64,000 nucleotides of DNA from an uncultured Verrucomicrobiae bacterium. GTDB taxonomy: Bacteria; Verrucomicrobiota; Verrucomicrobiia; Palsa-1439. The notes beneath the pieces are model-generated. The model was not told the DNA's origin. It saw only the letters and a program-made list of their open reading frames with translations, and ran no database searches. Each line of letters begins with the position of its first letter. The first letter of the stretch is position 1. The stretch covers positions 256,001-320,000 of the forward strand of contig CAWEWF010000004.1 of the NCBI GenBank assembly GCA_963812605.1, written 5' to 3'. Below, one piece after another: positions 1-64,000 of this stretch. A program made the position numbers and the translations under genes.

Positions 1-699
1 TTCCCGGGTCAAATCGGCCGTGCGCTCGGCCACTGTCTGCTCGATTCCTTCCTTCAAGGACTCCAATCGGGCCTGCCGCTCCGCCACAAGATGCATTTCG
101 CTCAGACTTTTGCGAATGGAAATGATCAGGAACGTAACCTCGAAGATTACCCATCCCGCGTGCTCCAAGGACCGCCATATCGGGGCATTGAGCACGCCAT
201 ACACGGATTGCGGCCAGAAGGCCCCTCGAAGAAGATGGTCCACATAGACCACGGCTGAGGCTGAGATCAGCACTTTCCAATCCCGATAGAAGGCCAGAAT
301 CGCCAGGGAGCCAAAGACGTGAAAATGTGTTTCGATTCGCCCCCCGGTCAAATGAATCAACAGCGCCGACATCAGCATTTGTCCGATGGCGATCGCGTGG
401 CGCGTCAGCACCTTTCCCGGTTGCAGTAGTCCCAGCAGCACCGGCACGCTGGTGACCGCGCCCCCTAACAACACGGCCGCCCACACGTGCAGGTGTATTT
501 GGCTTTCGGTGCCGGTCCAAGTGCGCGGGGAAATCCAAACAGCCAGCGCTATTCCGAACAGCCACTGGCAGGTCATCAGGCGCGCAAAGATTTGGTCAGT
601 GTGTTTAACAATGCTTTGCTGCTGTTCCGCGAACAGTTCGGCGGTCCGCGCGGAAATCGTGTCGGCCGGAATGCTTATTTTTTCTCCGGAGGGCTTCAT
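1..699 (-). CDS. Membrane-bound sensor (RedC-like histidine kinase N-terminal membrane domain), runs off the window edge
   Basis: Translated by hand from ATG at 699, which overlaps the upstream stop (ATGA): MKPSGEK...LIHLTGGRIETHFHVFGSLAILAFYRDW..., several TM helices, then a coiled coil (EQTVAERTADL). The kinase core is not visible in the window. Confidence 0.75.
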   Translation of the reverse strand, partial: MKPSGEKISIPADTISARTAELFAEQQQSIVKHTDQIFARLMTCQWLFGIALAVWISPRTWTGTESQIHLHVWAAVLLGGAVTSVPVLLGLLQPGKVLTRHAIAIGQMLMSALLIHLTGGRIETHFHVFGSLAILAFYRDWKVLISASAVVYVDHLLRGAFWPQSVYGVLNAPIWRSLEHAGWVIFEVTFLIISIRKSLSEMHLVAERQARLESLKEGIEQTVAERTADLTRE

Positions 700-1316
700 C
701 TGGCAGCTCCTTCTGGCGGGGCCTCGCGCTTCCCCAGCAAGGAACACCCGTAAACTTGCGTTTGCTTCAGCTTCGCGTCTTGTCCAGTCAGTAGCGAGAC
801 GATCGCATTTTCTCCCGCATTGTCGCCGGCATGACCACGGCTGCCTGTGATTCCGCCCTTGAACAGCAATTGCCCGTGTGCGTCGTAGAGGAGGACATAG
901 CCGGAAGTTTCGGCTCCAAACAGGCGTGCCTGCGCGCCGTCGAGATCTTCATGTACCGCAACCCCCGGAATGGCCGCCGCGTTTCGCCACAAATCAGTTC
1001 GTGTCCAATCACCAGAAAATTTGCCGCGCTTGAAGAACAGCACCTGTGCGTCGACTCTTCCTTGAGATCGAGCCAGCAGCCGGTTCAATTCTTCGAGGCT
1101 GGCCCGCGTGCAGGGACATTGGGGATGAACGAACATGATCAAGGTATCACGGTTGCGATCCAACATTATCTGGGCTCCCAACGGCCAATGCTGCGGCGTG
1201 ATGCCGACGCGCCCGCTGACGTTCTGGTAATTCAAAATTACGGCGAAGCCGGCTCCGACTCCGAGGAGCCATAGCGCGCAAAGGCCAATTTGAATGGGCA
1301 AAACGCGTACCACCAT
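696..1316 (-). CDS. RedB-like thioredoxin-fold protein
   Basis: N-terminal TM segment; HPQCPCTRASLEEL motif; GGITGSRGHAGDN and YGCSL motifs; translationally coupled to the downstream sensor gene. Confidence 0.7.
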   Translation of the reverse strand: MVVRVLPIQIGLCALWLLGVGAGFAVILNYQNVSGRVGITPQHWPLGAQIMLDRNRDTLIMFVHPQCPCTRASLEELNRLLARSQGRVDAQVLFFKRGKFSGDWTRTDLWRNAAAIPGVAVHEDLDGAQARLFGAETSGYVLLYDAHGQLLFKGGITGSRGHAGDNAGENAIVSLLTGQDAKLKQTQVYGCSLLGKREAPPEGAAR

Positions 1317-1328
1317 TAACAGAAATCA

Positions 1329-1343
1329 GCACGCATCGTGCCA
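1329..1343 (-). promoter_or_regulatory. Putative sigma54 -24/-12 promoter
   Basis: Minus strand reads TGGCAC-GATGC-GTGC, with GG and GC at canonical spacing, just upstream of the redB-like start. Confidence 0.5.
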
Positions 1344-1416
1344 CCGGCTGAAAGTGTCTTCCCCTCTCAGAAAGCTTGAGTCAATTCATGCTCGGTGTAC
1401 AATCCCCGGTGTGGGG

Positions 1417-2211
1417 ATGCGAATCACGATTTTGGGTAGTGGCAGCGCCGGCAATTGCACCTTGATTGAAACCGACACGACGAAACTTCTCGTCGATGCC
1501 GGTCTGAGTGGCCGCCAGATCGCCCAGCGGCTTGCGCTCATCAGCCGCAACCTCGAAGAGATCACGGGTGTCGTCCTCACCCACGAGCACAGCGACCATA
1601 CCCGCGCTCTCGGCGTGCTCTGCAAAACGCGTCCGCTGCCCGTCTACGCGAATCGCCTTACCGCCGAGGCCATTGCCACCGATCCCGACTGGCAGGACCG
1701 CGTCCGCATCTCGTGGCGGCTGTTTCCCACGGGCGGTTCCTTCGAGGTGGGTGACCTGCTGGTCGAATCCTTCAGCGTGCCGCACGATGCCTACGACCCG
1801 GTGGGTTATGTCGTTCGCCATCCTGGTTCCGGCATTGCGGTGGGCGTCCTCACCGATCTGGGCCACGCCACCAAGCTCGTCACCGAACGTATGCGTTCCA
1901 TGGATGTGCTGGTCGTGGAAGCCAACCACGATGTGAAGTTGCTGCAAGAGGATGCCGCCCGCCCCTGGGCCCTGAAACAGCGCATCATGAGCCGTCACGG
2001 TCATCTCAGCAATGACGCCGCGGCAACGCTCGCCAGCGAAGTCGCCTGCGACAAACTGCGCCACGTCTTTCTCGCGCACCTCAGCCAGGACTGCAATCGC
2101 CCCGAACTCGCGCAACAGGCGGTCGGCGACCAGCTTCAGAAAATCGGCGCGCGCCACATCAAGGTCGCCGTCGCCAGTCAGGACAAACCGACCGCGACGT
2201 TGACGTTATGA
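1417..2211 (+). CDS. MBL-fold metallo-hydrolase (YycJ/WalJ-like)
   Basis: LGSGSAGN, THEHSDH, HDA, EANHD and GHLSN motifs. Confidence 0.9.
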   Translation: MRITILGSGSAGNCTLIETDTTKLLVDAGLSGRQIAQRLALISRNLEEITGVVLTHEHSDHTRALGVLCKTRPLPVYANRLTAEAIATDPDWQDRVRISWRLFPTGGSFEVGDLLVESFSVPHDAYDPVGYVVRHPGSGIAVGVLTDLGHATKLVTERMRSMDVLVVEANHDVKLLQEDAARPWALKQRIMSRHGHLSNDAAATLASEVACDKLRHVFLAHLSQDCNRPELAQQAVGDQLQKIGARHIKVAVASQDKPTATLTL

Positions 2212-3320
2212 TCATCGGCGTCCCCAGGGAGATCAAAAACAACGAATATCGCGTCGGCCTGCTGCCAGTCCATTGTGAAGCGCTAACCGAAGCGGGTCAT
2301 TCGGTGCTGGTGGAACACCGGGCGGGCGAAGGCAGCGGCGCGCTGGACCAGGATTATCGGGCCGCCGGCGCCACCATCGTCAATTCCGCCCGTGTCCTCT
2401 TCCGCCGCGCCGATCTGATTGTGAAGGTCAAGGAACCGCAACCCTCCGAGATTTCCTTGCTACGCGCCGGGCAAATCGTTTTCACGTACTTCCATTTCGC
2501 CGCCGACAAAAAACTCTTCGAGGCCACAGTTCGCAGCGGCATCATTGCCATCGCCTACGAGACGATTCAGTTGCCGAACGGTTCCCTGCCCTTGCTGACG
2601 CCCATGAGCGAGATCGCGGGACGAATGGCGGTCCATGAAGGGGCGAAGTACCTCGAAGAGCCGACAAAAGGCCGGGGGTTGTTGCTTGCCGGCGTGCCGG
2701 GCGTCGCGCCGGCCAAAGTCGTGATCCTCGGCGGCGGCATTGTCGGCGCGAACGCCGCCAAGATGGCCGCCGGCCTGGGTGCGGACGTGTCGGTTCTCGA
2801 CATCAACCTGGATCGCCTGCGCTATCTCGACGACGTGATGCCGAAAAACGTCAAGACCCTGATGAGCAATACCCACAATATTCGCGAGCAGGTTCGCGAA
2901 GCGGATTTGCTCATTGGCGCGGTGTTACGGGCCGGGGCGCGGGCTCCGATGCTCGTCTCCCGCAAGCTGGTCAAGCAAATGAAACGCGGCGCGGTCATCG
3001 TGGATGTGGCCATCGACCAGGGCGGCTGCATCGAGACCTCGCGGCCCACAACACACGAAAAACCAACCTACCTCGTCAATGGTGTCGTGCATTACTGCGT
3101 CACAAACATGCCCGGTGCGGTCGCGCGGACTTCGACGACAGCCTTGACAAACGCCACTTTCCCGTACGCCATGGAAATCGCCCGCCGGGGATACAGCCGC
3201 GCCGTGCGCGAAAACACAGCGCTGGCGACGGGTGTAAACATCGCGCGAGGCCGGGTGGTTTATCCCGACCTCGCAACGCAATATCGGACACCGTTAACCA
3301 GCCTCCAAGAAATCCCCTGA
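2208..3320 (+). CDS. ald: Alanine dehydrogenase
   Basis: MIIGVPREIKNNEYRV, KVKEP, DVAIDQGGCIETS and NMPGAV motifs. Confidence 0.97.
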   Translation: MIIGVPREIKNNEYRVGLLPVHCEALTEAGHSVLVEHRAGEGSGALDQDYRAAGATIVNSARVLFRRADLIVKVKEPQPSEISLLRAGQIVFTYFHFAADKKLFEATVRSGIIAIAYETIQLPNGSLPLLTPMSEIAGRMAVHEGAKYLEEPTKGRGLLLAGVPGVAPAKVVILGGGIVGANAAKMAAGLGADVSVLDINLDRLRYLDDVMPKNVKTLMSNTHNIREQVREADLLIGAVLRAGARAPMLVSRKLVKQMKRGAVIVDVAIDQGGCIETSRPTTHEKPTYLVNGVVHYCVTNMPGAVARTSTTALTNATFPYAMEIARRGYSRAVRENTALATGVNIARGRVVYPDLATQYRTPLTSLQEIP

Positions 3321-3324
3321 CCCT

Positions 3325-3567
3325 TTAGCGGTAGTAGTAGCCGCCACGATAGTAGCAGCTCGGGTAATACCGATAGACCGGTCGATAATACACCGGCGCG
3401 CGGTAGCAGTACCCGGGATAATATGCCGCGTACCATGGGTAATAACCGTAACCGCCGAACCCAACATTCACCGAAACGAACGTTCGCGCCTGGGCCGGTG
3501 CCGCCAGCAAGCAGGACAAAGTCACCACGGCCACGAACCCGCCGACAATCTTAAGAATTCTTTTCAT
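3325..3567 (-). CDS. Small secreted Tyr/Pro/Gly-rich protein
   Basis: MKRILKIVGG signal peptide ending AQA, then VSVNVGFGG and a YP/YY-rich tail; GGAGG ribosome-binding site upstream. Confidence 0.7.
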   Translation of the reverse strand: MKRILKIVGGFVAVVTLSCLLAAPAQARTFVSVNVGFGGYGYYPWYAAYYPGYCYRAPVYYRPVYRYYPSCYYRGGYYYR

Positions 3568-3648
3568 GTGAACCCTCCATTCTGCACTATTGGACTTGTC
3601 ACCAATAAATTTATTCAATCGAGCTAAACCTGCAAGTGGTTGCGAAGC

Positions 3649-3717
3649 TGGAGCGCCACGCTCCGTCGTTGGCCGAGGTTCTATCCAATTGGACCGGAGG
3701 CTCTTGTCTGCCTCCAT
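3649..3717. repeat. REP-like doublet (TGGAG family), empty relative of the IS110-1 target
   Basis: TGGAGCGCCACGCTCCGTCGTTGGCCG ... GCCTCCA; nearly identical to the reconstructed IS110-1 target TGGAGGGCCACGCTCCGTCGTGGCCG. Confidence 0.7.
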
Positions 3718-3720
3718 GTA

Positions 3721-4651
3721 CTACCCCTTCAGCGCGCCCATCTGGATGCCGCTGATGAACCACTTTTGCCCGATGATGAAAACCACAATCATTGGCAGGA
3801 TCATCATCACCGACCCCGCCATGAGCAGCGTCCACTGTGTGCTGTACAACCCCATGAACGACAGCAGCCCCAGCGGCAGCGTTTTCATCGAATCCTGCGT
3901 CAGCATGATGAGCGGCCAATAAAAACTCTGCCAGTTGCCAAGAAACGTAAAAATCGCCAGCGTCGCCAGCGCGGGTTTGCTCAACGGCAGGATGATCGTC
4001 GTGAAAATGCGGAACAATCCGCAACCGTCGATCGTCGCCGCTTCCTCCAGGTCGCGCGGGATACTCATGAAAAACTGCCGCAGCATGAATGTCCCGTACG
4101 CCGAGAACATCACGGCCACGATCAACGCGAAATAGGAATCCAATCCCACCAGCCGTCCCACATCGTACGTGCGCCCAAAAAGGGAAATCACGCGCGGTGC
4201 ATCCCAGTTCACGAATGGCGCGGCCACCGTCAGCCAGTCGGTGATTTTGCGCATCAAAATGAAATTCGGGATCATCGTCACCGCGCCGGGGATCATCATT
4301 GTCCCGAGATAACCGAGAAACAGCTTGTCGCGTCCGGGAAACTGCAGCCGCGAGAACGCGTACGCCGCGCAGGCGCTGGTGCTCACCTGCCCCAGGGTCA
4401 CAACGACCGCAACCAGAACGCTGTTCAGATACCAGCGTGCAAATCCGCCGCCCATCTCTTGCGTTGCGTCATAAACCTTCCCGTAATTCCGCCACTGTAC
4501 CTCGCCGCGCACCAGCGCCTCTAAGCGACTGTCCACCGATTTGAAAACTTCGCCCGACGGTTTCACCAACGTCGAGAACATCCAGAGGAACGGGAGCAGC
4601 ATGAACAGACCAATGCAACCGAGAACCGTGTAACTGAGAACTTTTGTTCAC
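3721..4651 (-). CDS. Carbohydrate ABC transporter permease (MalG-like); 5' end disrupted near 4645
   Basis: EAA loop (DLEEAATIDG); TM helices. The first TM helix (VLSYTVLGCIGLF) is in frame with the gene body but the GTG at 4651 is one base out of frame. Confidence 0.9.
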
Positions 4652-4663
4652 CGGCAGCGCATC

Positions 4664-5584
4664 TCAGTAATGGACGACTCGTCCCCCAAACCGCCAGTTC
4701 AACATGGTCGCCGCGAACACCGCCGTGAACAGCACCCACGCCATCGCCGCTGCGTACCCCATGTGGTTCCAGGCGAACGCGTGATTATAAATGTAATAGC
4801 TAATCGTCGTGGTCGACCCAGCGGGGCCGCCCCGCGTCATCACGTAGGCCTGGTCAAATCCACCTTGCAGCCCGCCGATCAAGCTCATGGTGAAAACAAA
4901 GAATGTCGTCGGACTGACCAGCGGCCAGGTGATCGCCCGAAACTTCTGCCACTGATTCGCGCCGTCAATGTCCGCCGCTTCGTACAACTCGGGCGATACG
5001 CCCTGCAACGCCGCAAGAAACAAAATCATGTTGTAGCCGCCCACGACCGTCCAAAACGTCATGAACATCAGCGCCGGCTTGGCCCACGTCACGGAGTGCA
5101 GCCATTGCGGCGGCCATTCGACGCCGAGGTTGCTGATCCCTTGGTTCAACCATCGCGGAAACCAATGGGTGATGATCGTATTGATCAACCCGTAGTCGGG
5201 ATTGTAAATCCACCGCCAGAGCAGATAGGTCCCGACGCCCATCACAATGGTTGGCAAAAAATAAATCGTGCGAAACACCACGATCCCGCGCAGCTTCTGG
5301 TTCATCACCATCGCCAAAAACAGCGACCCCAGGATGTTCACCGGGATCGTCAGCATCAGGAAGACTGTGTTGAAGGCGTAACGCCAAAAGTCGTGGTCCT
5401 TCAGCAGCGTGGCAAAATTCTGAAGCCCCACGAACTTCGGCGGGCTGAAAAGGTCCCATTCAAAAAAACTCAATCCCAGCGAAACGACTACGGGAATAAG
5501 GGTAAACGCCAGGAAACCGAGCAGGTTCGGCAAAAGGAATAAATACCCCGCCAGCGCAGACCGTCCCCGTTTCGTTCGTGCCAT
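4664..5584 (-). CDS. Carbohydrate ABC transporter permease (MalF/UgpA-like)
   Basis: FVGLQNF, ELYEAADIDGA and TRGGPAGST motifs. Confidence 0.95.
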   Translation of the reverse strand: MARTKRGRSALAGYLFLLPNLLGFLAFTLIPVVVSLGLSFFEWDLFSPPKFVGLQNFATLLKDHDFWRYAFNTVFLMLTIPVNILGSLFLAMVMNQKLRGIVVFRTIYFLPTIVMGVGTYLLWRWIYNPDYGLINTIITHWFPRWLNQGISNLGVEWPPQWLHSVTWAKPALMFMTFWTVVGGYNMILFLAALQGVSPELYEAADIDGANQWQKFRAITWPLVSPTTFFVFTMSLIGGLQGGFDQAYVMTRGGPAGSTTTISYYIYNHAFAWNHMGYAAAMAWVLFTAVFAATMLNWRFGGRVVHY

Positions 5585-5702
5585 CCGAGATCTCCTTGGA
5601 ATCTCTGCGCCTTCTTACACCCCCGCGACGGTCACCGCAAGCCAATTGCCTTGTGCTCCAGCGAAGTGTGCGCTAAAGGAGGTGTCACGGAGGTCATCAC
5701 CA

Positions 5703-6074
5703 ATGAGAACATGGAAACTGATCGCAATTGCTTCGCTACTTTTCAGCGTCTCTCTGGCTTCACCAGCCGAATCCACGAACAAAGTCGTCGCCGCAAAAAC
5801 CTATACCGAAGAGCAGCTCCAGGCGCTCAACCGGAAAGCCGAACGGCAGTTTCATCAACTGGGAAAGAAACTGGACGATCTCAAGGCCCAGGCCCAAACA
5901 AAAACCGGCGACGCCAGGACCGCCTTCGATAAGAAAATCGCGGAAGCCCAGCAGAAGATCGATGAATTGAAACCGAAACTGACCGAACTGAAAACCGCCA
6001 CCACCAACGCCTGGAGCGACATCAAATCCGGCTTTGATAAAGGCCTCGATGACCTCAGAAACGCGCTGAAGTAG
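5703..6074 (+). CDS. Secreted coiled-coil hypothetical protein
   Basis: Signal peptide followed by a K/E/A-rich amphipathic helix ending AWSDIKSGF. Confidence 0.75.
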   Translation: MRTWKLIAIASLLFSVSLASPAESTNKVVAAKTYTEEQLQALNRKAERQFHQLGKKLDDLKAQAQTKTGDARTAFDKKIAEAQQKIDELKPKLTELKTATTNAWSDIKSGFDKGLDDLRNALK

Positions 6075-6084
6075 GGAACTTCGC

Positions 6085-7157
6085 CTAGATCGTCTTCCCG
6101 ATCGCCGCCGCCACCGCGCGCATCTGCGCCACGAGCACTTCAAACTTGTCCGGAAGCATCGCCTGCTCGCCGTCCGACAGCGCGGCTTCGGGATCGTTGT
6201 GGACCTCAATCATGATTCCGTCAGCGCCGGCGGCAACTGCGGCCAGTGCCATCGTAGGGATAAGATCGCGATGACCCGCACCGTGCGTGGGATCAACAAT
6301 CACCGGCAGGTGGGATTCCTTCTTGAACGCGGGGACCGCCGAGAGGTCGAGCGTGTTGCGCGTGTAGGTCTCGAACGTGCGGATGCCGCGCTCGCAGAGC
6401 ATGACGTTCATGTTGCCTTCGCTGAGAATGTATTCGGCGCTGAGCAACACATCCTTGACCGTCGCCGCCATGCCGCGCTTGAGCATCACCGGCTTCTGGC
6501 ACCGGCCGACTTCCTTCAAGAGCGAAAAATTCTGCATGTTGCGCGCGCCGATCTGGATGATGTCCGCGTATTGCTCGACCAGCTCCACGTCCTTGGTGTC
6601 CATCAACTCGGTAATGACAGGCAACCCCGTCGCCGCGCGCGCTTCCGCCAGCAGTTTCAACCCTTCCTTGCCCAGCCCCTGGAACGTGTACGGCGACGTG
6701 CGCGGCTTGAAAGCGCCGCCACGCAATACCGTCGCCCCCGCCTTCTTTACGATCTTCGCGATCTCCAAAATCTGCTCGCGGCTCTCCACCGAGCACGGCC
6801 CGCTCATCAGCACGACCTTCTTCTGGTCGCCGACTGTATTGTGGCCAGACCCCGCGTCCGCGTGTTGGTGGCACAGGCGTCCCTGCCTGTGTTGGGTGTC
6901 ATGATCTCAATCACCGTTCGCTTGCGCGTGAAATCGTAGCTGGTGAGCTTGTACGGCTTCATCACCGGCGTGACCGACGACACGCCCGGGAAAGCCGCCA
7001 GCGGTTTCTCGCGAATCAGGTCCTCAGGCCCGATAACGCCGATGATCGTGCGCTCGACCCCGCGGCTCGTGTGCGGTTTCAGCCCCCACTTGCGAATCGC
7101 GTCTTCAATATGCGCGACCTGCTCGTCCGTCGCCTCCGGTTTGCAAATGATGATCAT
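6085..7157 (-). CDS. aroF: DAHP synthase (class I-beta), with an internal REP-derived insertion and a frameshift near 6840
   Basis: N-terminal regulatory domain ([13 protein letters not shown]) in one frame; [19 protein letters not shown] and IGARNMQN in another. Confidence 0.93.
6866..6891. repeat. REP-like palindrome (GTGG family) inside aroF
   Basis: TGGTGGCACAGGCGTCCCTGCCTGTG; near-identical copies at 12616-12641 and, inverted, at 34028-34053. Confidence 0.85.
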
Positions 7158-7170
7158 GATTTTATTCTCG

Positions 7171-7231
7171 ACCGCCAATGGATACGAATCAGCGCGAATA
7201 CTTCGCGTCCATTCGTGTTCATTCGCGGTTT
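7171..7231. repeat. Imperfect inverted repeat between hisC and aroF
   Basis: ACCGCCAATGGATACGAATCAGCGCGAA pairs imperfectly with TTCGCGTCCATTCGTGTTCATTCGCGGTT. Confidence 0.6.
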
Positions 7232-8368
7232 AGTTCCGCCCGCAACGCTCTGATAAACTTACGGTTCTCCTCCATCGTCCCGACACTCACCCGCACCCAC
7301 GCAGGCATTTTATACCCGCGCATCGGCCGCACAATCACGCCGCGCCGCTGCAAAGCGCGGAATACTTCATCGCCATCGCCCACGTTGACAAGCACAAAGT
7401 TGGCGCAGCTCGGCACGTATTCGAGCTTCAGTCGCTTGAATTCCTTCTCCAAATACGCCAGCCCCCGCCGGGTCAACGCCTTCGTCTTCCGAATGTGCGC
7501 GGCGTCTCCCAAAGCGGCCAGCGCCCCGGCTTGCGCGACCGCATTCGTATTGAACGGTTGCCGCACCCGTTGCAGCAGGGCGATGCATTCCTTCTGCGCC
7601 ACCCCGTACCCGATGCGTAGTCCCGCCAAGCCGACAATCTTCGAGAACGTCCGCAACACAATCACGTTCCGCTTCATCGCGTACTCGATGGACGGCGGCG
7701 GATCGTCCAAAAACTCAATGTATGCCTCGTCCAGCACGGCAATCACGTGCGGTGGCAAACGCCGGATGAAATCATCCAGTTCCGCATCGGTCACGCGCGT
7801 GCCCGTTGGGTTGTTCGGGTTCGCGACAAAAACTAGCTTCGTCTTCGGCGTAATCGCCGCCAGCATCGCCTTCAAGTCGTGCGTGTGACCGCGAAACGGG
7901 ACCTCCACGCACCGCGCCTGGAACAGCTTCGCCATGATGCTGTAAATGACAAACGCGCGGTCGCCCAACAACAACTTCATCACCCGGCGAAACAAACGCG
8001 TGATACAGAAACTCAATGATCTCATTCGACCCCGTGCCGAGGATGATATTATCAATGCTGATGGAGGGTCGCGCGGAGCCTGTCCTGAGCGAAGTCGAAG
8101 GGTCCCGACCGCTTCGGCGTAGTTTGTCAGCGATTCCCTGCCGCAAATAAAACCCGCCGCCGTCCGGATAAAGATGCGCCGTCGCCAGCGCCTTCCGCAT
8201 CGCCACCACCGCCTTCGGCGAAGGCCCCAACGGATTCTCATTCGAAGCCAGCTTGATGATCGACCGCGGATCCACCCCCATCTCCCGCGCCACCTCCTCA
8301 ATCGGCCGCCCCGGCTCATAGACGGGAACATCACAAACAAATTGATTGGCAAGGGATGTGAAGTTCAC
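7219..8368 (-). CDS. hisC: Histidinol-phosphate aminotransferase, with an in-frame palindrome insertion and a frameshift near 7965
   Basis: YEPGRPI, KLASNENPLGPSP, NPNNPTG, DEAY and RTFSK(IV)GLAGLRIG motifs split over two frames. Confidence 0.93.
8062..8112. repeat. Composite palindrome inside hisC (TGGAGGG REP with nested GTCCTGAGCGAAGTCGAAGG)
   Basis: Adds the peptide RRSGRDPSTSLRTGSARPSI between IADKL and SIDNIILGTGSNE. Confidence 0.7.
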
Positions 8369-8562
8369 AGGGTCAGTGTGGCAAAGGCAGGCAGGGTGGT
8401 CAAACTTGAAACACGTGACCCCGTTTAGCGAATGGGACGGCATCGGTAAATACATCCTCGCTCAAGATAGCCGTTGACCCTTGCACAGAGAACAGCAACC
8501 GGATTAAGATGTGGGGCGTAGTGGTGCGCAGTATGCGCCACAATCGGGAGGCGTCGACAAGG

Positions 8563-9369
8563 ATGAGCCAGAATTCTAGAATTGAATGGACTGATGCAAC
8601 TTGGAATCCGGTGCGGGGATGCACCAAGGTTAGCCCTGGCTGCACCCACTGTTACGCCGAGACATTCGCCGAACGTTTTCGCGGAATCCCTGGCCACCCG
8701 TATGAGCACGGTTTTGATCCTCGGCTCGTGCCTGAAAAGTTGACTGAGCCCTTTCATTGGTCGACGCCTAAGATGATATTTGTCAACTCAATGAGCGATC
8801 TTTTCCACGAAAATGTTTCTGATGATTACATCGCTGCAGTTGCGAGAGTGATGAAACTTGCAAGCTGGCATACGTATCAAGTGCTGACCAAACGCTCGGA
8901 ACGTATGCGTCATCTGCTCGACACAAGAATTCGGTTTGCTGCTGACGAGCCGCACATCTGGTGGGGCGTTAGTGTGGAGAACCGAAAGCATGGACTGCCA
9001 AGGATCAACCACCTGAGGTCTGCACCAGCCAAGGTGCGCTTTCTGTCCATTGAACCGCTACTTGAAGACGTGGGACAAATCAACTTGCGTGGCATCAGTT
9101 GGGTAATTGTCGGTGGCGAAAGCGGCCCTGGCGCGAGGCCAATGAAAGCAGCTTGGGTTCGCTCCATTCGCTCCCAGTGTCGAGGCGCTGGCGTACCCTT
9201 CTTCTTTAAACAATGGGGTGGCGTTCGCAAAGTTGAAGCCGGGCGCAAGCTTGACGGCAGAGTTTACGACGAATTTCCTGCTCGGGTTGCACCAACTGTA
9301 GTCGCCGCTCCTGAAAGAATGGCTATGCTTCAAGAAGCAGAGTCCTCCTATAAGGTGGCTGTTGCGTAA
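8563..9369 (+). CDS. DUF5131 / phage Gp37-Gp68 family protein (three-Cys motif, radical-SAM-like)
   Basis: SRIEWTDATWNPVRGCTKVSPGCTHCYAE (Cx6Cx2C), FVNSMSDLFH, LTKR, WVIVGGESG and FFKQWGG motifs. Confidence 0.93.
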   Translation: MSQNSRIEWTDATWNPVRGCTKVSPGCTHCYAETFAERFRGIPGHPYEHGFDPRLVPEKLTEPFHWSTPKMIFVNSMSDLFHENVSDDYIAAVARVMKLASWHTYQVLTKRSERMRHLLDTRIRFAADEPHIWWGVSVENRKHGLPRINHLRSAPAKVRFLSIEPLLEDVGQINLRGISWVIVGGESGPGARPMKAAWVRSIRSQCRGAGVPFFFKQWGGVRKVEAGRKLDGRVYDEFPARVAPTVVAAPERMAMLQEAESSYKVAVA

Positions 9370-10529
9370 TGGCGAAGGCCGACCACTATGTAGGACGCGA
9401 GCAAACGCTCGTTAAACACTTCATCTTGGAAAAGTATCTCGAACGCTTTGCACATATCGTCGGCAGCTTTTGGGACACGATCACCTACGTTGATTGTTTC
9501 TCCGGGCCGTGGAATGTCCGCTCCGAAAATCTGACCGACAGCTCGTTTTCCGTTGCGTTGCAGCAACTGCGCAACGCCCGCGACACACATAAGAGCAGAG
9601 GTAGGCATATTCGACTCCGCTGCTTTTTTCTGGAAAAGGATCGCACAGCTCACGCCAAACTGAAGGAGTTCGCTGATAAGATTAGGGACGTCGAGATTGA
9701 AACGCGAAACGCTTCACTCGAAGACTCCATCCCAGATGTCCTCGATTTCGCTAAAAGAGGTGGAGCACATTCGTTTCCGTTCATCTTCATTGATCCAACA
9801 GGTTGGACAGGTTTTGAAATGGTGGCAATCGCACCGCTCTTGCGACTGAACCCCGGCGAAGTCTTGATCAATTTTATGACGAGCCACGTTCGTCGTTTCA
9901 TTGATTCCCCACAGGAACAAACACAAGAAAGCTTTAAACGACTTTTCGGATCGGAGGTCTTCCGAGAGAGGATCCAGGGCCTGGCCCATCACGACCGGGA
10001 AGAAGCCGCAGTCTCCGAATACTCCAAGAACGTAAAGGATATCGGCAAGTTCAACCACGTTTGTACAGCGATTGTGCTCCACCCTGAAATCGACCGGAGC
10101 CATTTTCATCTGATTTACGCGACGCGAAATCCTAAGGGGATTGAAGTGTTTAAGGAGGCTGAGAAGAAGGCCATGCAACTTATGGAAGCCGCTCGAGCTG
10201 AAGCACGCACCAGAAGGCGCGAGCAACGAACTGGCCAACCCGACCTCTTTCCCGCCCAAGTCCTCAGCGATTCAAGCTACTACGATTCACTGCGGGATCG
10301 CCACCTTGCGAAGTCAAAAGATCTTGTATTGAAGGCCCTCAAGGAACGAAACCGTGTCCCGTACGACGAACTGTATGCACTAGCTCTCACAGAGTCTCTT
10401 ACCTGGGAAAGTGATTTGAAAGACTGGATCAACGAATGGAAGTCTGCGGGTAATCTGACGATTGAAGGGATGAGTTCGAAGCAGCGCGTGCCTCATCGAG
10501 GCGAAATAAATGTGCTCTCTTGGAGATAA
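9369..10529 (+). CDS. tcmP: Three-Cys-motif partner protein (TcmP family)
   Basis: TLVKHFILEKYL, YVDCFSGP, FIDPTGW and EVLINFM motifs; overlaps the DUF5131 stop (TAATG). Confidence 0.85.
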   Translation: MAKADHYVGREQTLVKHFILEKYLERFAHIVGSFWDTITYVDCFSGPWNVRSENLTDSSFSVALQQLRNARDTHKSRGRHIRLRCFFLEKDRTAHAKLKEFADKIRDVEIETRNASLEDSIPDVLDFAKRGGAHSFPFIFIDPTGWTGFEMVAIAPLLRLNPGEVLINFMTSHVRRFIDSPQEQTQESFKRLFGSEVFRERIQGLAHHDREEAAVSEYSKNVKDIGKFNHVCTAIVLHPEIDRSHFHLIYATRNPKGIEVFKEAEKKAMQLMEAARAEARTRRREQRTGQPDLFPAQVLSDSSYYDSLRDRHLAKSKDLVLKALKERNRVPYDELYALALTESLTWESDLKDWINEWKSAGNLTIEGMSSKQRVPHRGEINVLSWR

Positions 10530-10547
10530 TCGGCGCAGAGTTTACCG

Positions 10548-10729
10548 TTACCCATTCACATTCGGATAACTGCCGAGGATTTTGACGAACATCGTGTGCT
10601 TGGCCAATTCAGCCAGCGCTTTCTTCACGAGCGCGTCTTCGCAGTGGCCGAGGATGTCCACGAAGAAGTAATACTCCCATGCCTTCTTCTTGCTGGGACG
10701 CGACTCGATCTTGGTCATGTTGATTTTGA
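10548..10729 (-). pseudogene. pheA: Duplicated 3' end of pheA (last 60 codons of the ACT domain, including the stop)
   Basis: Aligns without gaps to 11535-11716; 13 differences in 60 codons, all synonymous. Confidence 0.93.
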
Positions 10730-10943
10730 GTTTTTACCGCAGACGACGGTGCGCCCAAGGGCCATCAGAATCGCGGTGTTAGAATACAGCCACCGACTAA
10801 TCCTGGACAAGGCATTTGCGAACAGGTTGACGGAAATCGCCATTCAATTCCCGGATGTCCACCAGACGCCCCACCCCTCCATACAACCAACCCACCGCCG
10901 CCTCGTAGTTCCCCTGCTCTTCCAGCCCAATTTCCAGTCCCGG

Positions 10944-11231
10944 TTTATAGATAGTGCTATCCATAAATCTCACAACTTGCGCCAGCCAGCCGACCATGGG
11001 GATCGTGTTCACTAGGCTGGTGTTGGCTTGAAAGTTCGTTGACTCTGGTTACCCTCATGATTTCGTGTTATTTTTTCACCCTTGTGATTTATGGATAGTG
11101 CTATCCATAACCTCATGCATGAACCGGCCGGCGCTGTTTTGATGTCCGCGACACCGCCCCTGCCGAACGATTTATCCCGATACCGCCGCCATTTCTTCGT
11201 TCTTGCGATTTATGGATAGTGCTATCTATAA
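10944..11231. promoter_or_regulatory. Three copies of a 22-bp palindrome TTATRGATAG-TG-CTATCYATAA
   Basis: Copies at about 10945-10966, 11089-11110 and 11210-11231; the third overlaps TATAAT upstream of the HTH gene. Confidence 0.8.
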
Positions 11232-11286
11232 TTGCGGCAGGGAGTGAAGGCGCTGGATTTGTGTTTCACCCACTGAAAGAATTGCG

Positions 11287-11499
11287 ATGAGCCGGAAGAA
11301 ATTATTGCCGCCGCGTGATCCGCTTTGTCGGGAATTGTATGCGAAACGGGCGGGGCGAACCTTGCCACAATTGCGCCGGGCCCTCGCAACCCTCGGGTGT
11401 TCCGTGTCGGAAATTACCGTGAAACAATGGTTACGCGGTCGCCATCGCCCCGGGCGATTTACCCGCCCGCTGCTCACCAAGGCGCTGAAGAAACTATAG
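11287..11499 (+). CDS. Small HTH-like (XRE/Cro-like) DNA-binding protein
   Basis: 70 aa, basic; TLPQLRRALATLGCSVSEITVKQWLRGRHRP fits an HTH pattern. Confidence 0.6.
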   Translation: MSRKKLLPPRDPLCRELYAKRAGRTLPQLRRALATLGCSVSEITVKQWLRGRHRPGRFTRPLLTKALKKL

Positions 11500-11534
11500 T
11501 AGCGAGCAAGAAACTTCCGTCATGACGGCAGACC

Positions 11535-12605
11535 TTACCCATTCACGTTCGGATAACTGCCAAGGATTTTCACGAACATCGTGTGTTTCGCCAATTCGGC
11601 GAGCGCTTTCTTTACCAGCGCGTCTTCGCAATGGCCGAGGATGTCCACGAAGAAGTAATACTCCCACGCCTTCTTTTTGCTGGGACGCGACTCGATCTTG
11701 GTCATGTTGATCTTGAATTTCTTGAAGGATGCGATGGAATCGTGCAGCGCGCCGACGTGGTCCTGCACCGAGAACATAATGGACGTTTTGTCGTTGCCCG
11801 TACGCCCAGGATACTTGCGCCCGATGACGAGGAAGCGCGTCACGTTCTCGCTCGAATCCTGGATGTTGGCCTCGAGGATCGTCAGCCCGTACATCTCGGC
11901 GGCGAGCGAACTCGCCAACGCGCCCGCGTTCGGTTCCGTCTTCGCAATCTGCGCCGCGCGGGTGCTGCTCGACGTTTCAATCAACTCAACGTGCGACATA
12001 TTGAGCTGCAGCCACTGGCGACATTGTGCCAGCACTTGCGGAATTGAATAAATTTTCTTGATCCGGTCACGCGCGACGGCGGCCATCAGGTTGTGGCGGA
12101 TGGGCAGCACGATCTGCGCGCAAATCTTCAGCTCGCTGTCGAGGAACATGTCATACGTATGCGTGACCGCGCCTTCCGTGGAGTTTTCAATCGGCACGAC
12201 ACCGTAGTCGGCGCGGCCTTTCGATACTTCCACGAAAACGTCGGTGATACTTGGCAACGGCTCGTATTTCAGGCTCGACCCGAATTTCTTGATCACGGCG
12301 AGGTGCGAATATGACGCTTCGGGGCCGAGATAGGCGATCACCAACGCCTTCTCGAGCGCCAGCGACGCGGACATGACCTCGCGGTAGATGGCGCGCAACG
12401 AATCGGCGGGCAGTGGCCCTTCCCCCTTTTCCACGATCCGGCGCAGCACCGCGTCCTCGCGGTCGGGCGCATAGATTTCCCCGCCCGACGTGTGCTTGAT
12501 CTTGCCGATTTCGAGCACGAGCTTCGTCCGCTCGTTCAACAAGCGGACCAGCTTCGAGTCGAGCTCGTCAATTTTACTGCGCAGCGGCTGGAGTTTGTCC
12601 TTCAT
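11535..12605 (-). CDS. pheA: Chorismate mutase / prephenate dehydratase
   Basis: LRSKIDELD CM domain, YLGPEASYS, VPIENSTEG, NVTRFLVI and KIESRPS motifs. Confidence 0.97.
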   Translation of the reverse strand: MKDKLQPLRSKIDELDSKLVRLLNERTKLVLEIGKIKHTSGGEIYAPDREDAVLRRIVEKGEGPLPADSLRAIYREVMSASLALEKALVIAYLGPEASYSHLAVIKKFGSSLKYEPLPSITDVFVEVSKGRADYGVVPIENSTEGAVTHTYDMFLDSELKICAQIVLPIRHNLMAAVARDRIKKIYSIPQVLAQCRQWLQLNMSHVELIETSSSTRAAQIAKTEPNAGALASSLAAEMYGLTILEANIQDSSENVTRFLVIGRKYPGRTGNDKTSIMFSVQDHVGALHDSIASFKKFKINMTKIESRPSKKKAWEYYFFVDILGHCEDALVKKALAELAKHTMFVKILGSYPNVNG

Positions 12606-13260
12606 TCTGGTGCTCTGGTGGCGCAAGCGTCCCTGCCTGCGTCTTTTCTTCTGTCGCCCCTTCCGCCTTCGGCTCGGGCGTTTTCAACTTGGCGGCCTGC
12701 AGGCGCAACTCGGCCGCCTTGGGCATGTCATCCAGGTCGCGCAGGCCGAAGTGTTCGAGAAATTTCTGGGTGGTGCCGTACTGCATCGGGTGACCCGGCG
12801 CGTCGCTTTTGCCGGTAACGGTAATCAGGTCGCGTTCCAGCAACGTCCGGATAACGCCATCGACTTCCACGCCGCGGATCGCCGCAATATCGGCCCGGCA
12901 AATCGGCTGTCGGAGCGCGATAATGGAAAGTGTTTCGAGCGAAGGCGGGGACAAGCGGTGCGGGCGGGCTTCATCCAACAACTTCTTCAACCAGGGCGCG
13001 TATTCCGATCGGCTCACGATGCGCCAGCCGCCGGCGATTTCCACCAACTGGAAACTGCGCTGCTGCAAGTCGTATTCCGCTTTGAGTTCGTCGAGTGCCG
13101 CCACGATTTGCGCCTCACGGCAGTTGCGGAACGGCTCCGTCATGCCGGCGTGCTCCTCGTCCGTCGCCTCGGCGAAAATCGTGCGAATTTCCTTCGGCGA
13201 GAGCGGTCGCTCCGCCGAGAACATCAACGCCTCCACAATCTTTTTCAGTTCCAATGTCAT
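12574..13260 (-). CDS. scpB: SMC-Scp complex subunit ScpB
   Basis: VEALMF, LETLSIIALRQPI, IRGV and YGTTQKFLEHFGL motifs. Confidence 0.95.
   Translation of the reverse strand: MTLELKKIVEALMFSAERPLSPKEIRTIFAEATDEEHAGMTEPFRNCREAQIVAALDELKAEYDLQQRSFQLVEIAGGWRIVSRSEYAPWLKKLLDEARPHRLSPPSLETLSIIALRQPICRADIAAIRGVEVDGVIRTLLERDLITVTGKSDAPGHPMQYGTTQKFLEHFGLRDLDDMPKAAELRLQAAKLKTPEPKAEGATEEKTQAGTLAPPEHQNEGQTPAAAQ
12616..12641. repeat. REP-like palindrome (GTGG family) in the scpB 3' end
   Basis: TGGTGGCGCAAGCGTCCCTGCCTGCG, encoding QAGTLAPP. Confidence 0.85.
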
Positions 13261-13268
13261 CGTTTTTC

Positions 13269-13335
13269 GTAGAACGGGCGTCCCGCCCGTTTATATTCCT
13301 GTTGCACGGCTGAACGGGCGAGACGCCCGTTCTAC
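13269..13335. repeat. GTAG-type REP doublet between scpA and scpB
   Basis: GTAGAACGGGCGTCCCGCCCGTT ... AACGGGCGAGACGCCCGTTCTAC inverted pair. Confidence 0.85.
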
Positions 13336-14063
13336 TATGCCACTTTAATTACCCGTATCTCCCCAAAAGCCTCGGCCTGTTGCACCTTCAGCCGTTTCAT
13401 CCGAATCAATTCCAGCAACGCCAAAAATGTCACCACCACTTCCGCCCGCGATCCGGCGTTGGCAAACAGCTCGCTGAAAATCATCTCCGACCGGTCCCGC
13501 AGAGTATAAAGGATTTCCTCAATTTTGTCGCTAACCGTGAATCGTTCCTCCAGGATCTCATGAAAGTCCTCCCGCGCCGTGGCCTTCTTCAACACATCGT
13601 TAAACGCATTGATCAGGTCGAAAATACTGACCTCCGCCAGCGGCACGTTCTTGTCCGCCTCGATCCCCGCATCGGGACCCTGGCGCGGAAAAATGTTGGC
13701 CTGCTCCTCTTCGCGCTTGCTGAGTTGCGCGGCCGCGTCCTTGAACTTCTTGTACTCGACCAATTGGCGGATCAATTCCCACCGTGGGTCTTCCCCCTCT
13801 TCGGCCTCCGCGTCCGTGACCTGCTGGTCGACCGGCAGCAACATGCGGCTTTTGATGTACATCAGCGTGGCTGCCATCACGAGGAATTCACCCGCCACTT
13901 CCAGATTGAGCATCTGCATCAGGCCCAGGTATTCCATGTACTGGTTCGTGATCCGCTCAATGGGAATATCGTAGATATCGACTTCCTCTTTCTTGATGAG
14001 GTACAGCAACAAATCCAGCGGGCCCTCGAAGACCTCCAATTTTACTTTGTAATCCGCTTCCAT
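13335..14063 (-). CDS. scpA: Segregation and condensation protein A
   Basis: FEGPLDLLLYLIKKEEVDIYDIPI and TFLALLEL motifs. Confidence 0.96.
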   Translation of the reverse strand: MEADYKVKLEVFEGPLDLLLYLIKKEEVDIYDIPIERITNQYMEYLGLMQMLNLEVAGEFLVMAATLMYIKSRMLLPVDQQVTDAEAEEGEDPRWELIRQLVEYKKFKDAAAQLSKREEEQANIFPRQGPDAGIEADKNVPLAEVSIFDLINAFNDVLKKATAREDFHEILEERFTVSDKIEEILYTLRDRSEMIFSELFANAGSRAEVVVTFLALLELIRMKRLKVQQAEAFGEIRVIKVA

Positions 14064-15326
14064 TCAGGAAATCTTCTCGTTCGCCTCCGTGGCCAGCAAA
14101 TCGTCCACTGTCTCCCGCCGCGAAAACATCGTCACCGACCCGTCCTCCTCCAGCATCAACTGCGGCGCGCGCCCCAATGAATTGTAATTCGAACTCATGG
14201 CGTATCCGTAGGCCCCCACGTCGTGCAGGAGCAGCAGATCGCCGACGCGCGGCGTCGGCAAGCGGCGCGGGACCAGCAGTTCGTGCCCGTCGCGCGTGAA
14301 GATATCGCCCGACTCGCACAGCGGCCCGGCCACCACCACGTCGGTCATTCCATCGCGCTCATGACGCCCGGCAATGGTGATGCGGTGGAACGACCCGTAC
14401 ATCGCGGGCCGCAATAGGTCGGTGAAACCCGCGTCCACCATCACAAACGTTTCCCCGTTGCCGCGCTCATTCGTTTCCGTCCGCTTCACATCGGTCACGC
14501 GCGCAACCAGCGTCACCGCGGGCGCGACGAGATAACGTCCAGGCTCGATCTCCAACCGCACGTCGCGTTCCGCCGCGCTGCAAAAACTGGCCCGCGCCTC
14601 TTCCAATACCGACCGCAGCGGTTCCAGCGCAGGCTGATCGTTCGCATTCCGGTAATTGTGCGGAATGCCGCCGCCCAGGCTGACCGCGGTCAGCTTCGGG
14701 AATTGCGGGATGAACTCGACAAATTCTTTCGCCAGCCGCTGCATGTTGTCCAGCAACTCCGGGAACTTCGGCCCGCTGCCGATGTGCGCGTGCAGCATGG
14801 TGACCGACATGCCAAATCTTTCCGCCCGGATGGCCACGTCGCCGATGTCATTGAACCAGATTCCGTGCTTGGAACTCGGTCCGCCCGTGTCGCAGGCGTT
14901 GACATGACCATGACCGAAACCGGGATTGACCCGCAGCGAAATCGGCCCCTCATATCCCGCGTCCCGCAATTCGTTCAACATCCCCGGCGAACCAAGGTTC
15001 GGCATCACACCGTGCTCGCGCAGGATCGCGATGGCCCCATCGCGAAACACGTCGCTCGTGTACAGGATCGACGAACCCGGAAAACCCGCGCGGCGTGCCC
15101 GCAAGACCTCGTTGCCCGAGACCGCGTCAATCCAGATGCCGGCCTCCAGCATCTCCTTCAAGATTCGTGTCGCGGGACACGCTTTCATGGCGTAGCGCGC
15201 CTGCAATCCCTCGCCTTCGGTGAGAAGCTTGATGGCGGCAATCCGCTCGTGCAACAAGGCGGCGTCGCAGATCCAAAACGGCGTGCCGACCTTCTCCGCT
15301 AACGGTTGGAGGATGTCGGCATTCAT
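14064..15326 (-). CDS. lysA: Diaminopimelate decarboxylase
   Basis: YAMKA, RVNPG, SKHGI, HIGSG, EPGRYLVA, GPLCESGD and GAYGYAMSSNYN motifs. Confidence 0.95.
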   Translation of the reverse strand: MNADILQPLAEKVGTPFWICDAALLHERIAAIKLLTEGEGLQARYAMKACPATRILKEMLEAGIWIDAVSGNEVLRARRAGFPGSSILYTSDVFRDGAIAILREHGVMPNLGSPGMLNELRDAGYEGPISLRVNPGFGHGHVNACDTGGPSSKHGIWFNDIGDVAIRAERFGMSVTMLHAHIGSGPKFPELLDNMQRLAKEFVEFIPQFPKLTAVSLGGGIPHNYRNANDQPALEPLRSVLEEARASFCSAAERDVRLEIEPGRYLVAPAVTLVARVTDVKRTETNERGNGETFVMVDAGFTDLLRPAMYGSFHRITIAGRHERDGMTDVVVAGPLCESGDIFTRDGHELLVPRRLPTPRVGDLLLLHDVGAYGYAMSSNYNSLGRAPQLMLEEDGSVTMFSRRETVDDLLATEANEKIS

Positions 15327-16288
15327 CGTAGCCCCACGGCGTCGCGCACCCGCTCCATGGTTTCGTTCGCGACGGCGTTGGCGCGTTCCGCGCCTTTGCG
15401 CAACGTCTCATGGACATAATCCAGATTCTTCACGAGTTCCTCGCGTTTCTTGCGGAATGGCGCAAAATAATCTGTCAACGTCCCCAATAGTTCCTTCTTC
15501 GCGTCACCATACCCAAAGCCGCCGGCGGCCAGTTTCGCCTGCAATTCTTGCGCTTTGGCGGGAGTGGCGACCAGCCTGTAAAGTTGCAAGGGGACGTTCT
15601 TATCGAGATCCGTCTTGGGCGCCTCAACCGGCTGCGAGTCAGTGACGACGCTCATCACTTTTTTCCGCGTTGCCTTCTCGTCGCCAAAAATCTCGATCGT
15701 ATTGTTGTAGCTCTTCGACATCTTGCGACCATCGATCCCCGGCAGCGTCGCCACATCCGGCTGAATGTCCGCCTCGGGTATGACAAAGACTTCGCCGTAC
15801 TGGCGGTTGAAGGTGCCGGCGATGTCGCGCGCAATTTCGAGGTGCTGCTTCTGGTCTTTGCCGACGGGCACCCGTTCACCTTGCACGATGAGAATGTCCG
15901 CAGCCATGAGCACGGGATACGTGAAAAGACCACCATTTGGCTTGTGGCCCTGCGCGATGGCGTCCTTGTAAGCATGCGCGTTCTCCAGCATCGGCACTGG
16001 CGTGAGGTTGAGCAGGATGGAGGTCAACTCCGTCACCTGCGGCACGTCGCTTTGGCGGTAGAACACCGTTTTGGATGGATCCAGGCCACACGCCAAAAAG
16101 TCCAACGCGATATCCAGCGAGTTCTCGCGCAATTCCGCGGCCTTGTTGATCGTCGTCAGCGCATGGTAATCGGCGATGAAATAAAACGCCTCGCCCTTCT
16201 GCGCCAGTTCGAGCGCCGGGCGCATCATGCCGAAGTAATTGCCAATGTGTAACTTACCGCTTGGCTTAATGCCGGATAGAATTCGCAT
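15323..16288 (-). CDS. trpS: Tryptophan--tRNA ligase
   Basis: SGIKPSGKLHIGNY, YPVLMAADIL, VPVGKDQ and KMSKS motifs. Confidence 0.97.
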   Translation of the reverse strand: MRILSGIKPSGKLHIGNYFGMMRPALELAQKGEAFYFIADYHALTTINKAAELRENSLDIALDFLACGLDPSKTVFYRQSDVPQVTELTSILLNLTPVPMLENAHAYKDAIAQGHKPNGGLFTYPVLMAADILIVQGERVPVGKDQKQHLEIARDIAGTFNRQYGEVFVIPEADIQPDVATLPGIDGRKMSKSYNNTIEIFGDEKATRKKVMSVVTDSQPVEAPKTDLDKNVPLQLYRLVATPAKAQELQAKLAAGGFGYGDAKKELLGTLTDYFAPFRKKREELVKNLDYVHETLRKGAERANAVANETMERVRDAVGLR

Positions 16289-16352
16289 GGCTCGTGCACC
16301 ATACGAAATGCGCGGCAGGCGTTGCGAGGAAAAAATCAGCGTGGCGCGGCGG

Positions 16353-17099
16353 TCAGTACTTGTACACGAGCGCGCTGATGAGCGTGATGTCGTTTTCCTT
16401 ACGACCCCCGGCTGGCATGCTGTTGAATTTATCCGCCGCGACAATGCGGAGACTCAAGCGCGTGTTCAGCGCCGCTTCCGCGCCGACTTCTGAATTCACG
16501 AGGTAGTTGTTGAAATCATCCACCTGGGGCAGGTAATCAACCTGTTCCCAGATCTTTGATCCCTTGTTAAGGGCGTGCTCGGCGCGCTCCGTCACGCGCA
16601 TTGTCACGTAACTCTTGTTCTCACCGCCCAATCGTTCGGTGATAAACGAAGGGCCAATTTCACCGTTCACTTTTGTCGAGTCGCTCTTGATAAAGTAGTA
16701 GCCAATCGCTGGACCGACGATCAACCGATAGCGGACCGCGGCGATATCGTCGTGCGTTCCATCCACATTCAAATCCCCGTAGAATCGATCTGTGATAAGC
16801 CGCTTGTAATCAGCGAATCCATGGATGCTGTTGGCCGACTGCGTCTGGTTGCTCTGGCCCCAGTTGTTAAGTCCGTACTGGCCATCGGCGCCGAATTTTA
16901 ATTCGTTCTGCTCCCAGGCGCGTTGCGCCAACGCGCTGGCGTTCATCAGAAACGTATTCGCGTTGCCCCTCGCCAGTGACAAGCCGAACGCCACGTTGCC
17001 GTTCCAATTCGTATTCGGAGCGTCGGCGGCTTTGGCGCCCCGAGCCCAAGTCATGACCAGCAACGCAGAACAACCGATAGTCAAAACCTTCATTTTCAT
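16353..17099 (-). CDS. DUF481/YdiY-like outer-membrane beta-barrel
   Basis: Signal peptide, WNGNVAFGLSLARGN, alternating beta strands, C-terminal aromatic residue (LVYKY). Confidence 0.8.
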   Translation of the reverse strand: MKMKVLTIGCSALLVMTWARGAKAADAPNTNWNGNVAFGLSLARGNANTFLMNASALAQRAWEQNELKFGADGQYGLNNWGQSNQTQSANSIHGFADYKRLITDRFYGDLNVDGTHDDIAAVRYRLIVGPAIGYYFIKSDSTKVNGEIGPSFITERLGGENKSYVTMRVTERAEHALNKGSKIWEQVDYLPQVDDFNNYLVNSEVGAEAALNTRLSLRIVAADKFNSMPAGGRKENDITLISALVYKY

Positions 17100-17174
17100 G
17101 TGTGTAATCTCCATTCAGTTTGCGGGGGAAACGGCGCACACAATGCCGTAGAATTGCGACGGGGGTCAAGCGTT

Positions 17175-18359
17175 TTAGTGAGGCTGAAGCAGACTGGTGC
17201 CGAGCGATTCAATCTTCTGCGCGGCGGCGGCTGGCGTGATCTGCCCAAGGGCCACGGCATCAGTCGTTTCAAAGAATGCTTTCTGATTGAACTCGTCCCA
17301 GAAGACGTAGCCCCACGGGTTGTCGAGATGGGAGTACTTCAATGCTGCCATCATCGCCGGCGGAAATTGGGCCGAGGCGCCGGCGATTTTCAACGCGGGG
17401 ATTGCGTTGCGGCTCTTCGCGGCGATTTTCGCGCCTTCGGTGGAATAGAACCGCGCGAACTCCCACGCTTCCTGCGGGTGCTTTGTGCCGCTCCATACGC
17501 AATTGCCGCCGACGGACAACCGCGACCAGCGTAACTTTTCCTTCGGCACGGGCGCCACATCCCAGCGAAAATTCGCGATGTGATCAAACTCCGTCAGCAT
17601 ATACGTGCGTCCCACGAGCACCGGGATTTTCCCGTCGCGGAATAGATTCACGCCGTCAAACGCCTCCACCTCGCCCATCGCCGCCGTCGTCGGCGCGACG
17701 CCGCGCGCCACCAGCTCGCGGTAGAATTGGAGCGCGGCAATTGTCTCAGTTGAGTTCACCGTACACCGTCCCCCGGCAAAAAGCACCCCGCCGAACGATT
17801 GCACCAGGAGGAGCGGTCGCGGCAATACGGTCGGTATCCGCGCCTGTCGTTGCGCGGCCAGGCGGAGTGCGACTTCGGCAAACTTTTCCCAGGTCCACGA
17901 TTCGTCTGGAGCGGACTCTCCCGCCTTCTCAAACCAGTCGCGGTTGTAAAAAAGAATGTCGGTGCTGTAGTGGAACGGAACCATGTACAATTTGCCGTTG
18001 ATGCGACAGGATTCGACGACTTCGGGATAGAATTGGTCCGCCAGGGACGAAAACTTTTCCGTCAGGTCGGCAACCTGGCCCCGCTGCGCCAGTGCGGGAA
18101 GTCGATCCACCACGTAGTAGAACAAATCGGGCGCCGCTCCGCCCGCCAGTTGCACGTTCAGCTTCTGAAACTTGGATGTGTCATAGATCACCCGCACACG
18201 GATTTGCGGATGCGATTTTTCGAATTCCGCAATGATCTGTTGATGGAGCGCTTGCTGCTCGGGCAGCGTCTCAATGGTTTGGTAGGTGATTTCGACCCGG
18301 TTGTCGCCCGGCTTCACGCAGCCAGCCAAGAGCAGCAAGCCGATCAACCACCTTCTCAT
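17175..18359 (-). CDS. Sugar ABC transporter substrate-binding lipoprotein
   Basis: Lipobox LLAGC; APDLF, LFYNRDWF and WTWE motifs. Confidence 0.9.
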   Translation of the reverse strand: MRRWLIGLLLLAGCVKPGDNRVEITYQTIETLPEQQALHQQIIAEFEKSHPQIRVRVIYDTSKFQKLNVQLAGGAAPDLFYYVVDRLPALAQRGQVADLTEKFSSLADQFYPEVVESCRINGKLYMVPFHYSTDILFYNRDWFEKAGESAPDESWTWEKFAEVALRLAAQRQARIPTVLPRPLLLVQSFGGVLFAGGRCTVNSTETIAALQFYRELVARGVAPTTAAMGEVEAFDGVNLFRDGKIPVLVGRTYMLTEFDHIANFRWDVAPVPKEKLRWSRLSVGGNCVWSGTKHPQEAWEFARFYSTEGAKIAAKSRNAIPALKIAGASAQFPPAMMAALKYSHLDNPWGYVFWDEFNQKAFFETTDAVALGQITPAAAAQKIESLGTSLLQPH

Positions 18360-19240
18360 CGCAAGGCCTTCTGGACGTCCCAGTGGCTTCGCTGCAATCG
18401 CTCGCGCGCCTGCTCTTCACTACACCGCTTGAGAGTCGCGACAATGCGGCACGCCCGCACGCGCAGTTTCTCGTTCGTTGGTTTCAAGTCCACCATCAGG
18501 TTACTGGCGACCTTGCCAAGTCGAATCATGGCGATCGTCGTCAGCATGTTCAGCACAAGCTTGGTGGCCGTCCCGGCCTTCAGTCGTGTTGAACCCGTGA
18601 TCACTTCCGGCCCGGTTCGAAAAAAGAGCGGCGTGTGGTTCTGGGATCGTGGTGGGGAAAAACACAGCAGAAACGTCTTCGCGCCTTTCCGTTTGGCCTC
18701 GTCCAGCGCGCCCAGTACGAACGGCGTCGAACCGCTGGCCGCGATGCCGATGACAACATCGCGCCGGCCAACGCCGCGCGCTCGCACGGCTTCCGCACCC
18801 GCCGCGGGGTCGTCCTCGGCGCCTTCCACGGCGGTGTGCAATGCTGTGGCGCCACCGGCGATGATTGCCTGCACCTTCTCGGGGTCAGTCGAGAAAGTAG
18901 GTGGGCATTCGCTGGCATCCAGGACCCCCAACCGTCCGCTCGTTCCCGCGCCGATGTAGAACAATCGCCCGCCGCGCTGAAACGCGCGGACAATGTCCTT
19001 GATCGCCCGCGCAATCACGCGTTTGTTCTTCCGCAGCGCAGGAATCACACGGGCTTCCTCGTTCAGCATCGTATCGATGAGTCGCGACACAGACCGCTTG
19101 TCCAAATCCATCGTCCGTGGATTACGCTGCTCGGTCAAAGACAATGGCGAAGGCTGCAATTTGAAAGCGGAATCAGCGCGTGTTGGCTTTACGCCGGCTA
19201 ACACCAGCGCCCCGGCCGCCGACTCGCGCTTCGGCGACAA
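18356..19240 (-). CDS. murQ: N-acetylmuramic acid 6-phosphate etherase, probably the C-terminal half of a kinase-MurQ fusion
   Basis: TEQRNP, GAGTSGRLGVLDASECPPTF and GPEVITGSTRLKAGTATKLVLNM motifs. Confidence 0.93.
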   Translation of the reverse strand: MSPKRESAAGALVLAGVKPTRADSAFKLQPSPLSLTEQRNPRTMDLDKRSVSRLIDTMLNEEARVIPALRKNKRVIARAIKDIVRAFQRGGRLFYIGAGTSGRLGVLDASECPPTFSTDPEKVQAIIAGGATALHTAVEGAEDDPAAGAEAVRARGVGRRDVVIGIAASGSTPFVLGALDEAKRKGAKTFLLCFSPPRSQNHTPLFFRTGPEVITGSTRLKAGTATKLVLNMLTTIAMIRLGKVASNLMVDLKPTNEKLRVRACRIVATLKRCSEEQARERLQRSHWDVQKALR

Positions 19241-20071
19241 AAATGCGCGCGCGCGGGAAAAGCATTCGCAGCCGATGCGTGACCATATAGCGGAATCGCC
19301 TGTGTTTGGTCAGCAGCCCGCCCACAAGGGCAATGTCAGGATTGCCGAGCCCAAGTTTCCTCGCCACGGCTTCGCAATCCATCGCCAGAAATGATGCGGC
19401 TTGCAGAGTCAGCCGGCTGCCGTCTTCATCGAGGAACTCGGTGGCCAACGCGGCGACCTCCGCTTTGTTCGCGATTTGGATCCAATCGACCAATTCGTCG
19501 GGTGAGTTCAGGCAAAGACGGCGCAGCACGCGACGCAGCGCAGGGGTTATCATGCCGCGACGATCGTGCTCGCGGACGGCCGCGCGCAGACCGGTCAAGG
19601 CGATCCAATAGCCACTGCCGTGGTCGCCGAGCAGGTGGCCCCAGCCGCCGGCCCGCGCGACTTGTTTGCCGTTGCGACCCATGACGCAGGAGCCGGTGCC
19701 GCTGATCACGAGGATGCCTGCGGCGTCCAGGCCGAATGCCGCCGCGAAGCCGGAATCCAAATCGCTGCCGACATAAACGGGCACACGCGGCCAGATCCGC
19801 TCGGCCAGCGCACGAACACGCGCCTGGTCGGCAACCGTGCGACAACCGGCAAGGCAGAGCGACCAGGACGAAGGACGAAGGGCAGCACGTTTCTTGATCT
19901 CATCGGAGCCGTTGAAGAACGTCTCGCATCGGAAGACAGTTTGAGATTGAGGGGGCCAAGTTCGAAGCGCTTGCGAATCCGGCCGCGCGCGTCGGCAAGC
20001 AGCGCGACGGTGCGCGTGCCACCGCCTTCGATGCCCAGGAAAAATGATCCGGCTTTCGGGTCCCCACCCAT
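19190..20071 (-). CDS. BadF/BadG-family N-acetylglucosamine/MurNAc kinase domain, several frameshifts
   Basis: LGIEGGGTRT, SDLDSG, ISGTGS and RAGGWGHLLGDHGSGYWI motifs spread over different frames. Confidence 0.85.
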
Positions 20072-20092
20072 GCGGCGGGAATGTTAGCAGAT

Positions 20093-21320
20093 TCAGGCCG
20101 TGAGCGGCAAGTAGACGCTGAACGTGGTGCCGAGCGAGACGGTGCTGCGCACGTCGATGGCGCCGCCGTAACGGGACACGAGTTCGCAGGTGATGGCCAG
20201 GCCGAGGCCGGTCCCTTCCTTCTTGCTCGTGAAGTAGGGCTGAAAAATTTTGCTGATGTTCTCAGGCTCGATACCGGAACCGTTATCGGCCACGGAGAGC
20301 TTCACCAGCGGTCGCTGCGGATCGAAGGTCTCCGAGCGGAAGGCCCATTCGGAGGGCACGGAAGTGGCGCGCATCGCGGACAACTGCAGCGTTCCATTCC
20401 CGTTCATCGCGTGCAGCGCATTCACGCCAAGATTGATGAGCACCTGCAGGATTTCCGCGGGATTCACCTTCAACTGCGGATCCGGATCGCCGGAGGTGAA
20501 GGAAATTTCGGCGCCGTGGTTGGACGGATGCGCCTTGATCAACGCCGCCGCGTCTTCCAGCAGCCGACGGGCACCGATGATCTCCATGGACCTCCTGGGG
20601 ACTCCGTGAAAAATTCAAAAAGCGTCGGGCGATGTCCTTGCAACGATCGATCTCACGCTGAATCGAGGAGAGACGCTGGCGCACATGCTGCGCGGTTTCC
20701 TGGTCGGCCATGCCAAGCGCCGCGAGGTCACGGCCGAGCAAATCGGTGTAACCCGCAATGATCGCCAGCGGGTTGTTCATCTCGTGCACCACGCCGGCCG
20801 AGAGCACGCCGGCTTCCACGGCCCGGTTGAGTTGCGCCAATTCCTGCCCGAGATCCGCATTGGTCTGTTCCAGCGTGCGGACATTTTCTTCCGCGGCGAG
20901 CTTCTCCTGGCGCCGCTTCATGCATTTATCGAGCACCTCGCGGACCGAGAACACATCGAAGGGCTTGTTAAGGTAATCCGCCGCGCCGAACCGCACCGCC
21001 GCGCGGGCGGTCTCGATGGTTTCGTAACCCGTGAGCATGACGCATTCGGTATCGGGATCGATTTCCTTCAACTCGCGCAGGACATCCACGCCAGACAGGT
21101 CCGGCATCTTGATGTCGAGAATGGCGGCGTCCACGGTGTGCGTGCGGGCGTACTCAATGCCCTCACGACCGCAGGTGGCGATGACGCATTGATAACGGTC
21201 TTTGAAAACAATCCGCAACGATTCGCGCGGGCCGGGCTCATCATCCACGATCAGCAAAGTCGGTTTCTCCGCCGCCTTGGCTGGCGTTGGTTCTGCCGCG
21301 AGTGTGTCGAATGCTGCCAT
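20093..21320 (-). CDS. Hybrid receiver-domain / histidine kinase, frameshift near 20600
   Basis: REC domain (LIVDDE, LDIKMP, KPF), H-box VHEMNNPL; HATPase motifs (NALHA, DNGSGI, GTGLGL) in a second frame. Confidence 0.9.
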
Positions 21321-21336
21321 GGTGGCCCTCTATTTT

Positions 21337-22548
21337 TTAAAACTTCAAGCTGCTGGTGACCATTACCTGCTGGCTGTGGCCCACCCACGTGCCATCTGCG
21401 GCGGAACCGTTGCTGACCGTGCGATCCTCCGACAAACTGTATTGGTACACGAGGTCGATACTGATGCGCTTCGTGGAATAGCCTCCGCCGACGCTAAACA
21501 CGTGCCGGTTCGCGTCGGGTACCGACGGCGAAAACGTGCTATTGGGAACCGTGTTTATCGAGTAAATATAGCCACCGCGCACCGTCCAGTGCTCGGTGAT
21601 TTCGTACTGCGCGCCAAATTCATAGTACCAGCTATCCAGCCAGCGAAACGGAATCGTCGTTCCATTGAAGGCGGCCCCCGTCGCGCGCAATTTGAGACTG
21701 TTCAGTGTCTCCCAGTTGATCCATTCAACGTCGGCTTCCAGTTTCAATTTCGGGATCGGTCGATATGCATAACCGCCTTTGACAAACTGGGGAAATGGAA
21801 GGTCCGCGCTGGAGCTGGCGGTCTGGTTGCCAATCGGCGTCTTTAACGTGGCATCGCCCGTAAAGTTGATGTCAAATGGACTGCGGTAGAGGAGGCCGAT
21901 CGCGTGCTGCGGCGTGATTTTCCAAAGCAAACCTGCCGTGGCGCCGAAGGCGTCTCCCTTCCCGCCAAAATGGAGATTGCCATCCGGGAGGCCGGTGAAC
22001 GGAACCTTTTGACTCAAACGGGTGTCGCCAATGTAGGCATCCAGTCCGACGCCAAGCGACAACTGATCGTTGACCTTGTAGGCCACCGTCGGCTGGATGT
22101 CGTAAACCACCAGGCTGGCGGACGTGACAAGGTAACGGAACGGACCGGTTTTGGAATAATCGGAGGCATTTCCAAAGGGAATCGTGAAGCCAAGGCCAAA
22201 CCGCCACGGAGATTGTTTCAAGCCGAAGTCTGTCGCGGCATACAGTTGCGGGATCGTGGACATCGTGTTCATCTCTGCGCCCGAACCGCCTCCCTTGAGA
22301 CGTGAATTGGGAAATGTGAGCTCCAGTCCCGAGGTGATTTCCGTACCCGACAATTGGGTCAGACCCGCGGGATTGTAATAAATTGCCGACGCGTCATCCG
22401 CCTGGGCAACGAAAGCTTCGCCTTGCGCCGTGGCCCGCGCGTCCTGATCGGGGTTGTCAAAGCCAAGTGCGAACGCCTGAGGAGTGGCAACAACGCCGAT
22501 CGCTGCCGATACCATCGCGCTGAGCACCGCTTGCCTGAGTTTTTTCAT
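21337..22548 (-). CDS. OmpP1/FadL family outer-membrane transporter for hydrophobic compounds
   Basis: Signal peptide, AQADDASAIYYNPAGL hatch motif, VPDANR, C-terminal Phe. Confidence 0.92.
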   Translation of the reverse strand: MKKLRQAVLSAMVSAAIGVVATPQAFALGFDNPDQDARATAQGEAFVAQADDASAIYYNPAGLTQLSGTEITSGLELTFPNSRLKGGGSGAEMNTMSTIPQLYAATDFGLKQSPWRFGLGFTIPFGNASDYSKTGPFRYLVTSASLVVYDIQPTVAYKVNDQLSLGVGLDAYIGDTRLSQKVPFTGLPDGNLHFGGKGDAFGATAGLLWKITPQHAIGLLYRSPFDINFTGDATLKTPIGNQTASSSADLPFPQFVKGGYAYRPIPKLKLEADVEWINWETLNSLKLRATGAAFNGTTIPFRWLDSWYYEFGAQYEITEHWTVRGGYIYSINTVPNSTFSPSVPDANRHVFSVGGGYSTKRISIDLVYQYSLSEDRTVSNGSAADGTWVGHSQQVMVTSSLKF

Positions 22549-22610
22549 CGTACTGTCCTCCTGCACCGACCTGTTTGGCCCCCAACAACGAGGCTGCGGA
22601 TTCATAACTA

Positions 22611-22625
22611 GCAATGGTTATGCCA
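22611..22625 (-). promoter_or_regulatory. Sigma54 -24/-12 promoter for the fadL-like gene
   Basis: Minus strand reads TGGCAT-AACCA-TTGC, about 60 nt upstream of the start and directly downstream of a sigma54 activator gene. Confidence 0.8.
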
Positions 22626-22767
22626 TGGCGCAAAAAGCGTGGAACGGGGGTGCAAAGGCATTGGGAGGGCCGCCTTTCGGATGGAAAGAAACGATTCACG
22701 TGCCCGTGGGTCAACTGTGCGCAAAATTGGCCAGTTTCTCCGTTCGTCCGGGACAAGTTTGGCTACG

Positions 22768-24246
<1,479 letters not shown>

Positions 24247-24328
24247 CTCTCCTTTGCCTCCTTAAATTGCGATCAACTTATCCACCGCCCGTCCCGCGAC
24301 CTTTCGCGGCCGCATCCCCGTCACGGCT

Positions 24329-26656
24329 TTATGACTCGTCCGACTTCCGGCCCGCATCCGCACTCCAACGGTCTGCAATGCGGTTGCGCACCGCGCGGGC
24401 ATCTTCCGGGCCCGGCGGCGAGGCCGATGCTTCCGTCCGCAAATTCTCCCGCAACAACTCATCGTCAGGATGCGGCTGCGCCTGAAGCGGCAGCACCATC
24501 ACAATCGTCGTCCCGCGGCCCAGCAAACTGTCGATTTCCAGCCGTCCCCCGTGCCGTTCGACGATCTTCTTCACAATCGTCAACCCCAGTCCCACGCCGA
24601 CATTGCGCGTGGTCACGAACGGTTCCGTCACACGCCGCAGGTCCTCCAGGGCGATCCCGCCGCCGGTGTCCTGCCATTCCAACCGCACTCCGCCGCCCGC
24701 CGGCGGATTGCCATCGGGGAAGTCGGCGCGCTGCGCATCGGTGGTGCTAATGGTCAGCCGGCCACCCTGCGGCATCGACTGCACCGCGTTGCGCAACACA
24801 TGCTCGAACGCCTGTAACAGCCGGATGCGGTCGCCTTCCAGCCGCGCAAATTTGTGCGCGAAATTCTTCTTCACGGTCACCACGGGCGCCTGGGACGGTT
24901 CGGGCGCCTTCTCCCCCACGCCGATGAGGTGCGCCACCTGCTTGCGGCCGAATTCCTGCGTGACATTCTTGACGCACGTCTCAATAACGTCGCTGAGCAC
25001 GAGCTCCTCATTCACCAACAGCAGCGGATGGGCGAAGAAGGTCAGGTTATTGACCAGCACATCCACCCGGTTCACTTCGTTGGTCACCGTCGTGCTGAAC
25101 TGCTCGCGAAACTCCTTGTCGTCATGTCGCTCCGGCAGCAGTTGCGCAAAAATCTTGATCGATACCAGCGAATTCTTCAGCTCGTGCGACAGCCGCGCCG
25201 CCAGGCGCGTAAAAAACTCCTTGTCGGCCAACTCGCGGGTGCGCGCCTGCTGCAAGCGGACCTGCGTCAGGTCCTCAATCAGCGCGACCGCAATCCAACC
25301 GTTTTCTCCCGTCGCCGCGTTGCCCGCGGTCATGGCAAAACGGGTGGCGCTGACGCCAAGCGGACGATGTCCCGGAGGCAATACCACTTCTCGCTGGTGG
25401 ATCTCGCGGCCGGTCTGGAGCGCCTCAAACACCACATCGGCCACGCGACTCGGCAAATGCCGGCTATCCTGGCCGACGATTACCTTGCCACCCAATTCCA
25501 GCAATTCGCTGGCACGGCGATTGACGGCGAGAATGCGGCTGTTTTGCCCAATGACAATCACGCCCGTTTGTACATGGGCCAATACTTCGTTGACAAACCG
25601 TTGTTGGCCGGCAATCCGGTCGCGCAAATGCAGGTTGCGGACTGCCTGCGCGAGCTGCGCCATCAAATAGTAAACCAGTTCCAATTCCTCACCGGCCAGG
25701 GGCTCGCCGGTGATCTTGCCGCTGAACGTCAGGACACCCAGCAACTGGTCGTCATCGAAAATTGGCACGGCCACCTCGGTGCCCAGCACTTCGAACTCCC
25801 GGGCAATCTCCGGGTCGTAGTCAAACGCCAGTGAATCCGCCACCTGGTTTCGCCGGAGAATCCTGGCTTCCCGCGCCAGGTACGCGCCAATGCCTGAATC
25901 AATACTCAACCGCAAGTGTTCGACAACGTGTTGCGCGAGACCGGCGCTGCGGGTGGCCGCGAATTGCCCGCCAGCCGGGGTGGATTGCCCGGCAAACAGG
26001 TCGCCGGACAACCGTCGCGTGAAGATCGCCACCTTGCCGACGCCGAGTAGTTCGCGCACCAGTCGCAGGAACTCCGCGAGGAGTTCGCCTTCGTCCACAT
26101 ACTGGCTGAGAATCCGCGAGAGGTCCTTCAACGCATCGCGGTACCGATACGCGTCGAAGGAAGCAACGCTGGTCGGGGTCGCCGCTGACCGGGGCTGCGG
26201 AACGGCTGTCGCCATCGGCGCGGCCACCTGTCGTTGGCGCGCCATCACGGCATCGACCCGCTTCAGCTTGGATTGCGCGTCACGCAATTCGAAAAACGTA
26301 CCCAAGGCCTGCTTCAAGCGGTCCGCGGAATCGGCTTGGGTGACGATCAACCAGCTCGACGGCATGGAACTCGCCACGCGTTGGGCGTCGGTGACGCGAA
26401 CGATGACAGCCTGGTGTTCCTGAAGGATTGATCCCGCAAGAGAATCGACCGCCCAACGGGTTGTTTCCCCCAGGGAAACAGCGTCCAGGATGACCGCATC
26501 CACGAGGCGCAGCCAGGTGGAGAAAAGCGCGTCGAATTGTTCCCGCGACGGTTCGGTCGGTGGCGGCAGCAAAACGATGTTCGTTTTCTCGCCCAGAATG
26601 TCCGTCAACAGCCGTTGTGTCTCGGCTGAATTAGTCAGCAGCAAAGCCGTTTTCAT
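24329..26656 (-). CDS. Cytoplasmic GAF/PAS histidine kinase
   Basis: GAF-like and PAS regions, SHELKNSL H-box, DTGGGI and GVGLGL; no obvious TM segment. Confidence 0.88.
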   Translation of the reverse strand: MKTALLLTNSAETQRLLTDILGEKTNIVLLPPPTEPSREQFDALFSTWLRLVDAVILDAVSLGETTRWAVDSLAGSILQEHQAVIVRVTDAQRVASSMPSSWLIVTQADSADRLKQALGTFFELRDAQSKLKRVDAVMARQRQVAAPMATAVPQPRSAATPTSVASFDAYRYRDALKDLSRILSQYVDEGELLAEFLRLVRELLGVGKVAIFTRRLSGDLFAGQSTPAGGQFAATRSAGLAQHVVEHLRLSIDSGIGAYLAREARILRRNQVADSLAFDYDPEIAREFEVLGTEVAVPIFDDDQLLGVLTFSGKITGEPLAGEELELVYYLMAQLAQAVRNLHLRDRIAGQQRFVNEVLAHVQTGVIVIGQNSRILAVNRRASELLELGGKVIVGQDSRHLPSRVADVVFEALQTGREIHQREVVLPPGHRPLGVSATRFAMTAGNAATGENGWIAVALIEDLTQVRLQQARTRELADKEFFTRLAARLSHELKNSLVSIKIFAQLLPERHDDKEFREQFSTTVTNEVNRVDVLVNNLTFFAHPLLLVNEELVLSDVIETCVKNVTQEFGRKQVAHLIGVGEKAPEPSQAPVVTVKKNFAHKFARLEGDRIRLLQAFEHVLRNAVQSMPQGGRLTISTTDAQRADFPDGNPPAGGGVRLEWQDTGGGIALEDLRRVTEPFVTTRNVGVGLGLTIVKKIVERHGGRLEIDSLLGRGTTIVMVLPLQAQPHPDDELLRENLRTEASASPPGPEDARAVRNRIADRWSADAGRKSDES

Positions 26657-27950
26657 GTCTCGCCGGTTTTTCGTTCGCGCTACTCGGTTCGCTGGCCTGC
26701 CCGTTCCGATACCGCTCGACAACAAGGGAGGTATTGCGGCCGCCGAACCCCAGGGAATTGCTCACCGCGACATTGACGCGACGGTGGCGGGCCGTGTTCG
26801 GAACGCAATCCAAATCGCACTCGGGATCCGGAAACTCATAATTGATCGTTGGTGGAATAATGTTGTCGCGGATGGCGAGGCAACAGGCCGCCAGTTCGAC
26901 CGAACCGCAGGCTCCCTGCATGTGCCCGAGCGCCCCCTTGAGCGAACTCATGGGCAAATTGTACGCGTGGTCGCCAAAAGCCTTCTTGACCACGGTCGTT
27001 TCCACCCGATCACCCAGTACCGTTGAAGTACCGTGCGCATTGAGATAATCCACTTGCTCCGGCCGTATCCCGGCGCGGGCCAGGGCCATTTGCAGGCAAC
27101 GCACCGCCTGCGTGCCGTCGGGATCCGGTTGGCACATGTGGTAGGCATCGCAGGTGGACGCCCAGCCGGTCAATTCGGCATAGATATGGGCGCCGCGGCG
27201 CAACGCATGCTCCAATTCCTCCACGACCAGCACCCCCGCACCCTCGGACATAACAAAACCGTCCCGCTTTCGGTCGAACGGACGGGAAGCCTGCGAGGGT
27301 TCGTCATTCCGCATGGAGATGGCGTGGCTGGTGCCAACCGCCGCGACAACAATGGGTTGAACCGGTGCTTCTGCCCCACCGGCCAGCATGACGTCCACAT
27401 CATTGGCCACGATCATGTCCGCTGCCTGGGCAATGGCTGCGCTGGCGCAATCGCAACCCGTTGCAATGGTCAGACTGGGCGCGTGAAGTCCGAGATGCAG
27501 TGAAACCTGCCCGCCGCACGACCCCGTGAACACGGCGATGCTCGTGTAGGCGCTCATCGCCTCAAAGCCCCTCGTCTTAAAGACATCGTACTCTTGCGAC
27601 GCGAATCCCCAGCCAGAGTACGCCGTGCCGATTGCCAGCCCGATGCGATTGCAGTCCTCCTTTTCCAGGTTCAACGCGGAATTCGTAATGGCCAGGTGCG
27701 ATGCGATAAGCCCGAATTGGGTGAATCGATCCATTCGTCGGATGTCCTTCCGCCCCAGCCAGTCTTCGGGTCGGAAGTCGCTCACTTCACCCGCCATCTT
27801 CCAGGGACAGTCGGATTTCACCAAAATGGGAGCGCGATCAACGCCTGATTTCCCGGCGAGGATATTGGCCCAAAACGCCTCCAGACCAATACCTACCGGG
27901 GTCAAAACATCCATCCCTGTAATAACGACCCTGCGTTTACTCATCGACAA
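26631..27950 (-). CDS. Beta-ketoacyl-ACP synthase II (FabF-like ketosynthase)
   Basis: RRVVITG, ATGCDCAS (catalytic Cys), NAHGTST, KGALGH and SLGFGGRN motifs. Confidence 0.9.
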   Translation of the reverse strand: MSMSKRRVVITGMDVLTPVGIGLEAFWANILAGKSGVDRAPILVKSDCPWKMAGEVSDFRPEDWLGRKDIRRMDRFTQFGLIASHLAITNSALNLEKEDCNRIGLAIGTAYSGWGFASQEYDVFKTRGFEAMSAYTSIAVFTGSCGGQVSLHLGLHAPSLTIATGCDCASAAIAQAADMIVANDVDVMLAGGAEAPVQPIVVAAVGTSHAISMRNDEPSQASRPFDRKRDGFVMSEGAGVLVVEELEHALRRGAHIYAELTGWASTCDAYHMCQPDPDGTQAVRCLQMALARAGIRPEQVDYLNAHGTSTVLGDRVETTVVKKAFGDHAYNLPMSSLKGALGHMQGACGSVELAACCLAIRDNIIPPTINYEFPDPECDLDCVPNTARHRRVNVAVSNSLGFGGRNTSLVVERYRNGQASEPSSANEKPARHENGFAAD

Positions 27951-28109
27951 CTTTCGCGTTGCATTAGCGGGTTACAAAAACGTCCCGCTGCGGGTTCGCA
28001 AACATTGCGAACCGCCTCCAGAAAAGTTCCCCTGTAAATTATAATAGCAGATTCCCTCACCGAGTAAAGAACTTCTTGGTGGATGACGGACAATTTTGTC
28101 CATCAGGGG

Positions 28110-30221
28110 CTACTTCAGCGGGAGATTGACCTGGAAGGTCGTGCCTTTGCCTTCGACGCTGGAGACGGTGATCGCACCACCATGGTCCCGAACGATTTTC
28201 TGGGAAATCGACAGGCCAAGGCCTGTACCCTCCTTTTTCGTCGTAAAAAACGGGTCGAAGAGGCGATTGCGGACGGCGGGCGGAATGCCGGAACCGTTAT
28301 CCGCGACTTCGATGACGGTGTATTTCTGGTCTCGATTGCCGTCGCCGTTGATATCGCGCTGGCTGACGCCCGAGGCAACGCGGATCTTGCCCTGGTCATG
28401 CGAGGCATCCGCCGCGTTGCTGAGCAAATTGACCAGCACCTGGAGGATCTGGTGCTTGTCCACATTGACGATTGGGTTCCCGTGGAACTCGCGGCTCAAC
28501 TCGATTCGTTTGCCTTTCAGGCGGGGTTGGACCAGCAGGATGGCTTCTTCGATGAGGTCGTTGGCAGGCTGTTCCTTGATGTTCACCTGCGCCGGCCGCG
28601 CGAAGGCCAGCATGCTCTCGATGACCTTCGTGATCCGATCGACATCCTTCAACACCAGTTTACTGAACTCATTTTTGAATTCAGGGTCATCCATCCGCTC
28701 GGGCATCAATTGCGCAAAGGTCTTGATGGATGCCAGCGGATTGCGAATCTCATGGGCCACGCCCGCCGCGATGGTGCCGAGCTCGATGAGACGGTTCTTG
28801 CGGGATACCTCGCTATCCATGCGGCGGTATTTCACGGCGAGGGCGACTTCCGTGGCGAGCGTTCCCAGCAGGCGCAGGTCACCGACAAAAAACATCTCGC
28901 GGCTCACCTTTTCGCCAAGACAAATCAAGCCCACGAGACGGTCATCCAGGATCATCGGCACGCCGATGGCGACGTTCAGCCGGTCCAACTCGGCGTCCAA
29001 TTGCTCTCGCAGCCACGCCGGTGCGCGCCGCGTCATTTCATCACGGACGAGCGCGTCCCGGTTGCCCAGCAGCCATTTCACGATCGGCGAATCTTCCTTC
29101 AGCAGCAGCGTTTCCACGTCATCCTGCGGGCCCAAACCGCTTTCCGCTTGCAGCCGGTAATCTCCCGAGAGTGGGTCCTGAAGGAGCACCAGAACGCGCG
29201 AAACCTGCATCTGGGAATGCAGGGTGGTGACGACGGCGCCAAGCACCTCTTCGATGGTCGACAGCGTGCTCAATTCCCTCACCAGGCCCGAGAGCGCATC
29301 CTGATAACCGTAACGGCCCGCGAACAACCGTTCCTGCATCATGCGCTCCGCGCGGGGCAACAGCTTGGGCAGGCTGACCATCAATCCCAGTCCAATCCCC
29401 ATCGCCAGTAGGAATGCGAACATCAACTGCTTCTCGTTCATGAACCCTGGCGCGACCAGCGCTACGCCCCCGATGAACACCAGGCTCACCGCCGCGATGA
29501 TGACCATCGTCACTACGTACAGAAATACGCGGGCGATAACGACGTTGTAATCCGCCAGCCGCGCCCTGACCATGACGTAGGCCAGAAACGCCAGGTTTAT
29601 GGGCAATACAAAAAAACCAACGGGTGCGATATTCAGATTGTACTCCAGGGGAACAATGATGGAGCTCGTTGTCAGGAAAACGATGAACCACGCGACAATG
29701 AAATAAGCCAGTTGCGTCCGCTTATAGCCCCTGGCTTCGGCCGCGCTGTGGATCGTGATCCCGATGCCGAGCAACTGCCAGATCACGGAGTGGCCAGCGA
29801 ATAGCGGATACCAAAACCGATTGTAGTGAATGTAATGCGCCATGGGGGGCGATAGTTTCAACCCCGTCACCAAATGCCCCTGCCAGAGCAGCACCAGGAA
29901 AAATACCGTCGCCGCGTAGGAGGCAAAGATCCACCACCGATAGCGCGGCAATTTTCCCACCATCGCGCCCAGCGTGTGAAACCAGAGCGGTTGCACCACC
30001 GTTGAAGCCGCCAGGGTTATCGTCGCCCACCGCAGCGCGTCCGCTCCCGCCATGGGACGAAAATACTGGGCGAATCCCACGAGCCACACGGCCAGCACGC
30101 ACATCGTCGCCCCGAACATCCGCCCCACCGTTTCGCGGCGGTTCTTGACGAACATCGCCATCGCCGCGGCCCAACTTACCAGCGCATTGAGCAGAACCAG
30201 GTAGAAATAAAATTGCGTCAT
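28110..30221 (-). CDS. Multi-TM (7TM-type) GAF sensor histidine kinase
   Basis: About 9 N-terminal TM helices, GAF region, AHEIRNPL, DNGSGI, FDPFFTTK and GTGLGL. Confidence 0.92.
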   Translation of the reverse strand: MTQFYFYLVLLNALVSWAAAMAMFVKNRRETVGRMFGATMCVLAVWLVGFAQYFRPMAGADALRWATITLAASTVVQPLWFHTLGAMVGKLPRYRWWIFASYAATVFFLVLLWQGHLVTGLKLSPPMAHYIHYNRFWYPLFAGHSVIWQLLGIGITIHSAAEARGYKRTQLAYFIVAWFIVFLTTSSIIVPLEYNLNIAPVGFFVLPINLAFLAYVMVRARLADYNVVIARVFLYVVTMVIIAAVSLVFIGGVALVAPGFMNEKQLMFAFLLAMGIGLGLMVSLPKLLPRAERMMQERLFAGRYGYQDALSGLVRELSTLSTIEEVLGAVVTTLHSQMQVSRVLVLLQDPLSGDYRLQAESGLGPQDDVETLLLKEDSPIVKWLLGNRDALVRDEMTRRAPAWLREQLDAELDRLNVAIGVPMILDDRLVGLICLGEKVSREMFFVGDLRLLGTLATEVALAVKYRRMDSEVSRKNRLIELGTIAAGVAHEIRNPLASIKTFAQLMPERMDDPEFKNEFSKLVLKDVDRITKVIESMLAFARPAQVNIKEQPANDLIEEAILLVQPRLKGKRIELSREFHGNPIVNVDKHQILQVLVNLLSNAADASHDQGKIRVASGVSQRDINGDGNRDQKYTVIEVADNGSGIPPAVRNRLFDPFFTTKKEGTGLGLSISQKIVRDHGGAITVSSVEGKGTTFQVNLPLK

Positions 30222-30258
30222 GGATTATCCGGCCAACGTAACGGTGGCCAGCGACCTG

Positions 30259-30873
30259 CTAACCCGGACCCGGGGCGGCGACGCGCTTCTCCTCCGTGCT
30301 GCGCCGCCCAATCCGCGGCGCCAATGCGCCGGCTTGTTTCCGATATTGCGCATAAGCATCGCCAAATTTCGCCGTCAGCGCCCGCTCTTCACAAAAAATT
30401 CGGGCGGCCAGCACGGGAAAGTACAACAGGAACACCAGGAGCAGGCTGTAGTAGCAATTCCCCACCAACGGAATCCCGATGAACTCCAAAACCACCGCCG
30501 CATAGGCTGGATGCCGAATGTATCGATAGGGCCCCTCGACAATCAGCCGATGCTGCGCGCGAATCTCCACATGCAGGCTCCAATAACGGCCCAGCGCGCG
30601 GATTGCCGCCAGCCGCAACATCAGCCCCCCCGCGAACATGACCAAGCCCAGCGCCGTCACCCACACCTGCAATCTCCGCTCCGCCCAGAAATATTCCACC
30701 GCTACCGACGCCAGCACTGCGATGTGTAAGACGTAAAACAAAGGCAACGACCATGCCTCTTGCTTCTGTCCACGTTCCGCACGACGGCTGGCCCTTGTTT
30801 CCCACAACCGTTCCACGGACACAAACACCAGAAATACAACAAATAACCAGTCGAAGTTCCCCATGTGACCCAT
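30259..30873 (-). CDS. Isoprenylcysteine carboxyl methyltransferase (ICMT) family protein
   Basis: LGRYWS, GPYRYIRHPAY, RIFCEERAL and FGDAY motifs. Confidence 0.9.
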   Translation of the reverse strand: MGHMGNFDWLFVVFLVFVSVERLWETRASRRAERGQKQEAWSLPLFYVLHIAVLASVAVEYFWAERRLQVWVTALGLVMFAGGLMLRLAAIRALGRYWSLHVEIRAQHRLIVEGPYRYIRHPAYAAVVLEFIGIPLVGNCYYSLLLVFLLYFPVLAARIFCEERALTAKFGDAYAQYRKQAGALAPRIGRRSTEEKRVAAPGPG

Positions 30874-30934
30874 TATAATGATTGGTGTTTTACAATTCAA
30901 AACATTAAAAACCCAGGCAGAGATACTCATTGTC

Positions 30935-33795
<2,861 letters not shown>

Positions 33796-33816
33796 TGGCC
33801 CTCTGGAGAGATCCTC

Positions 33817-34374
33817 ATGTCTGATTGGCGATTAACCCCGCAGAACACCGCCCTCGTGGTCATCGACGTGCAGGAGAAGCTCATGAACGTCATGCCGCGG
33901 CGCACGGAGTTGCTCGCGGCGATCCAGAAACTCGTCGGCGCGGCGCGCGTATTGCAACTGCCAACGCTGGTCACGGCGCAATACATCAAGGGCCTCGGCC
34001 CGGTCTGCGGGGAGATTGTAGGGACATCGCAGGCAGGGACGCCTGCGCCACCAATTGAGAAGATGACGTTCTCGTGCTGTGGTTCCGAGGAATTCCTGCG
34101 CGCCATGAAGGATCTGCGACGGCAACGCATCATCCTCTGCGGCATCGAGGCACACGTATGCGTCCAGCAAACGGCCATCGACTTGATGAAGGATTATTTC
34201 GTCTACATCGCTGTCGACGCCATCGGCTCGCGACACGAAACCGATTGCACTATCGCTATCGAGCGCCTGCGCGATTGTGGCGCGGTCATCACCACCGTCG
34301 AGTCCGCCGTCTTCGAACTTCTCCGCGAATCCGGCACCGCCGAGTTCAAGCAGATCCTGCCGTTGTTCAAGTAA
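33817..34374 (+). CDS. Isochorismatase-family hydrolase
   Basis: VIDVQEKL, EKMTFSC and GIEAHVCVQQT motifs. Confidence 0.92.
   Translation: MSDWRLTPQNTALVVIDVQEKLMNVMPRRTELLAAIQKLVGAARVLQLPTLVTAQYIKGLGPVCGEIVGTSQAGTPAPPIEKMTFSCCGSEEFLRAMKDLRRQRIILCGIEAHVCVQQTAIDLMKDYFVYIAVDAIGSRHETDCTIAIERLRDCGAVITTVESAVFELLRESGTAEFKQILPLFK
34028..34053. repeat. REP-like palindrome (GTGG family) inside the isochorismatase gene
   Basis: CGCAGGCAGGGACGCCTGCGCCACCA, encoding QAGTPAPP. Confidence 0.85.
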
Positions 34375-34389
34375 TGCGCATGCGCCGGA

Positions 34390-36882
34390 TCACGGCAGCG
34401 TCAGATGTACGCGATAGAAGCGTTGCGTAAGATTGGCTGCGCCGATGTCCGAGAACTGCGTATTTCCCCCGTTCCCCAGGACGTTACCGGCGAGAACCAA
34501 CCAATTGCTGGACGTTAAATCATCGGTGTATTCGACAGCGTAAGTTTTCCCACTCATGCAACCGAAACTGATCACAACATCCGCGCCTGAGAAGTTCAGG
34601 CCAGGTATTTCGAGGACACTGCCCGCGTCGAGATAGGTGCCGTGGTTGATAAATCCGCCAGGAAAATGCGCGAAACCGTTGACGATATCGATCGTGCCAT
34701 TATTGACAACCGGTCCGAGGAATTCGATATCGGCGTTGTTGGTGGCAACGATTGTCGAACTGTTCGTGACGATCCCCTTGAGGGTAAGCGTCCCGCCAGG
34801 GCAGGTGACCGCCAGAGTTCCGGAGTTATTGATGCTTCCGATGATCGTGCCGCAACCGCTGACCGAAGTACCGGCAGAAATGCTGAGCAGGTCCGTCAGG
34901 ACAACCCCTTGTTGGAGAACGATCTGCCCGTGTTGGAGTTGGATCTGGCCAGCGCCTCCGTTGGTGATGGTGAGTGATCCGGCCACGGTAACAAAATTGC
35001 TGGGGCCGCTAGTTCCGCCAGCGATGAACAGTTGCCTGGCATCGACAGAACCCCCGACGCCGATGGCCAAATTGTTGTTGTCAGAACCCAAGCCGAAATA
35101 GAGTTGTCCAGTTCTTCCCCAGCGCGCGCCGTTTCCTGCGACGTTGATATTGCAACCGCTGCCGTTGACGTACACGAATTGGTTCCCGAGCAATTGTGCG
35201 CCATCGAGGATCGACAACTGGTCATAGTAGATGACGTAAAGTGTTCCGCTGTCGGTGCAGGTTGTGTTCGTACCCGTGAGTGTTACTTTCGACCCGTAAT
35301 CCAGTGTGAAACCGCCATTCAGCGCCGCGCCATTGCTGACGATCAGCGCGTTGTTCGTATTCCCATAGGAGCCAATGTCGAAACCTCCATCCACATGGGT
35401 ACCCGACCCGCTAAGGAGAATGAGGTTGTCGCTTCCGCTCAAAATTGAGGCACCACCGTTTATGTACGCTCCGTCGGTGACGGAAACCACGTTGCTCGAG
35501 CTATAAATATACATCTGCGCATTGGACCACGCCGAACCGGTTCCCAGAATCGAGATCGTGTTCCCACCCACGGGGTTCTCGTACCCAATTGTTGTCTGAC
35601 CGGAGGTGATCAAGATCGCGCCAGCACGGACAGTCACGCGATTATTACCGGATTTGCTACCGTACGCCCCGATGATAAACGGGCCGGAATCGGTAAGGCG
35701 CGAATTCTGACCGGCGATGGTGAGCACATTGCTACTGGTGTAACTGCTGATGTTGGTGCTCCCAATAACTTGTGAGCCGCCTTCGATGTCCAACTCATTG
35801 CCGTCCCCGTAGTAACCGACAGCCAACAAACCTGCGTTGCTCCACACGGAACCATCAGCGACGGTGAGAACATTCGGATCCTTGATATTTGGGTAATAGC
35901 TGTCGATGACAAGTCCTCCGCTGATCACACGGGCTCCATTGGTGACGGTAATGGTGTTTCCCGGACTGCTGACGTAGAAATACGAAGTGATCTGCCACAG
36001 AGTGTTTGTATCGGTGACCAGCACCGTATTATTACTCGCCGGCCAGTTGCCAATGATAACACCTGAGTCGTTGGCCACTGCACCAGCGCTGATCGCGATT
36101 TGGTTGTTGGTCCCTTGAGAATAACCAAATGCGAGAAGGCCGGTATTGCTCCACAGGGTATTGCTCCCGGTGATCGTGATAATATTTGCCCCGTTATCGA
36201 CTGAGGCACCATTGCAAATGAACTTCGCGCCTCCACTCAGCATGAACTGATTGCCGGGGCCATAGGCCCCCATCACAAACGAGCCGTTATCGACCAGCCG
36301 CGAGTTGGAACCGTCCACGATAATGGCGTTGTTCGATGAAGCGGGGTACGTGCTCAGCCAAACAGAATTATTGCTCAGCACCTGCCCACCATTAAGAACC
36401 TGAAGCTGGTTCCCTGCTCCGGCATTACCGACCTCGAGAGAGCCGCTATTACTCCAGACTGAGTTCGTTCCTGTGACAAGCACCTGGTTGCTACTGCCGT
36501 GCCACGTGTCGCCGATAACGGAAAGCATCGTGCTCGTCAAAAGTGCACCGTTCGAAACAATCAGCGTGTTTCCAGCGGAAGTTTCCCCGATATACATACC
36601 GTATGGGGAGGCAATCCATGCCGAATTCGTGCCCGTTACCAAGGCGGTATTATTGCTGGCCGCGATTGCATTCCCCAGAATTCCATCGCCGCATGTGACC
36701 ACCCCTCCACTATTGATTTCGAGATAGTTGAGGCTACCGGTATTGCCAATGATAAAATCGCTGCCGGCATTCGTGGATATGCCGCTGACTATATTCGTCG
36801 TAAAGCTCTCGGCACGAGACGATGCGCATCGACCGCAATGAAGACATAACACCACCACGACACGGCAGAACCATCTCTTCAC
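34390..36882 (-). CDS. Large secreted beta-helix/passenger-like repeat protein with an FYRV-type C-terminal domain
   Basis: GTG start after AAGGAGG; repeats such as VTGTNSxW and GNxLxVxNG; ends GKTYAVEYTDDL...FYRVHLTLP. Confidence 0.8.
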   Translation of the reverse strand: MKRWFCRVVVVLCLHCGRCASSRAESFTTNIVSGISTNAGSDFIIGNTGSLNYLEINSGGVVTCGDGILGNAIAASNNTALVTGTNSAWIASPYGMYIGETSAGNTLIVSNGALLTSTMLSVIGDTWHGSSNQVLVTGTNSVWSNSGSLEVGNAGAGNQLQVLNGGQVLSNNSVWLSTYPASSNNAIIVDGSNSRLVDNGSFVMGAYGPGNQFMLSGGAKFICNGASVDNGANIITITGSNTLWSNTGLLAFGYSQGTNNQIAISAGAVANDSGVIIGNWPASNNTVLVTDTNTLWQITSYFYVSSPGNTITVTNGARVISGGLVIDSYYPNIKDPNVLTVADGSVWSNAGLLAVGYYGDGNELDIEGGSQVIGSTNISSYTSSNVLTIAGQNSRLTDSGPFIIGAYGSKSGNNRVTVRAGAILITSGQTTIGYENPVGGNTISILGTGSAWSNAQMYIYSSSNVVSVTDGAYINGGASILSGSDNLILLSGSGTHVDGGFDIGSYGNTNNALIVSNGAALNGGFTLDYGSKVTLTGTNTTCTDSGTLYVIYYDQLSILDGAQLLGNQFVYVNGSGCNINVAGNGARWGRTGQLYFGLGSDNNNLAIGVGGSVDARQLFIAGGTSGPSNFVTVAGSLTITNGGAGQIQLQHGQIVLQQGVVLTDLLSISAGTSVSGCGTIIGSINNSGTLAVTCPGGTLTLKGIVTNSSTIVATNNADIEFLGPVVNNGTIDIVNGFAHFPGGFINHGTYLDAGSVLEIPGLNFSGADVVISFGCMSGKTYAVEYTDDLTSSNWLVLAGNVLGNGGNTQFSDIGAANLTQRFYRVHLTLP

Positions 36883-37011
36883 GCACGCCTCCTTGTTGGT
36901 GGCGCTTGTATCCCAAGCGCGACGGGAATACCAGCTCAATGTCCTCAGCGCAACCGGTGTGTTCTCACGTTTTGGCTTGATAAGGACGGCGCCATCCTCC
37001 AATTGTTCGTC

Positions 37012-37713
37012 ATGAAGACGCCTATTCTCATCCTCTCCCTGGCAGTGGCCTTTGGCTTGAATGGTTGTTGCGATTATCGGACGAGTTATTCGGCGAGGGT
37101 TTCCTCGACCTTCCCCGCGGATTACAAAGGCCAGCCATTCTCCGACACGGTCTATAAGGGTGGCCCCCAGGCCATTCCCGGACGGATCGAATGCGCTTAC
37201 TTCGACCTGGGCGGCGAGGGCGTGGCGTATCACGATGTCGATGCCATCAATCATGGCAGTGGCGAACTCAATCTGCTACCCGACCATCAGCGACCGCACG
37301 CGACGCCTTATATCTGGGGATTCCGGAAGGAGGAAGGCATGGATATTTCTTACACCAAGGATTTTGCGGACTTCAATCATCCGAATTTTTTCACCCCGGA
37401 AACCAACCAACTTTATATCGGTTGGACGGACGATGGCGAATGGTGCAACTACACGGTAAACGTGAGGAAAGCGGGGACGTATTCCATCACGGCCCTATAC
37501 AGCAACGAACCGAAAACAATCAACTTCTCCGTCGACAACAAACCGGCCAGCGAATGCAAACTCCCCATGGCCACCGGGAGCTGGCATATCTGGAACAAGG
37601 CGGAGATTGGAACGATCACTTTCGCTGAAGCCGGGCTGCATTTGTTGACCTTGCATTACAACGCCGGAAATAACTTCGCGTATTTCGATTTTGCACCGGT
37701 CAAGCATCAATGA
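37012..37713 (+). CDS. Carbohydrate-binding (CBM6-like) lipoprotein
   Basis: Lipobox-like LNGC; IPGRIECAYFDLGGEGVAYHD and GWTDDGEWCNYTVNV motifs. Confidence 0.75.
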   Translation: MKTPILILSLAVAFGLNGCCDYRTSYSARVSSTFPADYKGQPFSDTVYKGGPQAIPGRIECAYFDLGGEGVAYHDVDAINHGSGELNLLPDHQRPHATPYIWGFRKEEGMDISYTKDFADFNHPNFFTPETNQLYIGWTDDGEWCNYTVNVRKAGTYSITALYSNEPKTINFSVDNKPASECKLPMATGSWHIWNKAEIGTITFAEAGLHLLTLHYNAGNNFAYFDFAPVKHQ

Positions 37714-37943
37714 TGATGGCGAGGGCCGACGCAGCCGCAACCGCCGGGGCGGGCGCACGGCTGTTGGGCAGACGCTGAACCCGACGCGGGGCCGGCGCCC
37801 TGCGCGGCGAAAACCGAAAGTTTTTTCGTCAGCTTCTTCGAGCCACAATGGGGGCACTCGACGGCGCCTTCCCACCGGACCGAGCGCACAAGCGACTCAA
37901 AATCCTTCTCACACTTGCTGCAGGAAAATTCGTAAAGCGGCAT
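37707..37943 (-). CDS. FmdB-family zinc-ribbon protein
   Basis: MPLYEFSCSKC...CPHCGS. Confidence 0.9.
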   Translation of the reverse strand: MPLYEFSCSKCEKDFESLVRSVRWEGAVECPHCGSKKLTKKLSVFAAQGAGPASGSASAQQPCARPGGCGCVGPRHHH

Positions 37944-37964
37944 CGCCTTCTCCCTTCCAAAATA

Positions 37965-38405
37965 CTATTGCGCGGTGGAATCCAAAAGCTGCTTCATTTC
38001 CGGGCTGGGCTCTTTGCGCGGGGCCTGTATCTGCCGGATATGGCTTTGGGTGATTTCCTTGTGGAACGGAATCCCGAGGAGGGGCTGGACATAGTCCACC
38101 GTGATGGTGACGAGCTTGTTGACAAACGTCACGTCAAGACGATTGCCGACCAGGTGCTGCGCCTCCGTCCGTTGCTCCGTGTCCTCATATTTGATGTGGA
38201 TGTCTTCGGGCTTCAGGTCGATGCCCATCTTTGTCGCGTCGTTGACGAGGTCCTGTTTGACGGAATCCATCGAGTTTTCATCGACGAAATTGAGTTCATG
38301 GTCGACCCGCTCCGCAAAATCGCCATTCGTCTTGAACTGCTTCATCGCGGTGAGGCCCGCGTAGCCGATCAAGAAAACCACCACGAGTGCAATCATGACT
38401 TTCAT
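37965..38405 (-). CDS. Hypothetical membrane-anchored protein
   Basis: N-terminal TM helix, normal codon usage, overlaps the rnhC stop. Confidence 0.75.
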   Translation of the reverse strand: MKVMIALVVVFLIGYAGLTAMKQFKTNGDFAERVDHELNFVDENSMDSVKQDLVNDATKMGIDLKPEDIHIKYEDTEQRTEAQHLVGNRLDVTFVNKLVTITVDYVQPLLGIPFHKEITQSHIRQIQAPRKEPSPEMKQLLDSTAQ

Positions 38406-39328
38406 TTTGGCGCTCCTTCCAAAACTTTCTGCGTTGTGCGGAAATGCGTCTTGGCCACCTTGCGCAGCACGTCGCCTCCGTGTTTCGCCACGAGTTGAAA
38501 GCCGGCCTCCTGGACCGCCGTCGACGCGCCCTTGGGCAACTCCACGCCATATTCCTTGCCCAGTTTGCGCAAGCGCATGACGAACCCTTCGCGCGCAATA
38601 ATCGATGCCGCCGCGACGGCCAGGTCACTCTCGGCCTTGTGCCGTTGCACCAACTGGATCTTTCGCCCGCGTTCCATCAGGGCCTTTTCGATAATACGCT
38701 TGTTGCCGAACTGGTCGGATATCGCCTTCGGGCTGTCCACGCGCGCCAGCAGGTTCTCTATCACCCGGGCGTGGCCCCAGCCCAGAATATCGTTCACGTT
38801 ACGCATCCTCGCATGCAATTCATTATACTTCTCCGGGCCGATGGCGACAACATCCGTCACACACCCCGGCGTCGCGCGAATCTGTTTCGCGACCTCGGTG
38901 ATCCGCGCGTCGCTCTTGATCAATTTACTGTCTCGCACGCCGATTTCCATCATATTTCGCGCGGCCGCCTCGTTCAAGAACGCGCCCGCGATCACCAGCG
39001 GCCCGAAGAAATCGCCTTTCCCGCTTTCGTCCACGCCGATGCGCGGCTCCAACATCGTCGGGTCGAGAATGTGCTCGTACCCGAGTCGCGCTTCGCCCAG
39101 CAATTGCGGTTCGAGGTAGAACTGTATGAAATCCGTCGTCCCCTTCCCCTGGATGACCAGCTTGCCGCTGGTGTAAACGGCGATGTTGACCTTCTCGCTG
39201 TCGGACATCGCCCCGAAATGGGCGTACGGGACCTCGCGGAAATCGTAGCCGCGCGCCTGCAAGTCGCGTTTCAACTGCGGAATCTTGTCAGCATCCAGCA
39301 AACACGTGTAGGATGTGCGCTCGGCCAT
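38402..39328 (-). CDS. rnhC: Ribonuclease HIII
   Basis: N-terminal TBP-like domain (YTSGKLVIQG), IGVDESGKGDFFGPL, DSK, DQF and VAAASIIAR motifs. Confidence 0.95.
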   Translation of the reverse strand: MAERTSYTCLLDADKIPQLKRDLQARGYDFREVPYAHFGAMSDSEKVNIAVYTSGKLVIQGKGTTDFIQFYLEPQLLGEARLGYEHILDPTMLEPRIGVDESGKGDFFGPLVIAGAFLNEAAARNMMEIGVRDSKLIKSDARITEVAKQIRATPGCVTDVVAIGPEKYNELHARMRNVNDILGWGHARVIENLLARVDSPKAISDQFGNKRIIEKALMERGRKIQLVQRHKAESDLAVAAASIIAREGFVMRLRKLGKEYGVELPKGASTAVQEAGFQLVAKHGGDVLRKVAKTHFRTTQKVLEGAPK

Positions 39329-40379
39329 GGCGACACGATTCCACATACCAACCGCGCGGGTCAATCCCGAAAGCTTTCGGGGGGTGTTCCACCGCGACCT
39401 GCTCCGCTGGTATCGACGCCATCGTCGCCAGCTTCCGTGGCGGGCCGCGCGCGACCCGTACCGCATCTGGGTGAGCGAAATCATGTTGCAACAAACACGG
39501 GTTGAAACCGTGTTGCCCTATTACGCGCGCTGGTTGCGGGCGTTCCCAACGGTACGCGCGCTGGCGCGGGCGAAGGGCGACCGGGTTTTGAAATTGTGGG
39601 AAGGGCTCGGGTATTACTCACGCGCGCGCAATCTTCATCACGCCGCGCAGACTGTCGTTCGCGAATATGGCGGCAAGCTGCCGCGGACAGCGGAAGCGTT
39701 GCGCCAACTCCCCGGGATTGGCCGCTACACGGCAGGCGCGATCGCCAGCATCGCCTTTGGGGAACGCGTGCCGCTGGTGGATGGCAACGTAGCGCGGGTC
39801 TTCGCGCGGGTCTTCGCCATCACCGCCAACATAAAGGAGCCGCGGACGCTGGAAAGCCTCTGGCAACTCGCGGAAAAGTTGCTTCCCGAACGTAACCCCG
39901 GCGATTTCAACCAGGCGCTGATGGAATTGGGCGCACTGGTGTGCACACCCACGAACCCGCGGTGCGAGACATGCCCGATGCGTCGTGTTTGCATCGCGCG
40001 GGCACGCGGGTTGGTCAATCAACTGCCGAATCGCGGGCGACCGCAAACGACAGAACAGATAATCGTGAGTGCTGCCCTCTTGCGTCGAAATGGCAGTTTA
40101 CTCATGCAACGCCGCCCCGAGCACGGGCTATTGGCCGGAATGTGGGAATTGCCGACCCTGACTCGCGGACAATTTCGCAAGGGAAAACGCGTGCTGGAGC
40201 TCCGCCACACGATCACCAACCGCCGCATCACTCTGCGCGTGTTTGAGTGCCAATGCGGAAACGCGCTGCAAGACAAGCTCACCGCCGGGTTGCGTTGGGT
40301 GTCCGCCGCGGAAATGACGCGATTGAGTTTGCCGGCCGCTCATCGGCGAGCAATCGAGCGGATTCTGTCAGCGGAGTAA
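39327..40379 (+). CDS. mutY: A/G-specific adenine glycosylase; start codon uncertain
   Basis: WVSEIMLQQT, WEGLGYYSRARNL, LPGIGRYTA, VDGNV and the 4Fe-4S Cys cluster. Confidence 0.96.
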   Translation: MATRFHIPTARVNPESFRGVFHRDLLRWYRRHRRQLPWRAARDPYRIWVSEIMLQQTRVETVLPYYARWLRAFPTVRALARAKGDRVLKLWEGLGYYSRARNLHHAAQTVVREYGGKLPRTAEALRQLPGIGRYTAGAIASIAFGERVPLVDGNVARVFARVFAITANIKEPRTLESLWQLAEKLLPERNPGDFNQALMELGALVCTPTNPRCETCPMRRVCIARARGLVNQLPNRGRPQTTEQIIVSAALLRRNGSLLMQRRPEHGLLAGMWELPTLTRGQFRKGKRVLELRHTITNRRITLRVFECQCGNALQDKLTAGLRWVSAAEMTRLSLPAAHRRAIERILSAE

Positions 40380-40525
40380 GAAGACGGGACTGTCGGTTAC
40401 ATGCAGGAGCTTGACGAGGATATCATTTAAGAGCCGGTTCGAGAATTTCGCGTGGGTGTGCTGGCCCATGACAACGAGGTTAATCGAGGTCTTCTCGACG
40501 AAAGCAATTATTTTCCCCGCCGGGC
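40368..40525 (-). pseudogene. C-terminal fragment of a universal stress protein
   Basis: SPAGKIIAFVEKTSINLVVMGQH...LLHVTDSPVFLLR matches the Usp C-terminal pattern; the N-terminal part is missing. Confidence 0.6.
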
Positions 40526-41418
40526 TACACCAGCGGCAGTTGCTCCGCGCCATCGGGGACGGTGCAGGCGCGCAAGGTGGGAAAGCGTTCCCGCAGCGAT
40601 ACCGGGGCGCGCACCACCGTGCCCGGCATCAGCCGTGCCTTCAATTGCAGCGCGTTGGAAAATGCCTTGCCGTCTTTGTGGTTGTTGAAGACCACGAATG
40701 TTTTTTTCGTCCGTGCCGTGATCTTCGTGATGTGTGCGAGCAGTTCATCCAATTCCATCGCCGAATACAAATAATCGTATCGTCCGCCAGGCGTGGCCTG
40801 CTTCTCCAGGAACCAATTTTTGGTATTACGCCCATGCACCCGAAAGTAGCCGATCTCGGTGGTCGCGTACGCGGTCGGTGGGAGGCAATGCGCCAGTGTT
40901 GGCTGGTCGATATTGCAAAACGTAATTTGCCGTTCACGAAAAAACTCGAACGTCTCATCCGCGAGCCACGAATCATGGCGCACTTCGACCGCCAGCGGCC
41001 AGTCGGCAAAAGCATCGGCAATGCTGCCCAACCAATCACGGTTCTTTGCGTCATTGCGAAACGACCACGGGAACTGAAAGAGGAGGCTATCGAGTCGCCC
41101 CGCCTCGCGCAACGGCTGCAAGCCGGTGGTGAGTAATTCGTATTCGGCTTGTGTCCAATGTGAGGATCGCTCATGCGTAAAACGCTGCCATGCCTTCGCC
41201 AGAAACCGAAACCCCGGTTGTTGATCTACCGAACGCACCCAGGCTTCTGTCGTGCGTGCCGTCGGGGGATAATAAAACGAACTGTCAACTTCCACGCAGT
41301 CCAGATACCGCGCCACAGTGCGAAGTCGCTCCCCGGCTTTGCCCGGGGGATACACCACGTTCTCCCAGTCGGGATAACTCCACCCGGCGCTGCCAACAAG
41401 TATCGCGGCTTCCATCAT
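40525..41418 (-). CDS. DUF72 (YecE-like) protein
   Basis: VGSAGWSYPDW, VEVDSSFY, LFQFPWSF, EVRHDSW, YFRVHGRN and YDYLYS motifs. Confidence 0.93.
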   Translation of the reverse strand: MMEAAILVGSAGWSYPDWENVVYPPGKAGERLRTVARYLDCVEVDSSFYYPPTARTTEAWVRSVDQQPGFRFLAKAWQRFTHERSSHWTQAEYELLTTGLQPLREAGRLDSLLFQFPWSFRNDAKNRDWLGSIADAFADWPLAVEVRHDSWLADETFEFFRERQITFCNIDQPTLAHCLPPTAYATTEIGYFRVHGRNTKNWFLEKQATPGGRYDYLYSAMELDELLAHITKITARTKKTFVVFNNHKDGKAFSNALQLKARLMPGTVVRAPVSLRERFPTLRACTVPDGAEQLPLV

Positions 41419-41611
41419 GGTTCGCCCTATCTTAGCGCACAACGTCCCCCAATTTGGGTTCGTTTTTCCAGAACGAACCCACCCAATTTTCCGGCCCTTC
41501 TGTCGCAACATATGTATTCATAGGTGCTTACATCAAGCACACCGACACACGACGGTGGGTTCGTTTCGCAAAAAGCATGTTTTTCGCGTCTCCTTCCTCC
41601 GCATCCGGATT

Positions 41612-41648
41612 GTAGGGCGCGATGCCTGTCGTTCAGGTATCGCGCCGC
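41612..41648. repeat. GTAG-type REP-like hairpin
   Basis: GTAGGGCGCGATGCCTG...CAGGTATCGCGCC. Confidence 0.6.
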
Positions 41649-42068
41649 TCCGTCCATCGAATTCTGCCGGTGTAGCAGCGCTTCTGTGAAGCGCTTTTCC
41701 GCTCAAACTTATTTGGACTCATGTCCCGCACCATACCATTATCGGAATCCGATGTCCAAAGGAAAGTCGTTCTCCATCCGGAAAGCTTTTCTTCCGAAAG
41801 GCCGCAACATTGCAAAAACATTACAGGACTGTAATCACCTATCGCCCCGAAGCCCTTGAATTTACTGGACATTTTGGTGTAATCATGAGGTAATGTTTCC
41901 GTGACGTTCCTTTTGGATAAGCGTAGAGGCTGGCGTCACGTGGCGTTTCCTCTCGTATTTCGTTGAGAGTCGCACAACTAGTGACGTTCCACGCATCACG
42001 CGGGTCGCACCGTCAAACGGTCCAGCACAACGCCGTCGTATTCCTGCGCCCGTCCATTCTTTCTAATT

Positions 42069-42133
42069 GTAGGGCAAGCGCCCGCTTGCCGAATCCCCAA
42101 GCCCCGGTAGGGCGGGCTGGCCCAGCCCGCCGC
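42069..42133. repeat. Two tandem GTAG-type REP-like hairpins
   Basis: GTAGGGCAAGCGCCCGCTTGCC and GTAGGGCGGGCTGGCCCAGCCCGCC. Confidence 0.75.
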
Positions 42134-42150
42134 AGATAGGAGAACCAATC

Positions 42151-43815
42151 ATGAAAAACAAATCCCCCATCCGTCACTTAGTGGCGCAAGCGCTTGCCTC
42201 GAATCCCTTTCGAGCGTCCCTGCTTGCGGTCCTGCTCTTGCTGGTGGCACAGGCCTCCGTGCCTGTGACCGCCCATGCCCAAGTACCGGGCATCATCAAC
42301 TACCAGGGCCGCATCGTGGATGCCGGCACCAACTTCGACGGCACTGGGCAATTCAAATTCGCCCTCGTCAACACTAGCGGCACCACCAATTATTGGAGCA
42401 ACGACGGCACCACCTTCGGCCCGCCGTCCGCCGCCGTCTCGCTCACCGTCACCAAGGGCCTCTACTCCGTCCTGCTCGGCGACACGACCATCGCCAACAT
42501 GAGTGTAGCGCTCTCACCGGCGGTATTCGCGAATTCCAACGTCCGCCTCCGCGTCTGGTTTTGGGACGGCAACGGAAGTCAGGTGTTCCAGCAACTCAGT
42601 CCCGATCAGCGCCTCGCGGCGGTCGGGTACGCCCTCACCGTCGCCAATGTCCAGGCTGCGGGCGACAATACGTTCGTCGGGCAAAGCGCCGGCAATGCGA
42701 CGATGAGCGGCGACAACAACACGGCCACCGGCTCCAGGGCGCTCTTGTCTAACACGAGCGGCAACAACAACACGGCTACCGGCGACGGGGCGCTCGTCTC
42801 CAACAGCAATGGCAACGAAAACACGGCCAATGGCGAGGCTTCGCTCGGTCACAATCTGAGCGGAAGTGGGAATACGACCATGGGGTTGGGGTCCCTTTAT
42901 GAGAACACTACCGGCAACCAAAACACTGCCATTGGTGAATATACGCTCGGCAACGCCACCGGCAACGGTAATACGGCGGTGGGAACGGAGGCCCTTTTTA
43001 CACTCACCACCGGCGACTACAATATCGCGCTGGGGTCCGGCGCCGGGGACAACCTGACGACGGGCGACAACAACATCGACATCGGCAACCAGGGGGTGGC
43101 GGGTGAAGCGGGTATCATCCGCATCGGCACGCCGGGCACGCACACCGCCACCTATCTGGCGGGGACGGTGAACGCCACGGCCTTCGTCGGCGACGGATCA
43201 GGATTGACCAATCTGCCGTCAAGTCAACTGCCGGCGGGTCTGGTCACCAACAACCAGACCGGGGTGACCTTGAGCGGCAGCTTCACCGGCACCTTCAATG
43301 GCAATGCCACCACGGCGACGAGCGCCAGTTCGGCGACGACCGCCGGCAGCGCGACCACCGCCAACAACTTCTCCGGCTCGCTGGGCGGGGACGTGACGGG
43401 CCTGCAGAACGCAACCGTCGTCGGCGCCGTCGGCGGCGTCACCGCAGCCAATGTGGCCTCCGGGGCGACCGCCGCCAACAATGCCACCTCCGCGAACACG
43501 GCCGGCGCTATCGTCAAACGCGACGGCAGCGGCAACATCACCGTCGCCACCGTCACCGGCAGTCTCAATGGCAATGCCGCCACCGCTACATCCGCCAGTT
43601 CGGCAACCACCGCGGCGAGTTTCACCGGGAGCGTTGCCGACAACCAGCTTTCGGCGAATGTGCCGTTGATTAACGGGAAGAATACGTTCAGCGGTTCCAC
43701 CAATACTTTCAACGGCGTGAGCAGCACGGCCGGCGGCCTGATCATCGAAACCCGCACTGGTACGGACCCATCCAGCCCGGCGATCGGGCAGATGTGGCTC
43801 CGAACCGATCTGTAG
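42151..43815 (+). CDS. Secreted fibre/adhesin-like protein with 14-aa NTAxG repeats
   Basis: Signal peptide; VPGIINYQGRI N-terminal domain; NTATGxxALxxNxxG beta-roll repeats; GNATTATSA repeats. Confidence 0.8.
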   Translation: MKNKSPIRHLVAQALASNPFRASLLAVLLLLVAQASVPVTAHAQVPGIINYQGRIVDAGTNFDGTGQFKFALVNTSGTTNYWSNDGTTFGPPSAAVSLTVTKGLYSVLLGDTTIANMSVALSPAVFANSNVRLRVWFWDGNGSQVFQQLSPDQRLAAVGYALTVANVQAAGDNTFVGQSAGNATMSGDNNTATGSRALLSNTSGNNNTATGDGALVSNSNGNENTANGEASLGHNLSGSGNTTMGLGSLYENTTGNQNTAIGEYTLGNATGNGNTAVGTEALFTLTTGDYNIALGSGAGDNLTTGDNNIDIGNQGVAGEAGIIRIGTPGTHTATYLAGTVNATAFVGDGSGLTNLPSSQLPAGLVTNNQTGVTLSGSFTGTFNGNATTATSASSATTAGSATTANNFSGSLGGDVTGLQNATVVGAVGGVTAANVASGATAANNATSANTAGAIVKRDGSGNITVATVTGSLNGNAATATSASSATTAASFTGSVADNQLSANVPLINGKNTFSGSTNTFNGVSSTAGGLIIETRTGTDPSSPAIGQMWLRTDL

Positions 43816-43827
43816 CCAAGGCGACGA

Positions 43828-43880
43828 ATGAACACCATACGCTGCGCACTAACTGGTTTCGGTAGTTTCCTAACTTGGAG
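43828..43880 (+). CDS. Detached 5' end (first 17 codons) of the RCC1-repeat gene, cut off by IS110-1
   Basis: ATG at 43828 reads MNTIRCALTGFGSFLTW and joins in frame at the AG core to 45083 (RATLRRG...). Confidence 0.7.
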
Positions 43881-43891
43881 CAACTGTCTTT

Positions 43892-44832
<941 letters not shown>

Positions 44833-44839
44833 GGTTAGA

Positions 44840-45060
44840 CTCCTCCTTGCAATGCGAGCCTGGTGGTGGCGCGGATGGGCGCGACCGCCGCTCTGGCAAC
44901 TGTTCGAGCGTACCGACAGGCAACGCGGATGGATCCAGCTCCAAACGGACAGGTCTGAACCGAACCGAGGGCCACGACGATCACTTCCGCGCGCCCTTGG
45001 GGGGCATGCCCCCCAAGGGCCATCCTGTCGCTCCCACACCGGTGGGAAACCAAGCCAGAG
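44840..45060 (-). ncRNA. Predicted bridge RNA of IS110-1 (ends approximate)
   Basis: In 5'-3' order on minus: left target guide CGTGGCCCT (44976-44968), right target guide TTGGAG (44944-44939), left donor guide ACAGTTGC (44903-44896), right donor guide TGCAAG (44851-44846, one G-T wobble). Confidence 0.8.
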
Positions 45061-45082
45061 AGTACCAAAAATTCTAGATACA

Positions 45083-45146
45083 AGGGCCACGCTCCGTCGT
45101 GGCCGCATTGAGCGCGCAACGGACGCAACAGAGCGCGTCCCTCCAA
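45083..45146. repeat. TGGAG-family REP doublet split by IS110-1
   Basis: (TTGG)AGGGCCACGCTCCGTCGTGGCC ... GGACGCAACAGAGCGCGTCCCTCCAA. Confidence 0.8.
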
Positions 45147-48100
45147 GCCGTAGATTCGCAGGCTACCCCAATTTCAGCAAGGGAGTCTGGAAGACAATCG
45201 CCGGGCTGCTCTGCGGCTTGGCCCTGCTGCTATTGCAGGCTGTCGCTGTCCGCGCCGCGACCGTGACCAGAATTGCCGCCGGATACGACTTCAGCCTGTT
45301 TGTGAAGTCCGATGGCAGCCTCTGGGCCATGGGCGCCAACGGGAACGGACAGTTGGGCGACGGCACCACCACCAGCCACTCGACTCCCGAACAAATTGTG
45401 TCCAGCGGTGTCACGGCAATTGCCGCCGGAAACTCACACAGCCTGTATTTGAAGTCGGACGGCAGCCTCTGGGCCATGGGCATAAACGGGAGTGGCCAGT
45501 TGGGCGACGGCACCACCACCGACCACCACACTCCCGAGCAGATCGTGGCCAGCGGCGTCACGGCAATTGCCGCCGGAAGCTTCCACAGCCTGTTTGTGAA
45601 GTCCGACGGCAGCCTCTGGGCCATGGGTTACAACGGCGATGGCGAGTTGGGCGACGGCACCACCACCAGCCACTCGACTCCCGAACGGATCGTGGCCAGT
45701 GGCGTCACGGCGATTGCTGGCGGAGCCAGCCACAGCCTGTATCTGAAGTCGGACGGCAGCCTCTGGGCCATGGGCTACAACGGGAACGGCCAGTTGGGCG
45801 ACGGCACCACCACCAGCCACTCGACTCCCGAACAGATCGTCGCCGGCGGCGTCACTGCGATTGCCGCCGGAGGAGGCAGGTCTGTAGAGAACCCGCAATT
45901 GTTGGGCTTCAGCCTGTTTGTGAAGTCCGACGGCAGCCTCTGGGCCATGGGCAACAACGACTCCGGCGAGTTGGGCGACGGCACCACCACCGGCGCCAAC
46001 CTACCCGAGCAGATTGTGTCCAGCGGTGTCACGGCGATTGCCGCGGGGGCTAACAACCGTGATTACTTCGGCTTGGGGGCCTTCAGCCTGTTTGTGAAGT
46101 CCGACGGCAGTCTCTGGGGCATGGGCTTCAACGCCGATGGCGAGTTGGGCGATGGCACGACCACCGACACCAGCAGTCCCGAGCGGATCGTGGCCGGCGG
46201 CGTCACGGCAATTGCCGCCGGAGCCGAGGACAGCTTGTTTTTGAAGTCCGATGGCAGCCTCTGGGGCATGGGCTTCAATAGCTCCGGCGAGTTGGGCGAC
46301 GGCACGACCACCGGCACCAACAGTCCCGAGCAGATCGTCGGGCTGCCACCCTGCGGCAGCAGCGTAGATATTTGGATCAGTTCGACGGGCGGTAAATGGG
46401 AAACGGCCGCCAACTGGTCACCTTGCGGCGTGGCGCCCTCCATCGCCGATTCCGCCGACCTCATCACAAATGCCGGCAACAACACCGTCACCATCGACCA
46501 AACCACAGCCGGCAGCTTCCCGTCCACCATGGCCGTCAGCAACTTAACCATTAGCGCCAATGCGCTGCAAGTGACCAACGCCATTGCCACCGAGTTCCAC
46601 ATTCTCAACAATTTCACTCTCACCGGCAATTGGGACGCTGAGTGTGACGAATTCGACAATGGTAATTGACGGTAGCATGGCGGTTGGAGCTAACGGGGCG
46701 GTTGGAATGGTCTGGATGTTGGGTGGCCAACTAGTTGCTACAAATCAGGGCACCTACTTTGGTGCAAATGGAGGCACCGGCCAAATGACGACGTCCAACG
46801 GCACGGTCCTGCTTGGGTTTACAGAAATCGGCAACTTTGGCGGTGTTGGCACGCTGACGGTGGCTGGCGGAACGAACGCTTTCTCAAGCGGTGTATATCT
46901 CGGCTTCGGCGGCGGCGTGGGCACCGTATGGGTCACGGGGGGGCAACTGACAACGAGGAATGCGCTAATGGAAATTGGCGAAGTGGGGCCCGGTCAGATG
47001 GCAGTGTCCAATGGTTTCTGGTTTGCGCAGGATATTGCTGTGGGCGGCCAGAGCGGAGGCGCGGGTACATTGACAATCGCCGGTGGCACGACCGTCGTTT
47101 CCTCAAGCTTGACGGTTGCTGCCGGCAACGGTGTGTACCACCCAAATGGCGCATTGTGGGTGACGGACGGACAATTGGTGGCGACCAACTCCGGAGCGAC
47201 GATAACCATCGGCAACTCCGCCGCCGGTCAGATGACGGTGTCCAACGGCACGGTGCTGGCGGGCAGCATGGTGGTGAGCGAGTTCGTCCCGTGTTGTAAC
47301 GACAGCCAGGGCACATTGACCATCGCCGGCGGCGCATTGACGGTGGACAGCTTCGTCGCCGTCGACGGCTTCAGTAGTGTCGTCACGTTCAACGGCGGTA
47401 CGCTCAACAGTAAGGGTACGAGCGTCACGAACAGCCAGCAATTCGTCGTCGGCGACGGCACGGACGCAGCCACGTACCATTTGCTCGGTGGCGTCCACTC
47501 TTTCGCCAACAACCTAAAGATTCGCAACAACGGCACGCTCAGCGGCTGCGGCACGATCAATGGCAACGTGACCGTGGACGCGGGTGGCCTTGTGCTGGCT
47601 GACTGTGGCGGGGCGCTGACGTTTGGGGGTAGTGTCACCAACAATGGCACGATGAAAGCCATCAACCACAGCGTGCTCGAAGCCTACGGCTTGGTCGTCA
47701 ACAACGGGACGATTGACATCACCGGCGGCGCAACGAATTTCCATGCAGGTTTCGTTAACAATGGGACCGTTATCAGTACCCCACCTGCCATTACCAATAG
47801 TTGGACGGACGGCAACGGCAAATGGGAAGGGGACACGAACTGGTCGCTTGTTTTCCCGCCCTCCAGCGCTGATGCGGCGGACGTGATTACGAACGGGGGA
47901 GTCAATAAGACGGTGACCATTGACGCGACGACCTCGGGGAACTTCCCTTCCACGATGCAGGTAGTCAATTTGGTGGTTTCAGGCGCAGGACTAGGGCCAA
48001 CGGGCCGAGGCAGCACGCTCTCGCTCAACAACGCCGGTCTCGGCACGCCGCTGGAGATCCTTAATGGCCTCTCCGTTGGCTATCTCGGCAGACTTCTCAT

Positions 48101-49166
48101 TACCAACTCCTCGCTGCAGGTGGATGGGTTTTCGGGTGGAGCGTTTATGATCAACGGCTCACCAGGAATCGCGCCGTCTGTGACCCTTTCCAGCGGCTCG
48201 ATCATTGCCACCAACGTGAGCACGTACGTGGGTTACACGAACAATGGTGCCATGACAGTTGCCGGCGGGACGGTATCACTGCGAGATCTGCATGTAGGCT
48301 ATAACGCCGGGTCTTCCGGTGGGCTAACGATCTTGGGCGGTACGAATCAGTTCGCTTCTTTTGACATTGGTTTTGCTGCGGGCGCTGGCGGCTCGGTCAA
48401 CGTCACCGGCGGGCAACTGGCGGTGACCAATGGCGCGACGGTTGTGGGACGGCTGGGTTCCGCTCAAATGACCGTGTCCAACGGCACCCTAACCGTCAGT
48501 TCGCTCGTCGTGACCAACAACATCAATGGTTCAGTGATCGACACCAACCTGTTCACGTTGAGCGCTGGAATGGTCAACAGCGCGGGCGCGGCCGTCACCA
48601 ATGCCTCGCTGTTCCAGGTCGGCGACGGCGCGGATGCGGCCACGTATCACCTGCTCGGCGGTGTGCATTCCTTTGCCAATAACCTGGAAATTCGCAACAA
48701 CGCCACGCTCAGCGGCTGCGGCACCATCAATGGCAACGTGGCGGTGGATGTCGGCGGCACGGTGTCGGCTGACTGCGGTGGCACGCTCACGTTCACGGGC
48801 ATCGTCACCAACAACGGAACGATCACGGCGATTGGTAATACAACATTGGGCTTTCTCGGCAACGTGTTCAACACCGGCACCATCGTCGCCACCAATGGCA
48901 GCGCTCAATTTCTCGGGGGCGTCACCGGCAGCGGCACAATCTTGACCAACTCTATCGTGACCGCGCAGGACATTGGCCTCCGTATATATGATGGAACCAG
49001 CAACATCACGATCGCAGCCGAAGTTGGTACACTGACCTCGGCACTTCGCATAGCCAAGGGCGGAACGAATTACGGCGTCATTTTAGTGGACACAAACTCA
49101 GCGAACGCGTCCCGGATCCGCATCCGAACGTCCGCCGGAATCAAATCATTGGAGAAGCTGCCGTGA
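45083..49166 (+). CDS. Large secreted RCC1-repeat (7-blade beta-propeller) plus beta-helix protein; 5' end interrupted by IS110-1; frameshift near 46630
   Basis: Hydrophobic signal core ending AVRA; seven repeats of SLFVKSDGSLWAMGxNxxGxLGDGTTT; passenger-like repeats continue in ORF 46584-49166. Confidence 0.85.
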
Positions 49167-49204
49167 TCAGGAGGGATATGAAAACAAGCGACATTTTTCT
49201 CTTT

Positions 49205-49233
49205 CTGTCATTCCGAGCTTGTCGAGGAATCTC
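49205..49233. repeat. Short palindromic repeat of a further type
   Basis: TGTCATTCCGAGCTTGTCGAGGAATCTC; resembles dispersed bacterial palindromic repeats, but only one copy is in this window. Confidence 0.45.
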
Positions 49234-49257
49234 AGTCGTGCCGGGAGGAATGAGAGG

Positions 49258-49342
49258 ATGAAAAGGGGTGCTTCTGTAGCGGCGCTCTATGAGCGCCGAG
49301 GGTTCACGCAATGGATACGGACGGCGGTCATAGACCGCCGCT
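49258..49342 (+). CDS. Detached 5' end of a secreted-protein gene, containing a GTAG REP doublet and cut off by IS110-2
   Basis: ATG at 49258 after a GGAGG-rich site reads MKRGASVAALYERRGFTQWIRTAVIDRR and joins in frame at the CT core to 50595 (YSFCVIAIFG...). REP arms: GTAGCGGCGCTCTATGAGCGCCG and CGGCGGTCATAGACCGCCGCT(AC). Confidence 0.72.
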
Positions 49343-49359
49343 TGTATCTTGCCCGATAT

Positions 49360-49595
49360 GGTTCCTTATTGTAGCCCCGTAGGGGAACCGACCATGGTGG
49401 ACAAGCCGGGGAAAGGTGAATCTGTGACCGCCGCCAGGCCCACGAGCCTGAGCTGTAGATTCGATCCCTTTCCCCGTGGTCGGCTCAGGCCGAACGGTAT
49501 CGGAGGTCCTCCGAACGCCTTCGGAGTGAACCTGTATGCACAAGCCCGGCCACGCCAACCGATCCGTCCACCGCCCACACTCAACCATAAGGAGA
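49360..49595 (+). ncRNA. Predicted bridge RNA of IS110-2 (ends approximate)
   Basis: Left target guide GACCGCCGC (49426-49434), right target guide AGCTGTAG (49451-49458), left donor guide ACGGTATC (49494-49501), right donor guide ACAAG (49540-49544); the target loop is closed by GAAT/ATTC and contains a CAGGC/GCCTG hairpin. Confidence 0.85.
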
Positions 49596-49600
49596 CTGCC

Positions 49601-50578
49601 ATGACAAGTTATCACCCACTGGGCCTGGACATCGCCAAACGCACCGTCGACGCGGCGTTGTTGCTAGACAAGGGCCGCTATCGCCATCATCAATTCACCA
49701 ATTCGCCGACCGGTTTCACCGCACTGGCCGCTTGGCTGCGCCGACATGCCACCGGCCCCGTTCACGCCGGCTTGGAAGCCACCGGCAGTTATGGCAACGC
49801 GCTGGCGCTATTCCTGCACCAGCAAGGCACGCCTGTGAGCGTCATCAACCCGACGCGGATCCATGCCTTTGCCCAGAGCGAATTGTCGCGTAATAAGACC
49901 GATCCCCTGGATGCCGCGCTCATCGCCCGCTTCGTGGCCACCCAGCAACCGCCACCGTGGACACCCCCACCGCTGGAACAACGCCAACTCCAAAGCCTGG
50001 TGCGTCGGATCGAGGCGCTCCAAGCCATGCGCCAGCAAGAACGCAACCGATTGGATCTGGAAGCCGACGACAGTCTGGTGGCCGATTCCTTGCGCCAGCA
50101 CCTGGCTTATCTGGACGCACAACTGCGCGGCCTCCAACAACGTCTGCGCCAACACCTCCGAGCGCATCCGCCGTTACAACACCAAAACGATCTGTTGCAG
50201 ACCATCCCGGGCATTGGGGAAACCACGGCGCTCAAACTGTTGGCCGAAATGCCCGGTCTGGCCCAGTGGTCCAGCGCCCGGCAAGTCGTGGCCTATGCGG
50301 GACTCAATCCGCAGCAGCGCACCTCGGGCAGTTCGGTGCGCGGGCGCAGCCATCTGAGCAAGATCGGCAATGCACGCCTGCGCCGTGCCCTCTACCTGCC
50401 GGCCGTGGTGGCGATGCGTTACAACCCACTGCTCAAAGCGTTTGCCCAGCGATTACGGGAACGCAACAAACCCCCGATGGTCATCGTCGGCGCCGTCATG
50501 CGCAAACTGTTGCACCAAGCCTATGGCGTCCTCAAACACGCCACCCCTTTCAATCCCAACCACGCAACGACCCATTGA
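49601..50578 (+). CDS. IS110 DEDD recombinase, intact
   Basis: LGLDIAK, GLEATG, NKTDPLDA, IPGIG, YAGLNPQQRTSGSS and GAVMRKL motifs; AAGGAG ribosome-binding site. Confidence 0.96.
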   Translation: MTSYHPLGLDIAKRTVDAALLLDKGRYRHHQFTNSPTGFTALAAWLRRHATGPVHAGLEATGSYGNALALFLHQQGTPVSVINPTRIHAFAQSELSRNKTDPLDAALIARFVATQQPPPWTPPPLEQRQLQSLVRRIEALQAMRQQERNRLDLEADDSLVADSLRQHLAYLDAQLRGLQQRLRQHLRAHPPLQHQNDLLQTIPGIGETTALKLLAEMPGLAQWSSARQVVAYAGLNPQQRTSGSSVRGRSHLSKIGNARLRRALYLPAVVAMRYNPLLKAFAQRLRERNKPPMVIVGAVMRKLLHQAYGVLKHATPFNPNHATTH

Positions 50579-50593
50579 CAACCAAGACGGTAT

Positions 50594-51488
50594 CTACAGC
50601 TTCTGCGTGATTGCGATCTTTGGGATCAGTATCCGCTGCTTATCCACCTTTGCCGCCAGCACCGTCACCACCAGCAGCCTTGACGGCGGCGGACTGCACG
50701 CGACCAGCGCTAATTACTCGATGGATAGTAGCGTCGGCGACATCGGCGGGATTTCCAGCGGCGGGAACATCTCGACCCTGCCCGGCTCCGTCGGTCAACT
50801 CACCGAGATCGTCAGTATCAGCGTCACCAGCACACCCTGGCATCGTCAACGAAGACGCGACCAGCCAGCTCAGCGCTACCGCCTCCTTCGATGACAACAG
50901 CGTGTCCATCCTCTCGGGCAGCGACGTTGCATGGGCCAGCGCGGTCTACCCACTGGCCTCGATCGACAGCAACGGCTTGGCAACGGCGGCGTCCGTGTAT
51001 GCCACGACCAATGGCGTATTCAGCGGTTTCTACCTGGGCCTCTCCAGCACCGGCCTCGTGGCCGTGATCGACAGCAATCCCGACAACTACGGCAGCTACG
51101 CCGGCGATGGCATACCGGACAGTTGGCAGGTGCAATATTTCGGCACGAACAATCCCAAAGCCGCGCCGGGCATTGACGCGGATGGCACCGGAAACAGAAC
51201 AATCTCTTCAAGTACACCGCCGGCCTCGACCCAACTAACCCCACCTCAATCTTCGTATTGAAAATCGCCAGCGTCACCGGCCAGCCGACGCAGAAGAACC
51301 TGATCTTCAACCCCATCGCCGGCGGACGGACGTATATCATCGAAGCCAGAACGAATCTGCTCAGCGGCAGTTACGCCGCGCTCGCCAGCGCCAGCGGTCC
51401 GGTCACCAACGTCAACCAGGTCACCGTAACCGATCTAAGCGCCACGCAGACCTCGAAGTTCTACCGCGTCCACGTTTCGCTGCCGTAA
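50594..51488 (+). CDS. Secreted protein with Ig-like domain, Ca-binding-type DGIPDSWQ motif and FYRV C-terminal domain; interrupted by IS110-2; frameshifts near 50840 and 51195
   Basis: Pieces in three frames: SLDGGG...SANYS; TSQLSATASFDD...GDGIPDSWQVQYFG; GRTYIIEARTNL...FYRVHVSLP. Confidence 0.75.
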
Positions 51489-51693
51489 CGCGAGCGTCCC
51501 GCTTGCGGTGCCCCGCCATTGTTGTGTGCTGTTGGGTATCACGCCTTTTACCGCGGCGCGATACCGTCGTCAAAACATCCCCAGCGCTCCCCGCAGCCTT
51601 GCGCAAAACCTTTTTGACATTGCTGCGGGCTGCTGACACACTTTGGGGCCCCGATCAGGTCAAGGGATTGATTGTAAGGCTCGTGCCACGCTC

Positions 51694-54211
51694 ATGGGTT
51701 CACGAAAAAAACAAACTGCCGCGAAGAAAAAAGAAATGCAACAGCCAGAGGCTGAAGCACCTCCGAAGACCAAGTTGTGGCCGGCGGTGGGAACTTCCGC
51801 CCATCTGGCGATCGTTTTCGTCCTCGGTGTGATCGTGCTCTTGACCTACAGCAACACCGTGCACAACACGGGTTTTGCGCTGGATAATAAATTCATCATC
51901 CTCGAAGACCCTCGATTGCGCGACGCCAGCCCGAGCAACATCCAAGCTCATCTTCAACCAGGATTACTGGTGGCCGAAGGCGGTGAGCGGACTCTATCGG
52001 CCGTTGACCACGCTGTCCTACCTCTTCAACTATCACACCCTCGGCAACGCCGACCACGCCGCGGGCTATCACTGGATCAATTTCTTCCTGCACTGGGCCA
52101 ACACGGTGCTTGTCTATTTCACCGTGCTGGTCTTGATGGAGCGGCTCTGGCCGGCGTTTTTTGCCGCCGCGCTGTTTGGCACCCATCCGCTGGCCACCGA
52201 ATCGGTAACGAACATCATTGGGCGCTCCGATCTGTTTGCGACGCTGTTTTTGTTGGTCGGCTTCCTGTGTTACGTAAAAAGCACCACGACAGACAGCCAG
52301 CGCAAGCCGTGGACCGGTCTTCAGATCGCTACGGCAGCGATTTCCGCGGTATTGGCGGGATTCATCCTGCTCTGCTGGCGCCAGCCGGCCTCGGTTCCTC
52401 CATCACTGCTAAACTGGACCTGCATCATCATCGCCCTGGTGTCGCTTGCGGCCTCGACACTGACATTTGCCTGTCTGCTGGGCGGTTGGGGCAAATTTCC
52501 CTCCCTGCTGCTCTTGCTGGTGTCGACGGCCATCGGCGTGTTCTGCAAGGAGACCGGGATCGTCGTGCTCGGGGTATTGATGCTCTATGATTTCACCTTT
52601 CGCATTCGCCGGAAGCACCCGAATTGGCTGATCAACCTCGTCTCGAACTTCTGGGAGTTTGCGCTCAAGGGCTATATCGTGCTGGCCGCGCCCGTTCTGG
52701 CGATGTTTTATACGCGCAGTTGGGTCTTCGGAAATTTGCGCCCGCCCGAGCTGCCCTGGGTGGACAATCCTCTGGCGATGCCCGGCGTCGGTTTCTGGAC
52801 GGCGCGCCTGACGGCCATCAAGGTCATCGGAAAATACTTCTGGCTGCTTCTCTGGCCGCAGGTGCTCTCGTGCGACTATTCCTACAACCAAATCCCGATC
52901 GTCGATTGGCATTTCAGCACGCTCGAAGATTGGAAAGCCGTCGTCGCGTTGATCGCGGTGGTGACGGTGGTGCTCGTGGCCGTCCGCAATTATCAGCGCA
53001 ACAAGCCCCTCTTTTTCTTCGTTTTCTTTTTCTTCGGGACCTTGCTGCCCACCTCGAACCTCTTTCCGAAACTGGGGGAACCGCTCTTGGACAGGTTGAG
53101 CTGGTGCATCGGCAGCATTATGGCGGAGCGCTTCCTCTATATGCCGCTGATTGGATTCGCCGGCTGCGCCGTGCTGGCCGTTTACGCGATCTGCCGGCAC
53201 CTGATTCCGCAGTTGGACGTCTCGGGATGGGCGCAACGCATCTGGTTGCAGGTCGTGGCCCCCACCGCGCTGAGTTTGATGGTCGTTGCCTACGGCGCGC
53301 GTTCGTTCCTCCGCAATCCTGACTGGGAGGACGATGAGCACCTCTGGACGAAAGCCGTCGAAGCCTGCCCGGACAGTTTTAAGAGCCACAAGTCGCTCGC
53401 CTTTGCGATTTATGAAAAGGATCCCGAGGGCAAGAATATCGACCGCGTCATCGCGGAAGGCGAAAAGGCCCGCGCGGTTACCGACAAAACACAAATCGTC
53501 CTGCTCCACCTCGGCGCCTACTACCGCATCAAGGGCGATACACTCGCCCGACACGCGCCCGATGGCTCGCTCGTGCCGACGGCGGCCAGCATGCCCTGGT
53601 ACGAAAAATCGGTGGAAGCTCTTAGCAAGGCAGTGCCGTTGGACCACGAATTCAATGACGACAACCGCACCAAGGAACTGAAGCGTGGCCGCAATCCGGA
53701 CCAGATCCCGGATATCGGCAACCATGAGATTTACTGGAACCTCGGGCTTTCCTACATGCGCATGTCCCAGTACCAGCAGGCGCTCGACGCCTACTTCTAC
53801 ATGCGCCACCTCGGGCCTACGAATCCCGACGCCTACCTCAGCATCGCTTCGGTTTACCTCTCGACGGGACATATCGAGGAAGCCGGCATCTCGTTGCTGC
53901 AAGCCCTGTTGCTCGATAGCAACCGCGCAGAAGCCCTGCGGTTGCTCGTGGACATTTACCACCAGATCGACCACGAAGGATGTTCGATCGTCATGAATCA
54001 GGGCCAGCCGCGCCTCAATTCCGACTGTCCGCTGGTCCATAATCATATCTGCTCCGCCTACTACGGGCTCGTCCAGGTATTTCTGGAAGCCAAGCAATTT
54101 GACCTGGCGAAGCAGACCCGGCAAACCGCGCTTCAGGGCTACCATTGCCCGCCAGAATCGTTCCAACAACCAATCCCCGACCAACCGTCTACCGCGAGTT
54201 CGAAACCATGA
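51694..54211 (+). CDS. TMTC-like (GT-C) membrane glycosyltransferase with TPR repeats; frameshift near 51945
   Basis: FALDN, LYRPLTTLSY, HPLATESV, GRSDL, KETG, LSCDYS, AERFLYMP and RNPDW motifs, then TPR-like repeats. Confidence 0.85.
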
Positions 54212-55581
54212 CCAAAACCCTTTGCGGCCTTGTTGCCGCCTTCTTGTTTTTCTCCATCGTGAAATCAACGCCGGGCGCGGATGCGCCCGGACTTCCCCAG
54301 ACGATGACGCTTCAGGATTGCCTTGACCTTGCGCTCAAACAGAATCCGTCGATCCTCAAGGCCCAGCAAGAAATCCGCCGTAGCCAGGGCGTCATCGTGG
54401 AAACCCGCGGCGCCGCCGTGCCTCAAATCACCGCCTCCGGTTCCGGCGAGATGATCGCCCGAAGCGCCATTGATGCGTTCCCATTTCCTGCCGGCACCGG
54501 TGGCGGGGGTTCCAACACTGTTTTTAAGAACCAAACACAGCCTTGGAGTGCCCAGGTCCAGATCTCGCAGTTGCTCTACGAGGGTGGACGCGTCAGCGCC
54601 GCCGTTCGTGCCGCGAAATTGTCCGACAAGATCGCAGTGCTCGGTTTCCAAAAAGCGGTTGCCGATACCATTCTCGACGTGCGCAAGGCATTCTACCAAA
54701 TTCTCTTAAACAAGGCTCTCGCCGAAGTCCGCGAAGAATCCGTGACACTGCTGGAACAGCAACTCTTGGACGCGCAATCACGCTACGATGTGGGCTCCAT
54801 CCCGCGATTCAATGTTCTCCGCGCCGAAGTCGAGCTGGCCAACGCCAAACCGCCGCTCATCCGCGCCCAAAACGACCTGCGCATCTCCAAGGAGTCCCTG
54901 GTGAAATTGCTGGCCATCGATTCCCCGGCCCAAACGAACGATTTCACACCGATTAATTTCGAGGGCCAGCTCGTCTATGAACATCGTGCCTGGGATCTTT
55001 CGACCGCCCTGCAGCAGGGCCTCGAGCATCGGCCGGAGTTGCTACAAGCCGAACAGCAAATCGGTGTCGCAAAAGCCAATGTCAAAGTCGCTTCTTCCGG
55101 CTACAAACCGGAAGCCTCGATCTTCGGCAACTATGGCTGGCATGATGACACGTTCTTCAACGAGCCGGATGTTACGCGGGAAGGTTGGACAGCCGGTGCC
55201 AGTGTGAGCTGGGCGCTTTTCGACGGCATGGTCACCCGCGGCAAGGTCACCGAGGCGCGCGCTCAATTGGAGGAAGCGAACCTCGATTACGCCGACACGC
55301 GCCGCCAGGTGGAACTCGATGTGCGCCAGGCCTATTCCGACTATCTTCAGACCCTTGAGTTGATCGAGGCCCAGAAAAAAACCGTGGAGGAAGCCGAGGA
55401 AAGCCTGCGGTTGGCCGAGGCGCGGTTCCGCGCCGGCACCGGCACGCAGTTGGACGTTCTGAGCGCCCAGACTGCGCTCAGCGACGCCCGTTCCAATGAA
55501 GTCCAGGCGCTCCACGATTACAATGTCGCCATCGCCACGCTGGAGCGCGTCACCGGGATGACGGTGAGCGTCGCCAATTGA
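54208..55581 (+). CDS. TolC-family outer-membrane efflux protein
   Basis: Signal peptide, MTLQDCLDLALKQNP and ARFRAGTGTQLDVLSAQ motifs. Confidence 0.93.
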   Translation: MTKTLCGLVAAFLFFSIVKSTPGADAPGLPQTMTLQDCLDLALKQNPSILKAQQEIRRSQGVIVETRGAAVPQITASGSGEMIARSAIDAFPFPAGTGGGGSNTVFKNQTQPWSAQVQISQLLYEGGRVSAAVRAAKLSDKIAVLGFQKAVADTILDVRKAFYQILLNKALAEVREESVTLLEQQLLDAQSRYDVGSIPRFNVLRAEVELANAKPPLIRAQNDLRISKESLVKLLAIDSPAQTNDFTPINFEGQLVYEHRAWDLSTALQQGLEHRPELLQAEQQIGVAKANVKVASSGYKPEASIFGNYGWHDDTFFNEPDVTREGWTAGASVSWALFDGMVTRGKVTEARAQLEEANLDYADTRRQVELDVRQAYSDYLQTLELIEAQKKTVEEAEESLRLAEARFRAGTGTQLDVLSAQTALSDARSNEVQALHDYNVAIATLERVTGMTVSVAN

Positions 55582-55584
55582 TCC

Positions 55585-56205
55585 ATGCAGTTCGAAACCT
55601 TCGCGCCGCTGCGCCAGTTCCCGTTCATCACCCACGGGTTCACCCTGCGCACGACCGAGGACACGAAGGCCGACAATTTTGAGGGGCGCGCGCTTGCGGC
55701 CCTGGGATTTTCCCCCACCCATTTTGCTTCCGCCGAACAAACGCACGGGAATGGCGTGGCGGTCATCCTGGAAACGACCGGGAAGCGCGCGCCGCTGGTC
55801 GACGCGCTGGTGACGTCCACCAGAAATCTGCCGCTGGTGATTCGCTGCGCGGACTGTGCCGCCGTATTTCTCGTTGATCCTCGGACACCGGCTATCGCCC
55901 TGATTCATTCCGGTAAGAAAGGAACGCTGGCCAACATCGTGGGAAATACGGTGTCGACGATGCGGGAGAAATTCGGCACGAATCCGGCCGATTGCGCTTC
56001 CTTTATCAGTCCCTCCATCGGGCCGTGCCATTACGAGATGGATGTCTGGACCGGTCTCGAACAGCAATTGCGCCAGGCGGGTGTGAGTGAGGTCCACAAC
56101 CCGCGCGTCTGCACGGCTTGCCATCTTGACCGTTATTTCTCTTACCGGGCTGAAAAAGGTCGAACAGGACGAATGCTCGCCGTCCTCGCCCTGACGCCAC
56201 CATGA
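55585..56205 (+). CDS. YfiH/PgeF (polyphenol-oxidase family) protein
   Basis: EQTHG, DALVT, ADC, HSGKKG, PSIGPCHYE, FSYR and GRM motifs. Confidence 0.9.
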   Translation: MQFETFAPLRQFPFITHGFTLRTTEDTKADNFEGRALAALGFSPTHFASAEQTHGNGVAVILETTGKRAPLVDALVTSTRNLPLVIRCADCAAVFLVDPRTPAIALIHSGKKGTLANIVGNTVSTMREKFGTNPADCASFISPSIGPCHYEMDVWTGLEQQLRQAGVSEVHNPRVCTACHLDRYFSYRAEKGRTGRMLAVLALTPP

Positions 56206-56921
56206 GCCTGTTCGTTCCGCCGCGACGCTTCGATCCGCTGGTCCCGGAAATCATGGACCGCCGCGGTAACGAACCCGGTCTTCTCCGCGCCGACCTCCGT
56301 GTGCTGGAAGATATCAACCGCTTCCTTGGCGGCTACCGTATTCCATTACATTACTTGCGCAAGTTCTCAAGGCATCTCCGTTCCGTTAAACCGTTGACAA
56401 TTCTCGATCTCGCCACCGGAGCGGCGGATGTGCCCCGCGCCATCGCGACCTGGGCGCGGGCGCAACCCGTGAAGGTTGAAATCACTGCCGTGGACGGCAG
56501 CCCGGAGATTTTGTCCATCGCGCGCGAGAACACAGCCGGCTGGCCGGAGATTCACGTCGAGCAGCAGGATCTCCTCGCCCTCCCCTATCCCGCCGCGAGC
56601 TTCGATGTCGTCCTCTGCTCGCTCGCGCTGCACCACTTTTCCGAGTCGGATGCTGTTGCAATTCTGCGACGCATCCACGATATTGCGCGCGGCGGCTGGA
56701 TCATCAACGACCTGCGGAGGAATCGCATCGCAATTGGTTTGAGCAAACTCATGGCACGCACGATTATCACCAACCCCATCGCGCGATTCGATGCGCCCGC
56801 TTCGTGCGAACGCGCCTTCACTATCGCCGAGGGACGCGCAATGGCCGGCCGCGCGGGGATGAACCGCTTCACGATCCGTCGTCACCGATTCTTTCGCATG
56901 GCCCTGGTCGGGTACAAATGA
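56202..56921 (+). CDS. SAM-dependent methyltransferase
   Basis: EIMD, INRFLGG, LDLATGAAD, SLALHHF and NDLRR motifs; same type as methyltransferases usually seen beside type III PKS genes. Confidence 0.88.
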   Translation: MSLFVPPRRFDPLVPEIMDRRGNEPGLLRADLRVLEDINRFLGGYRIPLHYLRKFSRHLRSVKPLTILDLATGAADVPRAIATWARAQPVKVEITAVDGSPEILSIARENTAGWPEIHVEQQDLLALPYPAASFDVVLCSLALHHFSESDAVAILRRIHDIARGGWIINDLRRNRIAIGLSKLMARTIITNPIARFDAPASCERAFTIAEGRAMAGRAGMNRFTIRRHRFFRMALVGYK

Positions 56922-57367
56922 GCGTCCGCACCGAAAATTCCATCCTGATCAAGGCCCCGCTCGAAAAAATCTTCGAGACCACGTCCAATCTGTTGCTCTG
57001 GCCCAAGGTGCTCCCGCACTATCGCTGGATCCGCATCCTCCAGGCGGGTGATGACGGTTTGGTTGTTAAAATGGGCGCGCGCCGCGGTTCGTTGCCGATC
57101 CAGTGGACTTCACGGTTCCAAGTTGATCCGAATGCGCACGAACTGCATTTCGAGCATCTCAAGGCCTTCACGCGCGGGATGCGGGTATTATGGACGTACA
57201 CCCCCACATCCGAAGGCGTGCGGGTTACCATCTCCCATGAATTGGACCGCGCCTCGGCCTTTGGTCGCTGGTTCGCGCACCACGTGCTTGGCGAGATCTT
57301 CATCCGGCCCGTGGCGACGCGCACCTTGTCGCATTTCAAAGAATATCTGGAACAGGACCGTGCCTGA
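56918..57367 (+). CDS. SRPBCC/START-fold polyketide cyclase-like protein
   Basis: SILIKAPLEKIF...WPKVLPHYR; START-type length and pattern. Confidence 0.8.
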   Translation: MSVRTENSILIKAPLEKIFETTSNLLLWPKVLPHYRWIRILQAGDDGLVVKMGARRGSLPIQWTSRFQVDPNAHELHFEHLKAFTRGMRVLWTYTPTSEGVRVTISHELDRASAFGRWFAHHVLGEIFIRPVATRTLSHFKEYLEQDRA

Positions 57368-57388
57368 ACGCTCCTAACTTACGGAGTT

Positions 57389-58645
57389 ATGTCACACCAC
57401 CGCGTCGTCATCACCGGAATGGGAGCCATTACCGCCGTCGGCAGCGGACGGGACGGGTTGTGGCGGGGAATCCGGCGCGGCGAGTCCGGGATCCGCCGCC
57501 TCACGCGCTTTGACGCCTCGCCGTTCGAGTCGCAGATTGCGGGAGAAGTGCCCGATTTCGATCCGCTGGCGTATTTTCCCGCGCGCCGCGTGAAACGACT
57601 GGATCGGTTTGCGCAGTTCGCGCTGGTCGCCGCGAAAATGGCGCTGGATGATTCGCAGCAAGGCAGTCTGCCGCTTTGCCCGGGCGAACCGCCTCACTCG
57701 CAGATCGGTGTTTGCACCGGCACGGCGCTCGGTGGCGTCGCGCTCGCCGAGCACCAACATGAATTATTCATGCGCCAGGGAATCCGCGCCGTGAACCCCG
57801 CCCTCGCGTTCCTCGTGTTCGGCGGCTCTGGCGGCTCCCACGTCGCCATCGAACTCGGCTTCACGGGTCCGGGTAACACCAACTCGAATAGTTGCGCCTC
57901 AGGCGTGATTGCGGTGGGCGAAGCTTTTTGCCACGTCCAACAGGGCCGCGCCATGGCCATGGTCGCCGGCGCGGCCGAGGCGCCGCTGGCGCCGCTCACT
58001 TTCGGCGCCTTCGACCTTCTCCATGCCATGAGCAAAAGCAACGACAACCCGGCACGCGCCTGCCGTCCTTTCGATGCCTCGCGGGATGGATTCGTCATGG
58101 GTGAGGGCGCGGCGATGTTTGTCCTGGAAGAGCGCGGGCACGCGCTGGCGCGCGGTGCGCACATTTTCGCTGAAATCCTCGGTTACGCCTGCAACAACGA
58201 TGCCTGGCACATGCTCGCGCCCCGTCCCGATGGCTCCTGCGCGGCGCGTTGCATTCGCGAAACCATGGCCGATGCCGGCGTTTCGCCCGAACATATCGAT
58301 TACATCAATGCTCACGCCACCGGCACTCCACTTGGCGATGCCGCGGAAACCCTGGCCATCCAGCAGGTGTTCGGCGCTCGCGCCTGGGAAATTCCGGTCA
58401 GCTCGACCAAACCGTTCCATGCGCATCCTCTCGGCGCTGCGGGGGCAATCGAGATCGCCATTTGCTGCCTGGCGCTGGAACATAATTACCTGCCGCCAAC
58501 ACTCAACCTGACGCAGGCGGATCCCGAATGCGACCTCGACTACATCCCCAACACGGGCCGCGACGCGCGTGTGAACTGCATTCTCTCCAATAGTTTCGGC
58601 TTCGGCGGCATCAATGCCGGTATCATCCTCGCTCGCCATGAATGA
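57389..58645 (+). CDS. Beta-ketoacyl synthase (FabF-like, divergent)
   Basis: RVVITG, NSNSCASG, NAHATGT, KPFHAHPLGA and SNSFGFGG motifs. Confidence 0.9.
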   Translation: MSHHRVVITGMGAITAVGSGRDGLWRGIRRGESGIRRLTRFDASPFESQIAGEVPDFDPLAYFPARRVKRLDRFAQFALVAAKMALDDSQQGSLPLCPGEPPHSQIGVCTGTALGGVALAEHQHELFMRQGIRAVNPALAFLVFGGSGGSHVAIELGFTGPGNTNSNSCASGVIAVGEAFCHVQQGRAMAMVAGAAEAPLAPLTFGAFDLLHAMSKSNDNPARACRPFDASRDGFVMGEGAAMFVLEERGHALARGAHIFAEILGYACNNDAWHMLAPRPDGSCAARCIRETMADAGVSPEHIDYINAHATGTPLGDAAETLAIQQVFGARAWEIPVSSTKPFHAHPLGAAGAIEIAICCLALEHNYLPPTLNLTQADPECDLDYIPNTGRDARVNCILSNSFGFGGINAGIILARHE

Positions 58646-59744
58646 TTTTGACGTCATTGTGGTCGGCGGCGGGCCGGGTGGCGCCACTGCCGCCGCGTTG
58701 TGTACCCAGCGCGGCTTGCGCGTTGCCCTTTTTGAGCACACCCGGTTCCCACGCCAAAAAGTTTGCGGCGATGTCATCAATCCGAACTGCTGGCCGGTGC
58801 TTGAAAAACTTGGCGCAGCCGAAAGAGTCCGCGCGCTGCCGCACCATGAGATTGACGCGGCGTTATTCGCGGCGTCGACCGGCGGGGTGATCAGCGTTCC
58901 ACTGCCGCGCGGAGCAATCGCCATTCGTCGCAGTCTATTTGACCACGCATTGCTGGAGCACGCCCGAAGTTGCGGCGTGGAGATTTTCGAGGATCAAGCC
59001 GTCCATGAAGTAACGCCGGAGAAGCAGGTGATCACCAGTCTGGGTCGCTATCGGGCAAGGACGGGCATTATTGGCGCCGATGGCCGGCATTCCGTGACCG
59101 CGCGGACCGCGGGCCTCGTGCGCATGCTTCCGGAAGGCAACGGACACATCGCGTTTCAAGCGCATTTCCATGCGCCCCGGGCGTTGGATGACCGCGTCCA
59201 ACTACACCTTTTTCAAGGCGGTTATTGTGGAGTGGTACGCGTGGATGTCGAGCGGGCAAACCTCTGCATCGTGACCGATCGGCGTGGAGCGCGGTTTCAC
59301 AACGATTGCGAAGCGCTCTTCGCGCACACGGTTCGGCAGAACCCTCATTTCCGCAATCTGGGCATCGATCCTGAACCGCTCGAGCCATTGCATAGCACCC
59401 ATCCGTTACAGCGGCCGATGAACATCCCGGCCAGAAATGGCATTTTCCTCGTTGGCGATGCGTTGCGGGTGATGGAGCCGTTCACGGGCCAGGGAATCCT
59501 CTTCGCCCTGCGGACGGCGGAGATCGTGGCGGATTCCATCGGCAGCCCCTCGCATCCCGAAAGGAATTACACCGCGGACGTTACGGCGCTGTACCGGCAG
59601 CGCGGGCGGACGAACGAATGCCTCAGTCGCGTCATGTACCGCGAGCGCGCGGCCCGCGCCGTCATTCCCTTGGTTCAGCGCCTCCCCGGCCTCACGCGCT
59701 GGCTGGCCGACAACGTTCTTGGCGAAGAGCGGCGGTTCCGGTAG
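58638..59744 (+). CDS. FAD-dependent oxidoreductase (geranylgeranyl-reductase/halogenase-like)
   Basis: VVGGGPGG, FPRQKVCG, GADGRHS and VGDA...EPFTGQGI motifs. Confidence 0.88.
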   Translation: MNDFDVIVVGGGPGGATAAALCTQRGLRVALFEHTRFPRQKVCGDVINPNCWPVLEKLGAAERVRALPHHEIDAALFAASTGGVISVPLPRGAIAIRRSLFDHALLEHARSCGVEIFEDQAVHEVTPEKQVITSLGRYRARTGIIGADGRHSVTARTAGLVRMLPEGNGHIAFQAHFHAPRALDDRVQLHLFQGGYCGVVRVDVERANLCIVTDRRGARFHNDCEALFAHTVRQNPHFRNLGIDPEPLEPLHSTHPLQRPMNIPARNGIFLVGDALRVMEPFTGQGILFALRTAEIVADSIGSPSHPERNYTADVTALYRQRGRTNECLSRVMYRERAARAVIPLVQRLPGLTRWLADNVLGEERRFR

Positions 59745-59756
59745 GCTGCATCCACG

Positions 59757-60311
59757 ATGAGTCAAGGCACAGGCAATCGGGCCGTCTTTCTCGACCGCGA
59801 CGGCACGATCATGGAGGATTCAAATTATGTCGGCGACGTTGAGCGGGTCCTGGTGATTCCCGGCGCCGTCGCGGCGCTGCGACAGCTACAGGAGGCGGGC
59901 TTCAAGCTGTTCATTATCACCAACCAATCCGGCGTGGGGCGCGGATACTTCAGCCGTGAAGCCGTCGAGTCGATCCATGGGCACCTCGACGAGCATTTTG
60001 GCAGGGGCGGCGTGCGCTTCGACCGGTATTATGTTTGCCCACACCACCCCGAGGACAATTGCGACTGCCGCAAGCCGAAGCCGAAATTTCTGCTCGACGC
60101 GGCCCGCGAATACGGACTTGATCTGTCGCGCTGCTTTATGGTGGGAGATCGTGCCAGCGATATCCAGGCGGGCCTTAACGCGGGCGCGCGGACCATTCTC
60201 GTGCTCACCGGCGCAGGCCGCGAAACCCTGGCAAAGCAGGAAGTCAAACCCGATCATGTCGCCGAAGACATCGGCGCGGCCGCCGCCTGGATTTTGGAAC
60301 ACCAGGCGTGA
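59757..60311 (+). CDS. gmhB: D-glycero-D-manno-heptose 1,7-bisphosphate phosphatase-like HAD hydrolase
   Basis: FLDRDGT, TNQSG, CPHHP, CDCRKP and GDRASD motifs. Confidence 0.88.
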   Translation: MSQGTGNRAVFLDRDGTIMEDSNYVGDVERVLVIPGAVAALRQLQEAGFKLFIITNQSGVGRGYFSREAVESIHGHLDEHFGRGGVRFDRYYVCPHHPEDNCDCRKPKPKFLLDAAREYGLDLSRCFMVGDRASDIQAGLNAGARTILVLTGAGRETLAKQEVKPDHVAEDIGAAAAWILEHQA

Positions 60312-60375
60312 CCCCGTTTTACAGAGTTGCAGTTCGTCGCGTTTTGGGGGATTGTTGTGGGCATAGGTGCAACCG

Positions 60376-61221
60376 ATGAAAGCCCTGCGCGAACCCGATC
60401 GAAAAGCACTCGCCAAGCTGCTGGCGGACCAGGATCCGCGGCAGTTGCAATTGGTGCAGGAACAACTGGCGGAGCGGGGCGCGGAAGGGATCAGCTTTCT
60501 GGAATCGGTGGTGCTCGACGGCGAGCCCTCGGCCCAACGCAACGCGCAGCAGATGTTGCGCGTGCTTCGCGAGACGGCGGCGTGGGAGGCCCTGGCGAAA
60601 TTTTGCGCGACCTGCGGAACCCATTTCGACCTGGAGGTCGCGTCCTGGCTGGTGGCGAAAACCCGTTACCCCGAGATGGACGAGGTCGCCTATCGCACCC
60701 GGCTCGACGAGATGGCGCAGGAGTTGCGCAAGCGCCTGACAGGACGCGAGACACCTCGATCCGCGATCGAAGTTTGCAACCACTATCTTTTCCGCACGCT
60801 CGGTTTTCGTGGCAACCGGCAGGATTATTACGACCCGGATAATTCCTATCTCAATCGCGTCCTGGACCGCCGCATCGGGATTCCCATCAGCCTGTCGGTA
60901 CTGTACCTCCTGCTGGCGCGACGGCTGCGCCTCCCGTTGATCGGCATCAACATGCCCGCCCATTTCCTGCTCAAATGGCAATCCGACACCATGGGCTTTT
61001 TCTTCGATCCGTTCCACGAGGGCGAGTTGCTGGATGAGGAGGACTGCCGTGAATTGTGCAAACGCATGGGCGTGGCGTTCAATCCCGTCTTCCTGACGCC
61101 CACCACGCCGCAAATCATCCTCCTGCGGATGTGCAACAATCTCCACGGGATCTATGCCGAGCGCGAACCGGCGCGCGCCGAGCAATTTGGAAGATTTGCC
61201 GCGCTGCTGTCGCGCACGTAA
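60376..61221 (+). CDS. SirB1 / transglutaminase-like protein
   Basis: GFRGNRQDYYDPDNSYLNRVLDRRIGIPISL, PAHFL and RMCNNL motifs. Confidence 0.9.
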   Translation: MKALREPDRKALAKLLADQDPRQLQLVQEQLAERGAEGISFLESVVLDGEPSAQRNAQQMLRVLRETAAWEALAKFCATCGTHFDLEVASWLVAKTRYPEMDEVAYRTRLDEMAQELRKRLTGRETPRSAIEVCNHYLFRTLGFRGNRQDYYDPDNSYLNRVLDRRIGIPISLSVLYLLLARRLRLPLIGINMPAHFLLKWQSDTMGFFFDPFHEGELLDEEDCRELCKRMGVAFNPVFLTPTTPQIILLRMCNNLHGIYAEREPARAEQFGRFAALLSRT

Positions 61222-61275
61222 ATCGTGGCGCGACTTTTGCCGCAAAAGGGCGAGGCGCTTCGCCCGGGATGCCCG

Positions 61276-63066
61276 TTACGGGCTGGTAATCTTGAGACTC
61301 AACTTGCCGAACTGACCCGTAACCCCCTCGACGACGATAAAGAATGTGTTTGTCCCGTCCGTTTGAAAGCTGAGGGTCTCGTCACCGTTGCCTAACGGGG
61401 AATCCGTACAAGTGACCGCCACCAGATTACTGCAGTTGCCTTCCCAGACAGCAATCATGGAGTCGAAGTTGGCCCCCGATGTTGAAACCGTAAAGGAACG
61501 GTTCGCCGCCCCCACCGGCGGCATTACCTCCCAGACCGCGTCCCGTCCGCCCGCGCCGCAAGCTGGGCTCGGGAATGAGTTCGTGAAACTTCCCAGGTTG
61601 ACGGACCGGGTGAAGACCGCGCTCGAGAACGATCCCGCCGAGCTGGGAAACGCCACCTCTTCCGCGGCCCCGCAACTGTTGTTCACGCCAGGGCAGGTGT
61701 CCTGGGTCGTCGGATCACGCGAAAGCTTCTTGAGAGCACTCGGTTTGGACGGTGAACACTCAACGATTCCCGTGGGAAGATTATTCGTCTGACCGCTGGC
61801 ATTGAAGGCGCGAAGCAACGCGGTCATGCTGACAATCGCGGTGGTGTCGGCCCCCGCGGCCGCGCTTTGCCCCTGATCGACCAGATCGGCGGGGAACGCA
61901 ACGTTGGTGCCTCCACTGAGGTACGTCAATTGCGAGGGATCGGTGCCAAGGTATTCCGTATTGGCTTCGGCGGCGATGAGTTCGGTCGACAATTGCTTGC
62001 GCAGAACGCAAAGGTTAGACGACCTGGATTTTTGGCCCTGCGTTCCCCCTATTTCACCCGTAAACTTCGTACTGCGCCAATACAGACCGAGTGCTTCGAT
62101 CTCCGCATCCGCGGCATCCTTCACGTTATCGCTATTATGGAAGCCCTGCGGCAGGTCGAGGAAGCCCAGGGGCACCGCGCCGCAATTGACGTTCATGATC
62201 TTCACCACGGCATTGCTTAACGACGCACAGGTGGGGTCCGTATAATCCGGATGCGTGAACCAATAACGGGAAGTACGCGTGCTGAGGTTTGACGCGGTGG
62301 CGGAACGAAGGCTGCCCGCCTGGATAAAAACGGATGAATCCAAATTGGCATCACCGGCATCGGCGATCGCGATCTTCATGTGGTTGACCTGATGGGCCAG
62401 AACCGGTGCCGTGAGAGTCAAAACGGTGGTCAGCCCCCCCACGTGGACATCGAGATTCCCAGCAACATTATCGATGAAAAACTGACAGTTCATGCAAGGC
62501 CCCGTACTCACACCAGAGGACTGTCCATTGTTAACGGTGTCGATGGATACCGGGGTGGTTGTGCCGGGAATGAGCGCGTAGTTGACTCCATTCACGAAGA
62601 AGGCGAAGACGTTGTTGAACGAGTTGACGAATACGTTGTACTCTTCTGAAGCAAAGACATACTGGAATTGAACGGTGTCCGAGTCCGGGACGAAATCGAA
62701 TTGCAATATGGCCGCGTCGAACGTCGGGGTCCCGGAAATCAGCCCAGAGAGATCCGGATCGCCAGGCAGCCCATTGTCCGTCGAAGATACAATGTTATTG
62801 TTCGGGCCGATGACACCGGCTGCACTGCCGGTCGTCAGAATTATTCCGTTCTCGAACCCGATAATGCCTGTCCCGGAACAAAAAAGGCCCGACGCATTCG
62901 TGGCCCCGGTGTATTGGATGTTCGAGATGCTCACGCCGGTACCAACAAGGGCGTTGACCATATCCTGTGGAGAAGGACCCTGGCCAAGATCTCTTACCAA
63001 AAGTCCTGCGTGCGCCGTGGCTGCCGCCAGCAAGGCCCCGGCCACCGATAGCACTGTCTTTTTCAT
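61276..63066 (-). CDS. Secreted protein with a choice-of-anchor L-like N-terminal domain and a Cys-rich C-terminal region
   Basis: Signal peptide; GIILTTG, LQFDFVP, FQYVFASEEY and KIAIADAGDANLDSSVFI motifs. Confidence 0.75.
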   Translation of the reverse strand: MKKTVLSVAGALLAAATAHAGLLVRDLGQGPSPQDMVNALVGTGVSISNIQYTGATNASGLFCSGTGIIGFENGIILTTGSAAGVIGPNNNIVSSTDNGLPGDPDLSGLISGTPTFDAAILQFDFVPDSDTVQFQYVFASEEYNVFVNSFNNVFAFFVNGVNYALIPGTTTPVSIDTVNNGQSSGVSTGPCMNCQFFIDNVAGNLDVHVGGLTTVLTLTAPVLAHQVNHMKIAIADAGDANLDSSVFIQAGSLRSATASNLSTRTSRYWFTHPDYTDPTCASLSNAVVKIMNVNCGAVPLGFLDLPQGFHNSDNVKDAADAEIEALGLYWRSTKFTGEIGGTQGQKSRSSNLCVLRKQLSTELIAAEANTEYLGTDPSQLTYLSGGTNVAFPADLVDQGQSAAAGADTTAIVSMTALLRAFNASGQTNNLPTGIVECSPSKPSALKKLSRDPTTQDTCPGVNNSCGAAEEVAFPSSAGSFSSAVFTRSVNLGSFTNSFPSPACGAGGRDAVWEVMPPVGAANRSFTVSTSGANFDSMIAVWEGNCSNLVAVTCTDSPLGNGDETLSFQTDGTNTFFIVVEGVTGQFGKLSLKITSP

Positions 63067-63098
63067 ATTGGGTTTCCCCACCAAATCAATCTGCCTCA

Positions 63099-64000
63099 TT
63101 AAAAACTCGTTACGGTCATTTGTACTTTGCCGAACGCACCACCTTTGCCCTCAATAGCAATATAGAACGTGTTGATTCCATCCGTGGTGAATATCAGGGT
63201 TTCCCCGCCCACACCCAGGACATTATCCGCGCATCCGACCTGGGTTAGATTGCTGCACGTACCCGACCAAACGGATATCAGCGTGTCAAAATTGCTGCCC
63301 GCGGTAGAAACACTAAATTGCCGCCCGGCAGCCGCCATCGGCGGGGCCACCTGCCATACGGCATTGGGGCCGCCGGTGCCGCAAGATGGAGTTGGCATGT
63401 TGTTTTGGAGATTGGCGATACTGACGGAGTCCTTGAAGACCGGATTCGCGCCCGAAAAGAAGATCATCTTGGCCGCCAGACAGGTGTCGTTTACGCCGGG
63501 ACAGGTATCCTGCGTCGTGGCATCACGCGAAATTGCTTTGAGGACCTTGGCCGGTTGTGGAGAACACTCGACCAGATTATTGGGCAGGTTATTGGTCTGG
63601 CCACTACTGTTGAATTGCCGAAGCAGGGCCGTCATGCTGCGAATGGCCGTGACATCAAAGCCGGCTGCCGCCTCGCGGGCTTGCGAGACCAAGTTGGCTG
63701 GAAAGTTCGTGACGGTGTGTCCGTTAACGTAGGTCGCATTGGGGGGAAAGGTGCCGAGCAATGTGGTGTTGGCATAGGCCGCGATTAATTCAACCGCCAA
63801 CTGTTTGCGCGCGACGCACAGGCCCGAAGACTTTAACTTCTGCCCCTGTGTCCCGTTGGGTTCACCCGTATTGCCAGTTCCCCTCCAGTAAAAACCCAGC
63901 GCTTCGATAAAGGCGTCGGTGGCGTCAATGACATTGTCCGAGTTGCGATTCTCCGTGGCGATGGTGACAAACCCGAGATCGAGGATGCCACCATTGAACT
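63099..64000 (-). CDS. 3' part of a paralogous secreted protein; start lies beyond the window
   Basis: Open frame to the window edge; closely similar to the C-terminal half of 61276-63066 (ELIAAxANT, VECSP, TTQDTCPGVN, NFD...VW.G.CSNL). Confidence 0.8.
   Translation of the reverse strand, partial: FNGGILDLGFVTIATENRNSDNVIDATDAFIEALGFYWRGTGNTGEPNGTQGQKLKSSGLCVARKQLAVELIAAYANTTLLGTFPPNATYVNGHTVTNFPANLVSQAREAAAGFDVTAIRSMTALLRQFNSSGQTNNLPNNLVECSPQPAKVLKAISRDATTQDTCPGVNDTCLAAKMIFFSGANPVFKDSVSIANLQNNMPTPSCGTGGPNAVWQVAPPMAAAGRQFSVSTAGSNFDTLISVWSGTCSNLTQVGCADNVLGVGGETLIFTTDGINTFYIAIEGKGGAFGKVQMTVTSF

Follow-up and report, generated by a model that had tools for sequence, protein, structure and literature searches.

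The window, the 64,000-nucleotide stretch of DNA analysed here, carries an intact insertion sequence of the IS110 group (IS110 family) that we read, with a probability of about 0.9, as a bridge recombinase system of the IS621 type. The element spans 1,253 bp directly 3' of a REP hairpin at a CT core, and its layout, with a left end of 258 nt, a gene for a 325-residue recombinase and a right end of 17 nt, follows the IS110-group pattern, in which the left end is long and the right end short. The CT core is found at both junctions: on the left, ...CGGCGGTCATAGACCGCCG (49322-49340) is followed by CT (49341-49342) and then by TGTATCTTGCCC, and on the right ...ACGGTAT (50587-50593) is followed by CT (50594-50595) and then by ACAGCT (50596-50601). 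Of these two CTs, the left one is by convention counted with the target and the right one with the element. Excision of 49343-50595 in silico rebuilds GACCGCCG-CT-ACAG. The element and its surroundings contain the following features:

49274 to 49298, minus strand: adjacent empty REP lying in the opposite orientation; its minus strand reads CGGCGCTCATAGAGCGCCG-CTACAG, with 1 mismatch to the left target guide (catalogued as C4:305273)
49322 to 49342, plus strand: target REP hairpin CGGCGGTCATAGACCGCCG and core CT (49341-49342), with the left target in its 3' arm (positions 1-7 are 49334-49340)
49343 to 50595, plus strand: IS110-group insertion sequence, 1,253 bp
49345 to 49350, plus strand: -10-like hexamer TATCTT, belonging to a predicted promoter that is complete only at a circle junction
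49589 to 49594, plus strand: ribosome-binding site AAGGAG, 6 nt 5' of the ATG
49601 to 50578, plus strand: recombinase gene, an open frame of 325 aa
50575 to 50580, plus strand: -35 hexamer TTGACA, overlapping the stop codon and 17 nt from TATCTT on a circle
50587 to 50595, plus strand: left donor ACGGTAT and core CT, the right end of the element
50596 to 50601, plus strand: right target ACAGCT

The recombinase matches PF01548, the RuvC-like DEDD domain, at 1.2e-28 and PF02371, the Tnp domain, at 1.2e-27 in Pfam, a search in which four neighbouring ORFs gave no match. Its residues 4-320 align to the transposases of both IS621 (PDB 8wt6) and ISCro4 (PDB 9t56) with E values of about 1e-70, and all five catalytic residues are kept, D10, E59, D101, D104 and S242 (with G243) corresponding to D11, E60, D102, D105 and S241 (with G242) of IS621. 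Relatives at E <= 1e-60 occur in 2 of 400 sampled genomes of the phylum, and the two nearest relatives among species genomes come from Verrucomicrobiae and Verrucomicrobiota MAGs, which lends indirect support to the Verrucomicrobiota host proposed in a sequence-only reading of the window.

The target belongs to an abundant repeat. Uninterrupted, the joined-flank 14-mer is present at 8 further sites in the same genome, where 0.07 would be expected from base composition, and REP hairpins followed by CTACA number at least 80. The left target forms the 3' arm of a GC-rich hairpin, a layout shared by 13 of 24 relatives and by 2.2% of random positions. Insertion is predicted to proceed without duplication, into REPs of the subtype ...ACCGCCG-CT-ACA.

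Matches to both flanks and to both ends of the element lie within its left end, in the strand arrangement of the target and donor loops of IS621. Two segments are reverse complements, AGCTGTAG (49451-49458) of 50594-50601 and ACAAG (49540-49544) of 49341-49345, and ACGGTATC (49494-49501) is identical to 50587-50594. Both left guides, target and donor, match the core at its first base only; the RNA base that follows is C or G and not U. The guides and the predicted structure that holds them are, in order:

49363 to 49385, plus strand: 5' stem-loop of the bridge RNA (helix 1)
49397 to 49403, plus strand: closing helix, 5' strand, pairing with 49565-49571 and enclosing both loops, with support in the near clade only
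49407 to 49476, plus strand: target-binding loop module (basal stem 49407-49422 with 49463-49476; distal hairpin 49435-49450)
49426 to 49434, plus strand: left target guide GACCGCCGC, equal to 49333-49341, that is 8 left-target bases and core C
49451 to 49458, plus strand: right target guide AGCUGUAG, reading the core and 6 right-target bases
49459 to 49460, plus strand: target-loop handshake guide AU, complementary to T7 and A6 of the donor
49481 to 49561, plus strand: donor-binding loop module (outer stem 49481-49483 with 49559-49561; inner stem 49488-49493 with 49546-49551; distal hairpin 49504-49533)
49494 to 49501, plus strand: left donor guide ACGGUAUC, reading 7 left-donor bases and core C
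49536 to 49544, plus strand: right donor guide AU[GC]ACAAG, forming discontiguous pairs with CTTGTAT (49341-49347)
49545 to 49546, plus strand: donor-loop handshake guide CC, in which C49545 pairs with target G7 and C49546 is a change private to this copy, all relatives having T
49565 to 49571, plus strand: closing helix, 3' strand

The role of chance was gauged with 5,000 dinucleotide-preserving shuffles of the left end, counting those with a match at least as long as the one observed. Such matches arose in 89 shuffles for the left flank (9-mer), 130 for the right flank (8-mer) and 214 for the right end (8-mer), and none of the 5,000 reproduced all four guide matches together. Taken by itself, ACAAG is not above chance (6-nt antisense matches to the left end appeared in 1,929 of 5,000 shuffles), so its assignment as a guide follows from position and homology and not from match length; a literature search for CTTGTAT returned no match. 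The sequence-only reading had already placed the four guide segments, and each is read where it was proposed; for the right donor segment the position was right, but the true guide extends beyond ACAAG to AU-[GC]-ACAAG. The ends and the rebuilt REP arm given in that reading are corroborated by the eight free copies of the joined flanks, and its intact DEDD plus serine recombinase by the two Pfam domains, the five catalytic residues and the open frame. Its broader claim of a natural IS621-type bridge system agrees with these features, with the end lengths, CT core and REP target, and with the covarying two-loop RNA and flank-tracking guides described below.

The left-end RNA has two stem/internal-loop modules, an architecture supported by covariation. 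In an RNAalifold consensus of 12 near relatives, 61 pairs were formed, 14 of them with compensatory changes, and the target guides occupied unpaired internal-loop positions. A named structure of 51 pairs was paired in 95.3% of cells, compared with 33-51% when the partners were slid, and showed changes on both sides at 14 pairs, compared with 1-4 in the slid controls; none of 500 shuffles reached this. Among 21 wider relatives, 21 of 28 pairs were compensatory, and the closing helix was absent from the consensus of these 21 sequences. The RNAalifold model further joins GUAU, in the left donor guide, to a stretch of the right donor guide; these pairs are invariant, so covariation cannot pass judgement on them. 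In 11 of 12 near relatives, the inner stem of the donor loop has an A-U or G-U pair that the private C49546 breaks. Folded by itself, the sequence reaches a minimum energy only modestly better than that of shuffles (z = -2.41). The sequence-only reading had called for guides in internal loops and not in stems: this holds for the target guides in the RNAalifold consensus, but the single-sequence fold pairs some guide bases. A covariance-model search, also suggested there, gave no relevant family and four weak matches to unrelated families in Rfam 15 (49000-50900, E up to 10). It is possible, though we are doubtful, that the bridge RNA of this clade is a variant differing from that of IS621 in two respects, a closing helix that encloses both modules and left guides that read the first core base only.

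The guides track the flanks of the elements that carry them. On average, the left target guide agrees with the left flank of its own element at 6.24 of 7 positions (n = 25 relatives) and with other flanks at 3.34, and the right target guide agrees with its own flank at 4.17 of 5 (n = 18) and with other flanks at 2.74. Summed over unique guides, the agreement is 135/154 for 22 left guides and 63/75 for 15 right guides, sums that were each reached by 0 of 20,000 permutations. L038 was left out of the guide tests for its ambiguous left boundary, L046 and L047 were dropped as duplicates of L042 and L044, and L042, with its donor loop deleted, was left out of the right-guide and handshake counts. 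The score of 1/7 for L040 reflects a register shift of 2 only, its guide GCAAGACT agreeing with its own flank.

The same correspondence is seen within the genome, where a second copy (C8:246885-248135) has 87% nucleotide identity to the element. The two copies have a common donor loop and different left target guides, each fitting its own REP subtype. The second copy has the left guide AAGCGCGGC and the left flank AAGCGCGG-CT; of the 18 differences between the two left ends, 3 fall in the 9-nt left guide, and all three covary with the flank, each change agreeing with the REP subtype in which the second copy resides. The expectation of the sequence-only reading that the flanks of other copies would follow their guides is thus upheld on the left side. 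On the right side, the site of the second copy agrees with only CTACA of its 8-nt right guide.

The handshake guides pair with the non-cognate and not with the cognate DNA, for the donor loop here with only the first of its two bases. The two target-loop bases fit positions 7 and 6 of the donor in 20/20 relatives and their own target in 0/25, and the first base of the donor-loop guide pairs with target position 7 in 23/24; C49546 is without pairing to target position 6. This covariation amounts to about three events, the relatives not being independent.

A promoter appears to be split across the circle junction, as in IS621, judging from the sequence of the two ends. Of 26 right ends of relatives, 24 have TTGAC at the same offset, and no sigma-70-like site was found in the integrated state. 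By homology with IS621, the element would be excised as a circle in which the right and left ends are joined at one CT, bringing TTGACA of the right end to 17 nt from TATCTT of the left end and so completing the promoter. Transcription from it would yield a left-end RNA of about 200 nt, predicted to fold into the 5' hairpin and the two stem/internal-loop modules, the second of which would pair through ACGGUAUC and AU..ACAAG with the joined ends of the element itself. The DEDD/serine recombinase would then act as a tetramer, cutting 3' of CT in both DNAs and swapping strands, an exchange that may be helped by the two-base handshake guides adjoining the right guides.

Whether this cycle still runs bears on the alternative that survives best, namely that the system is a bridge system by descent whose copy is now immobile, a fixed and slowly decaying resident with guides that record a past insertion. 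We consider this unlikely, although several observations fit it. The genome holds one copy of the element's sequence type despite 8 perfect free targets, and with the other copy at 87% identity no recent duplication is evident; the private C49546 disrupts a conserved stem pair; and neither an empty-site joint nor a circle joint was seen in four sequencing runs. Against decay, the ORF is intact with all catalytic residues, and the split promoter, both loops and every guide are preserved. The element also appears in contigs of two DNA runs, with 0 and 1 differences (99-100% identity), followed by other sequence 3' of CTACA or CTACAG, contigs that may be misjoins at a repeat. A contig of 213 nt from an RNA library spans 49341-49551, of a kind that can neither show RNA ends nor exclude DNA; RNA contigs do not cover the gene, an absence that carries no weight. 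We take the contigs with other flanks and the RNA-library contig as weak hints of mobility and transcription. When 20 relatives were examined for an empty site at the orthologous position, only repeats and parts of paralogous genes turned up.

Far less probable is that the left-end RNA serves as a leader or antisense regulator of the transposase, with flank matches that are carried REP-derived sequence or chance. The single matches are only moderately rare in shuffles, with ACAAG at chance level, and REP-like sequence is plentiful in the genome. Moreover, ISPpu9 of Pseudomonas putida, an IS110-family element reportedly residing in REP or intergenic repeats, has small RNAs that were once proposed to modulate recombinase expression. 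Such a regulator is hard to reconcile with the joint occurrence of the four matches, with guide-flank covariation over 22 unique guides and between the two genomic copies, with guides placed in loops flanked by covarying stems, or with handshake positions that act like those of IS621, all of which argue for a bridge RNA. Membership of the IS1111 group can be dismissed, since it would call for long subterminal inverted repeats and for a right end that holds the seekRNA or bridge RNA. The two Pfam domains are common to both groups, but here the right end measures 17 nt against 258 nt on the left, where the structured RNA is found, and the closest solved relatives, IS621 and ISCro4, belong to the IS110 group.

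The element is a clear-cut but unremarkable addition to the bridge systems, which were described in 2024. With only about 42% identity to IS621, it contributes a naturally occurring bridge recombinase whose host is a soil bacterium, probably one of the Verrucomicrobiota, and the retargeted pair of copies offers a ready test of programmability. If the variant reading of the RNA is true, the two diverged copies would show natural movement between REP subtypes, in which point changes of the left guide retarget the element and the right guide lags behind. For tool development, it provides a further orthologue with a long right target guide. ISCro4, a bridge recombinase, has reportedly been applied to genome rearrangement. 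Our understanding of the system is unchanged, because guide-target covariation over thousands of elements had been shown by the 2024 papers (PMC11208160, PMC11208158); bridge RNAs had been predicted earlier in 85.7% of IS110-group elements.

The closest comparison is with IS621 of E. coli (PDB 8wt6; PMC11208160, PMC11208158), whose RNA was compared with that of the element through the published text. Within what that text describes, both have a DEDD/serine recombinase of about 325 aa with five catalytic residues, a CT core, a REP target, a long left end, a short right end with the -35 inside it, and an RNA ordered as 5' hairpin, target loop and donor loop. Left guides are top-strand sense and right guides antisense in both; the left donor guide has 8 nt with core C as its last base, and the right donor guide has 9 nt that pair discontiguously with 7 nt. 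An AU handshake guide is shared, and donor bases 6-14 (ATCTTGTAT) agree, in a comparison for which A6, T7, C8-T9, T10 and T12 are named in the source and G11, A13 and T14 follow from guide bases. The sequence-only reading had put the IS621 donor one base away from that of the element; over positions 6-14 no difference is seen. The proteins differ, with an identity of about 42% (133/317), and blastn against E. coli genomes gave no nucleotide match with either the element or its Janthinobacterium relative L015 as query. By its transposase, ISCro4 (PDB 9t56) is no closer than IS621, with an equal score (E 1.2e-70) over the same span.

Further differences lie in target and guides, again relative to IS621 as given in its published text. 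The element targets ACCGCCG-CT-ACAG whereas IS621 targets ATCAGGC-CT-AC, and the right target guide matches 8 nt instead of 4. The left target guide places C across from the second core base, a position held by U in IS621, and position 5 of the right donor guide is A, forming a canonical pair with T12, where IS621 has G. The element may have an additional closing helix past the donor loop, and its host is probably verrucomicrobial. In its target it also resembles, by description, ISPpu10 of Pseudomonas putida, an IS110-family element that reportedly inserts in REP or intergenic repeats and uses a GC-rich stem-loop 5' of the target as an added specificity determinant (bioRxiv 10.64898/2026.03.19.712850), the left target here likewise being the 3' arm of a GC-rich hairpin.

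The insertion sequence, an IS110-group element, lies in a source genome of 15 contigs (4.17 Mb, 58% G+C), of which the window represents C4:256001-320000. Its features are:

49322-49340, REP hairpin CGGCGGTCATAGACCGCCG, directly 5' of the CT core
49341-49342, left core CT
49343-50595 (+), element of 1,253 bp, first bases TGTATCTTGCCC, last bases ACGGTATCT
49426-49434, left target guide (LTG), GACCGCCGC
49451-49458, right target guide (RTG), AGCTGTAG
49494-49501, left donor guide (LDG), ACGGTATC
49540-49544, part of the right donor guide (RDG), ACAAG
49589-49594, AAGGAG, upstream of the recombinase ORF
49601-50578, recombinase ORF of 325 aa, the sole long ORF with homologues

This placement of the ORF leaves a non-coding left end of 258 nt and a right end of 17 nt, and the sequence reads ACAGCT where the flank resumes 3' of the element. 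The REP hairpin together with the T-rich element start (49322-49352) scored as intrinsic-terminator-like, and this site could shield the element against read-through.

The sequence-only reading had described an intact DEDD plus serine recombinase. Indeed, the protein contains both Pfam domains, DEDD_Tnp_IS110 (1.2e-28) and Transposase_20 (1.2e-27), and a search of solved structures returned the ISCro4 and IS621 transposases as the only matches (E ~1e-70, residues 4-320), with ~42% identity to IS621 of E. coli (133/317, counted by hand from the alignment). Because D13-T14 of the deposited IS621 chain are D11-T12 of PMC11208158, the chain is numbered +2, having two added N-terminal residues. After correction for this offset, D10, E59, D101, D104 and S242-G243 align with IS621 D11, E60, D102, D105 and S241-G242. 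Mutation of D11, E60, D102, D105 or S241 is reported to abolish IS621 recombination (PMC11208158); with all these catalytic residues aligned, the recombinase is predicted to be intact.

The same reading had proposed four guide segments in the left end, and all four were recovered. When the left end was shuffled 5,000 times with its dinucleotides preserved, a match as long as that observed arose in 89 (LTG), 130 (RTG) and 214 (LDG), while all four matches occurred jointly in 0/5,000; ACAAG by itself did no better than chance in these shuffles. The left guides have the same sense as the top strand and so pair with the bottom strand, the right guides are antisense of the top strand, and the core is included in the guides, which is the strand logic of IS621. 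The base 3' of the LTG is C instead of U, so on that side the first core base alone is matched. In the 2024 IS621 papers (PMC11208160/PMC11208158), the nine RNA bases of the RDG pair with seven bases of DNA in a discontiguous manner, first A157-U158 and then C162-G165 while two bases flip out, and the LDG is 8 nt with a final C. Here, too, the LDG is 8 nt with a final C, and the RDG reads AU-[GC]-ACAAG (49536-49544), pairing discontiguously with CTTGTAT as in IS621. ACAAG had been placed correctly as the right donor guide, but its extent was too short.

The single-sequence fold showed a modest gain over shuffles (z = -2.41). RNAalifold applied to a near-clade set of 12 sequences (elements with proteins at least 65% identical) gave a consensus of 61 pairs, 14 with compensatory changes, which starts with a 5' hairpin and includes two modules:

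49407-49422 with 49463-49476, target module, basal stem
49435-49450, target module, distal hairpin
49488-49493 with 49546-49551, donor module, inner stem
49504-49533, donor module, distal hairpin

Both LTG and RTG occupy unpaired loop positions in this consensus. RNAalifold additionally pairs GUAU of the LDG with part of the RDG, but these invariant pairs are explained by the presence of GTATCT at both ends of the element and were therefore omitted from the named structure. The latter (51 pairs) has 95.3% of cells paired versus 33-51% with slid partners, and 14 pairs changed on both sides versus 1-4 in slid controls, with 0/500 shuffles as high. A wider set of 21 relatives, with protein identities down to ~42%, gave a consensus of 28 pairs, 21 of them compensatory, and again placed the guides in loops. 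The proposed two-loop layout is thus borne out by covarying modules in both sets, with the target guides outside the stems. A closing helix (49397-49403 with 49565-49571; seven pairs, three compensatory) surrounds the two modules in the near clade and is absent from the wider 21-relative consensus; if part of the RNA, it would add ~20 nt past the donor loop. Only this copy has C at 49546: in the second genomic copy, all relatives and contigs of sequencing runs X3 and X17 the base is T, which maintains A-U or G-U pairing in the donor-loop inner stem.

The two genomic copies compare as follows:

This copy: LTG GACCGCCGC; left flank GACCGCCG-CT
Second copy, C8:246885-248135 (87% nt and 90% aa identity to this copy): LTG AAGCGCGGC; left flank AAGCGCGG-CT

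Their left ends carry 18 differences, three of them inside the 9-nt LTG, and the guided REP subtype is ACCGCCG for this copy and AGCGCGG for the second. The RTG is identical in both; on its right side the second copy is flanked by CT-ACAACCGG, which agrees with the RTG through CTACA only. Including these copies, we collected 36 loci (4 from species genomes, 30 from metagenomes), 26 with a recognisable left boundary, and aligned their left ends with guide columns anchored on this copy, permitting a one-base shift for own and foreign pairings equally. The LTG matched its own left flank at a mean of 6.24/7 (n=25) versus 3.34 for foreign flanks (594 pairings); for the 22 unique guides the sum was 135/154, the best of 20,000 permutations reaching 96 and none the observed value. 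The RTG matched its own right flank at 4.17/5 (n=18) versus 2.74 for foreign flanks, with a sum of 63/75 for 15 unique guides that no permutation reached. Loci L021 and L022, inserted at different sites, share the same RNA sequence, and the guide fits both sites. A score of 1/7 for the LTG of L040 is due to a register error; weaker scores were 5/7 each (LTG of L031, L033 and L042) and 2/5 (RTG of L032). Left guides therefore track their own flanks in the second copy and in relatives, as expected from the sequence-only reading. L042/L046, a single metagenome sequence, keeps the target loop and has the entire donor loop deleted (left end 193-196 nt), and its right flank is at odds with its RTG.

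Each right guide of IS621 is followed 3' by two handshake bases, which pair with positions 7 and 6 of the non-cognate DNA once strands have been exchanged; exchange is blocked if they pair with the cognate DNA (PMC11208160/PMC11208158). The target-loop AU is complementary to donor T7 and A6 in 20/20 relatives and to its own target in 0/25. Of the two donor-loop bases, the first is complementary to target position 7 in 23/24 relatives (G7-C in 11, C7-G in 11, A7-U in one); these groups follow phylogeny and so represent about three independent events. The second base pairs in 3/24, or 11/24 counting wobble. C49545, the first of these bases in this copy, pairs with G7, and C49546 stands opposite C6.

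The genome contains at least 80 hairpins with CTACA directly 3' of the 3' arm. Subtypes were defined by the seven left-target bases, the five main ones being TTCGCGG (40), AGCGCCG (10), ACCGCCG (8), GGCGCGG (7) and AGCGCGG (7). Eight unoccupied perfect 14-mer targets were found versus 0.07 expected, and a neighbouring inverted REP (49274-49298) has one mismatch. The two mutually inverted REPs within 49274-49342 recur as a pair in genomes from this genus and order; upstream of them, 49205-49240 recurs widely in the genome and in genus/order relatives at 87-100% identity. The left target is a hairpin 3' arm in 13/24 relatives (strict rule) versus 2.2% of random positions, recalling the stem-loop requirement reported for the ISPpu10 target (bioRxiv 10.64898/2026.03.19.712850).

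An unrelated IS110-family element (window ~43869-45144, minus strand; 38% aa identity to the 49343-50595 element) has its ORF broken into two pieces with one TGA; three intact copies at other genomic positions (L005, L006, L007) share 98% identity with it. The left end of this element opens with CT-TGTATCTAG and the right end closes with GACAGTTG-CT, and the element lies 3' of another hairpin type, GGCCACGACGGAGCGTGGCC. At L038:1700-1760, a right end resembling that of this second IS family lies directly against a CTTGTATCTTC start; this start recurs in tandem ahead of the element proper, an arrangement that may reflect nested or tandem insertion.

We compared contigs of four sequencing runs with the element. 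An X2 contig matches 49327-50599 with one difference before passing into other sequence, and an X1 contig matches 49214-50598 and then diverges; either contig could reflect another insertion behind CTACA or CTACAG, or a misjoin at a repeat. The DNA runs that match best may themselves have given rise to the assembly and so were not counted as independent support. In the soil RNA library X17, a 213-nt contig aligns to 49341-49551, a stretch that reaches from the left end to where the donor loop closes, and shows four differences and two gaps; RNA ends are not readable from contigs, and the library may contain DNA. Neither an empty-site joint nor a circle joint was seen in the contigs of the four runs. 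Two promoter-like motifs lie at the element's ends:

49345-49350, TATCTT, in the left end
50575-50580, TTGACA, overlapping the recombinase stop codon

In a circle their spacing would be 17 nt, made up of 15 right-end nt and TG; TTGAC occurs at this fixed offset in 24/26 right ends of relatives, and no sigma-70-like site was found in the integrated region by the scan's rule. This predicted promoter, split across the circle junction, matches the arrangement reported for IS621 (PMC11208160/PMC11208158).

Judged from sequence, the element shows all those defining features of IS110-group bridge systems that can be computed, in line with its proposed identity as a natural system of IS621 layout. The proposed Verrucomicrobiota host is probable, as the two closest relatives among species genomes are MAGs of Verrucomicrobiae and Verrucomicrobiota. 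In the 2024 work, 85.7% of IS110-group elements had a predicted bridge RNA, and guide-target concordance was demonstrated at scale (PMC11208160/PMC11208158); the element is therefore a fresh example of a described system, and close relatives may already be in the supplementary tables of those papers. It differs from IS621 in its protein (~42% identity), its target, a right-guide match of 8 nt, left guides that read the core partially and, possibly, the closing helix.
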